This document shows positions 1-64,000 of a stretch of DNA of 64,000 bases, piece by piece. The stretch is taken from the IMG/VR virus record IMGVR_UViG_3300049855_000348, positions 156,490-220,489 of that record; one strand, written 5' to 3'. The position numbers were made by a program, and so were the translations under genes. Position 1 is the stretch's first letter. Every line of letters starts with the position of its first letter. The notes beneath the pieces are model-generated. The model saw only the letters and a program-made list of their open reading frames with translations. It made no database searches and had not been told where the DNA came from.

Positions 1-495
1 TGTCGCCACTGGCATCGACAACTGCATGCTGTCCAGAACTTCGGCACGATCGAGATGCACCTGGAATAGCGAGATGGCCATTGCACGGTTGTGCTGGGCC
101 AGTTGCAGGTCCTTGTTCAACAGGACTGCGAGGTTCTTCTCGAACGTACCCTGATCGCTCAGATCGAACGTAGTGGGTGCTGAAGCATCGGCCTTGGCCA
201 CTGTTCCACGTGGAACAACGCTTGGCAGCGCCACGGCCTTTGGACCACCAGCGGCAGCAGCCGGCTGACCCTGGCCGGAACCGCCCTGCCCGCCCGGCTG
301 ACCCTGGCCGCCAGCGGCTTGCGCGACCGCATTGGCCGGTTGAGCGGTCAATGGCGGGGCGATGGCCTGCGACTGTGGCGTAGGCGGCGGGAGCGCCACC
401 GCCTTGTGAGCCGGGTTCTGAGAGGTGGGCAGCGTCCCGAGGAGGTCATCCAGCATCTGGATGGCGGGTGGTTCTGGGGGCTGCTCTCCACTCAT
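1..495 (-). CDS. Hypothetical protein, Pro/Gln/Gly-rich N-terminus (runs off the window edge)
   Basis: ATG at 495 overlaps the TGA of the upstream gene (ATGA). The frame is open to position 1: MSGEQPPEPPAIQMLDDLLG...; not in the ORF track. Confidence 0.75.
   Translation of the reverse strand, partial: MSGEQPPEPPAIQMLDDLLGTLPTSQNPAHKAVALPPPTPQSQAIAPPLTAQPANAVAQAAGGQGQPGGQGGSGQGQPAAAAGGPKAVALPSVVPRGTVAKADASAPTTFDLSDQGTFEKNLAVLLNKDLQLAQHNRAMAISLFQVHLDRAEVLDSMQLSMPVAT
202..217. promoter_or_regulatory. parS-like 16-bp palindrome TGTTCCACGTGGAACA
   Basis: Perfect palindrome matching the bacterial chromosomal parS consensus family (TGTTNCACGTGAAACA and variants). Confidence 0.55.
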
Positions 496-1220
496 GCGTT
501 GAAGACCTGATCCAGCAGCTTGGTACGCTCCTCATCCGACAGCACGGCCTCTTTGAGTTCGGTGCTGCGGGGCGTGGTGAGCTTGCCGGGATTGGTGATC
601 TCGTGATGACCCTGCGGACGGCCTGCGCCGTCCTTGCCGTAGCCAGCCGGCACGTTCTTGCCGTCAGCGCCAGGGAAGATGTCCTTGGCACGCTGCGCTG
701 GGCGCTTGTCAGCCGCATCATCGTTGAAGGACTGCTTGTCGTCCGGGTTTGCAGCATCTTCAGCGGGCTGGACGGTGAGTTTTTCAACAGCCGTGCTGCC
801 ACCTTCAACACTCTCGACAGCCTGCACCACCGGCTTGCCGGAGGCACCCTGCTGACGATTCGCCATGGCATCCTGCTGGATGCCTTTGGAGGCGGCAGTC
901 GGGCTGATCTTGGTCGGCTTCGGCTGGGCGGTGAGGTTCTTGTTCACCTGCTCCTGCTGCTTCGGGTCGATACCCTGCTGGTGGGCCATGTCCGCCTTGA
1001 CGGCCTGATCACCCTGCTGGGCGTTGGCGGCAGCGGTGGCCTGCACTCCATTGGCCAGTTGCTGGGCGGCAGTCTGCACCTGCTGCTGGGGCTTGCCCGG
1101 TGCCATCTTCACCGGCTTGCCGGGAGTGGGCAGGGCGGTGCCGCCAGCGGCCTGGGCATTGGAGGAACCCTGAAGTTCTTCCAGGATGGCGGCGACGTTT
1201 TCGTGGTAGACTCGGCGCAT
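492..1220 (-). CDS. Hypothetical Gln/Ala/Pro-rich protein, possibly an internal head protein
   Basis: Phage-like codon usage, operon context, N-terminal ...AILEE resembling a prohead-protease site. Confidence 0.75.
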   Translation of the reverse strand: MRRVYHENVAAILEELQGSSNAQAAGGTALPTPGKPVKMAPGKPQQQVQTAAQQLANGVQATAAANAQQGDQAVKADMAHQQGIDPKQQEQVNKNLTAQPKPTKISPTAASKGIQQDAMANRQQGASGKPVVQAVESVEGGSTAVEKLTVQPAEDAANPDDKQSFNDDAADKRPAQRAKDIFPGADGKNVPAGYGKDGAGRPQGHHEITNPGKLTTPRSTELKEAVLSDEERTKLLDQVFNA

Positions 1221-1223
1221 AGG

Positions 1224-1892
1224 TCAGACCTTTTTGAACTGGATGGCCAACTGGCTCTTGAGCACCCCAGCACCAACAGGCTTGAGCGCCTTGGACTGGA
1301 CGATGCGACCGAAACGACGGAGGGCGAGCGGATCCTTGGGATCGAGGGCGCTCTGCGTCTTCATGACGCGCACGATCTCCTTGACCAAGTTCGGCGACAT
1401 GACCTTCGAGCCCGGATCGACAGTCGTTCCCAGGGGAGCGATAGCACGGGTGACGTTGTCGAAACGGCGAATGCGCAGACTCGAACCGTCACGGCTGATG
1501 CGGTAGTGCTTGCCCTGTTTGCCGACGGCAACGATGGCAAGAATCTTGCTCTCTTTGAGATCGAAAAGGTTGGAATAGCCGATGTAATCCGCATTTTGGT
1601 AATGCAGACCACCCTTGCTCAGGAAGGTGATGTCGTAGCCCAGATCACGCAGCACCCACGACAGCGTCTGGAGCGTGCTGAGGAACTGGCCGTAGTCGCT
1701 GATGTCGATCGGGTAGTCGGTGCCACCCCACTTGTTCTTGATCGGACCCTTGGCCTCGACCTTCTTGACGATCGTGTTGATGCGATCGGCCTTCTCGTCG
1801 GAGCCGCTTTCACCGGTGGCGTAGGCCATGCCGTTGTAGGGCCAGCGATTCTGGAAGCCGGCGTTCTTGCGTTGGATGGTCAGCAGGTCCAT
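1224..1892 (-). CDS. Hypothetical protein
   Basis: 222-aa ORF tightly packed in the operon. Confidence 0.8.
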   Translation of the reverse strand: MDLLTIQRKNAGFQNRWPYNGMAYATGESGSDEKADRINTIVKKVEAKGPIKNKWGGTDYPIDISDYGQFLSTLQTLSWVLRDLGYDITFLSKGGLHYQNADYIGYSNLFDLKESKILAIVAVGKQGKHYRISRDGSSLRIRRFDNVTRAIAPLGTTVDPGSKVMSPNLVKEIVRVMKTQSALDPKDPLALRRFGRIVQSKALKPVGAGVLKSQLAIQFKKV

Positions 1893-1895
1893 GGG

Positions 1896-2453
1896 TTACT
1901 CCACCAGCTTGGCGAGATCTTTGACGGCGTTCATCACGGCCTGGATGGGGCCACGCAACGTCAGTTTGTGAGTCTTGATCGAGTTGTCGCTGGCCTTGTT
2001 CTCGGTCAGCGCCTGGATGAGCAGGTCGACGGTCTTGATATTGGCCGTCACCTCGGTCATCTTGTCGGACACGTCCTGGAGAGTGTTCAACGACGTGGCA
2101 GGCTTCTTGAGCTTGACTTCTGGGTTCGTGGGTGGCTTTGCGCCCTGATTTTGGCCGTTGGGGGCTCCAGCCTTGTTTTGTGGCTGCATGCCGCTAGCCT
2201 GCCCGGCCTTGGGATCCACCGCTGGGGCTTCACCCGGCATATCGAGGGGCGACGTGCCACCAGCTTCGCTGATGATATCCTCGGGCTTCATGCGAACGCC
2301 GAGTTCTTCCAGAACGCTGTTGACGCGGGGATCCACCTTGCCGCGCTCTTCGCGCATCTTGTTTTCCGAATGGTTCGGATCGACGCCCATCTTCTGGAGG
2401 GCTTTGGCGACTTGGGCATTCACTCCACCGGTGCGTTTCTGAAACATGGTCAC
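1896..2453 (-). CDS. Hypothetical protein
   Basis: 185-aa ORF with GGGAG upstream of the start region. Confidence 0.75.
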   Translation of the reverse strand: MTMFQKRTGGVNAQVAKALQKMGVDPNHSENKMREERGKVDPRVNSVLEELGVRMKPEDIISEAGGTSPLDMPGEAPAVDPKAGQASGMQPQNKAGAPNGQNQGAKPPTNPEVKLKKPATSLNTLQDVSDKMTEVTANIKTVDLLIQALTENKASDNSIKTHKLTLRGPIQAVMNAVKDLAKLVE

Positions 2454-2486
2454 TCCCGGCTATCAGCCTGTCACATAGGTACCAGC

Positions 2487-3938
2487 ATGTTGACCTTCTC
2501 CTACTCGAACGCTTGGACAGCCACCTACCAGGGTGACGTTCGGGGCGTCGCGTGGCTGAAGCGTCTGTTCACCTACACCGACATGGCAGACACCCGGCAC
2601 AAGCAGCGGCTGGGTTATTTTCCCTCCTACTGCACGCTCGACACCGATGGGTGCCGGATGTCCCACGGGCAGGTGATCCACGCTGTACGGCACGCCAAAG
2701 CCGACGGCATCCCCATCACGATCAATGACCCCAGTTGCCGGTATCTGGTCGAATCTGGTCCTATCCCGCCAGATTACCTTCCGGAGATCACCGGGTACGA
2801 CTACCAACTTTTGTCAGCCCAGATCGCCCTGGGCAGCGGGCACGGGCTGGTGGTGATCGCCACCGGTGGTGGCAAGACCGTCGTGATCGGGATGGTGCTC
2901 AAAGCTCTGGCCACCATGACCAACGTTCAGGGTATCCTGATCCTGATCTACTCGAAGGACCTGCTGAACCAAACCGCCAAGCGGATGGAGAAGTACGGTG
3001 TCCCAAGTGACGACATCGGTGTCATCCACTCCGACATCCCACCAGCCAAGCAGGCTATCGCAGCCACGAAGCGCATCGTGCTCGCCACCCACACCTCCAT
3101 CGCCAAGTACCATGGGGTGATCGAACGGACGCAATACGTGCTGGTCGATGAGGGTCACCGGGCGGTCGGCCCACTTTACTCCGCCCTGTTCGGCAAGCTG
3201 CCCAACCTCGTGAACATCCTCGGCTTCACCGCCACACCATGGGACAACGAAGCTGAGCGGATGAAGATGCTGGCGATCTATGGCCAGATCCTGGTGAACA
3301 TCCCGGTGCGCTTCCTCATCGATCGCGGTGTGTTGATGAATCCCGAGGTCTACTTCATCAAGCTCTACTACAAAGACCGCGACATCAAACTGTGCAATCA
3401 GATGGAATGGCGTGAAGCCAAGACTCAGTTCATTCTTGAAGACCGTAACCGCAATCTGCTACCGATCGTTGCTCTGAAGAAGTTCGGTGGTCGCATGCTC
3501 GTCATCTATGACGATCTCGACCATGGCGAGCATCTACAACAACTTTACATCGAGCAAGGTTTCGAGACTCGTCTCGCTGAAGGAAAGACTTCCACTAAGA
3601 ATCGTGCGAATGCCATCGAATGGTTCGAGCAAGACTGCGAGCCTGGACAGTGGGGCAAGGTTCTGCTCGCCTCGAAGGTATTCGATGAGGGTGTCGACAT
3701 CAAAGGCGGCTGCGACATTTTCTTCGCCATCGGTGCCGGAAAAGATGTCAGCAAAGTTGCACAGCGACTCGGTCGTGCTCTACGAAAAAACCGCAGCGGT
3801 AAACTGCGGTGTTTCGACTGCCAGGACAGCAATCATCCAATCCTGTCGCGGTGGTCATCCACTCGTCGTGGGGCGATCGAGGATCTGAAGATTCCGGTGA
3901 AGACGATCAGCCTGGAAGAGTTTGCGGTTCTGACTTGA
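2487..3938 (+). CDS. uvsW: SF2 DNA helicase, UvsW-like
   Basis: Motif I ATGGGKT, motif II VDEGH, motif III GFTATP, motif V FDEGVD, motif VI QRLGRALR. Start re-assigned to ATG 2487; the upstream part of ORF 468..3938 is an antisense shadow. Confidence 0.88.
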   Translation: MLTFSYSNAWTATYQGDVRGVAWLKRLFTYTDMADTRHKQRLGYFPSYCTLDTDGCRMSHGQVIHAVRHAKADGIPITINDPSCRYLVESGPIPPDYLPEITGYDYQLLSAQIALGSGHGLVVIATGGGKTVVIGMVLKALATMTNVQGILILIYSKDLLNQTAKRMEKYGVPSDDIGVIHSDIPPAKQAIAATKRIVLATHTSIAKYHGVIERTQYVLVDEGHRAVGPLYSALFGKLPNLVNILGFTATPWDNEAERMKMLAIYGQILVNIPVRFLIDRGVLMNPEVYFIKLYYKDRDIKLCNQMEWREAKTQFILEDRNRNLLPIVALKKFGGRMLVIYDDLDHGEHLQQLYIEQGFETRLAEGKTSTKNRANAIEWFEQDCEPGQWGKVLLASKVFDEGVDIKGGCDIFFAIGAGKDVSKVAQRLGRALRKNRSGKLRCFDCQDSNHPILSRWSSTRRGAIEDLKIPVKTISLEEFAVLT

Positions 3939-4296
3939 CCAGGAGTTGTTCGACTTTTTTGGCGAACGCTTCCAGCATGTTTTCCACGCCAGAGGTCATG
4001 TTCAACCTCGTCTGCTCTTGGCAGTAGCTGGGCACGTGATCGAACCAGTGCCAGTTCCACTTTCCTGAGTAGGGATTGAGATGGCCTCCACAGTCGTGTG
4101 TGGGGAGATGCTTGATTGCGGCTGGGATATCCTCGAAATGGCAGGCCAGCCAGTCATCCATGGGCCGGACACGAAGAGGGCCAGCCACCGTGTTGATCCG
4201 GAACTCTTTGTTCCAATCGCACGGTACTTCCTCCAGGTGAAGACGATCCTTCAGCTTGAGCAGGCCGGCGAGCACTTCTTTGGTCAGGTCGATCAT
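3907..4296 (-). CDS. Hypothetical protein
   Basis: MIDLTKEV...; start overlaps the stop of the upstream gene; contains LNPYSGKWNWH. Confidence 0.7.
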   Translation of the reverse strand: MIDLTKEVLAGLLKLKDRLHLEEVPCDWNKEFRINTVAGPLRVRPMDDWLACHFEDIPAAIKHLPTHDCGGHLNPYSGKWNWHWFDHVPSYCQEQTRLNMTSGVENMLEAFAKKVEQLLVKSEPQTLPG

Positions 4297-4580
4297 GTGA
4301 TGACTCCGTTCGTGAGATTCAGTTCTCCGACGTAGAGGTAGTTGTGCCCCTGGCTGATGGATGGGTCTGGGTAGTGGGCCGGTGGTTCGGCGAAGGTACA
4401 CCCATCACCGAACTTCAACAGCTTCAGATGTCCGAGCGTCTTGCTACCAAGATCGTGGTTTTGGTAAGCCGCCCACCGTCCACCACGTTCACGTACCGTT
4501 GTCAGTGCCTGTGGATGGATACACTTCCCCTCAGCATTTTCATTCTCGGGGTCGATGAGTTTGGCGACAGTGGTGGTCAT
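4293..4580 (-). CDS. Hypothetical protein
   Basis: MTTTVAKL... preceded by GAGG. Confidence 0.7.
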   Translation of the reverse strand: MTTTVAKLIDPENENAEGKCIHPQALTTVRERGGRWAAYQNHDLGSKTLGHLKLLKFGDGCTFAEPPAHYPDPSISQGHNYLYVGELNLTNGVIT

Positions 4581-4605
4581 GTGATTCCTCGGGTTGATTG
4601 GTGTT

Positions 4606-4797
4606 TCAGCGTGAGATGTAGAAGCCAGCGCGATCCTTGCCGACGAGATCTTCGAGTTCTTTGTGAGCTTTGATGGCTGCCTGCTCAGCCTCAGCGAAAG
4701 CCAGCGCAGCAGCATGCCGCTTCTCACTGGCTGCTTTGGCAGCAGCACCGAGGGTGCGAGCGAGAGCATCGAAATCGGCAGCGGGTTTCTGACTCAT
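4606..4797 (-). CDS. Hypothetical small coiled-coil protein
   Basis: MSQKPAAD...; GGAGG upstream; overlaps the upstream stop. Confidence 0.65.
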   Translation of the reverse strand: MSQKPAADFDALARTLGAAAKAASEKRHAAALAFAEAEQAAIKAHKELEDLVGKDRAGFYISR

Positions 4798-5075
4798 ACC
4801 ATGACCTCCGTCTTGTGGGTGCTGTATTGTGGGCTGAAGATCGTCAGAGCCTTTACGACGCCATTCCATTCTTTCTTGATGATTTCCTCCGCCTCTGCGA
4901 GCACAGCGTTCATCTCGGCACCGTAGCGGATCCACGCCTGCTTTCTGCCGTTGATGGTGAACGTGATGAGGTATGGCTTCAGACCATTGACCTCTCCCAG
5001 CTTGAAGAAGGACGCCTTGGTGTATTCCACCCAGGCACCTTCGTATTCGGCGGTCTTTTTGTCTTCGTTGTTCAT
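4794..5075 (-). CDS. Hypothetical early protein (leaderless)
   Basis: ATG 6 nt downstream of a TATACT -10 box. Confidence 0.7.
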   Translation of the reverse strand: MNNEDKKTAEYEGAWVEYTKASFFKLGEVNGLKPYLITFTINGRKQAWIRYGAEMNAVLAEAEEIIKKEWNGVVKALTIFSPQYSTHKTEVMV

Positions 5076-5081
5076 GTCCAC

Positions 5082-5109
5082 AGTATAGCGACTAAAAGGT
5101 CGCTGTCAA
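5082..5109 (-). promoter_or_regulatory. Early promoter with embedded palindromic operator
   Basis: TTGACA-GCGACCTTTTAGTCGC-TATACT-6 nt-ATG. Confidence 0.85.
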
Positions 5110-5111
5110 CA

Positions 5112-5246
5112 CCCTATCCGAACAGCGCCTTGAGGCGGAACAGGAAGCTCGGCTTCGTGACGGGGTAGCGGCCAGCGGAGTTTGAGGTGTTACGCACGGT
5201 GTGTTCCTACTAGGGGGAGGCGTTCTGTTTTCTAGAAAATAGAATG
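5112..5246 (+). ncRNA. Candidate small structured RNA followed by a hairpin
   Basis: ORF-free intergenic region with nested stems CCCTA/TAGGG, GGAACA/TGTTCC, CGTGAC/GTTACG, CGCC/GGCG, GAAGC/GCTTC and a hairpin at 5221-5246. Confidence 0.35.
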
Positions 5247-5248
5247 GG

Positions 5249-5461
5249 TTAGCGACCACGTGGGGATGGTTCGCCGTCCTTCTGGACGTAGGGGGCGATC
5301 TTCACACCCGGATTCCAACGTTTCGCAAACGCCGCCTTGTTTCTCTCCCAATGGGCAAGAGCAGCCTCTTCACCCCGTTCGCTTGCGAGGTATTCGTAGA
5401 TCAAGCCATCGCTGACGTTGACGTAGAGGTGGACGAGAGGGAGTTCGGCGGTGGTGCTCAT
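5249..5461 (-). CDS. Hypothetical early protein (leaderless)
   Basis: 70 aa; ATG 6 nt after TATAAT. Confidence 0.75.
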   Translation of the reverse strand: MSTTAELPLVHLYVNVSDGLIYEYLASERGEEAALAHWERNKAAFAKRWNPGVKIAPYVQKDGEPSPRGR

Positions 5462-5467
5462 GCCCAG

Positions 5468-5495
5468 ATTATAGCGACACTTTAGTCTAAGTCAA
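5468..5495 (-). promoter_or_regulatory. Early promoter with operator
   Basis: TTGACT-TAGACTAAAGTGTCGC-TATAAT-6 nt-ATG. Confidence 0.85.
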
Positions 5496-5530
5496 CACCT
5501 TCCTCAACACCGGTCATGGCTACATAAGCC

Positions 5531-5707
5531 ATGAACCTCAAGCCCCTCGTCGAAGATACCTGTTCCGGCAACGTGGCTGCATTTACCCGGGCTCGCATTG
5601 GTGGCGGGGATGACAAGGTCGTCCGCAAGCCTGTAGAAAAGAAGAAGGGTACCGGACTCAAGCCCGGTACCCTCTTCGACTTCGTCAACGGCTACAAGAA
5701 ACGCTAG
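5531..5707 (+). CDS. Small basic protein (58 aa), putative internal head protein
   Basis: MNLKPLVEDTCSG...GYKKR; TACATA hexamer 4 nt upstream; below the ORF-track cutoff. Confidence 0.6.
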   Translation: MNLKPLVEDTCSGNVAAFTRARIGGGDDKVVRKPVEKKKGTGLKPGTLFDFVNGYKKR

Positions 5708-7080
5708 CCGGCAAGCTGACCGGTTGCCTTGAGCAATCCGTTCAGCAGATCTTCAGCCGAGGCCGAGGCACCTGCCGGGGGTGGATTGCTGACCGGTGGA
5801 GCCTGCTGGACCGACGATTGAGCCACGACCGGGGGCACAACAGGGTTCGTCGATACCGAGGGCGGTACGGGCATCCCAGCGTCACTGCGGATGGCAGCCT
5901 TGATGTCAGAGACCTTCTCCAGGTCCTCCAACTTGGGCATGCTCACCCGGGTTGATGGCAGGGTAGCAGGAGCCGAGTGCAGGGGCGGCGGCACATGCTG
6001 GTGGCTGGTGGTGGGCTCGGCTGGCTTGAAGACCACAACCGGTTCCTGAGGCTGTGCGGTCGGACCATTGATCGGCACCCCACCCTCCTTGAACAAGCTC
6101 TGCTGGCCTTTGCTGGCGTTCTCCTTGGCGATCACGGCGTCAGACTCGGCGATGAGCGCCTTGTATGCCTTCTCAGCGTCGGTGATGTTCTTGGCCCCGG
6201 TGACGGTCTCGATCTGCTCCGGAGTGAACATGCTACGGCTGTTCAACTCGTCGACCATCTTTTTGAGATCGGCGTCGATCTGTTCCTTGGTGCGACGACC
6301 ACGCTGAACCGTTCCAGAGATCGGCGGCTTGCTGCTACCAACACCAGTCAGGATCTGCTTGGTATCGGTGGTGACACCGGCTGTCTGAGCGGGTGATCCG
6401 AGGCTGGGCGGGGTGGCCGGCTGACCGTTGTTGCTGAAGGGGAGCGATGTCACCTCGTAGATGTCCGGCACTTCAATGTCGATCCAGTCGACCGCATCCA
6501 TCATCATCTCCATCGCCCAGTCGGTCGAATAGAGAGGGAAACTACCAAGCTGACGAGCCGCGATCTCCGCTTCGGCCAGGATGACACCGAACACATAGCG
6601 ATCAGGAACCTGACCAGCACCGCCGATGGTGCCGAGTTTGATGAGACGACCGGCGATATCGGCATCGTAGTCCTTCACCACACGGTTTTTCACGTCGGTG
6701 CCGGAGAGTTCCAGCGTCGCAAAAGTGGCGGTTACCAGACCAAACGAGCAATCCCACTTCACGCGGGCATTGAGTGATGCCATCAGACGCTGTTGGTCAC
6801 TGACCATCAGGCAACCTTTGTCGTTGCCCTCAAGTTTGTTCTTCAGGTACCAACCCCAGACCTCGTTCGAGTTGATGTTCTGGACTCGACTGGTGTTGTC
6901 CAAGCTGATGATGTTCTTCTCAGCATCGAACTTGAAATTCTTGTGGTTGGCCTGGATCGCCTTGAGCAGGTACTTCACCGGCACGCCGATGACACGCGCC
7001 ATCTCGAAGGCGGTGAACTTCGGCAAGACATCCTTGCTGAGCTTGATCGACTCGACGATGGATTCACGAGTGATTTTCAT
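5704..7080 (-). CDS. Hypothetical protein, possible N-terminal HTH and Pro-rich C-terminal tail
   Basis: FTAFEMARVIGVPVKYLLKAI is HTH-like; low-complexity tail. Confidence 0.8.
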   Translation of the reverse strand: MKITRESIVESIKLSKDVLPKFTAFEMARVIGVPVKYLLKAIQANHKNFKFDAEKNIISLDNTSRVQNINSNEVWGWYLKNKLEGNDKGCLMVSDQQRLMASLNARVKWDCSFGLVTATFATLELSGTDVKNRVVKDYDADIAGRLIKLGTIGGAGQVPDRYVFGVILAEAEIAARQLGSFPLYSTDWAMEMMMDAVDWIDIEVPDIYEVTSLPFSNNGQPATPPSLGSPAQTAGVTTDTKQILTGVGSSKPPISGTVQRGRRTKEQIDADLKKMVDELNSRSMFTPEQIETVTGAKNITDAEKAYKALIAESDAVIAKENASKGQQSLFKEGGVPINGPTAQPQEPVVVFKPAEPTTSHQHVPPPLHSAPATLPSTRVSMPKLEDLEKVSDIKAAIRSDAGMPVPPSVSTNPVVPPVVAQSSVQQAPPVSNPPPAGASASAEDLLNGLLKATGQLAG

Positions 7081-7874
7081 GAGTCGGCTCCCTTATGAGC
7101 GAGTTGTTGACCGGTGATGGTGATCGTGCCGGAAGTGGTGACGATGTGGACATAGCCGCTGTCGGCTTCCACCTCGATGTCGAGCACGACACCACCACGA
7201 CACTTGCTGTCTGGTGTGGTATCGAGTCGACCGAAGAGCTTGGAAGAGAGTTCGGTGTGAAGCTGTTGGAAAGGACGTTCCAGACCGTTGGCCTGAATCA
7301 GTGTCTTGGCCGTCGAATAGGTCGCTTCGTTCTGTGCCAGCGCATAGGCAGCTTCCAGCATCGACTGGAGTTTCTTGTGATCGGTGCGCGGCGGCTTGAC
7401 GGTGATATTCACTGGTCTTTGCGGGGCTGCGATGGTTGGAGCCGGAGCACCAGGAGCGACAGCAGGGGCGCTAGTCGCTGGGCGTGTTGGATCTACCGGG
7501 CGCAGATGCTTTCCAGCCGCAAGGGTTGACGGAGCGACCGCAGCCACGGTGACACCAGACTCACTGATGGGTGAACCGAGCGGAATCGGGCCATTCTCTT
7601 CGTGCGGTCGAGGAACAGCACCTCCAGCACCCATGATCTCAGGAACCGAACCTTCTTCACTGTCGAGATTGATCGCCTTTTTCGGATCGAACGACACGCT
7701 CTTGTTCATCTGAGTTGGTGTCTTCTTCTCATTGAGGACAGTGACGATCTCGGTGTCGTTCAGTTGTCCGAACAGAGCGGCGGTCCATCCGAGAGATTTC
7801 ACCTTGTGCCAGATAACACCCTTGGCGATCATGTTCCCTTTGTATGGAATCAGTTCATCGTGATCAAAAGCCAT
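7077..7874 (-). CDS. Hypothetical protein with a Pro/Ala-rich linker
   Basis: Start at MAFDHDEL avoids a long overlap with the resolvase gene. Confidence 0.75.
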   Translation of the reverse strand: MAFDHDELIPYKGNMIAKGVIWHKVKSLGWTAALFGQLNDTEIVTVLNEKKTPTQMNKSVSFDPKKAINLDSEEGSVPEIMGAGGAVPRPHEENGPIPLGSPISESGVTVAAVAPSTLAAGKHLRPVDPTRPATSAPAVAPGAPAPTIAAPQRPVNITVKPPRTDHKKLQSMLEAAYALAQNEATYSTAKTLIQANGLERPFQQLHTELSSKLFGRLDTTPDSKCRGGVVLDIEVEADSGYVHIVTTSGTITITGQQLAHKGADS

Positions 7875-7881
7875 GGTTTCT

Positions 7882-8526
7882 TTACCTGTAAATGGTGATT
7901 TTAGCGGCAACATCAAGATCGTCCTTACGAACGCCCAAAGTGCCAGGAATGGGTTTCGCATAGGCAACCAGTGATATCCGTCCTAAGACATAGGCGTCAG
8001 CGATATTGTTGTCGCTGGATTCAAAAGTCCAGCGTTTGTAGACCCCGAGCATCACTTGGTCCTTCTCACACGTCCCTTTGCCGGTGGCGAACTTCTTCAG
8101 TCCATTGGTGCCACAGCAGGCGAAGTGCCAGTCGGTCCTGCTCATCATGATTCTGAAGTGCCAGCCCAGACCACCGAGCTTGGCCATCTGATGAGCTTGA
8201 GAGAAGGCGAAGTCTTCCATCACCGCACAGACCTTGCGACCAGCAGCGATCTCGGTGACAAACTTGTAGGTCTCACTGAACAAAGTGACGATGCGGTGGA
8301 CTTCATCCATCGGCGTCGAGCCGGCCTTGGTAGAGATCAGTTTCTGGCCAAGCAATGTGCCCTGGTCGTCAAAGATACAGACGCCAGTGCCGGTCATCGA
8401 CTGGTCGATGCCAACATAGACCCCACCCTTCACCCAGGGAGAGACTTGCACGCATGCGGGTACGAGGTTCTTTTTCTTAGCCACTGACACCCTTCCGTCG
8501 CGCCCATCGACGTTCGTGTTCGACAT
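7882..8526 (-). CDS. RuvC-like Holliday junction resolvase
   Basis: GIDQSMTGTG, MEDFAF, LKKFATGKG..KDQV and DNNIADAY carry the RuvC catalytic acidic residues. Confidence 0.85.
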   Translation of the reverse strand: MSNTNVDGRDGRVSVAKKKNLVPACVQVSPWVKGGVYVGIDQSMTGTGVCIFDDQGTLLGQKLISTKAGSTPMDEVHRIVTLFSETYKFVTEIAAGRKVCAVMEDFAFSQAHQMAKLGGLGWHFRIMMSRTDWHFACCGTNGLKKFATGKGTCEKDQVMLGVYKRWTFESSDNNIADAYVLGRISLVAYAKPIPGTLGVRKDDLDVAAKITIYR

Positions 8527-8737
8527 TCACCGCTGCGACTTCTTCAGCTTTCAGCGATGGTGACGTGAGCGCACGGAAGTGTTCAGCCTTGAGGCGGATC
8601 TCATGTGCGACACGACGCAGTTCGGCTTGGGCCACACCTGCGCCGTGCCCGCCAGCCGCTACCTTCTCTCGATTCAAACGCTGGCTGTTGGCCAGGGTCA
8701 CGAGATCGTCAAAGATGCGGATGGCGTCAGGAGTCAT
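8477..8737 (-). CDS. Hypothetical protein
   Basis: 86-aa ORF coupled to the upstream gene. Confidence 0.6.
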   Translation of the reverse strand: MTPDAIRIFDDLVTLANSQRLNREKVAAGGHGAGVAQAELRRVAHEIRLKAEHFRALTSPSLKAEEVAAVNVEHERRWARRKGVSG

Positions 8738-9360
8738 CAGACGTGGTTGTAGCCGTCCCCACCGTTATCGACGATGCTCTTGGCAGCAACGTTGATCGAT
8801 GGAGCGGTACCAGACTTCGGCCAGTTGGTGTCGAGATCGCGGTTGGCGATATCGGTTTCGTTGACGATGAACGGACGGATCAGACGTTCAGCCCATCCAC
8901 CGACTTCAACCTGAGCCAAGGTGGCTGACTTGTAGAGGATCATGCGACCTTCGTCGCCGACCTGAGCACCTGCGGACATGATCTTTTCGATCACACCGCC
9001 ACCAACGACAGCGCGGGTCGTGTAGGTGTACTCGGATGACGACTTGAGGAACGTGTAGTCCTGGTTCGGTTTGAGACCACTGTTGGTCGGCACGAAGCCA
9101 GAGCCATGCACCGTCGGGACACGCAGAACTTTTGACGGCACCTCTTTCTGCGCTGTCAGACCCGGCTGAACAACGAAGTTCATGTCCCCGATGGTGAACT
9201 GGAGGACCTGATTCTTCTGGTTGTTCTGCGTCTGGAGTGCAGGGTTCTGATTCACTGCCGTCGAATCAAATGGATAGGTGGCGAGCATGGCGTGTTTCTC
9301 CACGCCTATGTAGCTGGACGCAGCGAAAATCAGAGTCAGGAGGGCCAGGGTCCTGATCAT
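8737..9360 (-). CDS. Hypothetical protein with an N-terminal hydrophobic segment
   Basis: MIRTLALLTLIFAASSYIG; overlaps the upstream stop. Confidence 0.7.
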   Translation of the reverse strand: MIRTLALLTLIFAASSYIGVEKHAMLATYPFDSTAVNQNPALQTQNNQKNQVLQFTIGDMNFVVQPGLTAQKEVPSKVLRVPTVHGSGFVPTNSGLKPNQDYTFLKSSSEYTYTTRAVVGGGVIEKIMSAGAQVGDEGRMILYKSATLAQVEVGGWAERLIRPFIVNETDIANRDLDTNWPKSGTAPSINVAAKSIVDNGGDGYNHV

Positions 9361-12300
9361 ACCGGTTTGATCGCCCAGGAGGTCTGCTCATCGACCATGG
9401 TGGCCACGATGGTACCAGCACGGCTGGAACCCGGCACATCGGCGTGGGTGATGACGAAGATCCGCTTCACCCGATTGACCATGGAAGCGATCAGATCCTG
9501 CACGGCACGGCGACCCTTCACGTCGAGGGCGTCGAAGACTTCGTCGAGGGCCAAGAAGCCGGCACGGTGCCGAGAACGCTGACGGGCCAACTCGAAGATC
9601 GAGAATAGCGCAGCCAGATCGGTCCACTTGCGCTGACCGCCTGAGCGCCGGCCATACCGTTCCTGGTAGGTCAGATCCGAGTTGAAGGTGAGGGTCATCT
9701 TCCCGCCGAAGTGTTGTCCGATGTAGGACTGGACGACGAGATTGAGTTGTTTCACGCTCTGGTCAAGCAGGAAACCCCTCATGGAGCCCTTAGCGGCAAA
9801 AGCCTTGTCCCAGAACGTGATGTAAGCCGATTTCAGGTCCAGGGCATGCGCCTGAGCCTTTGAGGTTTCCATCGCAGCGAACGCAGCCTGTCGGTCGGCG
9901 ACCAAACGGTCCTTGGCGATCTTCAGAGCGGCAGCCGGGTCGGTGGCGGTGAGGTTGCGCTCCTCTTGAGCCAGGGCCGCCTCGGTAGCGGCTCCACCAG
10001 CCTCCAGGGCCGACTTTTCTTGCAGGAGGGCCGAGAGTTCCCCGGTGAGGCGTTTGTGCTCATCCTGAGCCTTCTGGAGGGCTTCTTTGGCCGAGACGAG
10101 ATCCGTCACCGCCTGTGATGCCAGGATCAGATCGGCCTTGGTCCGGTAGGCACTCATGATGGCAAGTAGACCGTCGAGGATCCGCTGGAAGCCGGAGGCA
10201 GTGATGATGTCCTCCAGCCTCTCCGGCATGGGCAGGCACTGGTTGGCCTGTTCTGCGAATCGAGCATCGACCTGCTGCCGGCGTACGGCGATGGCCTGCA
10301 ACCGAGCTTCCATGTCCGGCAGGGACTTGGTCAGCGTTTCGAGCACGGTCTTGGCCGCAGCCAACTGGGCCAGGGTGGCGAGACCCTTGAGGGATTCATC
10401 AGCCTGAACTCGCAGTGCCTGGGCTTCGCTGATGAGTTTGGTCTGTTCGGCTTTGTAGGTCCGGTACCCTGCTCGCAGGCTCTCCAACTCAGCGTTGAGA
10501 CCCTTCACCACGTTGACCATCGATTCGCCATTGATCGAAGTCAGACACGTCGGGCAGTCACCACCAGTGGTGAGCTTTGAGAGCTTTTCAGCCTTCTGTG
10601 AGATCGGCGTTGCTTGCGTGGTGGTGGCCTCGGCCTTCGCACCTTCAGCCGCAGCCAACTGATCTTTCTGTGTTGCCTCTTGGCGGAGGACGTTGGCACG
10701 TTCATTGGCAGCAACCACTGCCGCTTCCTGTTTCAGTGCCGCTTCGAGACCAGTGATGCGATCACGAACAGTGCCGATCTCCGACTTGAGGATGTTCTCC
10801 TCGTTGGTGATGTTGTTGTGATCGATGCAGCGGGAATTCCAAAGCGATTGAAAGCGAACGATGTTCTTGTTGGTCTCTTCCGCCTTGTCGACGTTGGCCT
10901 TCGCCTCGACACGGATCGCCTCGACACCACCAGAGAGTAGTTGGACCTTCTCGGTCGCAGCCTTCACCACATCGTTGCTGTACTGAATAGTCTGCTCACC
11001 ACTGGCTTCTGCATACATCAAACGTTCGCGTTCTTGACGCATCTTGACCTGATGGTCGTTCTTGCGCTGGGCCACTGAACTCAACATCACCTGATGATTC
11101 TTTTCAGCGTCGAGGATCTGCGTTTCGATGGCAGAGATCTGCGCTGCTGAGCGTTCGATTTCACCAGCACGAACCTTCTGAATGTTGGCCTGTTGTTCGA
11201 GTTGATCACTCATGAGTTTCTTCAACTCACGAGTCTTCTCCAGGTAAGCGTCGAAGCGTTCGAGACCCAGCATCTCTTCGATCATGGCACGACGTTTCTT
11301 CTCGTCTCCGGTCATGAAGTTGGCCGTCACGTTTTGGCCCATGATGTAGGAACGACTGTAGGTCTCACGGTCGATGCCGATGAGATCGATGATCATCTTC
11401 TGGGTAGCTTTCGGATCACCCTTCTCGAATGACTCTTGATAGACGCCATCCTTGTAGACCTTCACACCAGTACCGCCGAGGTCGTGGTACTTGCGGAAGC
11501 GTTCGATGCTCCAGCCGTTGGCATGGTTCACCCGAACGTAGCAGTTCTTCCCCTTGCCGGTGAACTGAGGGTCGTAGACCACATCGTCAGCCTTCATCTC
11601 ATCACGGATGGTCTCGCCGAAGTAGCACCAGAAGATAGCTTCGAGGAACGTGCTCTTGCCGGCACCGTTCTCACCTTCGAGGTACCACACGCCTGGACGC
11701 AGGTCATCAAAATTGATGGTGATCTTTTCCTTCACACCAAGGAAGCCCTCAAGAGTCAGGCTGGAGACTTCACCATCGAAAGCCATGCCACCCTTTTCGG
11801 CATCTTGGAAACGTGAATTCACCTCAGCGATGATCGATTTGCCGAACTGGATGGTGATGTCCACATCCAATTGACTATCGCCAGTGATGACCGACTTCAC
11901 GAAGGGCTCGACGAGGCCAGCGGCGGAGGTGGCTTCAACACCGAGGACTTCAACCTCCTGATCACGAATCGCTTTCTCGATGACCGACTCTTTGCGTACC
12001 GAGATGACACCGGCAGCTTCGAGCTTCAGTTGCAGGGCTTCGTGCTGCTCATCGGTGACGAGGTCGTCATAGATGACAGTGACGAAGCAGTCCTTGAGTG
12101 TGGTCAGATCCTGCGGCAGATCGCTGACACCGAGAACCTTGAAGGCATCGTGGTGTGGATTGAGGATGAACCGGTCGTTACCGGTATCCATGTCGAGGAC
12201 CATGATACCACGCTGGTCACCGGCATCGCCGAAATTGAACTGGAGGGGTGAGCCGCAATAGGTCACCCGGTGATCCATGCGCTGGAAGACGTGGAAGTGG

Positions 12301-12848
12301 CCAGAGTAGGTGGCCTTGAATGGGGCGAACACGTCGGGACCGACAGCACCAGAGAAGGTGGTCTTGTAGCGGGTGTTCTGTACCGCACCGTTGATGCCGA
12401 GGTGACCGAACACGGTCATCTTGGCGGCACGCTCGGGGAACTGCCGGGCGAAGTCCTGCACGAAGGCGACGATCTTCGACTGGTCTTCGTAGTAGGGGAT
12501 GAACAGGAAATGATCACCTACCGGGGTGATCTCACGGAAGACCTTGATCTTCGGATGCATATCCAGTCCGTCGAGACTGCTGACGGAGGTAGAATGCTTG
12601 AGGTTGAGATCGTGGTTGCCCAGGGTGAGGAACACCGGCCACTTGTCGGCGAGCTTGCGAAAGAAGTTGATGGCAGCCGACTGGCTGACCACATCGACCG
12701 CTTCACGGGTAACCAGGGCATCACCCATGCAGACGACGGCCTGCACGCCTTGTCGTTGGAACTCTTCAATGATCCAGTCGCCGGTTTTGATGATGCGATC
12801 CAGCCCCTGTGGCTGGAAGTGGATGTCAGAGAAGATTCCAAGTTGCAT
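9357..12848 (-). CDS. Mre11-Rad50 (SbcD-SbcC / gp47-gp46) fusion nuclease-ATPase
   Basis: Metallophosphoesterase motifs SDIH, MGD, GNHD, FGH, GHFH, then Walker A GENGAGKST, Q-loop, coiled coil with CPTC zinc hook, signature SGGQ, Walker B LALDEVFDALD, H-loop ITH. Confidence 0.92.
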   Translation of the reverse strand: MQLGIFSDIHFQPQGLDRIIKTGDWIIEEFQRQGVQAVVCMGDALVTREAVDVVSQSAAINFFRKLADKWPVFLTLGNHDLNLKHSTSVSSLDGLDMHPKIKVFREITPVGDHFLFIPYYEDQSKIVAFVQDFARQFPERAAKMTVFGHLGINGAVQNTRYKTTFSGAVGPDVFAPFKATYSGHFHVFQRMDHRVTYCGSPLQFNFGDAGDQRGIMVLDMDTGNDRFILNPHHDAFKVLGVSDLPQDLTTLKDCFVTVIYDDLVTDEQHEALQLKLEAAGVISVRKESVIEKAIRDQEVEVLGVEATSAAGLVEPFVKSVITGDSQLDVDITIQFGKSIIAEVNSRFQDAEKGGMAFDGEVSSLTLEGFLGVKEKITINFDDLRPGVWYLEGENGAGKSTFLEAIFWCYFGETIRDEMKADDVVYDPQFTGKGKNCYVRVNHANGWSIERFRKYHDLGGTGVKVYKDGVYQESFEKGDPKATQKMIIDLIGIDRETYSRSYIMGQNVTANFMTGDEKKRRAMIEEMLGLERFDAYLEKTRELKKLMSDQLEQQANIQKVRAGEIERSAAQISAIETQILDAEKNHQVMLSSVAQRKNDHQVKMRQERERLMYAEASGEQTIQYSNDVVKAATEKVQLLSGGVEAIRVEAKANVDKAEETNKNIVRFQSLWNSRCIDHNNITNEENILKSEIGTVRDRITGLEAALKQEAAVVAANERANVLRQEATQKDQLAAAEGAKAEATTTQATPISQKAEKLSKLTTGGDCPTCLTSINGESMVNVVKGLNAELESLRAGYRTYKAEQTKLISEAQALRVQADESLKGLATLAQLAAAKTVLETLTKSLPDMEARLQAIAVRRQQVDARFAEQANQCLPMPERLEDIITASGFQRILDGLLAIMSAYRTKADLILASQAVTDLVSAKEALQKAQDEHKRLTGELSALLQEKSALEAGGAATEAALAQEERNLTATDPAAALKIAKDRLVADRQAAFAAMETSKAQAHALDLKSAYITFWDKAFAAKGSMRGFLLDQSVKQLNLVVQSYIGQHFGGKMTLTFNSDLTYQERYGRRSGGQRKWTDLAALFSIFELARQRSRHRAGFLALDEVFDALDVKGRRAVQDLIASMVNRVKRIFVITHADVPGSSRAGTIVATMVDEQTSWAIKPV

Positions 12849-12854
12849 CATCTC

Positions 12855-12882
12855 ATCCTAGCGACATTTTGGTCTAAGTCAA
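12855..12882 (-). promoter_or_regulatory. Early promoter with operator (Mre11-Rad50 gene)
   Basis: TTGACT-TAGACCAAAATGTCGC-TAGGAT-6 nt-ATG(12848). Confidence 0.8.
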
Positions 12883-12883
12883 A

Positions 12884-13180
12884 TGGACAGCGGCTTGCCC
12901 GCCAGCACGTCATTTAGGGTCCAACGAGACCTCATCACTTTTTATCACACGTTCTCGTCTGATGGGGATTACCCGTGTGGTACCTGGGAATCTAGTCCCT
13001 TGGCGGTTAGAGCCACCGGCTCGATCTACGTCTGATGTGAGGATTGAATTACCCCAGCATTTCAACTACTCGGATCAGGAGTCACCGTCCCGGCTTCGCG
13101 TAGCCTCGAAATGCCGAGGTTTCCGGCTTGGCTACCATATCGGTGAAGTTTGGTGGGCTACCGACGCTCCCACCAGGAAT
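12884..13180. ncRNA. Candidate ~300-nt structured RNA
   Basis: Gap without a convincing ORF in a dense operon; multiple stems (see findings). Confidence 0.4.
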
Positions 13181-13187
13181 CCATGAT

Positions 13188-13748
13188 TCAGATTGGGAGA
13201 ATCACCATGTAGGCGAACAGCATCTGCTCATCGGGCGCACGCACGTGGCTACCTGGGCTGAAGACGAAGAGGGTTGTGTTGGGGCGATGGTTGTCGAGCA
13301 ACCACTTCTCCAGATCCACCATGGTGGCGAACTTGGTCAGCACGGTCTCTGCCGCACTGCCCTTCCATGGGAAACGGGTGTCCGGTGCCTGACGGATATC
13401 CATCTTCAGCTTGGCAGCTTCGGCAGCAGCCTTCACCCCTTCGATGGTGATGAACTTGCCATCCGAGGTTTGACTGACGCTGACTTCACCTTGGATGAGC
13501 TTGCGGGTCTTGCCGTCAGGGAAGATCACGACGTTCACCCAGCGTTCGACGCCGTTCTCAGACACCTTGGTCTTGATGACGGCGAAGCACCAACGACCGG
13601 CGAGCGACTTGTCGGTGGCGACGATGCGCTTGGCAGCTTCCTGAGGGGAGGCATGACCGGTTTCATCGATCATCTGTCCCATGAAGTCGTACCACGTCTG
13701 GCCGACGTAGGTGGGAATTTGCTTGGTGGTGACGCTGGCAGTAATCAT
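13188..13748 (-). CDS. Hypothetical protein
   Basis: 186-aa ORF in operon. Confidence 0.75.
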   Translation of the reverse strand: MITASVTTKQIPTYVGQTWYDFMGQMIDETGHASPQEAAKRIVATDKSLAGRWCFAVIKTKVSENGVERWVNVVIFPDGKTRKLIQGEVSVSQTSDGKFITIEGVKAAAEAAKLKMDIRQAPDTRFPWKGSAAETVLTKFATMVDLEKWLLDNHRPNTTLFVFSPGSHVRAPDEQMLFAYMVILPI

Positions 13749-13749
13749 A

Positions 13750-14181
13750 TCAGTCTCTGGTTTCTTTGAGGGTGACGAGGTCGGTAACGGGTGGGAAGAA
13801 GTGGATCAGCAGACGGACGAAGTAGCTGGTGTAGCTGTTCGACAGTTTGAAACCGCTGTTGCGGTCTCGCGTATCGATGATGTGTTTCCACCGTGCCACT
13901 TCAACGAGCATCTTCATGCCGAAGGATTCTTTGCGCTCCAGCATGACCTTGGTCATCTGAACGAAAAGCGTCCAGACCTGCGGATTATCACGCAAGAACT
14001 GACGAGCCTTCTCGTCGAGATCGTTGCTGGGGGGAAAGGCCAGATCCAGTTTGGCATCGAGCAATGGAATCCCAGGCGGTGGCACGTAAGGAGGCGGCTC
14101 TGGTTTGGTGTCGAGACGTGGACCGGCACCAGCCTTGCCCAGTCTGTCGAGATCTAATTCAAAAGGATCGTCGTTATGCAC
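13750..14181 (-). CDS. Conserved phage hypothetical protein
   Basis: NPQVW..F....RW....FKLSNSY pattern recalled from common phage hypotheticals. Confidence 0.7.
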   Translation of the reverse strand: MHNDDPFELDLDRLGKAGAGPRLDTKPEPPPYVPPPGIPLLDAKLDLAFPPSNDLDEKARQFLRDNPQVWTLFVQMTKVMLERKESFGMKMLVEVARWKHIIDTRDRNSGFKLSNSYTSYFVRLLIHFFPPVTDLVTLKETRD

Positions 14182-14455
14182 GCTTCACCTTCTTGGTGAA
14201 GATCAGTCCAGCGGCACCTTCGTTCTCAACCCACAAGACCACACGATCATCAAAATAACGACCAAGAGTGGGATGACTCCTGGCCGATTCGATGATCTCT
14301 TTACCCTTGTCGTTGAGGAATGATTTCTTTCCTTCGATATCAAGATCGAAGAAGTCGACCTTGTAGTGATCGGCGACAGCCTCAATTGCATTCAGGCCAA
14401 TGCGATTCAAACGCTGGTCGATCCGAATGTTGTCTTCGTCAGGTCTTGGAGACAT
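14174..14455 (-). CDS. Hypothetical protein
   Basis: 93-aa ORF overlapping its neighbours by a few bases. Confidence 0.65.
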   Translation of the reverse strand: MSPRPDEDNIRIDQRLNRIGLNAIEAVADHYKVDFFDLDIEGKKSFLNDKGKEIIESARSHPTLGRYFDDRVVLWVENEGAAGLIFTKKVKRA

Positions 14456-14726
14456 TCCCTACCCCTCTGGATTTCAGGTAGTCGGCAAACAATTGGCGCT
14501 CGTGCAGAGCACAGAAAGCAGATTCTTCAATCCACTGTTCCTGAGTGCCGTACTCCAAGCTCGGATGGTGCTGCTTCATGTAATCCATGACGAGAGTACA
14601 CCCGATGCAGTGTTTGTGATCGACGGTAAGCGCAAACTCCTGGCAGACTTCATTGCGATGAGCAATCATTCCATCCAGGAGAATGGCCAGCGGATCAGAC
14701 GGGGAGTTTGATTGGGGTCCGTCCAT
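14439..14726 (-). CDS. Hypothetical Cys/His-containing protein
   Basis: MDGPQSN...HKHCIGC...FCALH; GGAG-like upstream. Confidence 0.55.
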   Translation of the reverse strand: MDGPQSNSPSDPLAILLDGMIAHRNEVCQEFALTVDHKHCIGCTLVMDYMKQHHPSLEYGTQEQWIEESAFCALHERQLFADYLKSRGVGNVSKT

Positions 14727-15099
14727 CCTGTTCCTTGCCGACCGATTTCTCGGAACGCCAGACCGCTTCGAGGCGACGCAGGAAGTCCACGTCACTGGCC
14801 TTGGGTGTCTTGGCGCTCTCGACGTGGTGGAAGCGAGCAGCGCCCTGTGCCTTGCGGATCTCCTTGGTACCGATGTGTAGGTGGACCACATCAGCCTTGG
14901 AGTGCTTGCGGATCTGAGGGATTGCTCCAGCAGTGCCGTCGATCGCCAGAACGGCGACCGGCAGATCCGGAATGACACCGCTCACTTCCTCAGGCGTCTT
15001 GTAGAGGAAGGCTACGCGGTTGGCGAGCCAGCGTCCTGCTAGCTCGACATGCTTGTCCGTATCGCCGGTGATGAGGAAGATGGTTTTCATGATGTCCAC
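14695..15099 (-). CDS. Hypothetical protein
   Basis: 134-aa ORF in operon. Confidence 0.65.
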   Translation of the reverse strand: MDIMKTIFLITGDTDKHVELAGRWLANRVAFLYKTPEEVSGVIPDLPVAVLAIDGTAGAIPQIRKHSKADVVHLHIGTKEIRKAQGAARFHHVESAKTPKASDVDFLRRLEAVWRSEKSVGKEQDGRTPIKLPV

Positions 15100-16070
15100 T
15101 GATTCCTGTACGTGGTGCAGAGAAACTGGGCTGTTTGATTGGCTTGTTCGGTGGCGAACTGATGACGTTGTTCCAGCCAGAGGCTGAAACGGGTGAAGTT
15201 GGTGGCGATCTGTCGAATGCTCTTCTGCTCAAGCTCAGAGACGATGACTTTCACCTTCTGGTGAATCCTTGAGTTGAAGAGATCCATCATGGAGAGATTC
15301 AGAGCTACGACAGCACGAGCATCCTGTGCCACAGGAACTGGTGTCGGGTTGTTCTTGCTCTTACGCGGAGTGACCATGCCAGTCTCTTCGGCCAGCAGCG
15401 TCGGTACACGCTTTTCGATGATCGCCTTGGTGGCCGTGACTTCACCGACACCGATGAGTCCTGGGAGGTTGTCCGAGGCATCGCCCTGAAGGGCTTTGCA
15501 AAGCAAGGATTCCTGAGGGGTCAAGCCGGTCGACTCGACAGTACCATCACCCTTGTAGCGCCAGATCTTCCCATCTTCGCCAAGCTGATAACGCAGTGAA
15601 TGAACTGGGTCGATCATGTAGGTGGTGGCATTGATCAATTGCAGGTAGTCGTTATCCGCAGTGATCAAGATGCCGGGCTTACCAACGTTGAGAGCCACCG
15701 CAGCAGCGGCCATATCATCAGCTTCGATCCATGGGTACTGGAAGTTGGGGCAACCCATCAAGGAGATGAGTTCTGGCAGTACCTCTTCGATGCAGGTCGT
15801 GGCCATGACATGCGCTGCTTCACGCACTGGATCCTTGGCCAGTTTCTCGGCACGATGTGCCTTGTAGCTGGGATGGACCTGCTTCCGCCAGCTTCCGCCC
15901 TTTGGATCCAGACACCAGTAGACACGGGTGGCTTGGTATGAGCGGATGAATTGAGCAACCTTGGCGATGATCTCCAAAGCCACGGCTGGAGGACCGTGAC
16001 GAAGAGACTCGGGCGGCAGCGAGTTCGCTGTCGCATTGGCAAGGTAGGATGCATCGACGTAGAGGTACAT
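15087..16070 (-). CDS. rnh: 5'-3' exonuclease / T4-type RNase H (FEN family)
   Basis: YVDAS, SWRK..HPSYKAHR, EADD, TADNDYLQL, GDASDNLPGLIGVGEVTA. Confidence 0.9.
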   Translation of the reverse strand: MYLYVDASYLANATANSLPPESLRHGPPAVALEIIAKVAQFIRSYQATRVYWCLDPKGGSWRKQVHPSYKAHRAEKLAKDPVREAAHVMATTCIEEVLPELISLMGCPNFQYPWIEADDMAAAAVALNVGKPGILITADNDYLQLINATTYMIDPVHSLRYQLGEDGKIWRYKGDGTVESTGLTPQESLLCKALQGDASDNLPGLIGVGEVTATKAIIEKRVPTLLAEETGMVTPRKSKNNPTPVPVAQDARAVVALNLSMMDLFNSRIHQKVKVIVSELEQKSIRQIATNFTRFSLWLEQRHQFATEQANQTAQFLCTTYRNQWTS

Positions 16071-16600
16071 CACTCGGCCTTGTGGATCATCACGTCGCAC
16101 GGGTCTTTGTCCCATGCATCGAAGGTGTCAGCCAGGGTGGTGAGATAGGAAAGATCGGCTGACGATCCAACCACTCGATTGTTGCCGACGACGATCTTCA
16201 CATCACGCACGTTGGCGAGGTTGATGAAGGTCATCTCTTCCTTGTCGCTGCTCAGCAGGGCTTTCTTGAGCAACGTGGCGAAGTTGTCGTCTTCGCCTTC
16301 ACTGGTTGGGTTGATGCGGAAGAAGTGAGTGTCGATCGGATAGATGGAAGCCTTCAGATCCCCCAGGAAACGAACCGTCAGGCTGCCCTGATTCTTGAGC
16401 GCCTGATTGATCTGTTCCCGTAGAGAGACCGTGAAACTGCCGAGCACCGACGGGACCATGATCCCATCGTCATTGAACGGCAGTTCGAGCGGATCAACCT
16501 CAGCCGCCTTGGCGACCAACTTGAGCGCAGCGATGGTGCGCTGGACTGAGAAGTCCGGTCCAGTCTTATCCACCCTTCCGAAACGGATCACTTGGTTCAT
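16070..16600 (-). CDS. Hypothetical protein
   Basis: Translationally coupled ORF. Confidence 0.7.
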   Translation of the reverse strand: MNQVIRFGRVDKTGPDFSVQRTIAALKLVAKAAEVDPLELPFNDDGIMVPSVLGSFTVSLREQINQALKNQGSLTVRFLGDLKASIYPIDTHFFRINPTSEGEDDNFATLLKKALLSSDKEEMTFINLANVRDVKIVVGNNRVVGSSADLSYLTTLADTFDAWDKDPCDVMIHKAE

Positions 16601-17082
16601 CAGAGTGCCTGCGGACCTTTGCCTTCAGGCGTCGGCGGAGGCAGTTGACCACCAACCTGTTTCTCGGCGTGGTGTTCAGCCGAGGTGGCGAGCTTGTTGC
16701 CGGCACCGGCATTCGGAGCCTTCGCCAGGATCTCCTTGATCTCATCACCACCGAGGATGCGTGGCTTGCCACCCTTCAGCGAGATCCACGGACCCTGCTG
16801 ATCTTCCGGTAGACCGGCCTGGACGATCTGGAGGTTGAGGCAGGAGGCGATGGCACGGACGTTCTTGGGCTGCGTACGATGCAGGAACTTGAAGAAGTCC
16901 TCACCGCCGACGGTCCATTTCTTCCGGCGATCGAATTCATCGGTCTCATAGACCCAGAAGTCGCCGATCAGACTGCCGTCATCACGGATGGTCAACTTGA
17001 CCTCGCACAGCGGCTTCGGCTTCTTCGGTTTCTCGTCGCCGATATTCTGGGTGTTGCCACCGGTGTTGTTGGGCTTGGCCAT
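16600..17082 (-). CDS. Hypothetical protein
   Basis: GAGG RBS; downstream of an early promoter. Confidence 0.75.
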   Translation of the reverse strand: MAKPNNTGGNTQNIGDEKPKKPKPLCEVKLTIRDDGSLIGDFWVYETDEFDRRKKWTVGGEDFFKFLHRTQPKNVRAIASCLNLQIVQAGLPEDQQGPWISLKGGKPRILGGDEIKEILAKAPNAGAGNKLATSAEHHAEKQVGGQLPPPTPEGKGPQAL

Positions 17083-17161
17083 GACTGGGTTCCTCAGCTA
17101 GGTAGACGATGTGGTTCTGCCCCGGAAGTCGGGAGCAAGGTTGGTTGGCAGGTGATTGCTT

Positions 17162-17189
17162 ACGATGGCGTCAATAGTGTCGCTGTCAA
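17162..17189 (-). promoter_or_regulatory. Degenerate early promoter/operator
   Basis: TTGACA-GCGACACTATTGACGC-CATCGT. Confidence 0.6.
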
Positions 17190-17194
17190 TACGG

Positions 17195-18772
17195 CTACTT
17201 GGGAGTCGCTATAGGTGGCGGTTGGAGCCCCATACCCCAGGCAGCATTTTCAGCCTGCTGACCTTGAGTGAGTTGCACGACCGCATTTTTGGCTTTGACC
17301 GAGTGAGTGCCGAACGACGAGGCACCCAACAGCGACTCCATACCAGCCTCTGGACTGTCTGGGGTGAATGGAGGTTGGATCGCCAGGGTTCCACTGCTGG
17401 CAGCTTTGGCGATGGCAGCCGTGGTCGCCTTGGCTACCGCAGCGTTGTAGTTCATCGTTGAGGCCGAGTCCTCGGAGATACGCAGCGTCTTGTAGTCGAC
17501 ATCGGTCATGATGGTGTAGCAGTCGTCGAAGTCGCGGACCTTCGAGGCATACAGGCGCATCTTGCCCATCTGCTTCTCAGCTTCGGTCTGATTCAGCGTC
17601 AGCACACAGTCCAACACATGCATGACAGCGTAGGAGTCGGCGATGTCTTCCTTGCCGATCTTCTCCTTGCTGGCTGCATTACGATTCGACTGGAGTGCGG
17701 TGACGATCGGGATGTCCATCTCCATGGCGATGGCACGGACCTCTTCAGCGATCTGCTTGAGCTTGGCGTAGTCACGCTTCATGTCGACGTTGTCGGGATC
17801 GTTCGGCAACATGATGGTCAGGTAGTCGAGAATGATCACGTCCGGCTTCGGGCCACCGAGCAGCAGGTAGTCATTGAGCGATCCACGAACGGTGTTCGCT
17901 GAGGCTGTGCCAGTTGGATGCTGGATGACGTAGAGTTTCCCCATCGTCCCTTTGTCTTTGATCTTCTTCAGCGCATCGTCGAGGATCTGAGGGTTGTTGC
18001 GACGCTCGTCGGAGGAAACACCACCGATGCAGACATCGTAGCGAGCCTTGGTTTTCTCAGCAGAAAGCTCGAAGGTGAAGTGGTAGACGTTCAAACCATT
18101 GAGAACACAGCAGGCACCGACATTCACGAGGTTGATCGACTTACCAGAGCCTGTCGGACCCATGAAGGCTGACAGGGCAGCTACCTGGAAGCCACCACCA
18201 TGCTTGGCATTGAAGGTTGCCCACGGTGTCTTCACACCGGCCTTGAGCGTCTTCTCCTTGGTAACACGGGCGACAACTGACTCAGCCTCAGTGCTGAGGT
18301 AGGCATCAACCGGTTGTGCCAACGTGTGGCGAACGGTGATCTCTTCGAGGAGCTTCGGAATCGACTTGTGATTCTTCTGAGAGATGAGCTTGGCAGCCTC
18401 GATGATGAAGCGATCGTAGTCGACCGCCTTCATGTGATCCATCAGACAGTCTTTGGTGTATTTCTCTTCGGTCTGGTAGTTCTTGGTGAAAATTTCATCG
18501 ATATATCGGACGAAATTTTCCAACGCATCGTAGACGCTGAGATGTTTCAGCAGTTCTTGTTTGATGATCGAGATCGTCGGGAGTTCTTTGTACTTCGTCG
18601 TATGCTCATCGACGATCTTGAAGATCACCTGGATGTGTGGTTCATTCCAGTGATCGACCTTCAGCCGATTCTTCCACTTGACCAGGAAGCTCTGGTCTTT
18701 GGTAACGATGACAATCGCCTGCTGCTCGATTTCCGGAAGGAATTCAAGTTTGCGAGTCGGAATGTCGGTCAT
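17195..18772 (-). CDS. Replicative DnaB/gp41-like helicase
   Basis: Walker A GPTGSGKS, FTFELSAE, ILDYL, TALQSNR, IADSY, KVR. Confidence 0.92.
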   Translation of the reverse strand: MTDIPTRKLEFLPEIEQQAIVIVTKDQSFLVKWKNRLKVDHWNEPHIQVIFKIVDEHTTKYKELPTISIIKQELLKHLSVYDALENFVRYIDEIFTKNYQTEEKYTKDCLMDHMKAVDYDRFIIEAAKLISQKNHKSIPKLLEEITVRHTLAQPVDAYLSTEAESVVARVTKEKTLKAGVKTPWATFNAKHGGGFQVAALSAFMGPTGSGKSINLVNVGACCVLNGLNVYHFTFELSAEKTKARYDVCIGGVSSDERRNNPQILDDALKKIKDKGTMGKLYVIQHPTGTASANTVRGSLNDYLLLGGPKPDVIILDYLTIMLPNDPDNVDMKRDYAKLKQIAEEVRAIAMEMDIPIVTALQSNRNAASKEKIGKEDIADSYAVMHVLDCVLTLNQTEAEKQMGKMRLYASKVRDFDDCYTIMTDVDYKTLRISEDSASTMNYNAAVAKATTAAIAKAASSGTLAIQPPFTPDSPEAGMESLLGASSFGTHSVKAKNAVVQLTQGQQAENAAWGMGLQPPPIATPK

Positions 18773-18777
18773 GTGAT

Positions 18778-19146
18778 CTACCGTTCGATATGAATGAGGC
18801 GAAGTTGCCGCTGAAACGCCCGTCTCAATGACTTCTTCAGCGTGGGGATCCGATCTTGCGGGATGCCCAGGAATTCTGCAACACGTTCTTCGGTCCAGCG
18901 TTCTCCCGCCTGTTGCAAGGCGAAATCCATCGGAACGTTGTAGATGAAGTCAAACAACTTGCGCTGTTCTTCAGTCTTCAACCAGTCACGGACTTTGCCC
19001 ATGAAGGCTGAGTCCTTGAGTAACTGCGTCTCGAACGATCCTTCAACTGAAGCATCCGAGGATGACTTCGGCAACGCGCTGAAGTCGATCTTTGGCGGTG
19101 ACGACAACCGTACGGTAAGAGTGGGTGTAGTGGTTCGCTGCGGCAT
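18778..19146 (-). CDS. Putative HTH protein, sigma region-4-like
   Basis: WTEERVAEFLGIPQDRIPTLKKSLRRAF. Confidence 0.55.
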   Translation of the reverse strand: MPQRTTTPTLTVRLSSPPKIDFSALPKSSSDASVEGSFETQLLKDSAFMGKVRDWLKTEEQRKLFDFIYNVPMDFALQQAGERWTEERVAEFLGIPQDRIPTLKKSLRRAFQRQLRLIHIER

Positions 19147-19816
19147 ATGCCTCTTCCCATTCGGCCTGGGGTGTTACACCACGATGAGATTTTTCGGCAG
19201 TCTTACCGAGCGGCATCTCATGTGCGCAGGCTTCGACCGGAACGTAGAGATGACTGAGCGAAATGTTGAGCGCCCAGCCGGCAGCCTGCCCGACCAGATC
19301 ACCCATCAGCATGTTGTATTCTTCATCCATCGCTTCGGTCACCGAGGCGAACTGCTCAGGGGACAGTTCGAGCTTCGAGTAGGCAGCGATGTCTCCGAAC
19401 CAGCGATCGACGAAGATCACACCACCGCCATTGGCCTTGGCGGCAGCAACCTGGGCGATGAGTTTGCGAGCCAGGATGCCGGGCAATTCCCGCTGCATCT
19501 GCTCACGGAATCCCATGAGGTTGATGTCGTTGTAGGTCTCAGGGTAGGGCTTACCCTGTTCCTTGAGTGATGCCTGAGTCTGCTGGAACCATGCGGTGGA
19601 GCAGGAGGGCACCGAGAACTGGGTCAGGGATTTGTAGTCGTAGGAGGACAGATCGAACGAGCCGTCGATGGGGAGATCCGGGGTCTTCCCCTCCATCAGA
19701 TCGGCCAGAGCACTCTTCAGATCCGTGATCAACGTACTCTTTCCGACGCCATGTGCGCCGGAAAGAGTCAGGATGGTGATGATGCCACGTGGAAACAGGT
19801 TGTGAGAACGCGGCAT
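19043..19816 (-). CDS. P-loop nucleotide kinase (NadR/AAA_28 or thymidylate-kinase-like)
   Basis: TLSGAHGVGKSTL and IFVDRWFGDIAAY. Confidence 0.7.
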   Translation of the reverse strand: MPRSHNLFPRGIITILTLSGAHGVGKSTLITDLKSALADLMEGKTPDLPIDGSFDLSSYDYKSLTQFSVPSCSTAWFQQTQASLKEQGKPYPETYNDINLMGFREQMQRELPGILARKLIAQVAAAKANGGGVIFVDRWFGDIAAYSKLELSPEQFASVTEAMDEEYNMLMGDLVGQAAGWALNISLSHLYVPVEACAHEMPLGKTAEKSHRGVTPQAEWEEAYAAANHYTHSYRTVVVTAKDRLQRVAEVILGCFS

Positions 19817-20205
19817 TACTTGCCGGCCTTGATGTCGGCGAGGCTCAGATCATCCGAACGACGACGGCGCTTCGGCAGGTGAGCGTCCGAGACGAAGCCC
19901 TCAGGCAGGATCGGGAACACGCACTTGTCGTAGTATTCCAGACCCTTCTCCGTCAGGATGAAGTCGCAGCGCGAGGTCTCGCCCTTCAGATTGATCTGAA
20001 CACCTTGGAGATCAGCAGGCGCATCTTCGATCAGGCCAGCACTCTTGGCCGGGTAGACCACATTGCGCTTCTCGTTGCGGCTGAGAACTCGGTAGTCATT
20101 CTTGACGACCCAGAATACCGCAGCCAGAGAGCAGCCGGGACGCGGCTTTTCAGGGAATGCGTTGTAATACGTGGTCTTCGGGTGCATTGGCTTCGGTGAG
20201 CCCAT
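19816..20205 (-). CDS. Putative winged-helix protein
   Basis: AKSAGLIE...FILTEKGLEYY resembles a wHTH wing. Confidence 0.55.
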   Translation of the reverse strand: MGSPKPMHPKTTYYNAFPEKPRPGCSLAAVFWVVKNDYRVLSRNEKRNVVYPAKSAGLIEDAPADLQGVQINLKGETSRCDFILTEKGLEYYDKCVFPILPEGFVSDAHLPKRRRRSDDLSLADIKAGK

Positions 20206-20233
20206 AGTATCGCCTTTCGGTGCGGTCGCTCTG

Positions 20234-20261
20234 TGTATAGCGACAAAAAGATCGCGCACAA
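20234..20261 (-). promoter_or_regulatory. Degenerate early promoter/operator
   Basis: TTGTGC-GCGATCTTTTTGTCGC-TATACA. Confidence 0.55.
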
Positions 20262-20274
20262 TAAAAATCAGGCG

Positions 20275-20601
20275 TCACGACTTGGCGTGCAGGATTCCCA
20301 TAGCAGCGGAGAGCACTACCGCCAAGTGACCATCATCAATGGACTCGGGTTTCCGAATGCCGGGCATCCGGTAAAAATTCATTCTCGGCGGGAACTCTTC
20401 CTCCATCTGCTCAGCCAGAGCATGACCGATCCGGTCGTTCTGTTGTGCAGTCTTCACCAAGACCTCGACTTGCTGAATCGTGACGACGGCTTCACGACTG
20501 ACGTTGATGCGGGTGACCTTCCGAGGTGTGAGCGTGCGCTCCCCGCCAGCGAGAGGGTTCTTCACTGGTCCCTGGTAGTTCGAGAAATCCAGGTCCACCA
20601 T
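20275..20601 (-). CDS. Hypothetical protein
   Basis: MVDLDFSN... ORF next to the non-coding region. Confidence 0.6.
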   Translation of the reverse strand: MVDLDFSNYQGPVKNPLAGGERTLTPRKVTRINVSREAVVTIQQVEVLVKTAQQNDRIGHALAEQMEEEFPPRMNFYRMPGIRKPESIDDGHLAVVLSAAMGILHAKS

Positions 20602-20639
20602 GGCTGGCAGACTACTGGCTTGTAGCACCCACACAAGCA

Positions 20640-21400
20640 ATAGCAGTCAAAGGATCGCTAGGATTGACCCATCAAAATTGCCTTACTCAAAACTGCAAGG
20701 GTCAAAAAAAACCCGGCGGAGTAAAATTTATAAAATTTATAAAAGTCATAAATTACTTGACAAAATATAATCTATCTGAGAATTGCCTTTGTCATGTCTT
20801 GCATTGCCAGGGTCCTGCCCTTGGATCAAGGTGGTAACAACTTAGCGCGAAGCGCGATAACTTACACTGACTGAGCTAAGCTAGGCTGTCCTTACAAGGA
20901 GAGTAAGAACAGCAAGACTTACAAGACTTGCAAGTCTTTCGCATTTTTGAAAGACGTGGTAGGGACTGCATAGACATCACTGGGGTATGAGAAGTCGCTA
21001 CGCGAACTGGCATGAACCTATGTTCTTGAGGATGACCACACCTTCATGAGCAAGTCTTCGCGCTTCGCGCTGAGGGTGTCTTGCCCTTGAGCTAAGGGTA
21101 TGAAAGCATCACTGGGATAGCTGGGGTCATGCAAGGCTTGTAAGCCGAGCAAGGCTTTCAAACCACACAGCCTAGCAAGCCACCGGCTTTCCGTTTTCTG
21201 GCCATCTGACGGGCTGTAGGTCGCCCAATGACCATCCAGGGTCAACCTGTCTCAAATCGCCCAGGAACGGCTCGATTGAGTACCCCTGATGAGATACGGA
21301 TTGGTGTGACACGGGTCAATAGAGACACTACCACATCCAGTATCGTGTTGTATTGACAGTTTTTGGGTGATGCCACACTTCGGCCTTCCGGTCTAAGTCA
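20640..21400. other. Long AT-richer non-coding region, putative replication origin
   Basis: Lies between the divergent replication operons; AT tract at 20722-20775; inverted and direct repeats. Confidence 0.5.
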
Positions 21401-21416
21401 ACACCCAGAGGAAGTC

Positions 21417-22034
21417 ATGCAAACGATCTACGACATCGAAACCATTGCCGTTCTCGATGCCAAGTCGATCAACCGTCGTTCCTTCCGATCTGGACCAGCC
21501 TCACGCATCCTTTCAATTTACGATGACCCTGAGATCCTACGGAAGCGACTTGAAGCGAATGTCCCCTGCCCGCTCAAAATGGCGATTGAAAAAAATGGTT
21601 ACGATCCCGCCAATCCTCCGAAGTTGAAGCGCGGTCATTACATGGATCCGAAGGAGTTGTTCTACCGCACCATGAAAGTTCAGATGGCTGGTGGAATCGA
21701 CAAAGCGGGTCGTGATGGAGAACGTTTCATCGAACTGCTGACCCTGCTGGCGAATGGTTATATGGGTCGCATCATGTTCAAGGATACCGGCTCGATGGCC
21801 AATCTCACTGAAGACATGGTGCAAGAAGCTATCACCAAGTGTGCGATGATCGTCATGCGCTTCAATCCCTGGGACCCCCGCGCCACCAAACCCACTCTCA
21901 ATAACGCTTTCGCCTATTTCACCACGGTTATCCGCAATCGCTTCTATGAAACACTCACTTGCCCATTGGTCGGGTCGGATGTGTTCCTCGAAGATCTCAA
22001 AACCGAAAACCAGTCGATCGGTGATTTGATTTGA
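21417..22034 (+). CDS. T4 gp55-like late sigma factor
   Basis: EDMVQEAITKC...RFNP...NAFAYFTTVIRNRF matches the gp55/sigma region 2 pattern. Confidence 0.8.
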   Translation: MQTIYDIETIAVLDAKSINRRSFRSGPASRILSIYDDPEILRKRLEANVPCPLKMAIEKNGYDPANPPKLKRGHYMDPKELFYRTMKVQMAGGIDKAGRDGERFIELLTLLANGYMGRIMFKDTGSMANLTEDMVQEAITKCAMIVMRFNPWDPRATKPTLNNAFAYFTTVIRNRFYETLTCPLVGSDVFLEDLKTENQSIGDLI

Positions 22035-22058
22035 CTTAGCGACAATTTGGTCTAGATT
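22031..22058 (+). promoter_or_regulatory. Early promoter with inverted operator, upstream of primase
   Basis: TTGACT-TAGCGACAATTTGGTC-TAGATT. Confidence 0.7.
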
Positions 22059-22270
22059 GGCTTCCTGGAGGAAGTCCGTTTGACGAACTGTGCGACTGGC
22101 ATCACGAGTGCATCTCGTGACTCATCAACCAATGCGTCGATCTCCGCTGGCTCGATCTCGCCTTTGGCGGCTCGGGTGGCGATCAACTCGAATTTGTCGT
22201 GCAGGATTTCTTCCAGCCGCTTCGAGAGCGTGAAGATGTCACGCGCATGGTTTTTCTGAGATTCCGCCAT
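22052..22270 (-). CDS. Hypothetical small protein
   Basis: MAESQKNHARDIFTLSKRLEE...; shares CATG with the primase start. Confidence 0.5.
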   Translation of the reverse strand: MAESQKNHARDIFTLSKRLEEILHDKFELIATRAAKGEIEPAEIDALVDESRDALVMPVAQFVKRTSSRKPI

Positions 22271-23387
22271 GGCAGATTTATCCACCCCAGACGACATCAG
22301 GATCGAAAAACTTCGCCGCTGGCTGGAGGGTAAGGGGATTGACGTGGTACAGATCGGCAACGAACTGTGCTGCCCATCCCCCTTCAAAGAGCGTGAAAAG
22401 CGCAAGACCGACCCCCATTACCACGACGATAAGCGCCGGCTGTCGATCACAGTGGTCCAGGAAGCCGGTATCCCCACCCTGCGTTGGCAGTGTTGGTGGT
22501 CGAAGGGGAAGACCGGCAAGCCGTTCGGTGGTCGGTCGGCCTATGCCGTCTCGATCCTGGCCAAGACCTCACAGGAGGAGATCGCCAAGCTGCTGGATTT
22601 AGAGTACGACGCCCAGGTCGAAGCCGCCGAGACCAACCTCGACAAGGCTATTGCCATTCTCGGTCAGCCGGCCCGCCAGTTGGAGGCACGCCGTCAGTTC
22701 GCTGCCGCCAAGCAGGCCAAGGTCCGTCGACCTCACCAATTGCCGACCAGCCTGCTGCGCATGTGGGATGGAAGCCCACTGACCATGGGCGGTGAGCAGA
22801 TGGTCACCGAGCGTGGCATCCTGCCTGAGATCGGGAAGACCTACGGGCTGTTGTGGGACTATGAGGAACAGGCTGTGGTGATGCCCTGGGCTGATCGTGA
22901 TCAACGAGTCATGACCTACCAGTGTTGGTACGGCAGCAAGTATCGTTTCCCCAAGGAGAGTGAAGACCTGATGACGAAGATGGATGCCATCTTCGGACTG
23001 CACACCTGGACCCCTGGTAGACCACTCATTCTTTGTGAGGGTGGCTTCACAGCCATGTCAGTTTGCGGTATGGCTCTTGGTGGATCAACGATCTCTGATG
23101 AGCAGATCGCTCTGATCCACGGTTGTGCTCCGTCGATGACGGTGGTTGCCTTCGACAACGACACCGGTGGTCTCTACGGGGCACAGGGTGTCACCAAAGC
23201 TCTCTCCCAGGCTATGCCCTACACCAGAGTTGTGCCGGTCTTCGCTCCCACTGGGAATGATTGGAACGATGTCATCAAGGTGAATGGCTTTCAAAAGACG
23301 ATGGAGCTTTTCGCTCGACGGATCAAGGATTCTCTCACGATGGAACCGGCACACGCCATTGCATTGCAGTATCGAGGCACCCGATGA
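22269..23387 (+). CDS. DNA primase (TOPRIM)
   Basis: N-terminal Cys motif CCPSPF...WQCW; LCEGGFTAMS, ALGGS, AFDNDTGG, NDWND. Confidence 0.85.
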   Translation: MADLSTPDDIRIEKLRRWLEGKGIDVVQIGNELCCPSPFKEREKRKTDPHYHDDKRRLSITVVQEAGIPTLRWQCWWSKGKTGKPFGGRSAYAVSILAKTSQEEIAKLLDLEYDAQVEAAETNLDKAIAILGQPARQLEARRQFAAAKQAKVRRPHQLPTSLLRMWDGSPLTMGGEQMVTERGILPEIGKTYGLLWDYEEQAVVMPWADRDQRVMTYQCWYGSKYRFPKESEDLMTKMDAIFGLHTWTPGRPLILCEGGFTAMSVCGMALGGSTISDEQIALIHGCAPSMTVVAFDNDTGGLYGAQGVTKALSQAMPYTRVVPVFAPTGNDWNDVIKVNGFQKTMELFARRIKDSLTMEPAHAIALQYRGTR

Positions 23388-23938
23388 ATTCACCAGCCAA
23401 TGAACCGACTGATCCGAAGGTTGCCTTCGTGCATGTGGTGAAAGATCACATCAAGCATAAGCCGATCGCTGAGATCGCACGATTGTTGATCTCTGATCAG
23501 TACGCTGATTTCTGGCAGGCACCGTTCTCCAACGGACAGGGACGCTGGGATTCCAACGGCGGTCTCGCTGAAGCAACTGTCCTTGGTTACCGTGCGATGC
23601 GCTTTCTCATGGCGACGGCGAATAACCTTTTCTCCACGCTCGACGCCGACGCTGAGAATCGGATCGTCGCTCTCTACCTCTCGCTCATGTCCGCTCGTTG
23701 GGCCGATGTGAGGAACCTCCATCGTACATTCAGCAAGTTCAACCCAGCCAGTGCATCGTCGGTCGCGGTGGCCAATGCCGTGGCTTTCGGCATCGACCTC
23801 AAGCCGACTGAAGTAACTGCACTGACACGCTGGTACTCCAGTCGTATTGAACTGGCCAGGGAGTTCGACGGCTTCACGGTCGAGTGGTGGGTTCTCAGTG
23901 AAACGATGAACTGGCTCTTCGTCGGCAACCGTCGGTGA
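23384..23938 (+). CDS. Degenerate HD-domain-like (YhaM-like) protein
   Basis: FWQAP.........GGLAEAT resembles the YhaM pattern F..APA...HH...GGL.EH, but the histidines are absent. Confidence 0.45.
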   Translation: MNSPANEPTDPKVAFVHVVKDHIKHKPIAEIARLLISDQYADFWQAPFSNGQGRWDSNGGLAEATVLGYRAMRFLMATANNLFSTLDADAENRIVALYLSLMSARWADVRNLHRTFSKFNPASASSVAVANAVAFGIDLKPTEVTALTRWYSSRIELAREFDGFTVEWWVLSETMNWLFVGNRR

Positions 23939-23980
23939 CTTGACAATTCCTCCCGCTCAATAGCGTGCAAAAGATCGCCA

Positions 23981-24316
23981 ATGCCACAGTACCTCGTTCT
24001 CTTCGATTTGCCTGACGAACTCATCGAACACATGAAGAAACATGGAGAAATCGATTGGGGCGCTGTCGGCCCGTACTCGGATGAAAAACACATAGAGCAG
24101 TTTGCCACTTCGTTGAAGTTGACCAGGGAACACTTCAAACTCGAAGGGGATCAAAAACTTCACGGTCTTTATACCAAGGGCAGTGAGGTGATCATCGGGC
24201 ACACCGGTACCTCACCAACCTGCGGCCTTCACGCTCGAATCATCACCGGTCTTTGGAACGCTCTTCACCATCAGGTAACGCATCCACCCATCGGTGCTGA
24301 GGGGGCTTTGCTGTGA
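23981..24316 (+). CDS. Hypothetical protein
   Basis: 111-aa ORF. Confidence 0.7.
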   Translation: MPQYLVLFDLPDELIEHMKKHGEIDWGAVGPYSDEKHIEQFATSLKLTREHFKLEGDQKLHGLYTKGSEVIIGHTGTSPTCGLHARIITGLWNALHHQVTHPPIGAEGALL

Positions 24317-24465
24317 ACAATCAGAAGAAGCTCGAAAAGAAAAAGAAGAAGGCCAAGGCGCGTGCGGCCAAGCGTAAGGAACGCAAGAGAAACGCGGAAA
24401 AACCAAGGCAAGTCTTCATGACTGGCCAAGACACTCCAGATCTCTCAGGAACCGGATTTCCGTGA
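24313..24465 (+). CDS. Small Lys/Arg-rich protein (50 aa)
   Basis: GTG and TGA overlap both neighbours (GTGA); MNNQKKLEKKKKKAKARAAKRKERKR... Confidence 0.55.
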   Translation: MNNQKKLEKKKKKAKARAAKRKERKRNAEKPRQVFMTGQDTPDLSGTGFP

Positions 24466-25016
24466 CCGAACCTATCGTCGGATCAGCCGAAGACTTCACC
24501 ATTGAAGTCCTCACCGAACTCGGTGCGAAGATCCGTCATGCGGCTCTCGATCAGATCGCAGTCAATGATGAACACCTTCTTCAGGATGCCAAGGAACTGC
24601 CGCAACTTCTCTTCTACTACCAAGCCGCATGGTGTCGTCTCAACCTGAGGGCAGCCCAGACCAAGATCAAACTCGAACAAGCTGAAGCCAACGCCTTCGT
24701 TATGCACAAGGCCAACAATCTCAAACTCGGCGAGCGCATGCCGGTCGAAGAGATCAAGGCACGCATCATCCTGGAACCGAATGTCATATCACTCACCAAC
24801 GAGCATGCCGAACTGGAAGCCAAGGCGGCCACCGTCAAGGGCATCCTCGAAGCTCTTCGTCAGAAGGGTTATTCGCTGCAACTCGTTGCCTCCATTCGCG
24901 GCAAGGAGGAAGACTGGCTCCGGTCATCCTTCGCTGACCGCTTCGCTGATCACCCACAACGGGAGCAGATAGCTTCCGCTTTCAATTCTGTCATCGGCTC
25001 TAATCTGGTTCGCTAA
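24462..25016 (+). CDS. uvsY: UvsY-like recombination mediator
   Basis: Helical protein ending ILEALRQKGYSL; located next to the SSB and UvsX genes. Confidence 0.6.
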   Translation: MTEPIVGSAEDFTIEVLTELGAKIRHAALDQIAVNDEHLLQDAKELPQLLFYYQAAWCRLNLRAAQTKIKLEQAEANAFVMHKANNLKLGERMPVEEIKARIILEPNVISLTNEHAELEAKAATVKGILEALRQKGYSLQLVASIRGKEEDWLRSSFADRFADHPQREQIASAFNSVIGSNLVR

Positions 25017-25090
25017 TCACCCCCTCATGCATCGTCACGGCATTCGCCATCGACACTTAGATGCAGGGACAACAACAAAGGAAGCCTACC

Positions 25091-26383
25091 ATGGCTCTCT
25101 TCGACGTACTCGGTAACATCAACCCCTCCACCGTCCAAGGGCAGAAGCCCACCAAAGGACGCTTCATCAAGGAAGGATATCTCGACTGGGATAATCCTGA
25201 GATCGCCAAGGTCGATCCGAACAACAAGGCCATCAAAGAAGTCGTCGGCGTGATCTTGCCGCCGTACGCTTCCTACCTCCAAGAGCGTGTCGCTGCCGCA
25301 CAAGCTGGCATCCCGTTCAACATCCCATTCTACCTCCAGGTCGGCAATCATGCGATGGGTCATCGCAACGATAAGGAGAAGGTCTACATCTCCTGCCAGC
25401 GTGAACTGGTTCGCAACAACAAGGTCGGCGCGGCTTACCCCATGCTGCACCCCGATGTCGCCAAGATGTCGGATCACTGCGAAGTGTGCGCGACCTGCTG
25501 GGAAAATCTCTGGCCGATCGTTCAGCAGTACCAGAACAACAAGAATTCGCCCGAGTACAAAGCCTACAAGGAAGCCCACAAGCAACTCTGCCCGCAGCAG
25601 AAGTACGTCTTCAACTTCCTGCCGGCTGGCTCAGCGACTCCTGTGCTGCTCGAAGCTGCCAAGACCCTCGGCGAGTCGATCGTCAATCTCCACTACGACG
25701 ACAAGCATCCCGACCTGCTCTGGCCGTATCCGGTCGGTCACTTCGCCTGCGCCTGGGTGCAGTTGAAGCGTGAAGAGAAGCCCGACACCACGAACTACTC
25801 GGCAGCACCGGTCTATCACAACCTGCCGCACGTTCGTGATGCCGCCAGCGGTGCGTTCAACGAACGCCTCTACCTGGAAATCATCGGCAAAATGAAGGAT
25901 CTGCGTGAGGTCAGCAAGCTCTACGTGCCGGAACAGGCCGACATCACCAAGGCTCTGCTCAAGCGCGACAAGATCCTGACGAGTGTCGGTCTTGGCATCG
26001 CTACCGATCGCTCAGTGGCGGATGCGGTGAATGGTGCCACTGCCGGTGTGAACGGTCAGATCGCCAGCCCGCCGCCGATCATGGCCACTGGTATGCCGGC
26101 TGCGTTCCCGGTTCCCGGTGCGACGCCGGTGCCGGCTGCAATCCCGCAGCCGACTGCCACGTTGCCTCCGGCGATCCAGAGCACCCCTGCTCTGCCGCCC
26201 GCCACGCCGACCATGCAGCAGCCCCCGGTTGCTCAGGCCAACGTGCCGGCCATGCCGCCCAGTCTCCCGGCGACTCCGCCTCCCGCCGCCACTCCTGCTC
26301 CGGTGAAGTCACCGGGTCAGACCCCGGCTTCGGGTGAAGCATTCAACATGCTTCAGAATCTGCTGGGCGAACCGCCCAAGTGA
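25091..26383 (+). CDS. gp32-like single-stranded DNA-binding protein with a Pro/Ala-rich tail
   Basis: ILPPY, NH...ISC, HCEVCATCW zinc site, KYVFN, TNY; between uvsY and uvsX. Confidence 0.7.
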   Translation: MALFDVLGNINPSTVQGQKPTKGRFIKEGYLDWDNPEIAKVDPNNKAIKEVVGVILPPYASYLQERVAAAQAGIPFNIPFYLQVGNHAMGHRNDKEKVYISCQRELVRNNKVGAAYPMLHPDVAKMSDHCEVCATCWENLWPIVQQYQNNKNSPEYKAYKEAHKQLCPQQKYVFNFLPAGSATPVLLEAAKTLGESIVNLHYDDKHPDLLWPYPVGHFACAWVQLKREEKPDTTNYSAAPVYHNLPHVRDAASGAFNERLYLEIIGKMKDLREVSKLYVPEQADITKALLKRDKILTSVGLGIATDRSVADAVNGATAGVNGQIASPPPIMATGMPAAFPVPGATPVPAAIPQPTATLPPAIQSTPALPPATPTMQQPPVAQANVPAMPPSLPATPPPAATPAPVKSPGQTPASGEAFNMLQNLLGEPPK

Positions 26384-26398
26384 ACTGAAGAGAATCGA

Positions 26399-26425
26399 GA
26401 GGGCGGCTCGTGTGAGTCGCCCTCG
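26399..26425 (+). terminator. Hairpin after the SSB gene
   Basis: GAGGGCGGCTC-GTGT-GAGTCGCCCTC; weak U-tract. Confidence 0.45.
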
Positions 26426-26457
26426 CCTCTTCGTCAACTCACAGCACAGAAAAAACC

Positions 26458-27741
26458 ATGTCCAAAGACAAAAAACCCGACGGCAAGCACAAGGCGTCGA
26501 AGGTCGATCGTGAAGGCGACGGCCCAGACATCTCGAACTTCGACAATTTCATGGACACCATCACCAAGGGTGTGGATCGCATCACCAATGTCGATCCCAA
26601 CACCGCAGTGCGCTGGTTGTCCTGCTACAACGTTGCCACCAACCTCGCTCTGTCTGGCCATCCCGAACGTGGGCTGCCGGTCGGACGCATCATCAACTTC
26701 GAGGGTGAAAGCGACACTGGTAAGACCCTGCTCGCCTTGACCTGCATGCGTGAAACGCAGAAGCAGTACGGCAGCCTCTTCCGTGGTCTTGTCATCGACA
26801 GCGAACGCGGCCAGAGTCTTCAGCGCAATGCCGACCTCGGCATCATGGTGAAGAAGAAGCCCAAGAACGCCAAGAAGCCGAACGTCGAAGACGGCGAAGA
26901 CGACACTGGAGATCCCCGTGCCGGCACTTTCAAGGTCATCCAGACCACTGACGTGACCACCGTCGCCGACAACATCCTGCCGCCGTTCCTGGCTGCTGCT
27001 CGGGCACACCCCGAGATGATGTTCATCCTGCTCATCGACTCCGTGTCGATGCTGGTGACCGAGCATGAACGCAGCACTGACTTCGGTACTCGTGACATGG
27101 CTCGTGCCCAGGAACTCCGCAAGCTGATGCGCCTGCTGAACGATGGCTACTCGGACAACCTCACGGTATTCCTGGTCCATCACCAGACCGACCGCATCGC
27201 CACGGCTGGCAAGCAACTGACCGCTCAGCAGGGCACCCACGACAAGACCATCGGCGGTGGCAAGGCGATGAAGTTCGTCCCCTCCGTGCGCCTGGAAATC
27301 AGCTACGGTGGCAAGGAACGTCGCGGCTCCGGCGACAACGAGCGCATCATCGGTGCGAAGTGCAAGATCCAGGTCATCAAGACGCGCCTGTACCGCCCGC
27401 TCTTGATCGCCCAGACCTACATCGATCACAACACCGGCTTCACCCAGTTGGGCGGCTTGGCCGACCAGTTGGAACAGCAGGGTGTGATCACTTCGCCCAG
27501 TCAGGGCTTCAAGCAGTGCAAGGCACTCTTCGGCGACAAGAAGTGGCGTGAGGCCGACCTGGAGCAGGAACTGGAGAAGCCAGAGAACGCTCGTAAGGTC
27601 GTCGACATGATCGTCGAGAAGATGCAGATGGCATCCTTCGGCGAGGGTGATGAAGCCGAACAGGCCAAGACGGAAGCGGATCCTCTGGATCTCGACTCCC
27701 TCGAAGCTCTGGCCACCAAGTCGGCTGACACCAAGAAATGA
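26458..27741 (+). CDS. uvsX: RecA/UvsX recombinase
   Basis: GLPVGRI, GESDTGKT, IDSE, LIDSV, GGGKAMKF, KTR. Confidence 0.9.
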   Translation: MSKDKKPDGKHKASKVDREGDGPDISNFDNFMDTITKGVDRITNVDPNTAVRWLSCYNVATNLALSGHPERGLPVGRIINFEGESDTGKTLLALTCMRETQKQYGSLFRGLVIDSERGQSLQRNADLGIMVKKKPKNAKKPNVEDGEDDTGDPRAGTFKVIQTTDVTTVADNILPPFLAAARAHPEMMFILLIDSVSMLVTEHERSTDFGTRDMARAQELRKLMRLLNDGYSDNLTVFLVHHQTDRIATAGKQLTAQQGTHDKTIGGGKAMKFVPSVRLEISYGGKERRGSGDNERIIGAKCKIQVIKTRLYRPLLIAQTYIDHNTGFTQLGGLADQLEQQGVITSPSQGFKQCKALFGDKKWREADLEQELEKPENARKVVDMIVEKMQMASFGEGDEAEQAKTEADPLDLDSLEALATKSADTKK

Positions 27742-27749
27742 TGTGACCT

Positions 27750-27777
27750 GCCCCGGGAGGGATGCTCTCCCGGGGCA
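27750..27777 (+). terminator. GC-rich hairpin after uvsX
   Basis: TGCCCCGGGAG...CTCCCGGGGCA; no U-tract. Confidence 0.45.
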
Positions 27778-27792
27778 CTACATGAGAGAGCC

Positions 27793-28026
27793 ATGGCGCA
27801 AGATCTGTTCGTGACCTTCATCGATGACGACAACGTCGTCCATATGCTTTTGGCCAGGGAATGCCACTTCACGTCGATGCGTGGTCAGATGTCGATCGAG
27901 ATCAAGGGTCGTGTGTACCATCTCGCCAAGAACACCAATTACACCATCGGTGATCTGGCTGGTTGTCTTCCGCAATTCAACCAAGCCATCGCCTTGACCA
28001 ACCTGAACCGTCCACCCGAGATCTGA
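27793..28026 (+). CDS. Hypothetical protein
   Basis: 77-aa ORF with a GAGAG RBS. Confidence 0.6.
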   Translation: MAQDLFVTFIDDDNVVHMLLARECHFTSMRGQMSIEIKGRVYHLAKNTNYTIGDLAGCLPQFNQAIALTNLNRPPEI

Positions 28027-28629
28027 ATGACCAAAGAACAACAATCTGTCGATGTCGAGTGCAAGCATGAGGTGGTCAACTACTCCATCCCGGCGATCTG
28101 TGCCAAGTGTGGTGCGCAGGTCGACGAGGGTATCGTAGCGGTGAAACTCTCAGACCTACCTGCCGACAAACAAGCCACGATTGCAGAACTCGCCCATGGT
28201 CTGCCTGACGTGGAGATCGGAGATGTCGAGTCGACTCCGGCTGCCATCAACATGCGTCGGCCACTCAAGATCCGTGCCGGTATCGAAAGAAAGCCCGCCA
28301 AGGCCGATTCCAAACCCTCAGAAGGCAAGAAGCCAGCCAAGGGAGCCATCACCAAGATCGAGGCTCTAAACGCCAAGGAACGCATCTTCGTGGTCAACGG
28401 GGTGAAGTTCTATGCCGCCGTGACCGACTCCGGCTTCCGGGTGCTCGCTGCCTGCCATGAGTCGAAGAAGACCCTGGAGTCGGCTGCTCGGGTGCTGGAG
28501 ATCAAAGGCTGGATCCCGAAGGTCAAACGCTCGAAGGACGACAAGAGTCTGTTCTCGCTGGAAGCCAAAGAGAAGCGCCCGTCCGGCCCCTGGCCTGATG
28601 AGGACCCAGTCGAAGAGAAGAAAGCCTAG
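28027..28629 (+). CDS. Hypothetical protein with an N-terminal zinc ribbon
   Basis: CKHE...ICAKCG. Confidence 0.7.
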   Translation: MTKEQQSVDVECKHEVVNYSIPAICAKCGAQVDEGIVAVKLSDLPADKQATIAELAHGLPDVEIGDVESTPAAINMRRPLKIRAGIERKPAKADSKPSEGKKPAKGAITKIEALNAKERIFVVNGVKFYAAVTDSGFRVLAACHESKKTLESAARVLEIKGWIPKVKRSKDDKSLFSLEAKEKRPSGPWPDEDPVEEKKA

Positions 28630-28997
28630 CCGTCTACGGTCACCTCGGTGATCCGCTTGGTCGGGTCCTCGGCGAAGTGCCAGACTGGCTGCTTGCCCGG
28701 GATCTCTTCTTTACAACTCAAACACCGGATGACGAGGGTGTAGCGCAACGGGGATCGTTTGGTCGAAACGATGTGGCAATCGTGGGTATAGATTGCGAGC
28801 CCTTGGCGTGGTCGGATGAAGGCGACGCTATGCCCCAGCCGACCAGGGGATGGGAATCGATGTAGGAACACCTTGCGGAAGCTCCTCTGTGAGACGATCT
28901 CGACAATGAGGACTCCATGACCGGAGGTATCATCGTACTGGGTGATCTCCCAGGACAGACTGTCACACCGGTGAAATTTCCACTTACCGCCACTCAT
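28626..28997 (-). CDS. Hypothetical zinc-finger protein (leaderless)
   Basis: HDC...RCLSCK; TTGTAT-16-TAGGTT-6-ATG. Confidence 0.65.
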   Translation of the reverse strand: MSGGKWKFHRCDSLSWEITQYDDTSGHGVLIVEIVSQRSFRKVFLHRFPSPGRLGHSVAFIRPRQGLAIYTHDCHIVSTKRSPLRYTLVIRCLSCKEEIPGKQPVWHFAEDPTKRITEVTVDG

Positions 28998-29003
28998 GCC
29001 TAG

Positions 29004-29077
29004 AACCTAGCATGGTTGGTGTGGAATACAATAGCGATCAAAATGTCGCTTGATTTTGAAGTCTGATTTGGTACACT
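29004..29077. promoter_or_regulatory. Divergent promoter pair with a central operator
   Basis: Minus: TTGTAT-16-TAGGTT-6-ATG. Plus: TTGATT-16-TACACT-6-ATG. Operator AGCGAT-CAAAAT-GTCGCT at 29033-29050. Confidence 0.7.
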
Positions 29078-29083
29078 GCGGGC

Positions 29084-29194
29084 ATGTTCAAACTCCCCAT
29101 CCTGGCAGTCCTCCTCATCGCCACCTTCGCCTGCGGTCTCTACGTGGGCCACAAGCTCGGCTTCGCCCACGCGCAGAAGATCCAGACCAAGTGA
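29084..29194 (+). CDS. Small single-pass membrane protein (36 aa)
   Basis: MFKLPILAVLLIATFACGLYVGHKLGFAHAQKIQTK; leaderless; stop overlaps the next GTG. Confidence 0.65.
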   Translation: MFKLPILAVLLIATFACGLYVGHKLGFAHAQKIQTK

Positions 29195-29580
29195 GTAAGC
29201 CGGTTCAGGTCTATGATGGCAATGGGTTATTCGATAACGAATACTTCATAGCCAAAGAGTCGACCAAGATCGTCCTCGAACTGAAGGGATTGTTGATCGC
29301 ACTTGAACGATATGCCAAGATGGGTGTTCGCAGAAAAGACGTTCACGGACACGATCTCGAACCACTGGATCCGGAAGAAATCTCACAAATTATAGAAAGC
29401 GCCAAAGCGGTTTATGATTGGCTGAATGATTTTGAACCTTACGAACTAGCGGCACCCGTCATTTATAGACTCGGCTTCCTTGCTGGGGAGTGTGTGAAGA
29501 AAGGATTCAATCCGTTTGCAGCCCAACTCCATCAGCTTGTCGGCGGAATGAGTAAGATCCATGAATCACGCCGTCATTGA
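29191..29580 (+). CDS. Hypothetical protein (QxY[DE]G[DN]G family, member 1)
   Basis: GTG start overlapping the upstream TGA. Confidence 0.65.
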   Translation: MSKPVQVYDGNGLFDNEYFIAKESTKIVLELKGLLIALERYAKMGVRRKDVHGHDLEPLDPEEISQIIESAKAVYDWLNDFEPYELAAPVIYRLGFLAGECVKKGFNPFAAQLHQLVGGMSKIHESRRH

Positions 29581-29983
29581 TGTCGTTCAAGTCTACGAGG
29601 GTGACGGTGTCAAACCGCCACGACGGAAAATCGTACGTCCTCCGAAGCCGTTCGAGAACGAAGGGAAGTTTCGGATCACCATCAATGATATCACGTTCAT
29701 CATCAACTATAAGGTCCAAGAGTTCAAACAACATGGTGTGGTGACGAGTCAAAACGTTGCTGTGACCGGTTGCGGTTTTGGCGGAGTCTTCACCTCCAGT
29801 GATCTCAAATTACAGGAACCGGTGAAGATCAGACAGGTCATGGTCGGCAAACAAAAAGTGCAGACCTACCTGTGGGATCTCGATGTTCTCATGATCACAC
29901 GTATGACGCTTGAACGCTTCGGCGATCACCTCGCCAAGCATGCAGCCCACAAGAAAAAATACTACAAGAAGAGGACATGGTGA
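29561..29983 (+). CDS. Hypothetical protein (QxY[DE]G[DN]G family, member 2)
   Basis: 140-aa ORF. Confidence 0.7.
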   Translation: MNHAVIDVVQVYEGDGVKPPRRKIVRPPKPFENEGKFRITINDITFIINYKVQEFKQHGVVTSQNVAVTGCGFGGVFTSSDLKLQEPVKIRQVMVGKQKVQTYLWDLDVLMITRMTLERFGDHLAKHAAHKKKYYKKRTW

Positions 29984-30678
29984 TGGAGATCCAGTGCTAT
30001 GATGGTGATGGAGTTGAGCCATTATACGTTCGTCAGAAACGCGAAGCCGAGGAGGCTCGCTATCGCAGGCGTGTTGAGCAGGTTGGTCTGCGTCTGGCAA
30101 ATCGTGAGCGCCGTGAACGCCATCGTTCAGAGCGTCAGAAGGCCAAGCCCATCGTTCGTTGTGAACGATTCGAGATGCGACGTGTCGGCAACAAGACCCA
30201 TTTCCACATCAAGTCGACTGATCACCCAACCAAGCTGATCTTCTTCGCCGGTGACCATTTCAGGGAGATGACCTTTCGTTACCCTTCCTACGATGATGTC
30301 AGAGACCCCATGCGGATGCCGGTGGTCCTCAGGGCTGTCAACGTGAAGGTCCTCCAGATGCATGCCGTCGAACCCATGGGTTCTGACGATGACACTCCGT
30401 TGTTCTATGAGACTTCGATCACCATCGAATCAGACACCCTCATCAACGAGTCGGCCAAGGTTTACAAAGCCTTCCGAGACTCTATCTGTCTCCCCATTCC
30501 AACCCTGAAGGGCACTCATGGCTCAATACAGCCTGGGCAAGTGGCGTCATCCGAAGACCGAGCAGATTCGGATCTACCTCAACGGCCTCGACAGCACCGA
30601 GCAAAAGGTGTGGTTCGAGAGGGGGGAGCGAAAAAACGACCAGCTTCCGCCCGAGTTCGGCATCAAGCTGTGTTGTGA
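29977..30678 (+). CDS. Hypothetical protein (QxY[DE]G[DN]G family, member 3)
   Basis: 233-aa ORF; 3' end overlaps the next gene. Confidence 0.65.
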   Translation: MVMEIQCYDGDGVEPLYVRQKREAEEARYRRRVEQVGLRLANRERRERHRSERQKAKPIVRCERFEMRRVGNKTHFHIKSTDHPTKLIFFAGDHFREMTFRYPSYDDVRDPMRMPVVLRAVNVKVLQMHAVEPMGSDDDTPLFYETSITIESDTLINESAKVYKAFRDSICLPIPTLKGTHGSIQPGQVASSEDRADSDLPQRPRQHRAKGVVREGGAKKRPASARVRHQAVL

Positions 30679-30799
30679 AAACACGGTAACGCTGACCAAG
30701 CAGGAGGTTGTGGAGGAGATCGCCGAGGCGTTCTCCGAGATGGACCTCTTCCTCGACAAGACCACCTGGAGCCGCCTGGGAAGGGCTGCTAGCTGGTAA
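30518..30799 (+). CDS. Hypothetical protein
   Basis: W.HP.T...RIY.N pattern. Confidence 0.65.
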   Translation: MAQYSLGKWRHPKTEQIRIYLNGLDSTEQKVWFERGERKNDQLPPEFGIKLCCENTVTLTKQEVVEEIAEAFSEMDLFLDKTTWSRLGRAASW

Positions 30800-30806
30800 C
30801 TAAGTC

Positions 30807-31304
30807 ATGCCGGTCACGCTCCCATCCCCGATCCTCTACAGCGCCCTGACCATGCTTCAGGACACGGATGAGAACGTCATCCTCCAGCGCCTGTACGACC
30901 GTGATGAAGCCCTACTGGCCGCCTTCAACGCCCTCAACGACATCCGTGAAGACCTGATTGCCCAGTTCTCCCGCTTCGACGATATCGAAGCCCGTATCCG
31001 CTCGATCGGCAACATCATCAACGCCATCATCGCAGCGTTCTATCAGGACATCGACGGTAACGGCATCGTTCCGGACAACTACGCCTTCTTCAACCAGTTG
31101 ATCGCCGACCTGAAGTTGAACATCAATGCGATCAACGCCGTCAGTGGTGGCATCATCAACTTCCTTGGTGTTCAGACCGCTGTGACGCCGGTTGCTGAGC
31201 ATCTGGCCCGTCTCCAGGGGCTCGACAATCTGATCAAGGAAAAGTTGAACTACATCTACAGCAAGTGGGACATCGATCCGAACGACGATCTACTCTCGCT
31301 GTGA
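30807..31304 (+). CDS. Putative structural coiled-coil protein
   Basis: Late hexamer TAACTA 4 nt upstream. Confidence 0.7.
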   Translation: MPVTLPSPILYSALTMLQDTDENVILQRLYDRDEALLAAFNALNDIREDLIAQFSRFDDIEARIRSIGNIINAIIAAFYQDIDGNGIVPDNYAFFNQLIADLKLNINAINAVSGGIINFLGVQTAVTPVAEHLARLQGLDNLIKEKLNYIYSKWDIDPNDDLLSL

Positions 31305-31477
31305 CGCAGGACGAGATCTACAAGATCTTCGCCAAATTCGTGGTGGGTAATCCAACCGCAAAAGCCGACGCTGTTGTAAAACACGTGCTATCGGCTTCTG
31401 GTGGATTCGGTGATCCGGTAACCATCAGCATCTGGTACAGTCAGTGGAGAATCATCTGGACCGAGTTGGCTCTCTAG
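31301..31477 (+). CDS. Hypothetical small protein
   Basis: GTG overlaps the upstream stop. Confidence 0.55.
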   Translation: MTQDEIYKIFAKFVVGNPTAKADAVVKHVLSASGGFGDPVTISIWYSQWRIIWTELAL

Positions 31478-31504
31478 TTGACAGCGACATTTTGGTCTTA
31501 TATT
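31478..31504 (+). promoter_or_regulatory. Early promoter with operator
   Basis: TTGACA-GCGACATTTTGGTCT-TATATT; ATG is 34 nt from the first T, as in the other leaderless copies. Confidence 0.75.
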
Positions 31505-31511
31505 TCCAATC

Positions 31512-31856
31512 ATGAAGCTCGCCGTTGTTGGAAGCCGTGAATTCTCGAAAATAGATGAGGTTCCCCGCCTTCTTTCAATGCTTCACGCACAGCGTCCTCT
31601 CACCAAAATCATCACTGGTGGCGCTGATGGCCCAGACAAGCAGGCTGAGGAGTGGGCCAAGACCAACGGTGTCGAGTGTGTTGTTCATGCAGCCGATTGG
31701 AGTCTTGGTGAGGGTGCTGGCATCAAGCGCAATGGCACCATCATCGACGAGTCTGAAGCTCTGATGGCCTTCTGGGATGGAGAGTCCGCTGGCACCCTAG
31801 ATTCAATCTGTCGCGCCTCCAAGAAGAAGCTCCCAATGCAGGTGATTCTCGCATGA
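31512..31856 (+). CDS. SLOG-superfamily (YspA/DUF2493-like) protein
   Basis: AVVGSREF, IITGGADGPD, AGIKRN, AFWDGESAGT. Confidence 0.85.
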   Translation: MKLAVVGSREFSKIDEVPRLLSMLHAQRPLTKIITGGADGPDKQAEEWAKTNGVECVVHAADWSLGEGAGIKRNGTIIDESEALMAFWDGESAGTLDSICRASKKKLPMQVILA

Positions 31857-32395
31857 ACTCTGTTCAGGTAAACGATGGTGGACTCAAGTTCAGCGAGAAG
31901 AACGCAATTCTCAGTCACTGCGGAACCTATCGCTACGTGTTGACTCGTCGTGTCCCCCAGGTGATTCGCTGGGTGAAGCCGGCGCTGTTTATCATGCTGA
32001 ATCCCAGCATCGCTGATGCTGAAGTTGATGATCCGACCATCCGTCGTTGCTGGGGTTTCTCCAATAGCTGGGGTTGCACCTCGCTGACCGTAGTCAACCG
32101 CTTTGCTCTGCGCTCCACGGATCCAGCAGGTCTGTATCATCACGCTGATCCCTATGGACCAGAGAATGATCGTCACCTTGAAGAACAGATCGCTGCTCAT
32201 CGTCTTGGTGTGATTGTCTGCGCCTGGGGTGCTGAGCCGATCGCCACCGCATCACCCTGGTTCGAGCCTTTCATCCAGAAACTCAAGGAAGCCAACGCTC
32301 AGTGCCTCGGCATGACCAAGAATGGCAGCCCCAAACATCCGCTCTACCTCAAGAAGACCCAAGATCTCATACCTTGGAAGGGAACGGCAGAATGA
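31853..32395 (+). CDS. DUF1643 family protein
   Basis: YRYVL, FIMLNPSIAD...DDPTIRRC, AWG, G.TK.G.PKHPLY. Confidence 0.85.
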   Translation: MNSVQVNDGGLKFSEKNAILSHCGTYRYVLTRRVPQVIRWVKPALFIMLNPSIADAEVDDPTIRRCWGFSNSWGCTSLTVVNRFALRSTDPAGLYHHADPYGPENDRHLEEQIAAHRLGVIVCAWGAEPIATASPWFEPFIQKLKEANAQCLGMTKNGSPKHPLYLKKTQDLIPWKGTAE

Positions 32396-33579
32396 CCGAC
32401 ATCTGTAAAATTTGTGGCGATGACCACCTGCCCGAACAGGCTGATCAGATCCACAAGGAGTTGATCGCTACTCTGCGTGCCAAGACCAAGGTGATGATCA
32501 CCGATGATCACGTTACCGCCATCCATTCATCGGTGATCGGTTTCTACCACACCATCACCCCTGCTCAGGTGGTGTTGAAGTGTGATCCGAAGAAGCCTGA
32601 GTGGAATGCGCTCAGACAGATGCATGAACGTATCCGCGAAGGGTTGAAGGCGCTTTTCACATGATCGGCGGATTGGTGACCAGTGTTTCGATCAACCTCA
32701 AAGCCGTGTTGGTAACCGTCACCGACAAGGGTGAGAGCATCGTCCGTGGTCTGCCACTGAACGACAAGACTCGCTGTATTGGCATCGGTGACGCCATCTG
32801 GTGGCAAGGAAAGAGATACTTCTGGACCCCTCAGGGGTCGTCACGCACGAAGCAGGGCAAGGACTTCGATATCATCATCGAGTGGGATGAGGTGCCGGTA
32901 TGACCGTTGAAGTCCTTCCTCTCATCCTTCCTCCCAAATGGCCACACGGCTGGCCTGAATGTGAAGAACACAAGATCGTCAAGGCGGCGATCAAGTTCGG
33001 TGACAAGGTCTACGTTGGATGGCGGCATATCCACATCCTGGATCACCTCCGTCACGAAGGTCATGATCGTCTGAGCTTCGGTTCTCAAGAAGACCAGGGC
33101 TTCATCAACAATCTCGGATGGTTCTTCGATCGTTATATGTCGGCCAAGATCGCCTCGGGAGCACGGCAATGCACCTGGAGTCAGATCAGGGCAAAAACGT
33201 TACTGAGTGAAGATCTCTGGGATGAAGAGGGCACTCCTCACCCGCCGAAGCCGGCATTCGACTCGAAAGACCTCGGTGAAAGGGGATATTACCGGTGATC
33301 TGCAAGCAGAAGACGATTCGTTGGAAGTTCATCATGCACCTCAGCTTTGACAAAGCTCATGAGATGCACTGCAAATCGAAGTACCGTGGTCGTGAGATCG
33401 GTTGGGTGCAAGTCACCCCTCGTAAGAGAAGTGGTGAATTCGGCAAACCGAAGAGCTACTTCATGGATCTCACCAAAGATCCAAAGACCAGGACCGAACA
33501 CACAACCAAGACCTCGCTGCTGACCGACATCGACAATGAACTCTCGATTGTAAAATCCATCAAGGGTAAAAAGAAATGA
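32392..33579 (+). other. Four coupled small hypothetical ORFs (32392-32664, 32661-32903, 32900-33298, 33295-33579)
   Basis: Chain of ATGA/GTGA overlaps. Confidence 0.65.
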
Positions 33580-34148
33580 TTCATTACATCGGCTTCCATG
33601 GCCCAAAGCGTGTGGGTAAGGACTACGTTGCTTCACACCTCGCTGAGGTGTTGAGAGAACACAAACTTCATACCACCATCGACCGCATCGCTCGTCCTCT
33701 CTACGAATGGGCTCAGGCGATCACCGGTCTTCCCGATGAATACCTGATGGGGCACGAGAAAGACACCCCTCTCAAGAACTCAGTCAACATCCCGCCAGAA
33801 CTGGTTGGCCATTCACCTCGGAAGATCCTGCTCGATCACGGCATCTGGGTGCGCAAGACCTACGGTGAACAGTTCCTTTTCAACTGTCTGAAGGCTCGGG
33901 CAGAATCGTTGAGTGAAGATCATGACCTGTGGGTGATGATCGCCGACGTGAGGACCGACGCTGAAGCCTCTCTTTGTGATGTCGTCTTCGAGATCTTACG
34001 TGAGGGCTACGTCTACGAGGGTGGTGTCACCGAGAGCAAGCTCACCGTTCCGGTCATCGACATCCATATGAAGACGAACGTCTTCCACCCGGTCCATCAG
34101 TTTCAGGAAATCTTCAAACAACACCTCGAACCGTTGATCAAGAACTGA
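33576..34148 (+). CDS. Deoxynucleoside monophosphate kinase (T4 gp1-like)
   Basis: IGFHGPKRVGKD, IARPLY, SPRKIL, IADVR..AE. Confidence 0.8.
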   Translation: MIHYIGFHGPKRVGKDYVASHLAEVLREHKLHTTIDRIARPLYEWAQAITGLPDEYLMGHEKDTPLKNSVNIPPELVGHSPRKILLDHGIWVRKTYGEQFLFNCLKARAESLSEDHDLWVMIADVRTDAEASLCDVVFEILREGYVYEGGVTESKLTVPVIDIHMKTNVFHPVHQFQEIFKQHLEPLIKN

Positions 34149-34165
34149 TCTGCGAAGGAATCATA

Positions 34166-35200
34166 ATGCAAAACACCATCATCTGCCCCGTTACCGGCGA
34201 CACCATGGTCGATGCTCTGGCATCGATTGATCCCGACCTCATCAACCAGAAGTGCCTGGACCACGGTTTCGTGAAGACCCTGGACTGCATGCCTCGTCTG
34301 ATCCCGATCGAAGCGAAGGGTTGCGACTTCGCCTTGGCTGACGCTGCCCGTATCAGCTACCAGAAGGGCACCCGCAAGGCCAACAGCGACACGGCTCTGA
34401 TCGACCACCTGATCCGCAACGAACACACCAGCCCCATCGAGATGGGTGAGTTGAAGTTCCACATCCGCCTGCCGATCTTCGTCATGCGCCAGCACGTTCG
34501 TCACCGCACTGCCTCCCTCAACGAGGAGTCAGCCCGCTACAGCGAACTGGCCGGCGATTTCTACATTCCTGAGCCTCAGAACTGGGCCATGAACACCGCT
34601 GCCAATAAGCAGGCTACGGTGAAATACGACATGCCCCAGGCAGTGGCCGACAAGCTCCACCAGTGGATCAAGGACCACAACGAGGATTCCTACCGTCTCT
34701 ACCAGCAACTGCTTGACGGGTCGGAGTCGGCTGACGCTGACATCGTCGTCCCTGGTATCGCCCGTGAACAGGCTCGCATGGTCCTCGGGGTGAACATCTA
34801 CACCCAGTGCGTCTGGAAGTGCGACCTCAAGAACCTGCTGCACTACCTGCGCCTGCGCACCGACAAGCATGCTCAGTCGGAGATCCGTGTCTTCGCTGAT
34901 GCCATCGCTCGGGTCGTAGCGGCCCTGTTCCCGGCCTCCTGGAACTCCTTCAAAGACAATTTCATCGAAGGGGTCCGCTTCTCCAGTGTGGAACTGGGGG
35001 TCGTTCGTTGGATCGACAGCATCCCTCGTGTCACGACTCCAGACACCTTCCAGGATATGCTCAAGGGTCTCGGTTGGAGCAAGACTCGTTGGATGGAGTT
35101 CAAGAAGAAGCTCGTCCGCTCCGGTCTGGGGAATGTCAGTGCAGAACAACTCGACCACCTGGAAGCTCTGGCTTTCCCGCCCGCGCCTGCCAAGGTCTGA
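34166..35200 (+). CDS. thyX: Flavin-dependent thymidylate synthase
   Basis: AARISY, HTSPIE, RHRTASLNEESARY (RHRx7S), AREQAR, LRTDKHAQSEIR. Confidence 0.95.
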   Translation: MQNTIICPVTGDTMVDALASIDPDLINQKCLDHGFVKTLDCMPRLIPIEAKGCDFALADAARISYQKGTRKANSDTALIDHLIRNEHTSPIEMGELKFHIRLPIFVMRQHVRHRTASLNEESARYSELAGDFYIPEPQNWAMNTAANKQATVKYDMPQAVADKLHQWIKDHNEDSYRLYQQLLDGSESADADIVVPGIAREQARMVLGVNIYTQCVWKCDLKNLLHYLRLRTDKHAQSEIRVFADAIARVVAALFPASWNSFKDNFIEGVRFSSVELGVVRWIDSIPRVTTPDTFQDMLKGLGWSKTRWMEFKKKLVRSGLGNVSAEQLDHLEALAFPPAPAKV

Positions 35201-35203
35201 ATC

Positions 35204-35458
35204 ATGACTGACGATTCCCTTACCCAACAACACCTCGGTCACGTGATCACCGCTGACAAACGTCAGTATCGTGTCACGACAGAGACCGGGGATATCCTTC
35301 ACGAAGTCAATGATCGGTGTTCCTCTGCGCCGTTGACGAATGTCCAGAGAGGAGTCATGTGGTTGGAAAACCACCTTGGCATTGCCAAAGACGATGACGA
35401 CGAGGTTGGTGGTCTGGCAGTTGACATCGACCAGAGTGTCGCTATTGTTCAGGGATGA
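35204..35458 (+). CDS. Hypothetical protein
   Basis: 84-aa ORF. Confidence 0.6.
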   Translation: MTDDSLTQQHLGHVITADKRQYRVTTETGDILHEVNDRCSSAPLTNVQRGVMWLENHLGIAKDDDDEVGGLAVDIDQSVAIVQG

Positions 35459-36231
35459 ACGAAGAGAAAAAGCGCCTTGATGAAGAGTTCCGTCTTTCGA
35501 CTCGTTTCAAAGACCATGTCGCCACCTACTGGTGTGAAGAAAAGAGTCTTGGTCGACGAGTCGAAAGACTGACCTTCAGAAACATCTCTGGTTCAGGCAA
35601 CGATTACATCGAATACCTGTCGATCGGTTCCGCTCTGATCGTGCGTGGTGATCTTTACGAAGCGATCTACGCTGTCAGTGGAGAAAAATCGTTGTCTTGG
35701 TGGGAAGGTACCGATCCCGATTACCTTTCCGGCAAGATGCGTGACCTCAATGGTGGTCGTGCCCTATCATCGGAGACCTGGGATTCTGATCAGGCCGATC
35801 GAGAACTTGAGAAGTTCAAGCAGGATCTGATCAAAAATCTCCGCGAGGAGACCACAAGTCAGTACGAGAGTTACAAAACCGATAGTGAGGAGAACGAGAA
35901 CGTCTCTTACGAAAATTGGCTCGAAGAACACCTCGATGGTCTCAACGAGTTTGATGACAAGCAGCGTAAGAGCTATTCTCACACCTACGCCTTCCGGATG
36001 AAGTTCTGGAACGAGTATGAGCCAGAACGTCACACCAGTGATGAACATGAGTGGATCACCTTCCTACACGAGCATGGCGAAGAACTCTTCGGTGACTGTC
36101 ACTACGAGACTGGATGCTATGACTTCGGCAAACGCCGGCATCCGATGATCGACGTTCACAAGCATGCGCTCGATCTGGCATTGAAGCAGCTTCGTGAGAA
36201 GGGCGTCGTCCTCTACGCCGTCAAGGAATGA
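35455..36231 (+). CDS. Conserved phage hypothetical protein
   Basis: FKDH...L...GD...YLSGK pattern. Confidence 0.7.
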   Translation: MNEEKKRLDEEFRLSTRFKDHVATYWCEEKSLGRRVERLTFRNISGSGNDYIEYLSIGSALIVRGDLYEAIYAVSGEKSLSWWEGTDPDYLSGKMRDLNGGRALSSETWDSDQADRELEKFKQDLIKNLREETTSQYESYKTDSEENENVSYENWLEEHLDGLNEFDDKQRKSYSHTYAFRMKFWNEYEPERHTSDEHEWITFLHEHGEELFGDCHYETGCYDFGKRRHPMIDVHKHALDLALKQLREKGVVLYAVKE

Positions 36232-37161
36232 CCTACGTCCACCTGAACATCCCAAGGTACGATCGGGTGTGGCTGCAACGCCATCCCTGTCCGTACTGCA
36301 AGAAGGAACGCTTCTTTCTCGGCTGTTCCCAGGAATGGTACGGCTTCACCAAGACCTGTCTCCGGTGTGGGGACTCATTTACAGACGAAGGTTGGAACGC
36401 TCGACCGTTTGAACGGGCGTGGCGGAAGAAGGCAGTCGAATCAGCAAGGAGAATCTGGCATGCGTGGCGGAAGAATGAATCCAAAAACCAGGGACCAGAT
36501 CGCCGAGATCCGACCCAAGCTATTTCTTCTTCTCCAGGAGAAGGGGGCCATGTCGACGCTCGACATCTGTGAACTTCTGAAGATCGACCCCAATGTCCTG
36601 GGCACTGTGTTGCGCCACAGTCAGATGACCTTCGATGTGAAGGATATCCAAGCAAACAACCTGAAGCGTCGGATGATCTCACTGAAGTCAGCCAATGCCT
36701 GCTCGGTGGTCTGATTCTTGACTTCATCCAGGTTGTCGCTATTCTCGTCCGCGTGATCACCATCGATACACCAGTCGTGATCGTCGGCGACAAGCTCGGC
36801 GAGATGTGTCTTCTCGATCTCCCCAAGATGATCGGACAGAAGGCGGTTGTCGAATCTGCACAGGGCGAAGGTTTCTGGTGGGTCAGGCTGGAAGACAACA
36901 ATCGGATTCTGCTTCATCAGGACGAACTGAAGGAATTCAATGCACCCTGAACCCAATCTCGGCTCCAGCCAAGTCAAGATCCTCAAGGATCTGAAGAAGT
37001 TGGAATCAGGGTATGGTGAAGTGCCTGGAGATCATCTGGCCAGAGCCCTCGACAAGCTCTACAACAAGGGCTACGTCAAGTTCCAGACCGTGAACGGAAA
37101 AAAGGTCTGGGCCATCACCAAGCAGGGCGTTGAAGCTCTCGATCGTAAAGGACTCTCATGA
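36228..37161 (+). other. Small ORFs: zinc ribbon 36228-36572, wHTH-like 36475-36714, 36753-36950, wHTH-like 36940-37161
   Basis: CPYC...CLRCG; MSTLDICELLKID; LDKLYNKGYV...WAITKQG. Confidence 0.55.
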
Positions 37162-37775
37162 AGCTCGGCGGCGAAGCGATCGAAGCACAGTTCACCAGCG
37201 GTGAATGGCGTGCCTACAAGGGAGACGAGTTGTTGACGATCGACAAGATCGCTCCGCTCATCGGACCCAACAGCATCGACGTGACACTGCACAAGCAGTT
37301 TCTCATCGCTCGCCTTGGAGAAGGTCATACCGTGGTCGACCCACGTGATCAGGCGTCGTTGGAGTGGGATCCATTCACTCTGGAAGATGATGATTCGCTC
37401 ATCATCCAACCCGGTGCCTTCATGCTCGGCTCGGTCAACGAACGCTTCGTCTGCGAAGCTCCGGTCCTGACAGAAGAGTACGGTCCTATCAAGAAACACC
37501 TCTTCGCCCCGATGTACGAGGGTCGCTCCTCCTGTGGTCGCCTGGGCATCGCCAGCCACATCACAGCCGGCTTCGGCGACTATGGCTTTGGCGGTGCTTT
37601 CACGCTGGAGATCTTCAACCATTTCCCCTTCCCGGTGATGCTCTACGCCGGCATGCGAATCGGTCAGGTAGCCTTCGATGAGGTCTTCAAGCCGAAGCGG
37701 TACGTAGGTGCATACTCCGGCTCGAATCACCACAACGGACCAGTGATGCCCAAACTCGGTCCAGATCGGTTCTGA
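37158..37775 (+). CDS. dcd: dCTP deaminase
   Basis: PNSIDV, EGRSSCGRLG, HITAGFGDYGFGG..TLEI, GMRIGQ. Confidence 0.9.
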   Translation: MKLGGEAIEAQFTSGEWRAYKGDELLTIDKIAPLIGPNSIDVTLHKQFLIARLGEGHTVVDPRDQASLEWDPFTLEDDDSLIIQPGAFMLGSVNERFVCEAPVLTEEYGPIKKHLFAPMYEGRSSCGRLGIASHITAGFGDYGFGGAFTLEIFNHFPFPVMLYAGMRIGQVAFDEVFKPKRYVGAYSGSNHHNGPVMPKLGPDRF

Positions 37776-37776
37776 T

Positions 37777-38283
37777 ATGAAACACCCTGCTAATGCCAAG
37801 TTCGGTGAACCAGACCTGCATGGAGTGGCTGGGGAAGCCTGGATGGTCGATGCGAAATCGGCTGTAAAAAAGCCTGACCAACAAGCCGTCCTTGCCTTCT
37901 GGCAAGCTACCATTCCAGGTGCTCATCCGTTCTGGCACAGCTATGCTATCAGCGTCATTCACCTGCGTCCGATCGCGGGCGTCAAGGATGCCCACAAGCA
38001 TTATCCAGAAGCTGTTTACGAAATCTGCGTGCTTGCGCTCGATCCTGACAAGCCGTTGAGCGATCCGAAAGACGGCGGCAACTTCGAGATGAAGCCACTC
38101 GTGCCGCTCAACCTCCAGTTTCAGTTCCATGGGATCACTGATGAGCAGGCAGGAGATCTCGCACGGGCATTGGTTGGTGAGTATGTGTCAGGGAGAATCA
38201 GCCCAGACACCGACTTCCGATCCTACAACATCCGTTTCGTTCGGGAGTACGTCGAGCGATTCCTCGGGTCTTGTGAAAAATGA
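37777..38283 (+). CDS. Conserved hypothetical protein
   Basis: PGAHPFWHSY...IHLRP. Confidence 0.7.
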   Translation: MKHPANAKFGEPDLHGVAGEAWMVDAKSAVKKPDQQAVLAFWQATIPGAHPFWHSYAISVIHLRPIAGVKDAHKHYPEAVYEICVLALDPDKPLSDPKDGGNFEMKPLVPLNLQFQFHGITDEQAGDLARALVGEYVSGRISPDTDFRSYNIRFVREYVERFLGSCEK

Positions 38284-38594
38284 CCAAGTACAAAACGAAA
38301 CCACAGTTCGTCGAAGCCGAACAATGGTTCCCTGGGAAGAAGATTGTTGGTGTCACTGAAGAGGACATCCCAATCGGCGGTCGTTATTTCCATGCCTGGA
38401 CCGACACCCTCATGAGTCTCCAGGTTGGTGTTGAAGCTGGCGATTGGATCGTAACGAGGATAGACAAACCTTATCGAGAGGTCATCAAAGATCGCATCTT
38501 CCGCGCCACTTTCGTAACGCTCAATGATGAGCCGATCCCAGACGACATCACTCGCGTCGAGACCGAAGTCATTCGGAGGAAGCGTGACGAGTGA
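38280..38594 (+). CDS. Hypothetical protein
   Basis: KP..VEAEQW...GDWIV...F..TF pattern. Confidence 0.7.
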   Translation: MTKYKTKPQFVEAEQWFPGKKIVGVTEEDIPIGGRYFHAWTDTLMSLQVGVEAGDWIVTRIDKPYREVIKDRIFRATFVTLNDEPIPDDITRVETEVIRRKRDE

Positions 38595-38596
38595 TC

Positions 38597-38932
38597 TCAG
38601 GCCGAAGCAGCAGGCTCCGGGCACTTGAGACCACCGAACGGGAAGATCATGTCTTGGAAGTCAAATCGCTTCGTCTCCACCACACCCATCAACGGGATCT
38701 TGTAGACCACCGCATAACGATCGTTCGTCACGATGTCATCGTAGGTCAAATCAACGACCAGCTTCGCACGATCGACGAAGCGATCATAGGGGCCATACTC
38801 ACGAAGCCGGTTGCTGGTGTAGCGCCAATACCGCAGGAACGACAGACAGCCACCGTTCGGCGTAGGACGGCAAAGGACCTTCGCTTCGGGCGTCGGAGCC
38901 TCTGGGGCTGGGAAGATCGGAAACAGGGCCAT
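38597..38932 (-). CDS. Putative late/structural small protein
   Basis: MALFPIFPAPE...; TATCTA 5 nt upstream. Confidence 0.6.
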   Translation of the reverse strand: MALFPIFPAPEAPTPEAKVLCRPTPNGGCLSFLRYWRYTSNRLREYGPYDRFVDRAKLVVDLTYDDIVTNDRYAVVYKIPLMGVVETKRFDFQDMIFPFGGLKCPEPAASA

Positions 38933-38967
38933 GTGTATAGATAGTTTCAGAGCATCCAAGGATACCC

Positions 38968-40557
38968 ATGATTGAGAAAATCGGTCGTTCTGGCGTCGAA
39001 CTCCACCAAGTCCGCAAGCACGTGGATGCCGATGGAAACGACATCGGACCACGTCGGAAGCCCAACAACGCCTATCTGGACGGCAAGGTGAAGACCCGTG
39101 GCGGACGGGCTCCCCAGGGCTGCACCCGCATGGTCAGCCACGGCTTCGGACCCAGCAAGCTCAACGTCAACAACGACGTGCCCAAATTGTCGAAGCAGCA
39201 GAGGACTCTGCTGCTGGCGATCGATGCAGGAGCCACCACGCTGACGACCGCTGCCTTGAAGGTGGCCGACTCCCTGGTCAAGCTGGACCTTGTGATCTGG
39301 AGCGATTCCAAGAACAACTTCGTCTGTATGGTCGAAGGTCGTCGCGTCGCTGAACTCCTGAGGGAAAACAAAAAGTGAGTGCGAGCCACGCCAAACGCAA
39401 AGTCTCACGCTTAGACTTCGAGAAGATGTTCCCAGAATACGACACTGATTTCTGGGAAGGCATTCTGTTGTTCGACGACATGAACGAGGCTTTCGTTGGA
39501 ATTGCCCAGCAGTTCACCAACGAAACGGTTGCGGTCTACGACTACGATCTCTGCCTCAAGTGCCTCATGAAGAGTGGCATGTCTGAGGAAGATGCCCTCG
39601 AATGGTTTGTGACAAACACCCAGGGTTCGTGGATCGGTGAGCGTACGCCGATGATCCTCTACCAACGTGGCGACAAGAAGAAAAAATGAAAACCACTGAA
39701 CTCATCCTGTGCAAGACAGTCACCACTGAGTCCTTCCCTGATCGTGGGTGGATCGGCCTCGTCATTCCCGGCGAGAACGGCAAAGAGTTGGCCGGTCTCT
39801 ACACCCGCTCGGAACTGTACCGGGAGGTGAAGAAGATCATGGACAAGTACGGCGAGGACAAGGTCCGCATGACCGTCTCGAAGTTCAAGGTCCCTGAGGG
39901 CTACCAACTGATGTTCGCTCCGAGCCGTGATGCCTATGATGGCACGCACGCTCGCAAGCTCATCGAGAAGCACCTGTATGGGTGAATCGTGACGCATCAC
40001 GATCATCGAAAGAACCTCAGAGATCTTTCTCGTGATGACCCAATGCTGACCCTGATCGAGCAGCCGTCGGCTATACAGGCCGACGGCTCTGTGCAGATAG
40101 GGGATGGGCTAGTTCAATCCCAACCTGCTGACCTTACATACAATACCGACAAATTCGGCAACGCCATAAAGGCTGCTGTGTTCGTCGCTGAGGTGGAGAA
40201 CACACAACCAGCATTGCCAGCCGAACCAGGACCAGTCCGGCTCGCAGTAAATCGCACTCATCTGAAAGGTCTCCTGTGCCTGCCCGAGTCATCCCTATCA
40301 CCAGACGAATCTGGAATCGAAAAAAGCTCATAGAACGAATGACTCTGACCAAGCGCGACGACAAGGACGGCATCGTCATCGATGTCAGTCCCGGGGCAGT
40401 GAACTCCATACTCATTGTTGAGACCATGGTGCTGCTGGAGCAATGCCAGAAGGACAAGGTCTCAGTCGAGATCCACACCCACGACGATACCACCTATCGT
40501 TCGTTCAAATACGTGGGTATGGAGAAACTGGCCGTCCTGAAGCGGATGCCGAACTAA
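38968..40557 (+). other. Small hypothetical ORFs (38968-39378, 39375-39689, 39686-39985, 39989-40333, ~40339-40557)
   Basis: Coupled ORFs; 39375-39689 has the common phage pattern AVYDY....MS.E.A.EW..N..G. Confidence 0.65.
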
Positions 40558-40565
40558 CTAGGTGC

Positions 40566-40892
40566 ATGCCGCTGAGCAAAGCTCAGATCCAGATTCTGAC
40601 CAACCCTGCTGTGCGTAAGCGGTTACCCGCCAGGGCGTCAGACTTCAAGTACGCCGACACCCTGCTCAGGGATGTGGGAGAGGGATGTCCTCGACTTCCA
40701 GCAGTCTGGACCAGGGTCTTCTCCAATCTCAGCCCAGCGGATGCTGCGTGGCTGAACCAGACCTTTCCCGGCCATCAATTCGCAGGTGTCGACCCCAAGG
40801 CACCACCACAGCCTTTGCCGCCGTTGGTGAAGCCGTCGAATATCGTTCACCGTGCGATTGAAGTCCTCCAGTCGTACAAGAAAGCCACATGA
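40566..40892 (+). CDS. Putative late protein
   Basis: MPLSKAQIQ...; TAACTA 5 nt upstream. Confidence 0.65.
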   Translation: MPLSKAQIQILTNPAVRKRLPARASDFKYADTLLRDVGEGCPRLPAVWTRVFSNLSPADAAWLNQTFPGHQFAGVDPKAPPQPLPPLVKPSNIVHRAIEVLQSYKKAT

Positions 40893-43800
40893 GCCTCGAT
40901 CGACCACTGTTCTCGACTAGCTCGGTGTATTCGTTGATCGAACTCAACGAAGTCATCACCCGCTACGCTCAAAACGATGAGCAGATGAAGGCTGTCGCCG
41001 AATCGCTCGAACAGATTCTCACCACCGTCTCGGCTGGTCAGATCCTGTCGCCGGCTGATCTCCAGGCTGCGGTCGATGCGATCTATGATGCCGGCAGTCC
41101 GCTGGCCCGTGCCTACATCGTCTCGCCCCCTTCTCGCTCACTGCAAGAGATTGCAAACCTGATGACGATCTCGCCACTGAGCGATCTCATCGAGGGAACC
41201 AAGCTCAACCCCACTGCCTGGATGCCCATCCTGCGCGTGTTCAGCATGCTCAAGGGCATGATCTACCTCGTCGAGAATGGCCCGAGCTACGACGCCGATC
41301 CGGTCTTCGTGAAAGATGGCTCGTTCTTCTTCACGTCGATCACTGATGGCAACAGCCCTGAGGGTCATCTCCTCTGTAGCGAAAATGGCACCGTGCTCGA
41401 AGTCGGTGGACCGATCTACCGTGTCCTGCCTGATGGCACTGATGCGATCACTCTGATCGAGTTTATGCTTCGCCGATTGGAGCAGCAACGCCTGCGCCAG
41501 ATCTATCGTTTGGGCTGCTTCGAGGCATCGGTCGATGCCAAGTACGACTCTGGCAGCAGCTACGATTTCATCGACAAGGTCTTCACCACCGGTGCGGGTC
41601 CTGAATTCAATCAGCGTTTCCCCTGTGGCTACACCGCAGCCGGTGAACTGCTGTTCCTGCGTTCGCAGGCTGGCAAGTACCGTGGTGCCGATCTCAACCT
41701 CTTCCGCCCTGGCTACAGTGCCCAGTCTGGCGTCGAAGATCGAGTCATCATCGGTGAGTCGACGGTGCAGACCCCGATGGGTCTCTTCCATATTCCGCAG
41801 TGCGTTGTGCGCTGGGATCACCTGCTGACCGATGAAGATCGTCAGCCGAATGCTGATGGCGATCCAGTCGTCTTCGTTGGCCTGCGCTTCAAGGTCAGCA
41901 TGCTGAAGCGTACCTCCTACGCCAATGGCGTAGCAGAGCCTGATGCCATCGTTGACGTTGGCACTGGTGATGGCGTCGTACTGATGAAGAGAAATGCCTT
42001 CGGCAGCGAGATCCCGAACTACCCAACGACGTTGACTGGTACCCAAGCTGAGAAGTTCCCAGCCGTCGCGGCTGAGGGTGTTGAACATGGTCGTGTGATC
42101 GGCTTCATCCAAAAGGATGGCCTGAACACCTTCGCTCAGTTCTTCCAGGTCTCACTCGACGTGGCGATCGTCAAACAGCACGGTCGTGCCTTCTTCGAGC
42201 AGGGTGTCGGCTACGCAGCCGGTCAGGTCGATGAGATCGGCAAGCTGGGTGAACTCGGTACCGACATCGACGTGGCCCCATGGCGTGCCTTCGGTACCGG
42301 TCCACGGCATGTGCTCGAAGTGGTGCAGACCGATGCCACGCTCGCCGGTGAAGGCTTCGTGCTTGATGTCGACCAGGGTGTCTTGAAGCGCGAGGAGAAG
42401 ACCTCCGACACTGCTGAATGGGAAGTCATCCTGCCCATCGGCCTGTCGCTGATGAAGAATCAGAAGCCCTTCAGCTTGGGTAACCTCAACGGCTGTTCGA
42501 CCCGCTTCACGGATGCCTGGGCAATCCGTCAGGTGACCAGCGTTCAGAAGTCCCTCAACACGGTCATCTTCGACGATGGCAATGGTGAGCCCGAAGCCTT
42601 CCCCCAGGACTTCATCGGTGCTGAGGTGACCTTCTGGCATGCCGACCGCACCAGCAGCGTGACCACCATCGTGGAGCGTGTTGGCGACCGTCTGGCTCGG
42701 ATCCCGACCGATGTGCTGGCCAAGGTCACCGCAGGTGATGTGGTCACCATCGACCGCCGTAAGCCGTCGAGCAGCTTCGATGGTGCCTACGAGCGTGAGG
42801 CCGGCATCACCAACTTCGTCGACCTGCGTCTGCTGGTACGCCGGATGGTCGATACCGAGGTCGTCCCAAGCTCGGAAGGGCTCCTCTCCCCCAGCCCGTC
42901 ACCAGCCCAGCCCTGGACCGCCCTGGTGCGTTCTAAGCCAGCTTCCCTGGTTCTGGCTGCCATGGCCCCATTCGCCGACAACGTGGCTGCAATCGGCAGC
43001 AAACTGCGTTGGCACTATGCCCAGCAGTTCATCGCCCTGGCCAGCCAGCGGCAGGACATGGTCGACATCACCGGCACCACAGCCGAGCTTCAGTCTTACC
43101 TGCTGCGGTGGGTTCAGAACTATGAGGCTAATAAGAACCACGAGTGGATCGTCGGCGAGGGCTCGATCATCCACTGGCCTGCCAAGAACCCGGTGACCAA
43201 GGTCAACCTGCGCCGATACAGCCCGCCCATCCTCCCTGGGGTGGACGACGGGATCACCATCGAAGAGGTCGCAGGCTGGGGTCCGGTGCCGGTGCTGACC
43301 AAGTACCTCCGCTCCGGTGACAACCAACGCTACCCGCTGCGCATCATCAAGCCGTTGGTCTTCGCCTCCGAGCGTTCCTTCTCGATCCCTGGCCACACCA
43401 AGCTCGCCGGCAGCTTCCGCTTCCAACCCGAGGACACCTGGATCGTTGACGAGGTGATAACCTTCGTCCTCTATCAGACCCAGAACCGCAATGGCCTGAT
43501 CCAGGAGGTGATCCTTGGTTCGTTCGACCTGCGTTGGCAGGAGGCATCCAACTTCTCAAACGCCACGGGCGTGTTCCGTATCGATGACGAGGCGAGCTAC
43601 GATCCGACGACTGGCTTCCTGAACATCAACTACAACCAGATCATCGACTTCACGGTTGAAGAGGCTGGTCGTCTGTCGGTCACTGCCGTCTATCATGACC
43701 TGACTGAGGTTCACCCGATCTACTCTTTCAACCTCGCCCAGTTCGGCCTGAACGTCAGCCATCTGGCCGATGCCAAGGTGTTCTCGATCGTGGACGGCAA

Positions 43801-44758
43801 GGTCGAAGAGAAGGCCGACGTGCTGCGCCTGGAAGGCATCTCGATTTCCAATGGTACGGTCTATATTCGCTTCAACCGTGATGACATCTTCAAAGCCATT
43901 GCTGTGCGTGGCATCTTCAAGACCAAGTGGGTGCTGCGCAACATCGCCTGGATCACCATCACCAACGTTTCGTACGACGAGAACAACATTCCGATCTCTG
44001 TGGAATACGATGCTCAGAACGTGCGTGATGCGATTACCATGTCGACACTGCTGGAAGCAGATAAACGCTGCCGTCAGGTCTACATCCCTTGTGCCACGAA
44101 GTATGGCTGGATCGATGTTGGCCAGACCAACATCCACACCGAGGCCATTCCTCAGAACGATAGTCCACGTTTCGGCTTCTTTGAACTCGACAACATCAAA
44201 GGCATCGACACGGCTCTGTTGATCGATGGTCCGGTCTACAATGCCTTCAAACCGGTCGACATCGACTATCGCTTCCTGGAGAAGTACGTCGACTCAACGG
44301 ATCTCGAAGAGATCAAATCAGTGGCCATCGTTCGTCACATCGTCACCGGCGCACGTCGCGTGTTCGTTGGTGTCTATCGTGAGGCCAACGGCGGCGGTGG
44401 AGTCACTGCTCTCAACAACGAGATCACGCTCGGCACATTGACTGATCAGGACGTTCTGTTCATCAACGATTCGCTGCTGGATTCGTCCTGGGTGCTGGAC
44501 TTCGCTGGTGTCATGACCACGGCACCTGATGGTGGCGTTGGTGACTTCGGTGACTCGAAGCTCATGCTGGCCGGTTACTGGTATGCCGGTCACTCGCTGG
44601 AGGACCGTGCTGGATCCTTCACACGCTTCCGCCCTGACACTGCTCAGTTCAACAGTCCGACCAAGAATGCCGACTTCTATCGTCTCGGCGATGTACCGAT
44701 GTCCTTCCTCTACCGTGGCAACACTCTGCTGTGGTCTGATCACACGAGACCGGCGTGA
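40889..44758 (+). CDS. Large putative virion structural protein (baseplate/tail-like)
   Basis: 1289 aa, acidic and beta-rich composition, in the late operon; no family recognised. Confidence 0.7.
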   Translation: MSLDRPLFSTSSVYSLIELNEVITRYAQNDEQMKAVAESLEQILTTVSAGQILSPADLQAAVDAIYDAGSPLARAYIVSPPSRSLQEIANLMTISPLSDLIEGTKLNPTAWMPILRVFSMLKGMIYLVENGPSYDADPVFVKDGSFFFTSITDGNSPEGHLLCSENGTVLEVGGPIYRVLPDGTDAITLIEFMLRRLEQQRLRQIYRLGCFEASVDAKYDSGSSYDFIDKVFTTGAGPEFNQRFPCGYTAAGELLFLRSQAGKYRGADLNLFRPGYSAQSGVEDRVIIGESTVQTPMGLFHIPQCVVRWDHLLTDEDRQPNADGDPVVFVGLRFKVSMLKRTSYANGVAEPDAIVDVGTGDGVVLMKRNAFGSEIPNYPTTLTGTQAEKFPAVAAEGVEHGRVIGFIQKDGLNTFAQFFQVSLDVAIVKQHGRAFFEQGVGYAAGQVDEIGKLGELGTDIDVAPWRAFGTGPRHVLEVVQTDATLAGEGFVLDVDQGVLKREEKTSDTAEWEVILPIGLSLMKNQKPFSLGNLNGCSTRFTDAWAIRQVTSVQKSLNTVIFDDGNGEPEAFPQDFIGAEVTFWHADRTSSVTTIVERVGDRLARIPTDVLAKVTAGDVVTIDRRKPSSSFDGAYEREAGITNFVDLRLLVRRMVDTEVVPSSEGLLSPSPSPAQPWTALVRSKPASLVLAAMAPFADNVAAIGSKLRWHYAQQFIALASQRQDMVDITGTTAELQSYLLRWVQNYEANKNHEWIVGEGSIIHWPAKNPVTKVNLRRYSPPILPGVDDGITIEEVAGWGPVPVLTKYLRSGDNQRYPLRIIKPLVFASERSFSIPGHTKLAGSFRFQPEDTWIVDEVITFVLYQTQNRNGLIQEVILGSFDLRWQEASNFSNATGVFRIDDEASYDPTTGFLNINYNQIIDFTVEEAGRLSVTAVYHDLTEVHPIYSFNLAQFGLNVSHLADAKVFSIVDGKVEEKADVLRLEGISISNGTVYIRFNRDDIFKAIAVRGIFKTKWVLRNIAWITITNVSYDENNIPISVEYDAQNVRDAITMSTLLEADKRCRQVYIPCATKYGWIDVGQTNIHTEAIPQNDSPRFGFFELDNIKGIDTALLIDGPVYNAFKPVDIDYRFLEKYVDSTDLEEIKSVAIVRHIVTGARRVFVGVYREANGGGGVTALNNEITLGTLTDQDVLFINDSLLDSSWVLDFAGVMTTAPDGGVGDFGDSKLMLAGYWYAGHSLEDRAGSFTRFRPDTAQFNSPTKNADFYRLGDVPMSFLYRGNTLLWSDHTRPA

Positions 44759-44883
44759 CCAGACCGTTTCCTTATATTGAATTGCAATGCAATTTCGCAG
44801 AGATTGTTATCTGTGCTGAGTCTTCATCGTCTTCTAATGCATCAAGTTCATCAAGTTCTTCTTCATCATCGAGTAATCCATAA
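44755..44883 (+). CDS. 42-aa Cys-motif + poly-Ser peptide
   Basis: GTG overlaps the upstream TGA; MTRPFPYIELQCNFAEIVICAESSSSSNASSSSSSSSSSSNP; similar to the 63759 ORF. Confidence 0.6.
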   Translation: MTRPFPYIELQCNFAEIVICAESSSSSNASSSSSSSSSSSNP

Positions 44884-44895
44884 AGTGTAATTTTC

Positions 44896-47229
44896 TTATG
44901 ATAACATCTTGGCTAGCTGTTCATCCGACGGCATCTTGTTGACGTTGAGTGGTGTCACTCGTGGTCCAACTGAGATATGTTGGTCACCGATGCGAACCTT
45001 GCGACCGTTGCCGATGTAGGCGGTAGCTGAACCAGTGCTGTGATCGGTTGCCCAAGACAGCGTCCGCTTCACAGCCTTCTCTACAGCACGGCGAGCCGCA
45101 GCCATCTTGGGGTTGCGAACCACTGCTGGCTTGCGGGCAGACTGGAAATGTACGTCCTTCGAGAGTTTCCCGACAGGGTTCTGTTTCGAGATGGATTGCG
45201 CTGGTGCTGAATTCTGTTGTGAAGTCGGAAGATCATAGTTCCGACCGATGATCATCTCGTCGACCTTGTCCCAATCTGGGTGAGGCGACTGACCGGTGAT
45301 GTTGTGAAATCTTACGAACTGTTCATCAGCGTCATCAGCGTCACTGCGCTTGGCGACATACTCAGTCTTCCACATCTCTTTCAGATGGCGATTGTAGTTG
45401 AGGATGTCGCATGCCTCGATCAGTCGCGGCAGGTCCTTGCTGATGTTGACATCGAAGTTGGCAAACGAACCTTCCATCATCACCACGTAACGCTTCTCAA
45501 ACAGTTCGGCCATGCCGTTGATCATGTCATCCAACTGGTGATCGTAGAAGCCTTCGGCACAGGTGCCGATCATGATCGCCTTGGCAGCTTCGTAGACTGG
45601 GCTGTCCTGGAGCTTCTTCAATTCTGTTGGCTTGATGGCAGCCGACTCCTCGCCGGCCTTCATCGAGTCACGAACCTTCAAAGCCTCGGTCACACCACGT
45701 TGAAAGTGGGGAATGCCATGACGACGTTTCACTTGGGCATAGAATTCGTTAGCAGCCATCCAAACAGAGACGTGTCCCCATTCGGTCTTTGGCTCGGTCC
45801 AATGCCAGTGGATCGTACCGAACAACTCCTTCAGGCCACGGCTGACATGAGGTGCGGTGTTGACCACATGATCGAGATCAATCTCAGAAGCCTGTCCGTA
45901 TGCCTTGAGACGACGATGAAGCTCGATCAGCACATCGCGCCACACAGCGGCACGTGGGTCGATTCCACGGATCGGCTTCCACTCGCTTCTTGGCTTCACA
46001 TCATGCGCCAGCTTGGCAATGTGACTGACACCATCGTCGAGTGTCTGATCACGTCCAATGCTGTAATCGATCACACCGCCTTCGGTGTAAGCAGACACCC
46101 CGGTCGTTGCTCTGATATGTTGGCCTTCCTGGCGATGTTTTGGCTTGCCAGGAACTTCTCCCTTGTCTGTGAACTTGATGCTGGTCGACACTGCCCGTCC
46201 ACGCTTGGTGATGGCCACGCGAGGCATGCTCAGGTTGACCTTGCCGGTGGTTGGAAGTGGATTGGTGAAGGCTTGAATGCCGCCGTGAACTGCACCCAAG
46301 CGAATGATCTGATCACGTGGATCGATGGCGTTGATGACACGACTGATGACCTTGCGTTCACTACGCTCTGGGTTCCAGACTGAAGGATTATATTCGCCCT
46401 TCTTCTGTTGAGCGGTTTGGAACACGTCGATGATGTCGAAAGCATCGGAACGCATGAAGAATGCTTGTTCTGGTTCACCGTGGTAGACCACGGCATCCTC
46501 GGGTCCCTTGGCAGTGTCGATCACGACACTGATTCCAGCCTTCAGGAAGCGAGCACGCTGATCATTGTGGTTGAGAACACGCTTGGCGAATAGCTTGTAA
46601 CCGTTGACCGTGTTGGCCAAATCAAAGCCTGATTGAGAGGCAAAGAAGAACGCCTTCGGCACCGTCACGGGATGTGGCGACACTTTGGAAGCAGTCATCT
46701 CCCAGATGTCTTGCCAGAATTTTTCGACCGGTACGTCATCTCCCTGCGGAAGGACCTCCATCACATTGAGGATCTTCAACGCAGCGTCTTTGGTAAGAGT
46801 CTGAAGATCGAGTACCTTAGCGTTCGGTCGTAGTTTGATGACGCGCAGGTACCGAGAGTTGCCGGCGTAAGGAATACCGGCCTGCTCACTGATCACGAAT
46901 TCGAGCGGGTAGGTGTAGATGGCAGCCGGGTCAGAGTGGTTGGGCTTGGTCCACAGTGTAGTGTCAGGATGAGGGGTACGGGCAGCTTTGAGTCCGAGCT
47001 TTTTACGGTTCGTTGTCCAGTACCGTTCCTCGTAACCCGGTTCTGGACTTCTACCATATTGCGAGCCTACCATTCGCTTGTCATCGGTCGACGAGGCGAA
47101 GTTGGTGAACTGCACGAACAGGTCTTTGCGATGTGCCTGCGGCGTGTACTTGGCGACGAACTCACGCCAGCCCTTGGTGGACACATCAGAGACCAGAACC
47201 TCAGTGACGAGTTGATTGTAGAGATCCAT
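44896..47229 (-). CDS. Putative virion-packaged protein with an ART-like domain (paralogue A)
   Basis: KPNHSDPAAIYTYP...YLRVIKL...VVID.AK....V.Y.GEPEQA; N-terminal LVTE. Confidence 0.7.
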   Translation of the reverse strand: MDLYNQLVTEVLVSDVSTKGWREFVAKYTPQAHRKDLFVQFTNFASSTDDKRMVGSQYGRSPEPGYEERYWTTNRKKLGLKAARTPHPDTTLWTKPNHSDPAAIYTYPLEFVISEQAGIPYAGNSRYLRVIKLRPNAKVLDLQTLTKDAALKILNVMEVLPQGDDVPVEKFWQDIWEMTASKVSPHPVTVPKAFFFASQSGFDLANTVNGYKLFAKRVLNHNDQRARFLKAGISVVIDTAKGPEDAVVYHGEPEQAFFMRSDAFDIIDVFQTAQQKKGEYNPSVWNPERSERKVISRVINAIDPRDQIIRLGAVHGGIQAFTNPLPTTGKVNLSMPRVAITKRGRAVSTSIKFTDKGEVPGKPKHRQEGQHIRATTGVSAYTEGGVIDYSIGRDQTLDDGVSHIAKLAHDVKPRSEWKPIRGIDPRAAVWRDVLIELHRRLKAYGQASEIDLDHVVNTAPHVSRGLKELFGTIHWHWTEPKTEWGHVSVWMAANEFYAQVKRRHGIPHFQRGVTEALKVRDSMKAGEESAAIKPTELKKLQDSPVYEAAKAIMIGTCAEGFYDHQLDDMINGMAELFEKRYVVMMEGSFANFDVNISKDLPRLIEACDILNYNRHLKEMWKTEYVAKRSDADDADEQFVRFHNITGQSPHPDWDKVDEMIIGRNYDLPTSQQNSAPAQSISKQNPVGKLSKDVHFQSARKPAVVRNPKMAAARRAVEKAVKRTLSWATDHSTGSATAYIGNGRKVRIGDQHISVGPRVTPLNVNKMPSDEQLAKMLS

Positions 47230-48107
47230 CAGAACTCGCCGAAGAGGTCATCGACTGACTCGGCCAGCGTCTCACGCTTGGCGACCGAACCAGCACTGCG
47301 GATGAGGTTGATGACCTTCTCGGCCCGGTCACCCACCTGCAAGCGCCACGCCGTGCGCTGGAGGCTGTTGGCTGCCCTGGGATAGTCGAAGCGTTCCAAG
47401 TGATCCCGGGCATCCAGGTTGGCGAAGCCGGTCGGCCCGAGGTTGTAGATCAGGTCGGTCACCGCCAACTGGACCTCCTTGGGTTGCTCCTCGAAGGTCT
47501 TCATGACCCGAGGACCAGCCTTCAGGGCATCGGCGACCTTGGCGGCGAACAGAGCCTCGATCTCTTGGTCGGTCAGACGGCGTTGGCCGGTTTTGACGGC
47601 GGTGTAGTTGATGCCCAGGTCGCGCAGGTACCGAGCCGCACCGGGCTGATCCAGGTTGAAACCGACACCAATGGTCCGCTTACCGACCGAGTCTCGGTAG
47701 ACCTTCGCCCGGCGACCCTCGTTGGGGTGGATGAACTCCTTGGCCTCTTCCAGGCTCAGGGATTCCCTTTGGAAGGCCGTATCTGGCCCGGGGGGTGTCT
47801 CGGTAGGGGGCGGCGGGTAAGATGGCTGTGTGGGCTTCTGGTGCGTCGCAGTGGCCGGTTCCTTGGCTTCCACCGGTGGCTGGTAGCTCTCCTTGTTGCC
47901 GAGAGCCTTGGCCGCCAGCAGGCCGAGGAGGACGCCAGTGCTCGCCATGGCGGCACGCTTGGTCCACGGAAGATCGGCCTCGGACACCATAGGAGCGAAT
48001 AGGCTATCGACTGATTGGCTGAGTCCAACCGATTCCTTGACGATTCGGCGGGGTGGCCGGCGCACCTCCGTTTGATGAATCCACAGCGGTTGTGCTTTCG
48101 CAGTCAT
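47229..48107 (-). CDS. GH24 (T4-lysozyme family) muramidase with N-terminal extension
   Basis: E-X8-D-X5-T triad EGRRAKVYRDSVGKRTIGVG; YNLG; W..QVGDRA; start at ATG 48107. Confidence 0.88.
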   Translation of the reverse strand: MTAKAQPLWIHQTEVRRPPRRIVKESVGLSQSVDSLFAPMVSEADLPWTKRAAMASTGVLLGLLAAKALGNKESYQPPVEAKEPATATHQKPTQPSYPPPPTETPPGPDTAFQRESLSLEEAKEFIHPNEGRRAKVYRDSVGKRTIGVGFNLDQPGAARYLRDLGINYTAVKTGQRRLTDQEIEALFAAKVADALKAGPRVMKTFEEQPKEVQLAVTDLIYNLGPTGFANLDARDHLERFDYPRAANSLQRTAWRLQVGDRAEKVINLIRSAGSVAKRETLAESVDDLFGEF

Positions 48108-48112
48108 GCATC

Positions 48113-48118
48113 TATCTA
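48113..48118. promoter_or_regulatory. Bidirectional putative late promoter hexamer TATCTA/TAGATA
   Basis: 4 nt from ATG 48123 (+) and 5 nt from ATG 48107 (-). Confidence 0.55.
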
Positions 48119-48122
48119 AGTC

Positions 48123-49820
48123 ATGCACCGCGTTGATCTGACCGACCTTGCCAGGATCTCTGAAGCTCACTACTCGGATGTCTTCGGTGCAGCGATGCGG
48201 CGGTTCCACGACAAGTACAAGGACGCCGGTCCCGAGTTCTTCGTGAATTTCAACCCGGTGGTCAGCGATCCCCGGGACAAGACCATCCTTGGCCAGCAGA
48301 GCGATATCCCGGCACCCAAGAGCGGGCCGGACGCTGGGCACCCCCTGTTCAAGAAACCCGACCACAGCGACCCGGTGGGCACCTACGTCTACCCTGCTGA
48401 GTACGTCGCCAACCACTGGCATGACCTCCAGTACGGGTCAGACATGGGCAACCTGCGGGTGCTCAAGGTCAACACCGATCCCGAACACACACTGATCCTC
48501 AGCGACATGACGCAGGATCAGTTCCTTGAGGCAATGAAACGCCTCAACCTGGAATTCCATGTCCGTGATCACGGCTGGATCTACACCCGGTCGAAGCGTG
48601 ATGCGATTGCGATCTATGAAGCGATCTTCGAGTGGGAGGCACCGTCGGCACCCCATCACCGGGTGAACTCCTACGGCAAGGTGCTCTTCAAGCTCATCCA
48701 GAACGACTACCGCTTCGAGCCCAACGTGCCCGAGGAGGATGAGGATGCCGATGAGGAGGAGGGCGAGAACTGGAATGCATTCATGGAAACTGGGTTGTCG
48801 AAAGACAGCAAATACTCCTCAGCCGGTGAGTTCAAATACGAAGGTCAATTGAAGGTCCAGCACGTCACTGAACTGACGCAGATCAAGCAGACTCGTCGTC
48901 TGTTGAAGGCCAAGTATGAAGTGGTCATCGACCGGGCCAAGACTCCGCTGGAGGCTACGATCTACCCGTCCGAGCCAGAGCAAGCCGTCTGCCTGACCAA
49001 GCGGTCCTACGAGGTGGTCGACACCTACAAGATTCAGAACGCTGCTCAGGGTGACCAGACCGTCAGACCAGAACGTCTCGACCGTGAGAAGCTGACCAAG
49101 AAGGCTGGGTGGTTGATCGCCAAGACCATGGGTGAGTCGATCACCGAGAACGTCAGCCATTTCTTCAACCGCGAAGGAGTCAACCAGCCCGGTCGAATCA
49201 GGAATCTCCACATCCTGCGGAACTGGATCTCCACCGAACGTGTTGAGCAGCACCCCATCTCGTCATGGGATCCCACTGGTCAGATGACGGCTATCGATGC
49301 CTGGGTAACCACCAAGGGCAACCTGATTGTGGTCGATACAGTTGTCGCCAGGGCCGAGACCGTCGCCGATCCACAGGCCAAAGCACGCACTCATCAGTCA
49401 GTCTCAAAGGCTCGCATCCGTCCCGGTGAGGATCAGCAGGCGATCACTGACAACCTCACCAGCTATGTCGACTCGGCGATGGACAAGTCTGAGCATCGCA
49501 AGTTCGGCGCTCACAACACCATCTCTTTTGCGATCGGTCTGGTCACCGCTGCGGCACAACCAACGTTCATCAGAACCAGGGCGAAAGAGAGCCTGTCAGA
49601 TCTGCCGGCGAAGGTTCAGGAGGCGTTGCACAAGAACAGCGCCACTGCACCCTTCAAGCGGATCACCAACGCTCTGTTGGAAGAGTTCGTGAAAGCAGCC
49701 AAGAAGAAGGTCGCTTTGGTCAAACCACACGCAGATTCAGCAGCGAGTACATCCGCTGGAAATCCTCCGACAGCCACACCAGCGGCACCGGGTGATACTT
49801 CGGCGCATCCAACACCATAA
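48123..49820 (+). CDS. Putative virion-packaged protein with an ART-like domain (paralogue B)
   Basis: KPDHSDPVGTYVYP...NLRVLKV...VVID.AK....I.Y.SEPEQA; N-terminal RISE. Confidence 0.7.
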   Translation: MHRVDLTDLARISEAHYSDVFGAAMRRFHDKYKDAGPEFFVNFNPVVSDPRDKTILGQQSDIPAPKSGPDAGHPLFKKPDHSDPVGTYVYPAEYVANHWHDLQYGSDMGNLRVLKVNTDPEHTLILSDMTQDQFLEAMKRLNLEFHVRDHGWIYTRSKRDAIAIYEAIFEWEAPSAPHHRVNSYGKVLFKLIQNDYRFEPNVPEEDEDADEEEGENWNAFMETGLSKDSKYSSAGEFKYEGQLKVQHVTELTQIKQTRRLLKAKYEVVIDRAKTPLEATIYPSEPEQAVCLTKRSYEVVDTYKIQNAAQGDQTVRPERLDREKLTKKAGWLIAKTMGESITENVSHFFNREGVNQPGRIRNLHILRNWISTERVEQHPISSWDPTGQMTAIDAWVTTKGNLIVVDTVVARAETVADPQAKARTHQSVSKARIRPGEDQQAITDNLTSYVDSAMDKSEHRKFGAHNTISFAIGLVTAAAQPTFIRTRAKESLSDLPAKVQEALHKNSATAPFKRITNALLEEFVKAAKKKVALVKPHADSAASTSAGNPPTATPAAPGDTSAHPTP

Positions 49821-52171
49821 AGCCGAGAGCATCGTTCCAACAGCCGGCGTAGAGGCACCAACGCTTGGCGCACTGGCTTTCAACGAGCCACCAGATGGCT
49901 GACATGCAGTTGTGACGAGCACAGGATGCAATGATCCGATCACGTGGATCCAATTCAGTGCTCAGACCGGTGAAGCCGTTCTGACCGGTGAGTAACTTTA
50001 CACCACCATCGACCATCAGGTGGTAGAAGATGTCGGCGATCTCTGCGCCTTCTGGTCCGTTCTCTTCGCAGTAGCCACGACGAGTCAGATACTCTTCGAT
50101 ATCTGGCTCTCGTTGCGCTTCTGTAAATCCAGGAAGATAGGCACCAAGGACGACGAGACTCATAGCGTCTAATTACGGTGCTGATGCTCGGCGAATAGTC
50201 GCAATTTTTCTTCCGCTTCTCGTTGCATTTTGACTGGGTACCACTTCAGACACTCCGAGCCGAATGACTCTGGCGGAGCCTCCCTGTTCAACCAGTCTTT
50301 GATGTCTTGGTAGTTGCGTGTGGTGTAGTGTGGATTGTTCAACACCTTCTCGTAATCGTTCTCGAAGCATGCCTGAAGAAAGAGATCCTGAGGGATCTGT
50401 CCGAACGCAATCCAGGCAGCGATCCAGTAGTGAAATTCTGGGAGGACCGGAGTCTTCTTCAGAGAATGGATGACGTGGTGGTATTTCACCGTTGGTGTAC
50501 CTTGACCAGATCATCGCGGAGCTTGAACAGTTCACGACGAACTTTGATGCTGGTCCAGAGCACCCACGCTTGAAGCGAGAGAAGGATGCTGGTGATCACC
50601 CATGTGATGGTTGCAAGCACTGGGTGATCATTGGTGAAGAAGGTGAGGCCACCGAGTGCCAACAGAACGGTGGGTGGGAGAGCCTTGATCGTTTCTTTGG
50701 TCACCTGCCAGAACGTTGGGCGCTTAGCTTCACGGATTTCTTTGAGAGCATCTTTGATCAGATTGGCGGCGTTGGTTGCCATGGCTTCTCTCAGTGGACG
50801 ATGGGGGTGACGACGCCAGCCTTCTTGGCTGCGGCCTTCTCTTCACGGGTCATGCGGCGGTAGGAGCCACAACCCGTGCGGACCAGGGTGGGCTTGTTGG
50901 GCAGCCACTTACGGATCTGGCTCTCGTAGTAGGTTTTCGGTGCATTGTGATTCCACGATGCGACACAGGTTCGCTTCTCCTTGTCAATCGTGTGAACCTT
51001 GATCGACCAGATGCCGAGCGTGCTGAGCTTAGTATTGCCCATCTTATACGAATGGCAGTCGTAGACGACGGAATTCTCTTTCAGGCTCTCGAACTTCATA
51101 GAGTCCTCAGTTTTCAGATGGGCTTGTTTGAGATTTCTTTCCTGGTTTCCCATTCTTGATATCTGGATTACAGGTGCAGATACCATTTGGTTTCAAACCT
51201 GGACAGTTGTCATCATGATAAACTGTGACGTGTGTAACAGATCCAGGTTTCAGTAAACCAGCCTTTATGATTTTTTCGATATAGGATTCTTTTGGTTTTT
51301 TACTCACAGTACCTCCAGCAGCGGGATATGGTTTTCGAGGGAGACACGGACCTTCACTGGTCCTTTGGCTTCTTGGTAGAGCTTGAGGAATGTCGCGGCG
51401 AGTCGAGTGGTGACCATGACATGGACACCACCAGCATTGTCGGGCAGCCATTGGTCGACCACATACGCAGCAGCTTTCGCAGCGGCCTTGCCGATATTTG
51501 GCCCTGGGGTGAGAGTTATGGTGAAGGGGGTCACGCCTCGACCCGTTTTGCCTTGGCATTAGACACGCCGTAGTCAACGCATGCCTGTTTGGCCTCGATC
51601 AGAGTTTTTCTGGTCGAATAGCTGGATCCGTTGATGGAAATCACCCAACCTTCTTTTTGCTTCTTGATCAGATATCGGTTCGATCCGATATCTGCACAGT
51701 AGTAAGCACCGTTCACGGTATCCCAATGCGCAGTCCACAGGAACCGTACCGGTGGGTTGAGCAGCTTCTCAGCGTTCGAGATAGCCGTGTGGAAGCCAGG
51801 AAATGCTGCTCCGTTGATATAGGCACGGTGCGAGAAGTTGACGAGTTCTTGCAGGACCTCTCTGGTTTTCTTGTTCATTTGAAGACGATCTCCAGAATGG
51901 TCGGCTTGGGAGTGTAGAGCGGCATCCGAATGGAACCGGGAACCTTTGGTGGGCACCCACCATTGAGTCCTGAGAACTCGGTCGCACACCTCTGTGTTGC
52001 GAGTTTCGGCATCCACAAAGTGACGCTCAGAATCACCACCTTGTGAGGAAGGGGAAAAGAGATCTTCCCCTTCCTGATGGTGCATTCCTTCGTGTGAGAT
52101 TTCATCTCAGGCAGCGAAGCGAGACTCGTGGATCCCTTGGGCAGGTAGTCGACCCGGCAGTGAACCTTCAT
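49720..52171 (-). other. Cluster of small early hypothetical ORFs (49720-50163, 50169-50489, 50486-50782 membrane, 50791-51099, 51107-51307 HDDxC..CxC, 51304-51534, 51531-51878, 51875-52171)
   Basis: Coupled minus-strand ORFs downstream of the 52818 promoter. Confidence 0.6.
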
Positions 52172-52785
52172 GCGTACCACGAGCAGTAGGTCTCGCGGCC
52201 ATCCCACAGGTGGGCGCTCTTGCCGTAGGTGTACTTGGCCGAGTTGCCGATGTGGAAGCTGTCCTGGCTGACCAAGGTGACTTCGATCACCTCGCCTCCG
52301 GTCGATTCGAGATCGGCGGTGACGTAGGCCGACATGCCCGAGCAGCCCTTGGTGATCTTGTAGCCGATGGGCTGGACCAAGAGCTTGGTGCGGCTCTTAC
52401 GACCGACGACCCTGAAGAAGTCGACGTTCGTCTGTTCCCAGCCCCACGAGTGGACGAAGATCGTGCCGTCGGCGTGCTTGCTGCTGTCGATCGCGGCCTT
52501 GGAGGCTTTCTTCTCAGCCTTGTAGGCGGCGACGCGGTTGGCGATGGCGTCGGCATCTTCGAGGAACTTGGTCACGAAGGCATCGCGCTGTTCGACCGTG
52601 CGGAAGTTGTGGAAGAAGTCGGCCTTGTTGCGCTTGCCAAGAAAACCCTTGGCCAGGATGACCTGCTTCCCGCCCCGATCTTCGATCCAGGCGTAGGCCA
52701 CGCCGTGACCCGTCTTCGAGTCGAGCTTGGTGGCGTTCTTGTCAGCCGAGGGGAGGAAGTATTCGCGGGTGAGGGTGATGGCCAT
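52168..52785 (-). CDS. Conserved phage early protein
   Basis: SWGWEQTNVDFFRVV motif; AAGGA RBS. Confidence 0.8.
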   Translation of the reverse strand: MAITLTREYFLPSADKNATKLDSKTGHGVAYAWIEDRGGKQVILAKGFLGKRNKADFFHNFRTVEQRDAFVTKFLEDADAIANRVAAYKAEKKASKAAIDSSKHADGTIFVHSWGWEQTNVDFFRVVGRKSRTKLLVQPIGYKITKGCSGMSAYVTADLESTGGEVIEVTLVSQDSFHIGNSAKYTYGKSAHLWDGRETYCSWYA

Positions 52786-52817
52786 GGGTTTGTCCTTTGC
52801 TGTGCTTTGACCAACGA

Positions 52818-52845
52818 AGTATAGCGACCTTTTGGTCGCTGTCAA
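52818..52845 (-). promoter_or_regulatory. Early promoter with perfect operator
   Basis: TTGACA-GCGACCAAAAGGTCGC-TATACT. Confidence 0.88.
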
Positions 52846-52849
52846 CTAC

Positions 52850-54124
52850 CTACTTTTCGAGGTCTGCGAGCAGCTTCTGACCATAGGCATGATCATTCTC
52901 GGCTTCGCGGATTCGATCGGTCACCTGGAGGTAGGTGGTCGATCCCAGCCCTTCCAGGGGCAGAACCTTGAGATTCGTATCCACGGCATGCTTCAGGCGG
53001 TGGAGGGCGGCATTCCAGGCCAGCATGTCGTCACGGGCCGGTCCCGGGCTGTAGGTCGGCAGAACCTGATCAGAGCGGGCCATTTCGTAAGAGATGAGGA
53101 TTTGAATCTCATACCGTAGGCGATCCGCCAGGGCCGGGCTGAAGTGACTGGTATCGAAGGAGGTCAGGAGTGGGCGGGTCATTTGTATGCTCGCTTTGAC
53201 TAAGTGGTCAAAAGATGGTTGATGTTGAGCGGTCTGGTAGCCTTGAAGGCTAGCTCGCCCCACTTGCGGCCACGTCCATCGATCTTGGCGTGAAACTGAC
53301 CACGCTTCATGATGACTGAGTAGGAGGCGATCTCCTCGTTGTTCGGGTTGAACAGGGCGACCGAGAAGAGGGAGTGGTCGACGTAGTATTCCTGTGCCAC
53401 AGGGGAGATCGGCAGGCCGATCTGCTGCACGATGTCGATCAGTTGGTTAGTGCTCCCACAGTCAAACCCCTGTTCGGGGTACTGCGGAACGTCATAGACC
53501 GGGGGAACCGGCAGACCGTCGTCGAGAACTTGGATGCTCATCAGACCCTCAGTTCTGGTAGTTGGCTTCAGCCTGGGCACGCAGGGCAGTGATTTCGTCG
53601 AGCGAGAGGCGACCGGCGAGGTAGAGCAGGTGGAGGACTTCGGAGGAGGAGTTGCCGCCACCGATCTCTTTGGTCTGGAGGAAGGTCGAGCGGAAGTCGC
53701 GCACCGGCTGGCTCAGAGCTTCGAGCAAGAGCTTCTGGAGTTCGAGCTTGGCCTTGGCGAACTTGCGTTCCCGGGTCGTTTCAGCGTTGTCGACCTCGTA
53801 CTGGGCATCCGGGGTGACCGTGGCCACATCGCCTTCCAGAACCTCGCGGGAGAGCGGGAAAGCCTCTCCGGTGGAGAAGGATGGGTTGGCATCGCTACCG
53901 CTGCCATCCAGGCGCAGTTCGGTGCGGAAGAGGGTGCCGGGCTTGACGTGCTCGGACTGGAAGTCGCGGGTGAGGTCGGTTTTGCCGAGGATGAAACGGG
54001 TACCAGCCTTGAGCACCGGGCGATTGAGCCAGCCTTCGCGCATGCGCTTATCGACCACCTCAGCGAAGGGGTTGGCGATGTCCTTGGTGAGGACGTGGGC
54101 GGTTTCGGTGTAGTGGTAGGTCAT
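52850..54124 (-). other. Three hypothetical ORFs (52850-53182, 53200-53541, 53549-54124)
   Basis: Operon under the 54149 promoter. Confidence 0.65.
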
Positions 54125-54148
54125 TCGTATCCTCGCTTCGATGAGCAG

Positions 54149-54176
54149 AGTATAGCGACCTTTTTGTCTAAGTCAA
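54149..54176 (-). promoter_or_regulatory. Early promoter with operator
   Basis: TTGACT-TAGACAAAAAGGTCGC-TATACT. Confidence 0.85.
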
Positions 54177-54428
54177 CACCTTCTCTATGTGGCCTGGGGT
54201 GTACCGCTTCCCACCCGGTGATGGCAGATCACGACCTGCGATCCAACGGGCACCGACCAACGCAGCGTTGAATCGGAGCCACGTCTTGATCTCCTGGTTG
54301 GTGAGGTTCATCTCCTCGAAGGCAGGTTCGGTCCCGAAGACCTTGTTGTGTGCCTGCAACAGTTCAGCGACGATCGACAGGAACTGTTGCTTCCGGGCGA
54401 TCTTTTCGGCTGTCAGTGGGGTGGGCAT
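54168..54428 (-). CDS. Hypothetical protein
   Basis: MPTPLTAEK...; stop codon lies within the next promoter. Confidence 0.6.
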   Translation of the reverse strand: MPTPLTAEKIARKQQFLSIVAELLQAHNKVFGTEPAFEEMNLTNQEIKTWLRFNAALVGARWIAGRDLPSPGGKRYTPGHIEKVLT

Positions 54429-54567
54429 CGTTTGATTTTCCGTGAATTGCGGCGGTGCAGGTGGTGAGGAAGTAGACAACAAGGATAATGGTCGCGCATT
54501 GTGCGACCTCCGAGACGGCGGTTGGCCAGTTCTTCGGGTTTTGACCGGATCCTCTTCGGTGGTGGAA

Positions 54568-55380
54568 TCAGGCATCATCTTTCTCCTGGGCTCGGACGAA
54601 CTTGAAGATCTTGGTGGCGATATTGGTGCCGGATTCTTTGAAGGTCTCCTCGGGCAGATCGAAGTCTCCAAAGGTCTCACAGAAATCACTGTGACAGATC
54701 TCCAGCAGGCGCTTGTAGGGATTGACATCCTTGTGCAGGAAGTTGGCCGGCACGATGGCTACCAGGACGCCACCCGGCCTGAGAAAGTCCAGCGCATGCA
54801 GGATGTGTTCGGCATCCTGACCGTTGGAGAACGGTGGGTTCATGACGATGCGGTCACAGGAACGACCGATGGTCGGCTCGAACTGGAGGAAGTCGCCATG
54901 GCGGGCCATCGGGTACTTCTTGCGGAGGATGGCGACGGCCTCGGGGTTGAATTCGATCATGTCGACTGTGTTTGCGGAATCGGTTCCGATTGCACGAAAG
55001 ATTGCATCGACCAGGGCACCTTCACCTGCTTCCGGTTCCATGATTCTCTGGCCAACCTTCAGATCGGCATGACGTACCAGGATGTCAGCCGCGAAGTCGG
55101 GCGTGTAGAACGACTGGAAGAGGTTCTTCTTGTTCACCACCTCACCGGTGCCCAAGGCTTCGTCCAGCACTTCGGTGATGGGTTTGTCGAAGACCGTGGC
55201 CTGCGCCGAACGGTTCCACTTCCCTCCCAGGAGTTCCAGGATCTTCGCGCATGCCTTGTAGACCTTGGGATCCAGCTTCTGCTCGATCTTGAGATGGTTA
55301 CGGTTCGGGCCGGTGATCACCGCATTGCGGAGGATCTTGGCGATGTCGGGATCGATTTTGACTTTGGTGCTGGCAGCCAT
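54568..55380 (-). CDS. N6-adenine (amino) DNA methyltransferase, orphan
   Basis: FYTP, motif I MEPEAGEGA, GDFL, motif IV MNPPF, LRPGGVLVAI, FKESGT. Confidence 0.88.
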   Translation of the reverse strand: MAASTKVKIDPDIAKILRNAVITGPNRNHLKIEQKLDPKVYKACAKILELLGGKWNRSAQATVFDKPITEVLDEALGTGEVVNKKNLFQSFYTPDFAADILVRHADLKVGQRIMEPEAGEGALVDAIFRAIGTDSANTVDMIEFNPEAVAILRKKYPMARHGDFLQFEPTIGRSCDRIVMNPPFSNGQDAEHILHALDFLRPGGVLVAIVPANFLHKDVNPYKRLLEICHSDFCETFGDFDLPEETFKESGTNIATKIFKFVRAQEKDDA

Positions 55381-55414
55381 GAGGTTCTCTGGGTTGGGTT
55401 GATTGATGAAGGAC

Positions 55415-56441
55415 TTATTTTCTCATGTGCGCCGACAGACCCCACCAGCAGAGCGCATCGCGGATGCGGAGGGCGTTCTCGATGTGGTGACGGCGGTTCT
55501 CGTTTTTCATCCTGGCCATCGCACGATGGACGATCAGAAAACGTGCCATGCCGAAGGCGTGGTCGAGGCCGACTGTGTAGCACTTGATCTTGATGTCGCA
55601 GTGATTGGTCGCACAGACGATCTTGCGACCGTGGTATGGCTCGAACCCAGCCGACCGATGCCGCTCGTCGATGCCTGCGGTGTAGATCTCACGCAGACGA
55701 TCTCCGGCAGCATGCTGGAGCGTGAAGCCAGCATCGGCTTCTAGGTGTGGGAAGAGGGTGGCGGTGGCGTTCATGCCGACCTCATGGGCCAGGGTTGGGG
55801 ATTCTCCGCCTTGGGCGGGAGCTTGCCGGCTGCGACGCAGTCGGGGCACACGTCGTACTCGGTGCGGTAGCGGGCGAACTTGTTGCGCTTGCCACGGATG
55901 GGAGCGGTCTCAACCGGTCCACAGGCGGCAAGGTAGCCCCGGGAGTCGTAGGAACCGCTTGGCCACTTGGTGACCACGACTTTGTTGGTGCAGCCTTCGC
56001 AATCGCATTTGCGATGTAGGATGCCGGTGTCTCGGTTCTCGATGATCATCATCCTTCTCCGACTTGAACGAGTTTGCGACGGTAGGTGGGCTTGCGCTTC
56101 TTCTTGGGCGGCGAGTAGCGGTAAGCGCGGCGTTCGTCGCCAAGACTGATCTGAGTGAGGTCGTAGGCGTCGGCGATGACCTGACGTTCAACGAGGTGGT
56201 GTTCCAGGCGGACGCTGCGACCGTTCTTGTGGGCAGGAACTTCCAGCGTTGGCCGGTAGTTGCCAGCGGCGTTCAGGACATCGGTCAGATCTGAGAAACC
56301 GGTATGAAATCCGACCAGACGATCGAGGACTTTCAGGGCGGCGAGGGCAGCAGCGAGGCGCTTGCGACCACCCGGGAACTTGGTGACCTTGTCACCCTCG
56401 ATGATCTGCACTTCGTTGACGGTCGTGTCGTTGTTGCTCAT
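55415..56441 (-). other. Three hypothetical ORFs (55415-55774, 55771-56052 Cys-rich, 56049-56441)
   Basis: ATGA-coupled; the first is leaderless from the 56448 promoter. Confidence 0.65.
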
Positions 56442-56447
56442 GCCGGG

Positions 56448-56475
56448 AGTATAGCGACCAATTTATCTAAGTCAA
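56448..56475 (-). promoter_or_regulatory. Early promoter with operator
   Basis: TTGACT-TAGATAAATTGGTCGC-TATACT-6 nt-ATG. Confidence 0.85.
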
Positions 56476-56478
56476 CAC

Positions 56479-58000
56479 CTACTTGGTCTCTTCGCGTTCC
56501 TTGGCAGCGGTGGCGATTTTTCCCATTTCACGCTGAACGGTTTGCAAGTTGTTCCCGTGGTGGGCTACTATCGCCATCGCGGTGGTATCTTCCCGCACAT
56601 AGTGACCAGCCAGACGAAGGTGCTCCTGAGCCGCTGCGATGTGACGCTGAGCGTCGCGGTACTCACGAGAGGTTAGTTGGTGGGCCATGGTGTTCTTTTC
56701 ATGTGAGAAGTTTCATTTCCCGCAAGGCGTTCTGAGCCGTGGTGTGCATCTCGAAACGAAGATCTGGATTTCCACGAACACGTTCAGATCGATGGTTGGA
56801 GATAGATCTCAGGGCTGCGATGGCGGTCTGTAGTTGCTTGGCCATGTCTTCGATGTCGATGAACTTCACGTAGCTGCCGTCGTTCATCGGTTCGAGATCA
56901 TAGCGTGGACCACCTTCGCAGTCGCCGACTCCGTAGCGTTGGAGAGCCATGAATTATTCCAGTTCGATCCAAATCGAGACATTCACTTCTGGCGTACCGC
57001 CAACGAGGTCGTTGTGATATTTTAGGACGTGTTCGTGTTCGACCTTACGGACGATGCCGTAGACCGGCCCTCTTTCTTCATGGTAACAAATGTGCTCGTC
57101 GATTTTCGGAATCGAGGCACCGGCTGGCCATGTGAGCATGGTCAGGATATCAGAGTCGTTTGGATTTTCCTTTTTGTAATGGTAGATGGCGATGGATTGA
57201 TTGCTGAGCATTGGTTCTTTCCTTACGAATGCTTACAAATTATCTACATACGACTGAAGCGCGTTGTCTCTCTGCTCTGCGGTGTCATATGGGCCATGCT
57301 TGTTGCACCACACTTCATCCCAGAACCAGAACTTGCCATCCTCTTTGAATCGAGGATCTGAGGAATCACCCTTTGCCTTCTTGGTCTCTTCGGCGTTGCG
57401 GTATTCCTTGAGTCCCTTCTCAGCCGCAGCACAGCGCATGCTGATGGCATTGATGCCATTGGTCAGATCACCACCGAAGGGACCGTTGGGATCTCCGAAG
57501 CCGCCGAGGGCTTGTCTGGCGCTGTCGATCTGTGCTCGCATACATTTGACGCAGCAGCCACAGGGGCCATCACCGTCTTCCATGCAGCCGACACCACGGA
57601 GCATGTCGATCTCTGCCTGTTTTTGCTCGTTGCCATGCCTGAGTTTTTGCAATTCTTCCTTGGTGAAGGCATTGACCTTGAGCAGGAAGAAATCAGGTAG
57701 GCCGGTGTCGACGTTGGGGACATCTGGATAACCAACGACCTTGGCGAAGTTGACCAACATGCACTTGCCCTGATAGAACAGTTCGTCGTACGCCTTCTCG
57801 GCGTCGGTGACCTGGGTGAAGTCATGCTCGTTGGCGACCATGAACATGGAGATCTTTTCGAGGAGTTTGAAGTCCTTCGCTCGTCCGATCTCCCCCATGC
57901 ATTCACGCAGTAGCTCGGATCCAGCCTTGATGCGTCCGAGCAGATGTCGGCTGTATTCTTGAAGTTTGGCGATCTCGTCAGCCTGTGTGGATTCTGTCAT
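56479..58000 (-). other. Hypothetical ORFs (56479-56688, 56699-56950, 56954-57211, 57233-58000)
   Basis: Tightly packed minus-strand ORFs. Confidence 0.65.
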
Positions 58001-58007
58001 GGGCTCC

Positions 58008-58035
58008 TAATTAGCGACCTTTTAGGTGCTATCAA
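58008..58035 (-). promoter_or_regulatory. Degenerate early promoter/operator
   Basis: TTGATA-GCACCTAAAAGGTCGC-TAATTA. Confidence 0.55.
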
Positions 58036-58038
58036 TCG

Positions 58039-59450
58039 TTATTTGATCGGTTTGATTGGATAGTGGGCGATCGGAATGATCGTGGCCACACGGCAGATGG
58101 TGCGCTTCGTTCCTGGTTTCAGGAAATACCAGCACACCGATCTGGTTCCGTTGTTGGCGATGGTGACCTGCCAACCCTTTTTTTGCAGTTGCGGTCTGAT
58201 GCGTAGCAGAATATCCAACACTGCCTCAGCCGTCGGTGTGAAGGTCGGCGTGGTCTTGGCCGCAAGTTGTTCCAGATCACGGATGGTTTTGATGTAGGTC
58301 ACGACTGCTCCGCGATGGTGTAGGTGAGGCTGTTGATGTTCTCGTATCCGGCTTTGGTGAGGGCGGCGAGGATCTTCTCCTGAGTTGATACCGAGAAGAC
58401 TTCAACGTCTGGATTCCAGTAGTCGCTGCCGGTCTCTCCAGCTTTCTTGCCATAGAAGGTGCAGAGAAAGGTGCGTTCCTTGGCCTCGAATTGTTCCAGC
58501 ATTCTCGCCACGTTGAAGTGGGTCATCCAGCACCAGCCGTTGACCCCGTCGATGAATGTCGTCGGGTAGATGCCGGTGCGAGGGCTGTGCGGCGAGATGA
58601 TAGATGCCAGGGCGTCTTCGTACTGGCCACAGAAGACCCCTGAGGGATCAGTAGGATCCACGATGCTCAGTAGGAACTCTCCATTGCTGTTGATCTGCAA
58701 CGGCTCCTTGAACTTCTTCTCGAAGCAGGCAGCGAGGTGACGCAACCCCTCGGCCAGCTTCTGTTCACGGGCGATGGCAACCTCGATAGGGCTGCCTTTG
58801 AAGTCATGGTGATGATAGGTCATCAGATCACTTTGAGGCTGAGGTGTAGGTGCGGCAGGTGTGCTCGCCATTGGCGCTGCGGCGTTCTTCGATGCGGGTG
58901 GTCACGGTGCGGAGCATGCCGTTCCACGTGGTGCGGACGGTCAGTTCCCAATCGATGGAGAACTTCCGATCCGGGCTGGTCTCGTTCCAATTGGCGATCT
59001 CACCCTTGGTACGCCACCGCTTGTCGTTGCCGTTGACCGCAAAGAGGGTCGGTCCCTCTTTGGACGCGCACATCTCGATGAACTGCTCGACGATGGTTGG
59101 ATCGGCTTCGACCTTCTTGCCACGGGCGCGGATCTGTTCAGCGGCGGTGGGCATTTGCAGCGTCTTCATTTGAAGATCCTCTCACCGGTGATGATGTCGA
59201 TGGCGTTGGGTCCGAGGTTGGCGCGGATCTCGCACAACTCCTCAGCACTGCGCACACGGGGCTGAGCCCGGTAGGCGGCGAGGAAGGCGTCGATCTCGGC
59301 ATCCAGGGCGGCCTTGTGCTTGACCCGGTCATAGCCAGCCGGCGCATTGGCGTCCAGGCAGTCCATGGGGACGCAGTGGTCGTTCTCGACCCAGCGGAGG
59401 ATACCCTTCTCATCGATCAGGGCTTCGGCGCGGTACGGGCTGTTGTTCAT
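58039..59450 (-). other. Hypothetical ORFs (58039-58302, 58299-58823, 58828-59169, 59166-59450)
   Basis: Coupled ORFs; the first is leaderless. Confidence 0.65.
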
Positions 59451-59456
59451 GCCCGA

Positions 59457-59484
59457 AGTATAGCGACCATTTTGTCGCTGTCAA
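59457..59484 (-). promoter_or_regulatory. Early promoter with operator
   Basis: TTGACA-GCGACAAAATGGTCGC-TATACT-6 nt-ATG. Confidence 0.88.
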
Positions 59485-59530
59485 CAACTGGTTGGTGGTA
59501 TTCGTCTGGTAGCCCCGATATACATAGAAC

Positions 59531-60949
59531 ATGCTCCTGATCGACATCGCTGACAGCACTCTTCCAAGTCACCTCCTGTTGGCACAGGCAGTTATGGAAG
59601 CCGTTGGCAAGGCAAAAGAGATGCCGATGGGCTGGAAGCATGTCTCCAAGTACCTGACCGAAGAAGAGAAAGGGAAGATGCGGAAGGACACCGCACAGAA
59701 GTTGATCAACATCTTCCGTTCCCTGCCCAACGAGAAGGAGTTCGAGGCATCAGCCCGTGCCGGCCAAGCCAAGAAGGGCTGGTACGCAGCCTCCGCCCAG
59801 GCTCTGATGGAAGTCTTCGGACCTGACACCCCTCGCTTTGCCGCCTTGCTGGCCAGCCTCTCCCCTCAGGTGTCGGTGCAGGAGAACCTGCGCAATGCCA
59901 TCCGTTTCTGGGAGAAGTGGATCGAAGCTGGTCGCCCAACCCATGGCAAGGAACTCGACGCTGTTGGCCATGCAGCAGTCGGCCAGCCACGCTGGGAGAA
60001 GATGAACTGGAAGCAGAACGTTCAGCGTTCGATGTTGCACGAAAGCCCCGAGAAGGTTGTCCTGTCTTCGGGTGGCATGGCTGGCAAGGTCGACAGCTTC
60101 CGTGCCAATCTCCTGGGAGATCTCAGCCGCGTCACCAACGACGCCTGGATGGCCCACTTCGCCAACATCGATCAGGCTCTCTTCTCCAGCCCCGCTGGCT
60201 ACCTCGCCATGACTGCCCGCGTCCGCAAGGTCGCTGCCAAGATGGGCTGGTCACCGGCTGAGGTGCAGGAGACCGTGTGGAGCTTCTTCAAGGCTCTGCA
60301 CGAGAAACAGAATCAACAACATCAGGGTCGCAAAACGCTGGAGAAGCTGGGTCATGACGACGTGAACTCGTCTGAAGATTTCGCTGATCTGCTGGTCCGC
60401 GACGAAGAGGTGAAAAATGCACTCAAAAGACTCCGGGATCGAGGGCTCGTTGGAGAACCTACTCCGCGCTCTAGAGACGGAGGGCAAGATCCAGGATCAA
60501 GCCCACAATCCGCAGCAGCGCAAAGAGGTCTTGCTGGCAGTCTTGGGCGGGTCGCCGACCGAGCAGAAGCCCTCAAGCACCGACAAGACCTCCAAGAACT
60601 CGCCACCCGTGGCTACCACTTCCCCAACGCCACCAACATCAAGTACGGGCACCACCACGTTACCTTCACGCTAGTCGATCCACGTGAGATCGCCGAGTGG
60701 AAGGAAAAGATGCGCAAGCCGGAGGACACCTACTCGCTGATCCTTGGTCGCAAGGATGGCAAGTGGGATCGTTTGTCTGGTGTCACGCATGGCATGCCGA
60801 CGGTGACCGACAACGGTACCGATGTCACCATCACCCTGCCATTCGCTGAACGTGAGAAGATCAAGCCAGCAGCGATTGATGCCGAGCGTTGGCGCTACGT
60901 TGATGCGAAGAAAATGGAACGTGCCAAGAAGTTGAACAAGGCAGTTTAG
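59531..60949 (+). CDS. Putative DNA-glycosylase-fold (DUF7178-like) protein, late-expressed
   Basis: GWY...AALLASLSPQ.SV..N...KVDSFRANL.GD..RVTNDAWM...Y...PAEVQETVW; family assignment from memory. Confidence 0.55.
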   Translation: MLLIDIADSTLPSHLLLAQAVMEAVGKAKEMPMGWKHVSKYLTEEEKGKMRKDTAQKLINIFRSLPNEKEFEASARAGQAKKGWYAASAQALMEVFGPDTPRFAALLASLSPQVSVQENLRNAIRFWEKWIEAGRPTHGKELDAVGHAAVGQPRWEKMNWKQNVQRSMLHESPEKVVLSSGGMAGKVDSFRANLLGDLSRVTNDAWMAHFANIDQALFSSPAGYLAMTARVRKVAAKMGWSPAEVQETVWSFFKALHEKQNQQHQGRKTLEKLGHDDVNSSEDFADLLVRDEEVKNALKRLRDRGLVGEPTPRSRDGGQDPGSSPQSAAAQRGLAGSLGRVADRAEALKHRQDLQELATRGYHFPNATNIKYGHHHVTFTLVDPREIAEWKEKMRKPEDTYSLILGRKDGKWDRLSGVTHGMPTVTDNGTDVTITLPFAEREKIKPAAIDAERWRYVDAKKMERAKKLNKAV

Positions 60950-60951
60950 TG

Positions 60952-60979
60952 TTGACTTAGACCAAATGGTCGCTATAAT
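60952..60979 (+). promoter_or_regulatory. Early promoter with operator
   Basis: TTGACT-TAGACCAAATGGTCGC-TATAAT-6 nt-ATG. Confidence 0.88.
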
Positions 60980-60985
60980 GTGGGC

Positions 60986-61189
60986 ATGAGCAACAGCACC
61001 ACCCCCGCCACTAAGACCTACCTCGTCCGCTTCGGCGGCGGTGGTTACAACACGGTCAATGCTACCAGCAAGCGTGAGGCTGAGAAGAAAGCAAAGGACA
61101 AATTCAACTTTGCCATTTCTTCAGTAGCTTTGCCCAAGAAGGGTGAGATCGAAGCTCTCGACGAGTTCTGGGCCAGCCAGTTCCGCTAA
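60986..61189 (+). CDS. Hypothetical early protein (leaderless)
   Basis: MSNSTTPATK...V.A.S..EA..KA. Confidence 0.7.
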   Translation: MSNSTTPATKTYLVRFGGGGYNTVNATSKREAEKKAKDKFNFAISSVALPKKGEIEALDEFWASQFR

Positions 61190-61767
61190 GCCACCAGGAC
61201 CTTCCCGGTCAGTGAGTCGAGCAGTTCGTCGGCAGCCTTCTTGAACTGACCAGGGAACTGGGCCAGGACCTCCTTCGTCCCCTCGGCATGGCCGGGCTGG
61301 GCGTAGGCGGTCCACTTCCGTTTGCCGTCATCGACCTTGATTGCCCCATTGGAGGCGTTCAGAGCCACGTTGCCGGTGAGAAGGTACTCGGCGAGCAGAT
61401 CCTCGGTAATATGGTCAGGATGGGCGTGGAAACGGCCTGTGTGGGCACTGGCTACGTGGTGGTGTTCACGGCTACCAAGGCCATGCAGCGTCGACAGGCG
61501 ATTCAAAGCCTTCCAGACCACCGTATCGACGACACGCCACTCCAGAGACTTGCTCGACTCGGCGATGCCGGCCATGCGGTGAGCCACGTGGCCTGACTTC
61601 AGTTCGGTTTCATCTGGTACGGTGACGATGATCGAGATGACACCAGGGGTCGGCATTGCGGTGTCGACCTGCTTCTCGAAGACCCCATGCTCCAGTTTGT
61701 CCTCGGTGCGATAGGTCCGAAAGTCACGGGTTACCTCGGACCAAGGCTTGAGGATGGGCGTCAGCAT
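61186..61767 (-). CDS. Hypothetical protein (late operon)
   Basis: Coupled to the upstream gene. Confidence 0.7.
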   Translation of the reverse strand: MLTPILKPWSEVTRDFRTYRTEDKLEHGVFEKQVDTAMPTPGVISIIVTVPDETELKSGHVAHRMAGIAESSKSLEWRVVDTVVWKALNRLSTLHGLGSREHHHVASAHTGRFHAHPDHITEDLLAEYLLTGNVALNASNGAIKVDDGKRKWTAYAQPGHAEGTKEVLAQFPGQFKKAADELLDSLTGKVLVA

Positions 61768-62390
61768 CAGAAGAGGATGAGGTGCGTGATCGCCAGAGCC
61801 CAGCCGGGCTGCTTTTCAATCGGGTAGGTCCAGCGGTGGGCGAACTTCGCACCGTTGGTGAGGATCACCTCGACGGTGTCGAACGTGGCACCGACCGAGG
61901 TCAGGGCATCGAGTTCGACTTCGAGTTCGACAGCGTACTCATCCGCGTTGAACGGATAGGTGACGCCAAGGGAAATGGCCTTCTGAGTCAGTGCCAGACC
62001 GACACCGTTCCACTCCAGACCATCGGCGAGCAAACCGCTCACGTCGGCTTGGGTGTGGAAGTAATTCTCGGTCAGGATCGTGTCGTACTGCGGCAGCGGG
62101 GTGACTTGGGTGACCGGTGCTTCGAGGGGACGGTTGTTGACGTTGTCCCAATGGTTGGCCAGGGCATTGGAGTAGCCGCAACGATACTTCTTCACCTGGA
62201 AGCCGAGACCGATCGAGCCCGGCGTGTTGGAGAACGCAGCCGCAGCCGAACGACGAGCGTCGTTGACGACCGTGTTCTTCTCGAACAGGGAATCGTAGGT
62301 GGTCTTGCCAGTGAGGGCATCCCAGCAACGCATGCGAACGTAGCCCTGGGCAATCTCACCTTTACGGGCGAAAGTATCGTGTGATCTCAT
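61767..62390 (-). CDS. Putative baseplate/tail-collar protein
   Basis: G.V....D......E.NTVVN.AR...FAHR...PIEK..W.L pattern of myovirus baseplate/fibre adaptors. Confidence 0.55.
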   Translation of the reverse strand: MRSHDTFARKGEIAQGYVRMRCWDALTGKTTYDSLFEKNTVVNDARRSAAAAFSNTPGSIGLGFQVKKYRCGYSNALANHWDNVNNRPLEAPVTQVTPLPQYDTILTENYFHTQADVSGLLADGLEWNGVGLALTQKAISLGVTYPFNADEYAVELEVELDALTSVGATFDTVEVILTNGAKFAHRWTYPIEKQPGWALAITHLILF

Positions 62391-63247
62391 GAGGGCTTCC
62401 GGATGCGAAGGATGTAATTGCCGAGGGAGGAGAACGGGGTCAGATCGAGACCGCTGGTGGCGATACGATAGACGACAACCTGCGGCACACCAGAGAGCAT
62501 GAAGAACGTCGCCTTGTAGGCGGTGGTCGGCAGTTCAACACCATTCTCCAGCAGCGAGATCTCGCCACCGGATTCCTGGAAGTCTGACCAGTCATACTGA
62601 GTGGTCAGTGGGAACACCTGATGGTCGATGTCGTTCAGAGCACCGAAGGAGAAATTGATCCGGATGTTGAGCGGATCCTGTTCGAGGTTGACCGCACGCA
62701 GTGTGGAGGCGGCATAGCCGGTCTCATTCTGCATCGGGCCGGTGTAATAAACATTTTCGTTACCAACCAAAGTCTCCCAGGTCTTGCCGAGGAGAACTCC
62801 GTCGTTGGCGACGATGACCGGATCATTGATGAGAGGGTCATTCCAGAACGTGGCGGCGAACTGGCTGGGCACCTTGGTGTTCAGGAAATACAGGCGCTGA
62901 ACCGGGCCGGCGACCTGAGTCCAGTCGTGGTTGCCGCTCGGGATGAGGACGCTGTTCTGCACACGGACATCGATGTTGATGGCTGCACCGTTGGTGCCGA
63001 TGGCGCGGATGCTGGCGAAGACGGTCAGGTCGGGACCTGCGGCGACACCCTTGTAGGCTTTCGAGCCACGTTCCTTGATGACCTTGAGCAACTTGTTGGT
63101 CGAGTCATACCAGGGCATGCCGGCGACGGCGTAGCCCGGCAGGGAGGCTCCGGCTTGGCTGCTCAGCAGGGAGTTGAAGTTGTCCCGGACAAGCTGGGAA
63201 ACCGCCAAAGAGTTGAATGCCGGTTGTGTCGGGGTGAAGGACTGCAT
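62387..63247 (-). CDS. Putative tail fibre/structural protein
   Basis: NFNSLLS..AG...P....G.PWYDST..LLKV motif; TAGATA 5 nt upstream. Confidence 0.65.
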   Translation of the reverse strand: MQSFTPTQPAFNSLAVSQLVRDNFNSLLSSQAGASLPGYAVAGMPWYDSTNKLLKVIKERGSKAYKGVAAGPDLTVFASIRAIGTNGAAINIDVRVQNSVLIPSGNHDWTQVAGPVQRLYFLNTKVPSQFAATFWNDPLINDPVIVANDGVLLGKTWETLVGNENVYYTGPMQNETGYAASTLRAVNLEQDPLNIRINFSFGALNDIDHQVFPLTTQYDWSDFQESGGEISLLENGVELPTTAYKATFFMLSGVPQVVVYRIATSGLDLTPFSSLGNYILRIRKPS

Positions 63248-63279
63248 GGGCTTATCTAGCGGGTCCGACGCTTCTTAGG

Positions 63280-63687
63280 TCAGTAGAACAGGACGCGCAT
63301 CGAGCCATCAGGTTCCAGTACGGTGGAGATGCCTCGGAATACGAACATTTCACGCTGGGTCAGGGCGACCAATTCAGCCCATGCCTCGTTGGTGTTTGGG
63401 ATGTTCATCACCTTGCCAGCGACCGACTTGGGTGTGGTCACCGAGACCTTCTCACCCATCAGAAAACCAGCGATCTCGTTGATGCCCTTGCTGTCCTTCA
63501 GCAGGGCGTTCTGGATCTCCATGGCGCACTTGCAGTTGGGGTTGTCCTGGTAGCTGTTGATGTTCGCTTCCTGATTGGGGAAGCGTTCGAGGAACCTCCG
63601 GCGACGGGCGACCTCTTCAGGTGTTGGTGCGGCAGCATTCTGATACCGCAGAGCCTGGGTCAGTTGTTGAACGGTAAGTGCTAGCAT
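63280..63687 (-). CDS. Hypothetical protein
   Basis: 135-aa ORF; NPNCKC. Confidence 0.7.
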   Translation of the reverse strand: MLALTVQQLTQALRYQNAAAPTPEEVARRRRFLERFPNQEANINSYQDNPNCKCAMEIQNALLKDSKGINEIAGFLMGEKVSVTTPKSVAGKVMNIPNTNEAWAELVALTQREMFVFRGISTVLEPDGSMRVLFY

Positions 63688-63758
63688 GGTGACCTATAGA
63701 TGGAGCGAAACGTCTTCAGAGACGGTCGAAATCTAACTTCTAGACGCTACATAACCAA

Positions 63759-64000
63759 GTGAGACCAGATCCTTTCATCGATATCGTATGTGGATTTTCT
63801 AAAATCCAGTTGTGTCTCGGTTCTTCGGGTCCGTCATCATCCAGTCTTTTTTCTTCAAGCTCTTCTTCGTCCTCAAGCTCAAGCTCGTCAAGCTCAAGCT
63901 CGTCAAGCTCAAGCTCGTCAAGCTCAAGCTCGTCAAGCTCAAGCTCGTCAAGCTCAAGCTCGTCAAGCTCAAGCTCGTCAAGCTCAAGCTCGTCAAGCTC
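63759..64000 (+). CDS. Cys-motif + poly-Ser protein (5' part; runs off the window)
   Basis: TACATA-5 nt-GTG; MRPDPFIDIVCGFSKIQLCLGSSGPSSSSLFSSSSS... Confidence 0.65.
   Translation, partial: MRPDPFIDIVCGFSKIQLCLGSSGPSSSSLFSSSSSSSSSSSSSSSSSSSSSSSSSSSSSSSSSSSSSSSSSSSSSSSSS
63872..64000 (+). repeat. 15-bp tandem repeat (TCAAGCTCAAGCTCG)n, more than 8 units, encoding poly-Ser
   Basis: Read directly from the sequence. Confidence 0.95.

What the first reader, a model, noticed from the sequence alone, without database searches (positions are those of the whole stretch)
48105..48125. One 6-bp site apparently drives two divergent genes across a 15-bp gap
Seen: CAT-GCATC-TATCTA-AGTC-ATG. The hexamer reads TATCTA on + and TAGATA on -, both fitting the late consensus at the right distance from each ATG. 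There is no room for an RBS in either direction. The same duplex hexamer sits between divergent genes at 38938-38943. Inference: a minimal bidirectional promoter.
Basis: partly seen in the sequence, partly recalled or inferred. Interest (0 to 1): 0.65.

Follow-up and report, generated by a model that had tools for sequence, protein, structure and literature searches.

The report
Shared late promoter hexamer, two leaderless genes
In an uncultured 220-kb T4-like phage, a 15-bp gap between an endolysin gene and a divergent 565-aa gene holds one TATCTA/TAGATA hexamer. It sits at this phage's usual late-promoter distance from both start codons, so it probably acts as a tiny two-way promoter for two mRNAs without leaders. 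No transcript data exist to prove this.

Summary
CAT 48105-48107 and ATG 48123-48125 flank a 15-nt gap with TATCTA at 48113-48118. Both start codons are real: the N-termini are conserved from Met1 in relatives.

Genome-wide, TANNTA lies 4 or 5 nt before an ATG 30 times, against about 6 expected. Other spacings give 0-4. Here the + gene has spacing 4 and the endolysin gene spacing 5.

The hexamer core reads the same on both strands. All 11 homologues of the + gene with readable DNA keep TA(T/C)CTA at spacing 4-5. All 7 readable endolysin starts keep TANNTA at spacing 4-5. Six of those seven genomes share one hexamer across a 14-16 nt gap.

The phage encodes a gp55-like late sigma. Sheath, tube-like, portal-operon and capsid genes carry the same motif. 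Its sigma70-type early promoters place ATG 6 nt after the -10, so leaderless mRNAs are the norm.

Best reading: a -35-less, gp55-type late promoter used in both orientations. It is a new variant of the known bacterial bidirectional promoter. Start sites are inferred, because no RNA data exist.

The parts
48113..48118 (.). Shared hexamer: TATCTA on the + strand, TAGATA on the - strand. Proposed -10-like late promoter element read in both orientations.
   Evidence: It lies 4 nt before ATG 48123 and 5 nt before the minus-strand ATG at 48107. With a position-weight matrix built from non-shared sites, the + orientation ranks 50th and the - orientation 91st of about 441,000 positions.
48108..48122 (.). 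The whole 15-nt intergenic gap, GCATCTATCTAAGTC, with no Shine-Dalgarno sequence on either strand.
   Evidence: The gap is identical in relative L001, whose neighbouring protein is 72% identical, while the flanking codons differ.
47229..48107 (-). Endolysin gene (292 aa): phage lysozyme domain preceded by a Gly/Ala-rich hydrophobic segment. It starts at the hexamer-adjacent ATG.
   Evidence: PF00959 at 9e-9 and phrog_7 endolysin at 3e-13. The N-terminus is conserved from Met1 in six relatives.
48123..49820 (+). Conserved 565-aa gene of unknown function. It is a lone + strand gene between minus-strand genes and is preceded by TATCTAAGTC-ATG.
   Evidence: Twelve homologues at 34-82% identity, N-terminus conserved from Met1. 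No Pfam or PHROG match. TA(T/C)CTA at 4-5 nt is kept in all 11 genomes with readable DNA.
38938..38943 (.). Second copy of the duplex hexamer between divergent genes. It reads TATCTA 5 nt before the minus-strand ATG at 38932, and TAGATAG 24 nt before ATG 38968, which has an AAGGA Shine-Dalgarno sequence.
   Evidence: The layout is conserved in relative L028: CAT-gcgta-TAGATA-N24-ATG.
38597..38932 (-). 111-aa gene that abuts the second hexamer.
   Evidence: An independent gene call in L028 starts at the equivalent CAT.
38968..39378 (+). 136-aa gene downstream of the second hexamer, with a Shine-Dalgarno-bearing leader.
21417..22034 (+). gp55-like late sigma factor (205 aa). It is the candidate reader of the hexamer.
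   Evidence: phrog_234 'late sigma transcription factor' at E 3.7e-6. In the AlphaFold model (pLDDT 71), residues 75-183 match T4 gp55 in the late open complex 7d7c_F at Z 10.1, rmsd 1.9 A over 92 residues. All top hits are sigma region-2 domains.

Best explanation
The window is the last 64 kb of a complete 220,489-bp genome of an uncultured, distantly T4-like myovirus from freshwater sediment.

The phage appears to run two promoter classes, and both place the start codon at the predicted transcription start.

- Early class: a sigma70-type promoter, TTGACttagac-N-GTCGCTATACT, with ATG exactly 6 nt after the -10.
- Late class: a -35-less motif, TAnnTA(A/G)G(C/T)C, that abuts ATG. It corresponds to the last six bases (TAAATA) of the T4 late box TATAAATA, which occupies -13 to -6. 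It is presumably read by the phage's gp55-like sigma bound to host core RNA polymerase.

The conserved positions T1, A2, T5 and A6 are self-complementary, so the hexamer reads the same on both strands. At 48113-48118 the polymerase can bind in either orientation. One orientation starts the endolysin mRNA at or next to A 48107 on the minus strand. The other starts the 565-aa gene's mRNA at or next to A 48123 on the + strand. Both mRNAs would be leaderless, which explains the missing ribosome-binding sites and the 15-nt gap. The two binding modes overlap completely, so they must be mutually exclusive at any instant.

Shown: the sequence, both start codons, the spacing rule and its statistics, conservation across relatives, and the presence of a gp55-like sigma.

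Inferred: that the motif is a promoter, that gp55-like sigma reads it, where the start sites lie, and that both directions fire.
For: 1. Spacing rule. TANNTA-Nk-ATG peaks sharply at k=4 (19 cases, 18 opening ORFs of at least 40 codons) and k=5 (11 cases, 10 such ORFs), against 0-4 at other k and 3.1 +/- 1.9 simulated. The same rule holds in 92 kb of relatives' DNA: k4 12, k5 6, k6 7, others 0-2.

2. Extended motif. Of 39 TANNTA[AG]G copies, 23 are followed by a start codon of a long ORF at 2-3 nt.

3. It acts at the DNA level, not as a ribosome-binding-site substitute. The same motif sits further upstream, followed by a Shine-Dalgarno sequence, before the sheath, tube-like and 629-aa genes (16-24 nt before the ATG) and about 125 nt before the capsid gene. 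It abuts the ATG of the first gene of the portal operon.

4. Both genes always carry it. All 11 readable homologues of the + gene keep TA(T/C)CTA at k4-5, including four where it is not shared. The endolysin keeps TANNTA at k4-5 in 7 of 7 readable genomes, including L003, where it has its own TAAATA.

5. Sharing recurs. One hexamer sits in a 14-16 nt gap in the window, L001, L002 and L016. In L004 and L017 the endolysin shares it with an inserted + gene. It occurs once more in this genome at 81729-81744.

6. Link to the T4 late box. Distant homologues of the + gene (27% identity; L023, L024) carry cATAAATAgggcATG. The T4 box geometry comes from PMC2988020.

7. A gp55-like sigma is present, and there is no Sigma70_r2 protein.

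8. Leaderless design is general. In 16 of 24 early promoters the ATG lies exactly 6 nt after the -10, and this is conserved in relatives.

9. No sigma70-like promoter lies near the pair: one weak match in 44500-52500, 2.4 kb away inside the 777-aa gene, against 2.8 expected. Terminator-like hairpins there are no more frequent than chance.
Against: - No transcription start site or expression data exist. Only DNA runs hold this sequence.
- The minus-orientation flank (TAGATAGATGC) departs from the AG(C/T)C consensus.
- Within this genome the TC middle of the + orientation occurs at the start-proximal spacing only at shared sites. The weaker faces of the other two shared sites score poorly with the position-weight matrix (0.8 and -3.0).
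- The 4-5 nt between hexamer and ATG are G/C-rich. The T4 late review describes an A/T-rich segment there.
- No T4 gp45-family clamp was found, so the T4 activation mechanism may not apply.
- The sequence match of the sigma candidate to gp55 is weak (hhalign E 0.21). The assignment rests on a PHROG profile and on fold.
- Minus-strand early promoters at 52.8-59.5 kb could read through into the endolysin gene.
Confidence: 0.62

Rival explanations
1. The hexamer is a late promoter in one direction only. The other gene is transcribed by read-through from distal promoters. For the endolysin these would be the minus-strand early promoters at about 52.8-59.5 kb, reading antisense through the 565-aa gene. 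The second ATG lies at the favoured spacing only because selection for compactness pushed the genes together.
For: No convincing terminator lies between 50 and 48 kb on the minus strand. The minus-orientation flank and the + orientation's TC middle each deviate from the consensus. In T4, late genes can also be reached from upstream promoters (my own knowledge).
Against: Each gene keeps a TANNTA at 4-5 nt even when it is not next to the other. The endolysin in L003 has its own TAAATA. The + gene in L003, L004, L017 and L018 has its own TATCTA. Compaction alone would not hold the spacing at exactly 4-5 nt on both sides in six genomes whose gap sequences differ. The two-sided pattern is about 20-fold over expectation.
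Confidence: 0.2
2. The motif works at the RNA level rather than as a promoter. It would be an endonuclease processing site that trims longer transcripts to leaderless mRNAs, or a translation-initiation signal replacing the Shine-Dalgarno sequence.
For: It directly abuts start codons. In L004 the stop codon of the upstream gene lies inside the motif, so in co-directional arrays it would be transcribed. The T4 late review warns that primer-extension 5' ends can reflect processing.
Against: Sheath, tube-like and capsid genes carry the motif further upstream together with an ordinary Shine-Dalgarno sequence, so it does not replace one. The + gene is a lone + strand gene. An RNA-level signal would need a transcript that starts antisense inside the endolysin gene, and no promoter-like site was found there. 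The hexamer matches the T4 late -10 box in form and position, and a gp55-like sigma is encoded.
Confidence: 0.1
3. Coincidence: an AT-rich hexamer happens to lie between two closely packed genes and has no function.
For: TAGATA/TATCTA also occurs inside early promoters (for example window 56464, within TTGACTTAGATAAATT...), so the hexamer alone is not diagnostic.
Against: Simulations give 0.11 expected two-sided sites against 2 observed, and about 3 against 19 and 11 for one-sided sites. The 15-nt gap is fully conserved at 72% protein identity, and the hexamer is kept down to 34% identity.
Confidence: 0.03

Closest known systems
Prokaryotic bidirectional promoters with overlapping, pseudo-symmetric -10 elements (Warman et al., bioRxiv 10.1101/2020.01.31.928960; NAR 2026, PMC12825309)
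   Same: One short pseudo-symmetric -10-type element is read on both strands. Divergent starts lie either side of it within 7-25 bp. The two polymerase binding modes exclude each other.
   Different: Those promoters are sigma70 promoters (TATAAT, hexamers offset by 1 bp, start sites usually 18 bp apart), helped by flanking -35 elements, and they usually produce leadered mRNAs. Here the element is a fully self-overlapping TAnnTA with no -35. It is presumably read by a phage gp55-like sigma. The two start codons are only 15-17 bp apart, and both mRNAs would be leaderless, so the whole intergenic region is 14-16 bp.
Bacteriophage T4 late promoters (TATAAATA at -13 to -6, gp55/gp33/gp45; PMC2988020)
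   Same: A short TA-rich box at the -10 position and no conserved -35. A phage-encoded sigma consisting of region 2 only. The motif precedes structural and lysis genes. Late transcripts run in either polarity.
   Different: The consensus is TA(G/A/C)(A/C)TA(A/G)G rather than TATAAATA. The segment downstream of the box is G/C-rich. The start codon follows after 4-5 nt, giving leaderless mRNAs, whereas T4 late mRNAs have leaders with Shine-Dalgarno sequences (my own knowledge). No gp45-family clamp was detected.
The '-10 region adjacent to ORF' leaderless expression pattern of Deinococcus-Thermus (PMC12340547). Leaderless middle and late genes of Thermus phage phiYS40 (Sevostyanova et al. 2007) are recalled from memory only; the paper could not be opened.
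   Same: A -10-type motif at a fixed short distance from the start codon, with no Shine-Dalgarno sequence, producing leaderless mRNA. The early promoters of this phage follow that design exactly, with ATG 6 nt after TATACT.
   Different: That motif is the housekeeping TANNNT. The late motif here is TANNTA, a different class. Sharing of one element by two divergent ORFs is not described in that paper: the words 'divergent' and 'bidirectional' do not occur in it.

Membership tests
Prokaryotic bidirectional promoter (shared pseudo-symmetric -10) | A -10-type element whose key positions are matched on both strands at the same place | tested here: met
   TATCTA / TAGATA at 48113-48118. T1, A2, T5 and A6 are invariant in the 29 training sites, all selected for TANNTA, and are self-complementary.
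Prokaryotic bidirectional promoter (shared pseudo-symmetric -10) | Divergent transcription start sites 7-25 bp apart on either side of the element | not testable with these tools
   No RNA runs hold the sequence. The only proxy is that the two start-codon A's are 16 bp apart (15-17 bp at the other shared sites).
Prokaryotic bidirectional promoter (shared pseudo-symmetric -10) | Mutating the shared element lowers transcription in both directions | not testable with these tools
   This needs reporters or in vitro transcription. The evolutionary proxy is that the hexamer is retained wherever either gene occurs.
T4-type (gp55-dependent) late promoter | A phage-encoded gp55-like sigma | tested here: met
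   Window 21417-22031: phrog_234 at E 3.7e-6. Fold match to gp55 in 7d7c_F at Z 10.1, rmsd 1.9 A over 92 residues, among exclusively sigma region-2 hits. The pairwise profile match to T4 gp55 is weak (E 0.21).
T4-type (gp55-dependent) late promoter | A short box at the -10 position with no conserved -35 element | tested here: met
   Information content is confined to the hexamer, the four bases after it and weakly G-2/C-1. Columns -8 to -3 carry 0.17 bit or less.
T4-type (gp55-dependent) late promoter | Consensus TATAAATA | tested here: not met
   The consensus here is TA[G/A/C][A/C]TA[A/G]G. Only the TA..TA frame of TAAATA is shared. Distant homologues L023 and L024 do carry ATAAATA at the same spacing.
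T4-type (gp55-dependent) late promoter | Precedes late (virion and lysis) genes | tested here: met
   Sheath, tube-like gene, portal operon, capsid gene and endolysin all have it upstream. Many other carriers have unknown function. Timing itself is untested.
T4-type (gp55-dependent) late promoter | Sliding-clamp (gp45) and gp33 co-activation | tested here: inconclusive
   The gp45 family phrog_223 has no match in the genome. gp33 was not searched. The phage has a Pol III alpha-type polymerase and may use another clamp.
Leaderless genes with a -10 adjacent to the ORF | A promoter -10-like motif at a fixed short distance from the start codon and no Shine-Dalgarno sequence | tested here: met
   Spacing 4-5 nt. 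The gap contains no GGAG/AGGA.
Leaderless genes with a -10 adjacent to the ORF | The mRNA 5' end lies at or within a few nt of the start codon | not testable with these tools
   No RNA data.

The most novel reading that the evidence does not exclude
A whole clade of uncultured T4-superfamily jumbo phages expresses much of its genome as leaderless mRNA from two promoter classes. Its late promoter has shrunk to a self-complementary TAnnTA core. A single 6-bp element in a 14-16 bp gap would then be the complete transcriptional and translational control region for two divergent genes. That would be among the smallest bidirectional promoters described, and the first for a gp55-type sigma.
Probability: 0.5. 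Interest if true: 0.7.

Novelty: new variant of a known kind. Interest (0 to 1): 0.55.

Why it matters
If confirmed, this would extend bidirectional promoters, so far described for housekeeping sigma factors and archaeal TATA boxes, to a phage late sigma that needs only a -10-type box.

It would also show how far gene control can be compressed: two genes, about 15 bp, no -35, no leader and no ribosome-binding site.

There are practical consequences too. Gene callers mis-set several starts in this clade: the endolysin start is placed 33 nt too far downstream in L002, L003 and L017, and several early genes were called at GTG three codons upstream of the promoter-aligned ATG. The TAnnTA-N4-5-ATG rule would correct them.

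The element would also be a compact dual-output part for synthetic biology, once the sigma factor and host are known.

Tried and rejected
- Searches of the 'phages' collection gave no match: nucleotide search with 46000-50000, and protein searches with the 565-aa protein and the sigma candidate. No cultured close relative exists. The portal protein is at most 35% identical to that of any cultured phage.
- The search for sequencing runs found only two DNA holders (freshwater sediment and freshwater metagenomes) and no RNA. I therefore did not use read laying, since contigs cannot show 5' ends.
- The 565-aa protein has no Pfam or PHROG family. The ESM Atlas gave only sub-threshold leads (ART-PolyVal, NADAR; score 0.79, TM 0.32 or less), which I do not rely on.
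- I considered a hidden early (sigma70-type) promoter on the minus strand, because ATGACTTAGATA resembles the early TTGACTTAGAC block. No -10 follows at 16-18 nt, and relatives have TCACTTAGA there, so I rejected it.
- My own codon-score gene call put the endolysin start at 47990. Conservation of the upstream peptide overrode it.
- Sigma70_r2 (PF04542) and gp45 (phrog_223) searches of the genome found nothing.
- A profile search of PDB sequences with the sigma alignment gave only chance-level hits. The fold comparison was needed.
- The phiYS40 paper could not be opened.
- The large representative-protein search, complex prediction and RNA-family tools were not needed.
Full report
**What is at the site**

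The 15-nt gap has no Shine-Dalgarno-like run on either strand.

The window is the last 64 kb of a single 220,489-bp contig with direct terminal repeats, rated complete. The contig has 56% GC and comes from a freshwater-sediment metagenome.

It is a phage of the T4 superfamily. It has a T4-type portal (PF07230, 1e-81), a Gp23-type capsid protein, tail sheath, baseplate proteins, UvsX and gp46/47 homologues. It is far from any cultured phage: the portal is at most 35% identical, and there is no nucleotide match.

**The two genes and their starts**

The minus-strand gene is an endolysin (Phage_lysozyme PF00959; phrog_7). The ORF lister extends it to 48422 and my codon score preferred 47990, so I tested the start with relatives.

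The + gene (565 aa, no family match) has 12 homologues at 34-82% identity. Their N-terminus, MHR(V/A)DLT (MDR-DLT in the two most distant), is conserved from Met1. The frame opens only one codon upstream, so ATG 48123 is the start.

For the endolysin, translating from the hexamer-adjacent ATG gives N-termini conserved from Met1. The window and L001 read MTAKAQPLW / MTVKAQPLW. L002, L004, L016 and L017 read MPFKSxAQRxWM, with a variant in L003. The peptide upstream of 47990 (KESxGLSxSVDSLFAPMV) is conserved as well. The endolysin therefore starts at 48107. The refutation 'either gene starts elsewhere' is not met.

**The motif is real and position-specific**

The genome has only 21 copies of TAGATA/TATCTA, and most sit just upstream of start codons. 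Two motif classes emerge from upstream regions.

- Class A is a sigma70-type promoter, gTGTTGACTTAGACnaaanGGTCGCTATACT. Its ATG lies exactly 6 nt after the -10 in 16 of 24 strict matches. That is where transcription should start, so these would be leaderless early genes.
- Class B is TA[G/A/C][A/C]TA[A/G]G[C/T]C abutting ATG.

Class B statistics:

| Pattern | Observed | Comparison |
|---|---|---|
| TANNTA[AG]G in the genome | 39 | 23 followed at 2-3 nt by the start of a long ORF |
| TANNTA-N4-ATG | 19 | 3.1 +/- 1.9 in Markov simulations |
| TANNTA-N5-ATG | 11 | 3.1 +/- 1.9 in Markov simulations |
| Any other spacing, 0-11 | 0-4 | |

At the finding, the + gene has spacing 4 (TATCTAAGTC-ATG, a full match to the extended motif). 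The endolysin has spacing 5 (TAGATAGATGC-ATG, core match with a weaker flank). A position-weight matrix built without the shared sites ranks them 50th and 91st of about 441,000 positions.

**Why a promoter, and why 'late'**

- Recognised virion genes carry the same motif further upstream, together with an ordinary Shine-Dalgarno sequence. Sheath: TAGATAAAC, 24 nt to the ATG, with GGAG. Tube-like gene: TAGATAAAC, with GAGG. Capsid gene: TACATAGAC about 125 nt upstream, just after a terminator hairpin. The portal operon starts with TAGATAGGCC-ATG. A signal that works at variable distance when a Shine-Dalgarno sequence is present, and at a fixed 4-5 nt when none is, behaves like a -10 element and not like a ribosome-binding-site substitute.
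- T4 late promoters are an 8-bp TATAAATA box at -13 to -6 with no -35 (PMC2988020). Its last six bases, TAAATA, fit TANNTA at -11 to -6. That is exactly the spacing-5 geometry if transcription starts at the A of ATG. Distant homologues of the + gene (L023 and L024, 27% identity) carry cATAAATAgggcATG.
- The phage has no Sigma70_r2 protein. It does encode a 205-aa protein (window 21417-22031) that matches the gp55 family phrog_234 (E 3.7e-6). Its model superposes on gp55 in the T4 late open complex (7d7c_F; Z 10.1, rmsd 1.9 A over 92 residues), within a hit list made only of sigma region-2 domains.

**Is one hexamer serving both genes?**

The invariant positions T1, A2, T5 and A6 are self-complementary, so any late hexamer reads as a late hexamer on the other strand.

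Comparative data show that each gene needs such a hexamer.

- All 11 homologues of the + gene with readable DNA keep TA(T/C)CTA at spacing 4-5. This includes L003, L004, L017 and L018, where the upstream neighbour is different and the hexamer is not shared.
- The endolysin keeps TANNTA at spacing 4-5 in all 7 readable genomes. This includes L003, where it has its own TAAATA.

Where the two needs meet, a single hexamer is used.

- Window and L001: an identical 15-nt gap at 72% protein identity, while flanking codons differ.
- L002 and L016: 14-nt gaps with different spacer letters.
- L004 and L017: the endolysin shares the hexamer with an inserted + gene, in gaps of 14 and 16 nt.

Within this genome the complete two-sided pattern occurs twice (window 48105 and genome 81726), against 0.11 expected. 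There are 19 predicted divergent junctions. Another divergent pair uses two separate motifs in a 34-nt gap (genome 91414-91447). Sharing is therefore an option, not a necessity.

TAGATA at 38938-38943 does lie between divergent genes. The minus gene abuts it (TATCTA-N5-ATG). The + gene is 24 nt away and has an AAGGA Shine-Dalgarno sequence, so it would have a short leader. The layout is conserved in relative L028. It is a valid but only half-identical parallel.

**What remains inferred**

No RNA data exist. The promoter function, the reading by the gp55-like sigma, the start sites and the two-way firing are all inferences.

Points against the model:
- The endolysin-side flank is non-consensus.
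- The TC middle of the + orientation occurs at the start-proximal spacing only at shared sites in this genome.
- The spacer is G/C-rich, whereas the T4 late review describes an A/T-rich segment there.
- No gp45-family clamp was found.
- No convincing terminator protects the endolysin gene from read-through from minus-strand early promoters at 52.8-59.5 kb.

Rivals, with my estimates:

| Explanation | Probability |
|---|---|
| Two-way late promoter (best explanation) | 0.62 |
| Promoter in one direction only, plus read-through | 0.2 |
| RNA-level signal (processing or translation) | 0.1 |
| Chance | 0.03 |

**Relation to what is known**

Bacterial bidirectional promoters that arise from -10 symmetry are established. 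They account for 19% of E. coli start sites, which lie most often 18 bp apart, and the two polymerase orientations exclude each other. Leaderless expression from a -10 placed next to the ORF is established in Deinococcus-Thermus.

This site combines both ideas in a phage late promoter of the gp55 type. It has a fully self-overlapping 6-bp core and no -35. The start codons are 15-17 bp apart and both mRNAs would be leaderless. I found no description of this combination. I rate it a new variant of a known kind, of moderate interest. Its value would rise with start-site data, and with evidence that the whole clade runs on leaderless early and late mRNAs.

No step touched restricted material.

Noticed in passing
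window -10 elements at about 5089(-), 5475(-), 52825(-), 54156(-), 56455(-), 59464(-), 60972(+); about 35 copies genome-wide: A highly conserved sigma70-type early promoter, gTGTTGACTTAGACnaaanGGTCGCTATACT, with the ATG exactly 6 nt after the -10 in 16 of 24 strict matches. Early genes would therefore also be leaderless. The promoter is conserved in all relatives' loci. Gene callers often pick a GTG three codons upstream instead.
   Followed up: partly
window 49720-50163 (-) against 48123-49820 (+): A conserved 147-aa minus-strand gene overlaps the 3' end of the 565-aa gene convergently by 101 nt. The same 101-nt overlap is called in L001, L002, L003 and L017, and in the gene tables of the contigs carrying P0006. 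It is only 4 nt in L004, L018 and the contig carrying P0010. The overlapped tail of the 565-aa protein is low-complexity (Pro/Ala/Thr-rich).
   Followed up: no
genome 81729-81744 (outside the window; locus L009:1729-1744): A second complete shared-hexamer junction: CAT-aaacc-TAGATA-agcca-ATG, a 16-nt gap between a 70-aa minus gene and a 203-aa plus gene.
   Followed up: partly
genome 91414-91447 (locus L009:11414-11447): A divergent pair with two separate late motifs back to back in a 34-nt gap: CAT-gacctagtta...tagttagatc-ATG. This is a useful natural contrast to the shared sites.
   Followed up: no
window 56464-56469: This TATCTA copy is not a late hexamer. It is the reverse strand of an early promoter spacer (TTGACTTAGATAAATTGGTCGCTATACT). 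The hexamer alone is therefore not diagnostic; spacing to an ATG is.
   Followed up: yes
genome ends (1-150 and 220340-220489; window about 63850-64000): Both ends carry a tandem 15-nt repeat (TCAAGCTCAAGCTCG)n. It forms the direct terminal repeat, or the assembly overlap, of the contig.
   Followed up: no
genome 124178-136147 (-) (locus L011): A single ORF of about 3,989 aa preceded by TAGGTAAGTC-ATG (late motif, spacing 4). It is probably a giant virion protein. It was not analysed.
   Followed up: no
L004:9430-10003 and L017:3430-4003: In two relatives a roughly 185-aa + gene lies between the endolysin and the 565-aa gene, and the TATCTAA... motif is present twice, once before each + gene. 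In L004 the TAA stop of the inserted gene lies inside the second motif. This looks like a gene insertion that duplicated the promoter.
   Followed up: partly
L019:3900-3960 and L020:3900-3960: In the two most distant close relatives, a perfect palindrome ATAGCGACccgGTCGCTAT lies about 40 nt upstream of the 565-aa gene's homologue. It is the early-promoter GTCGCTAT block and its reverse complement. It could be a terminator or a pair of back-to-back -10 regions.
   Followed up: no
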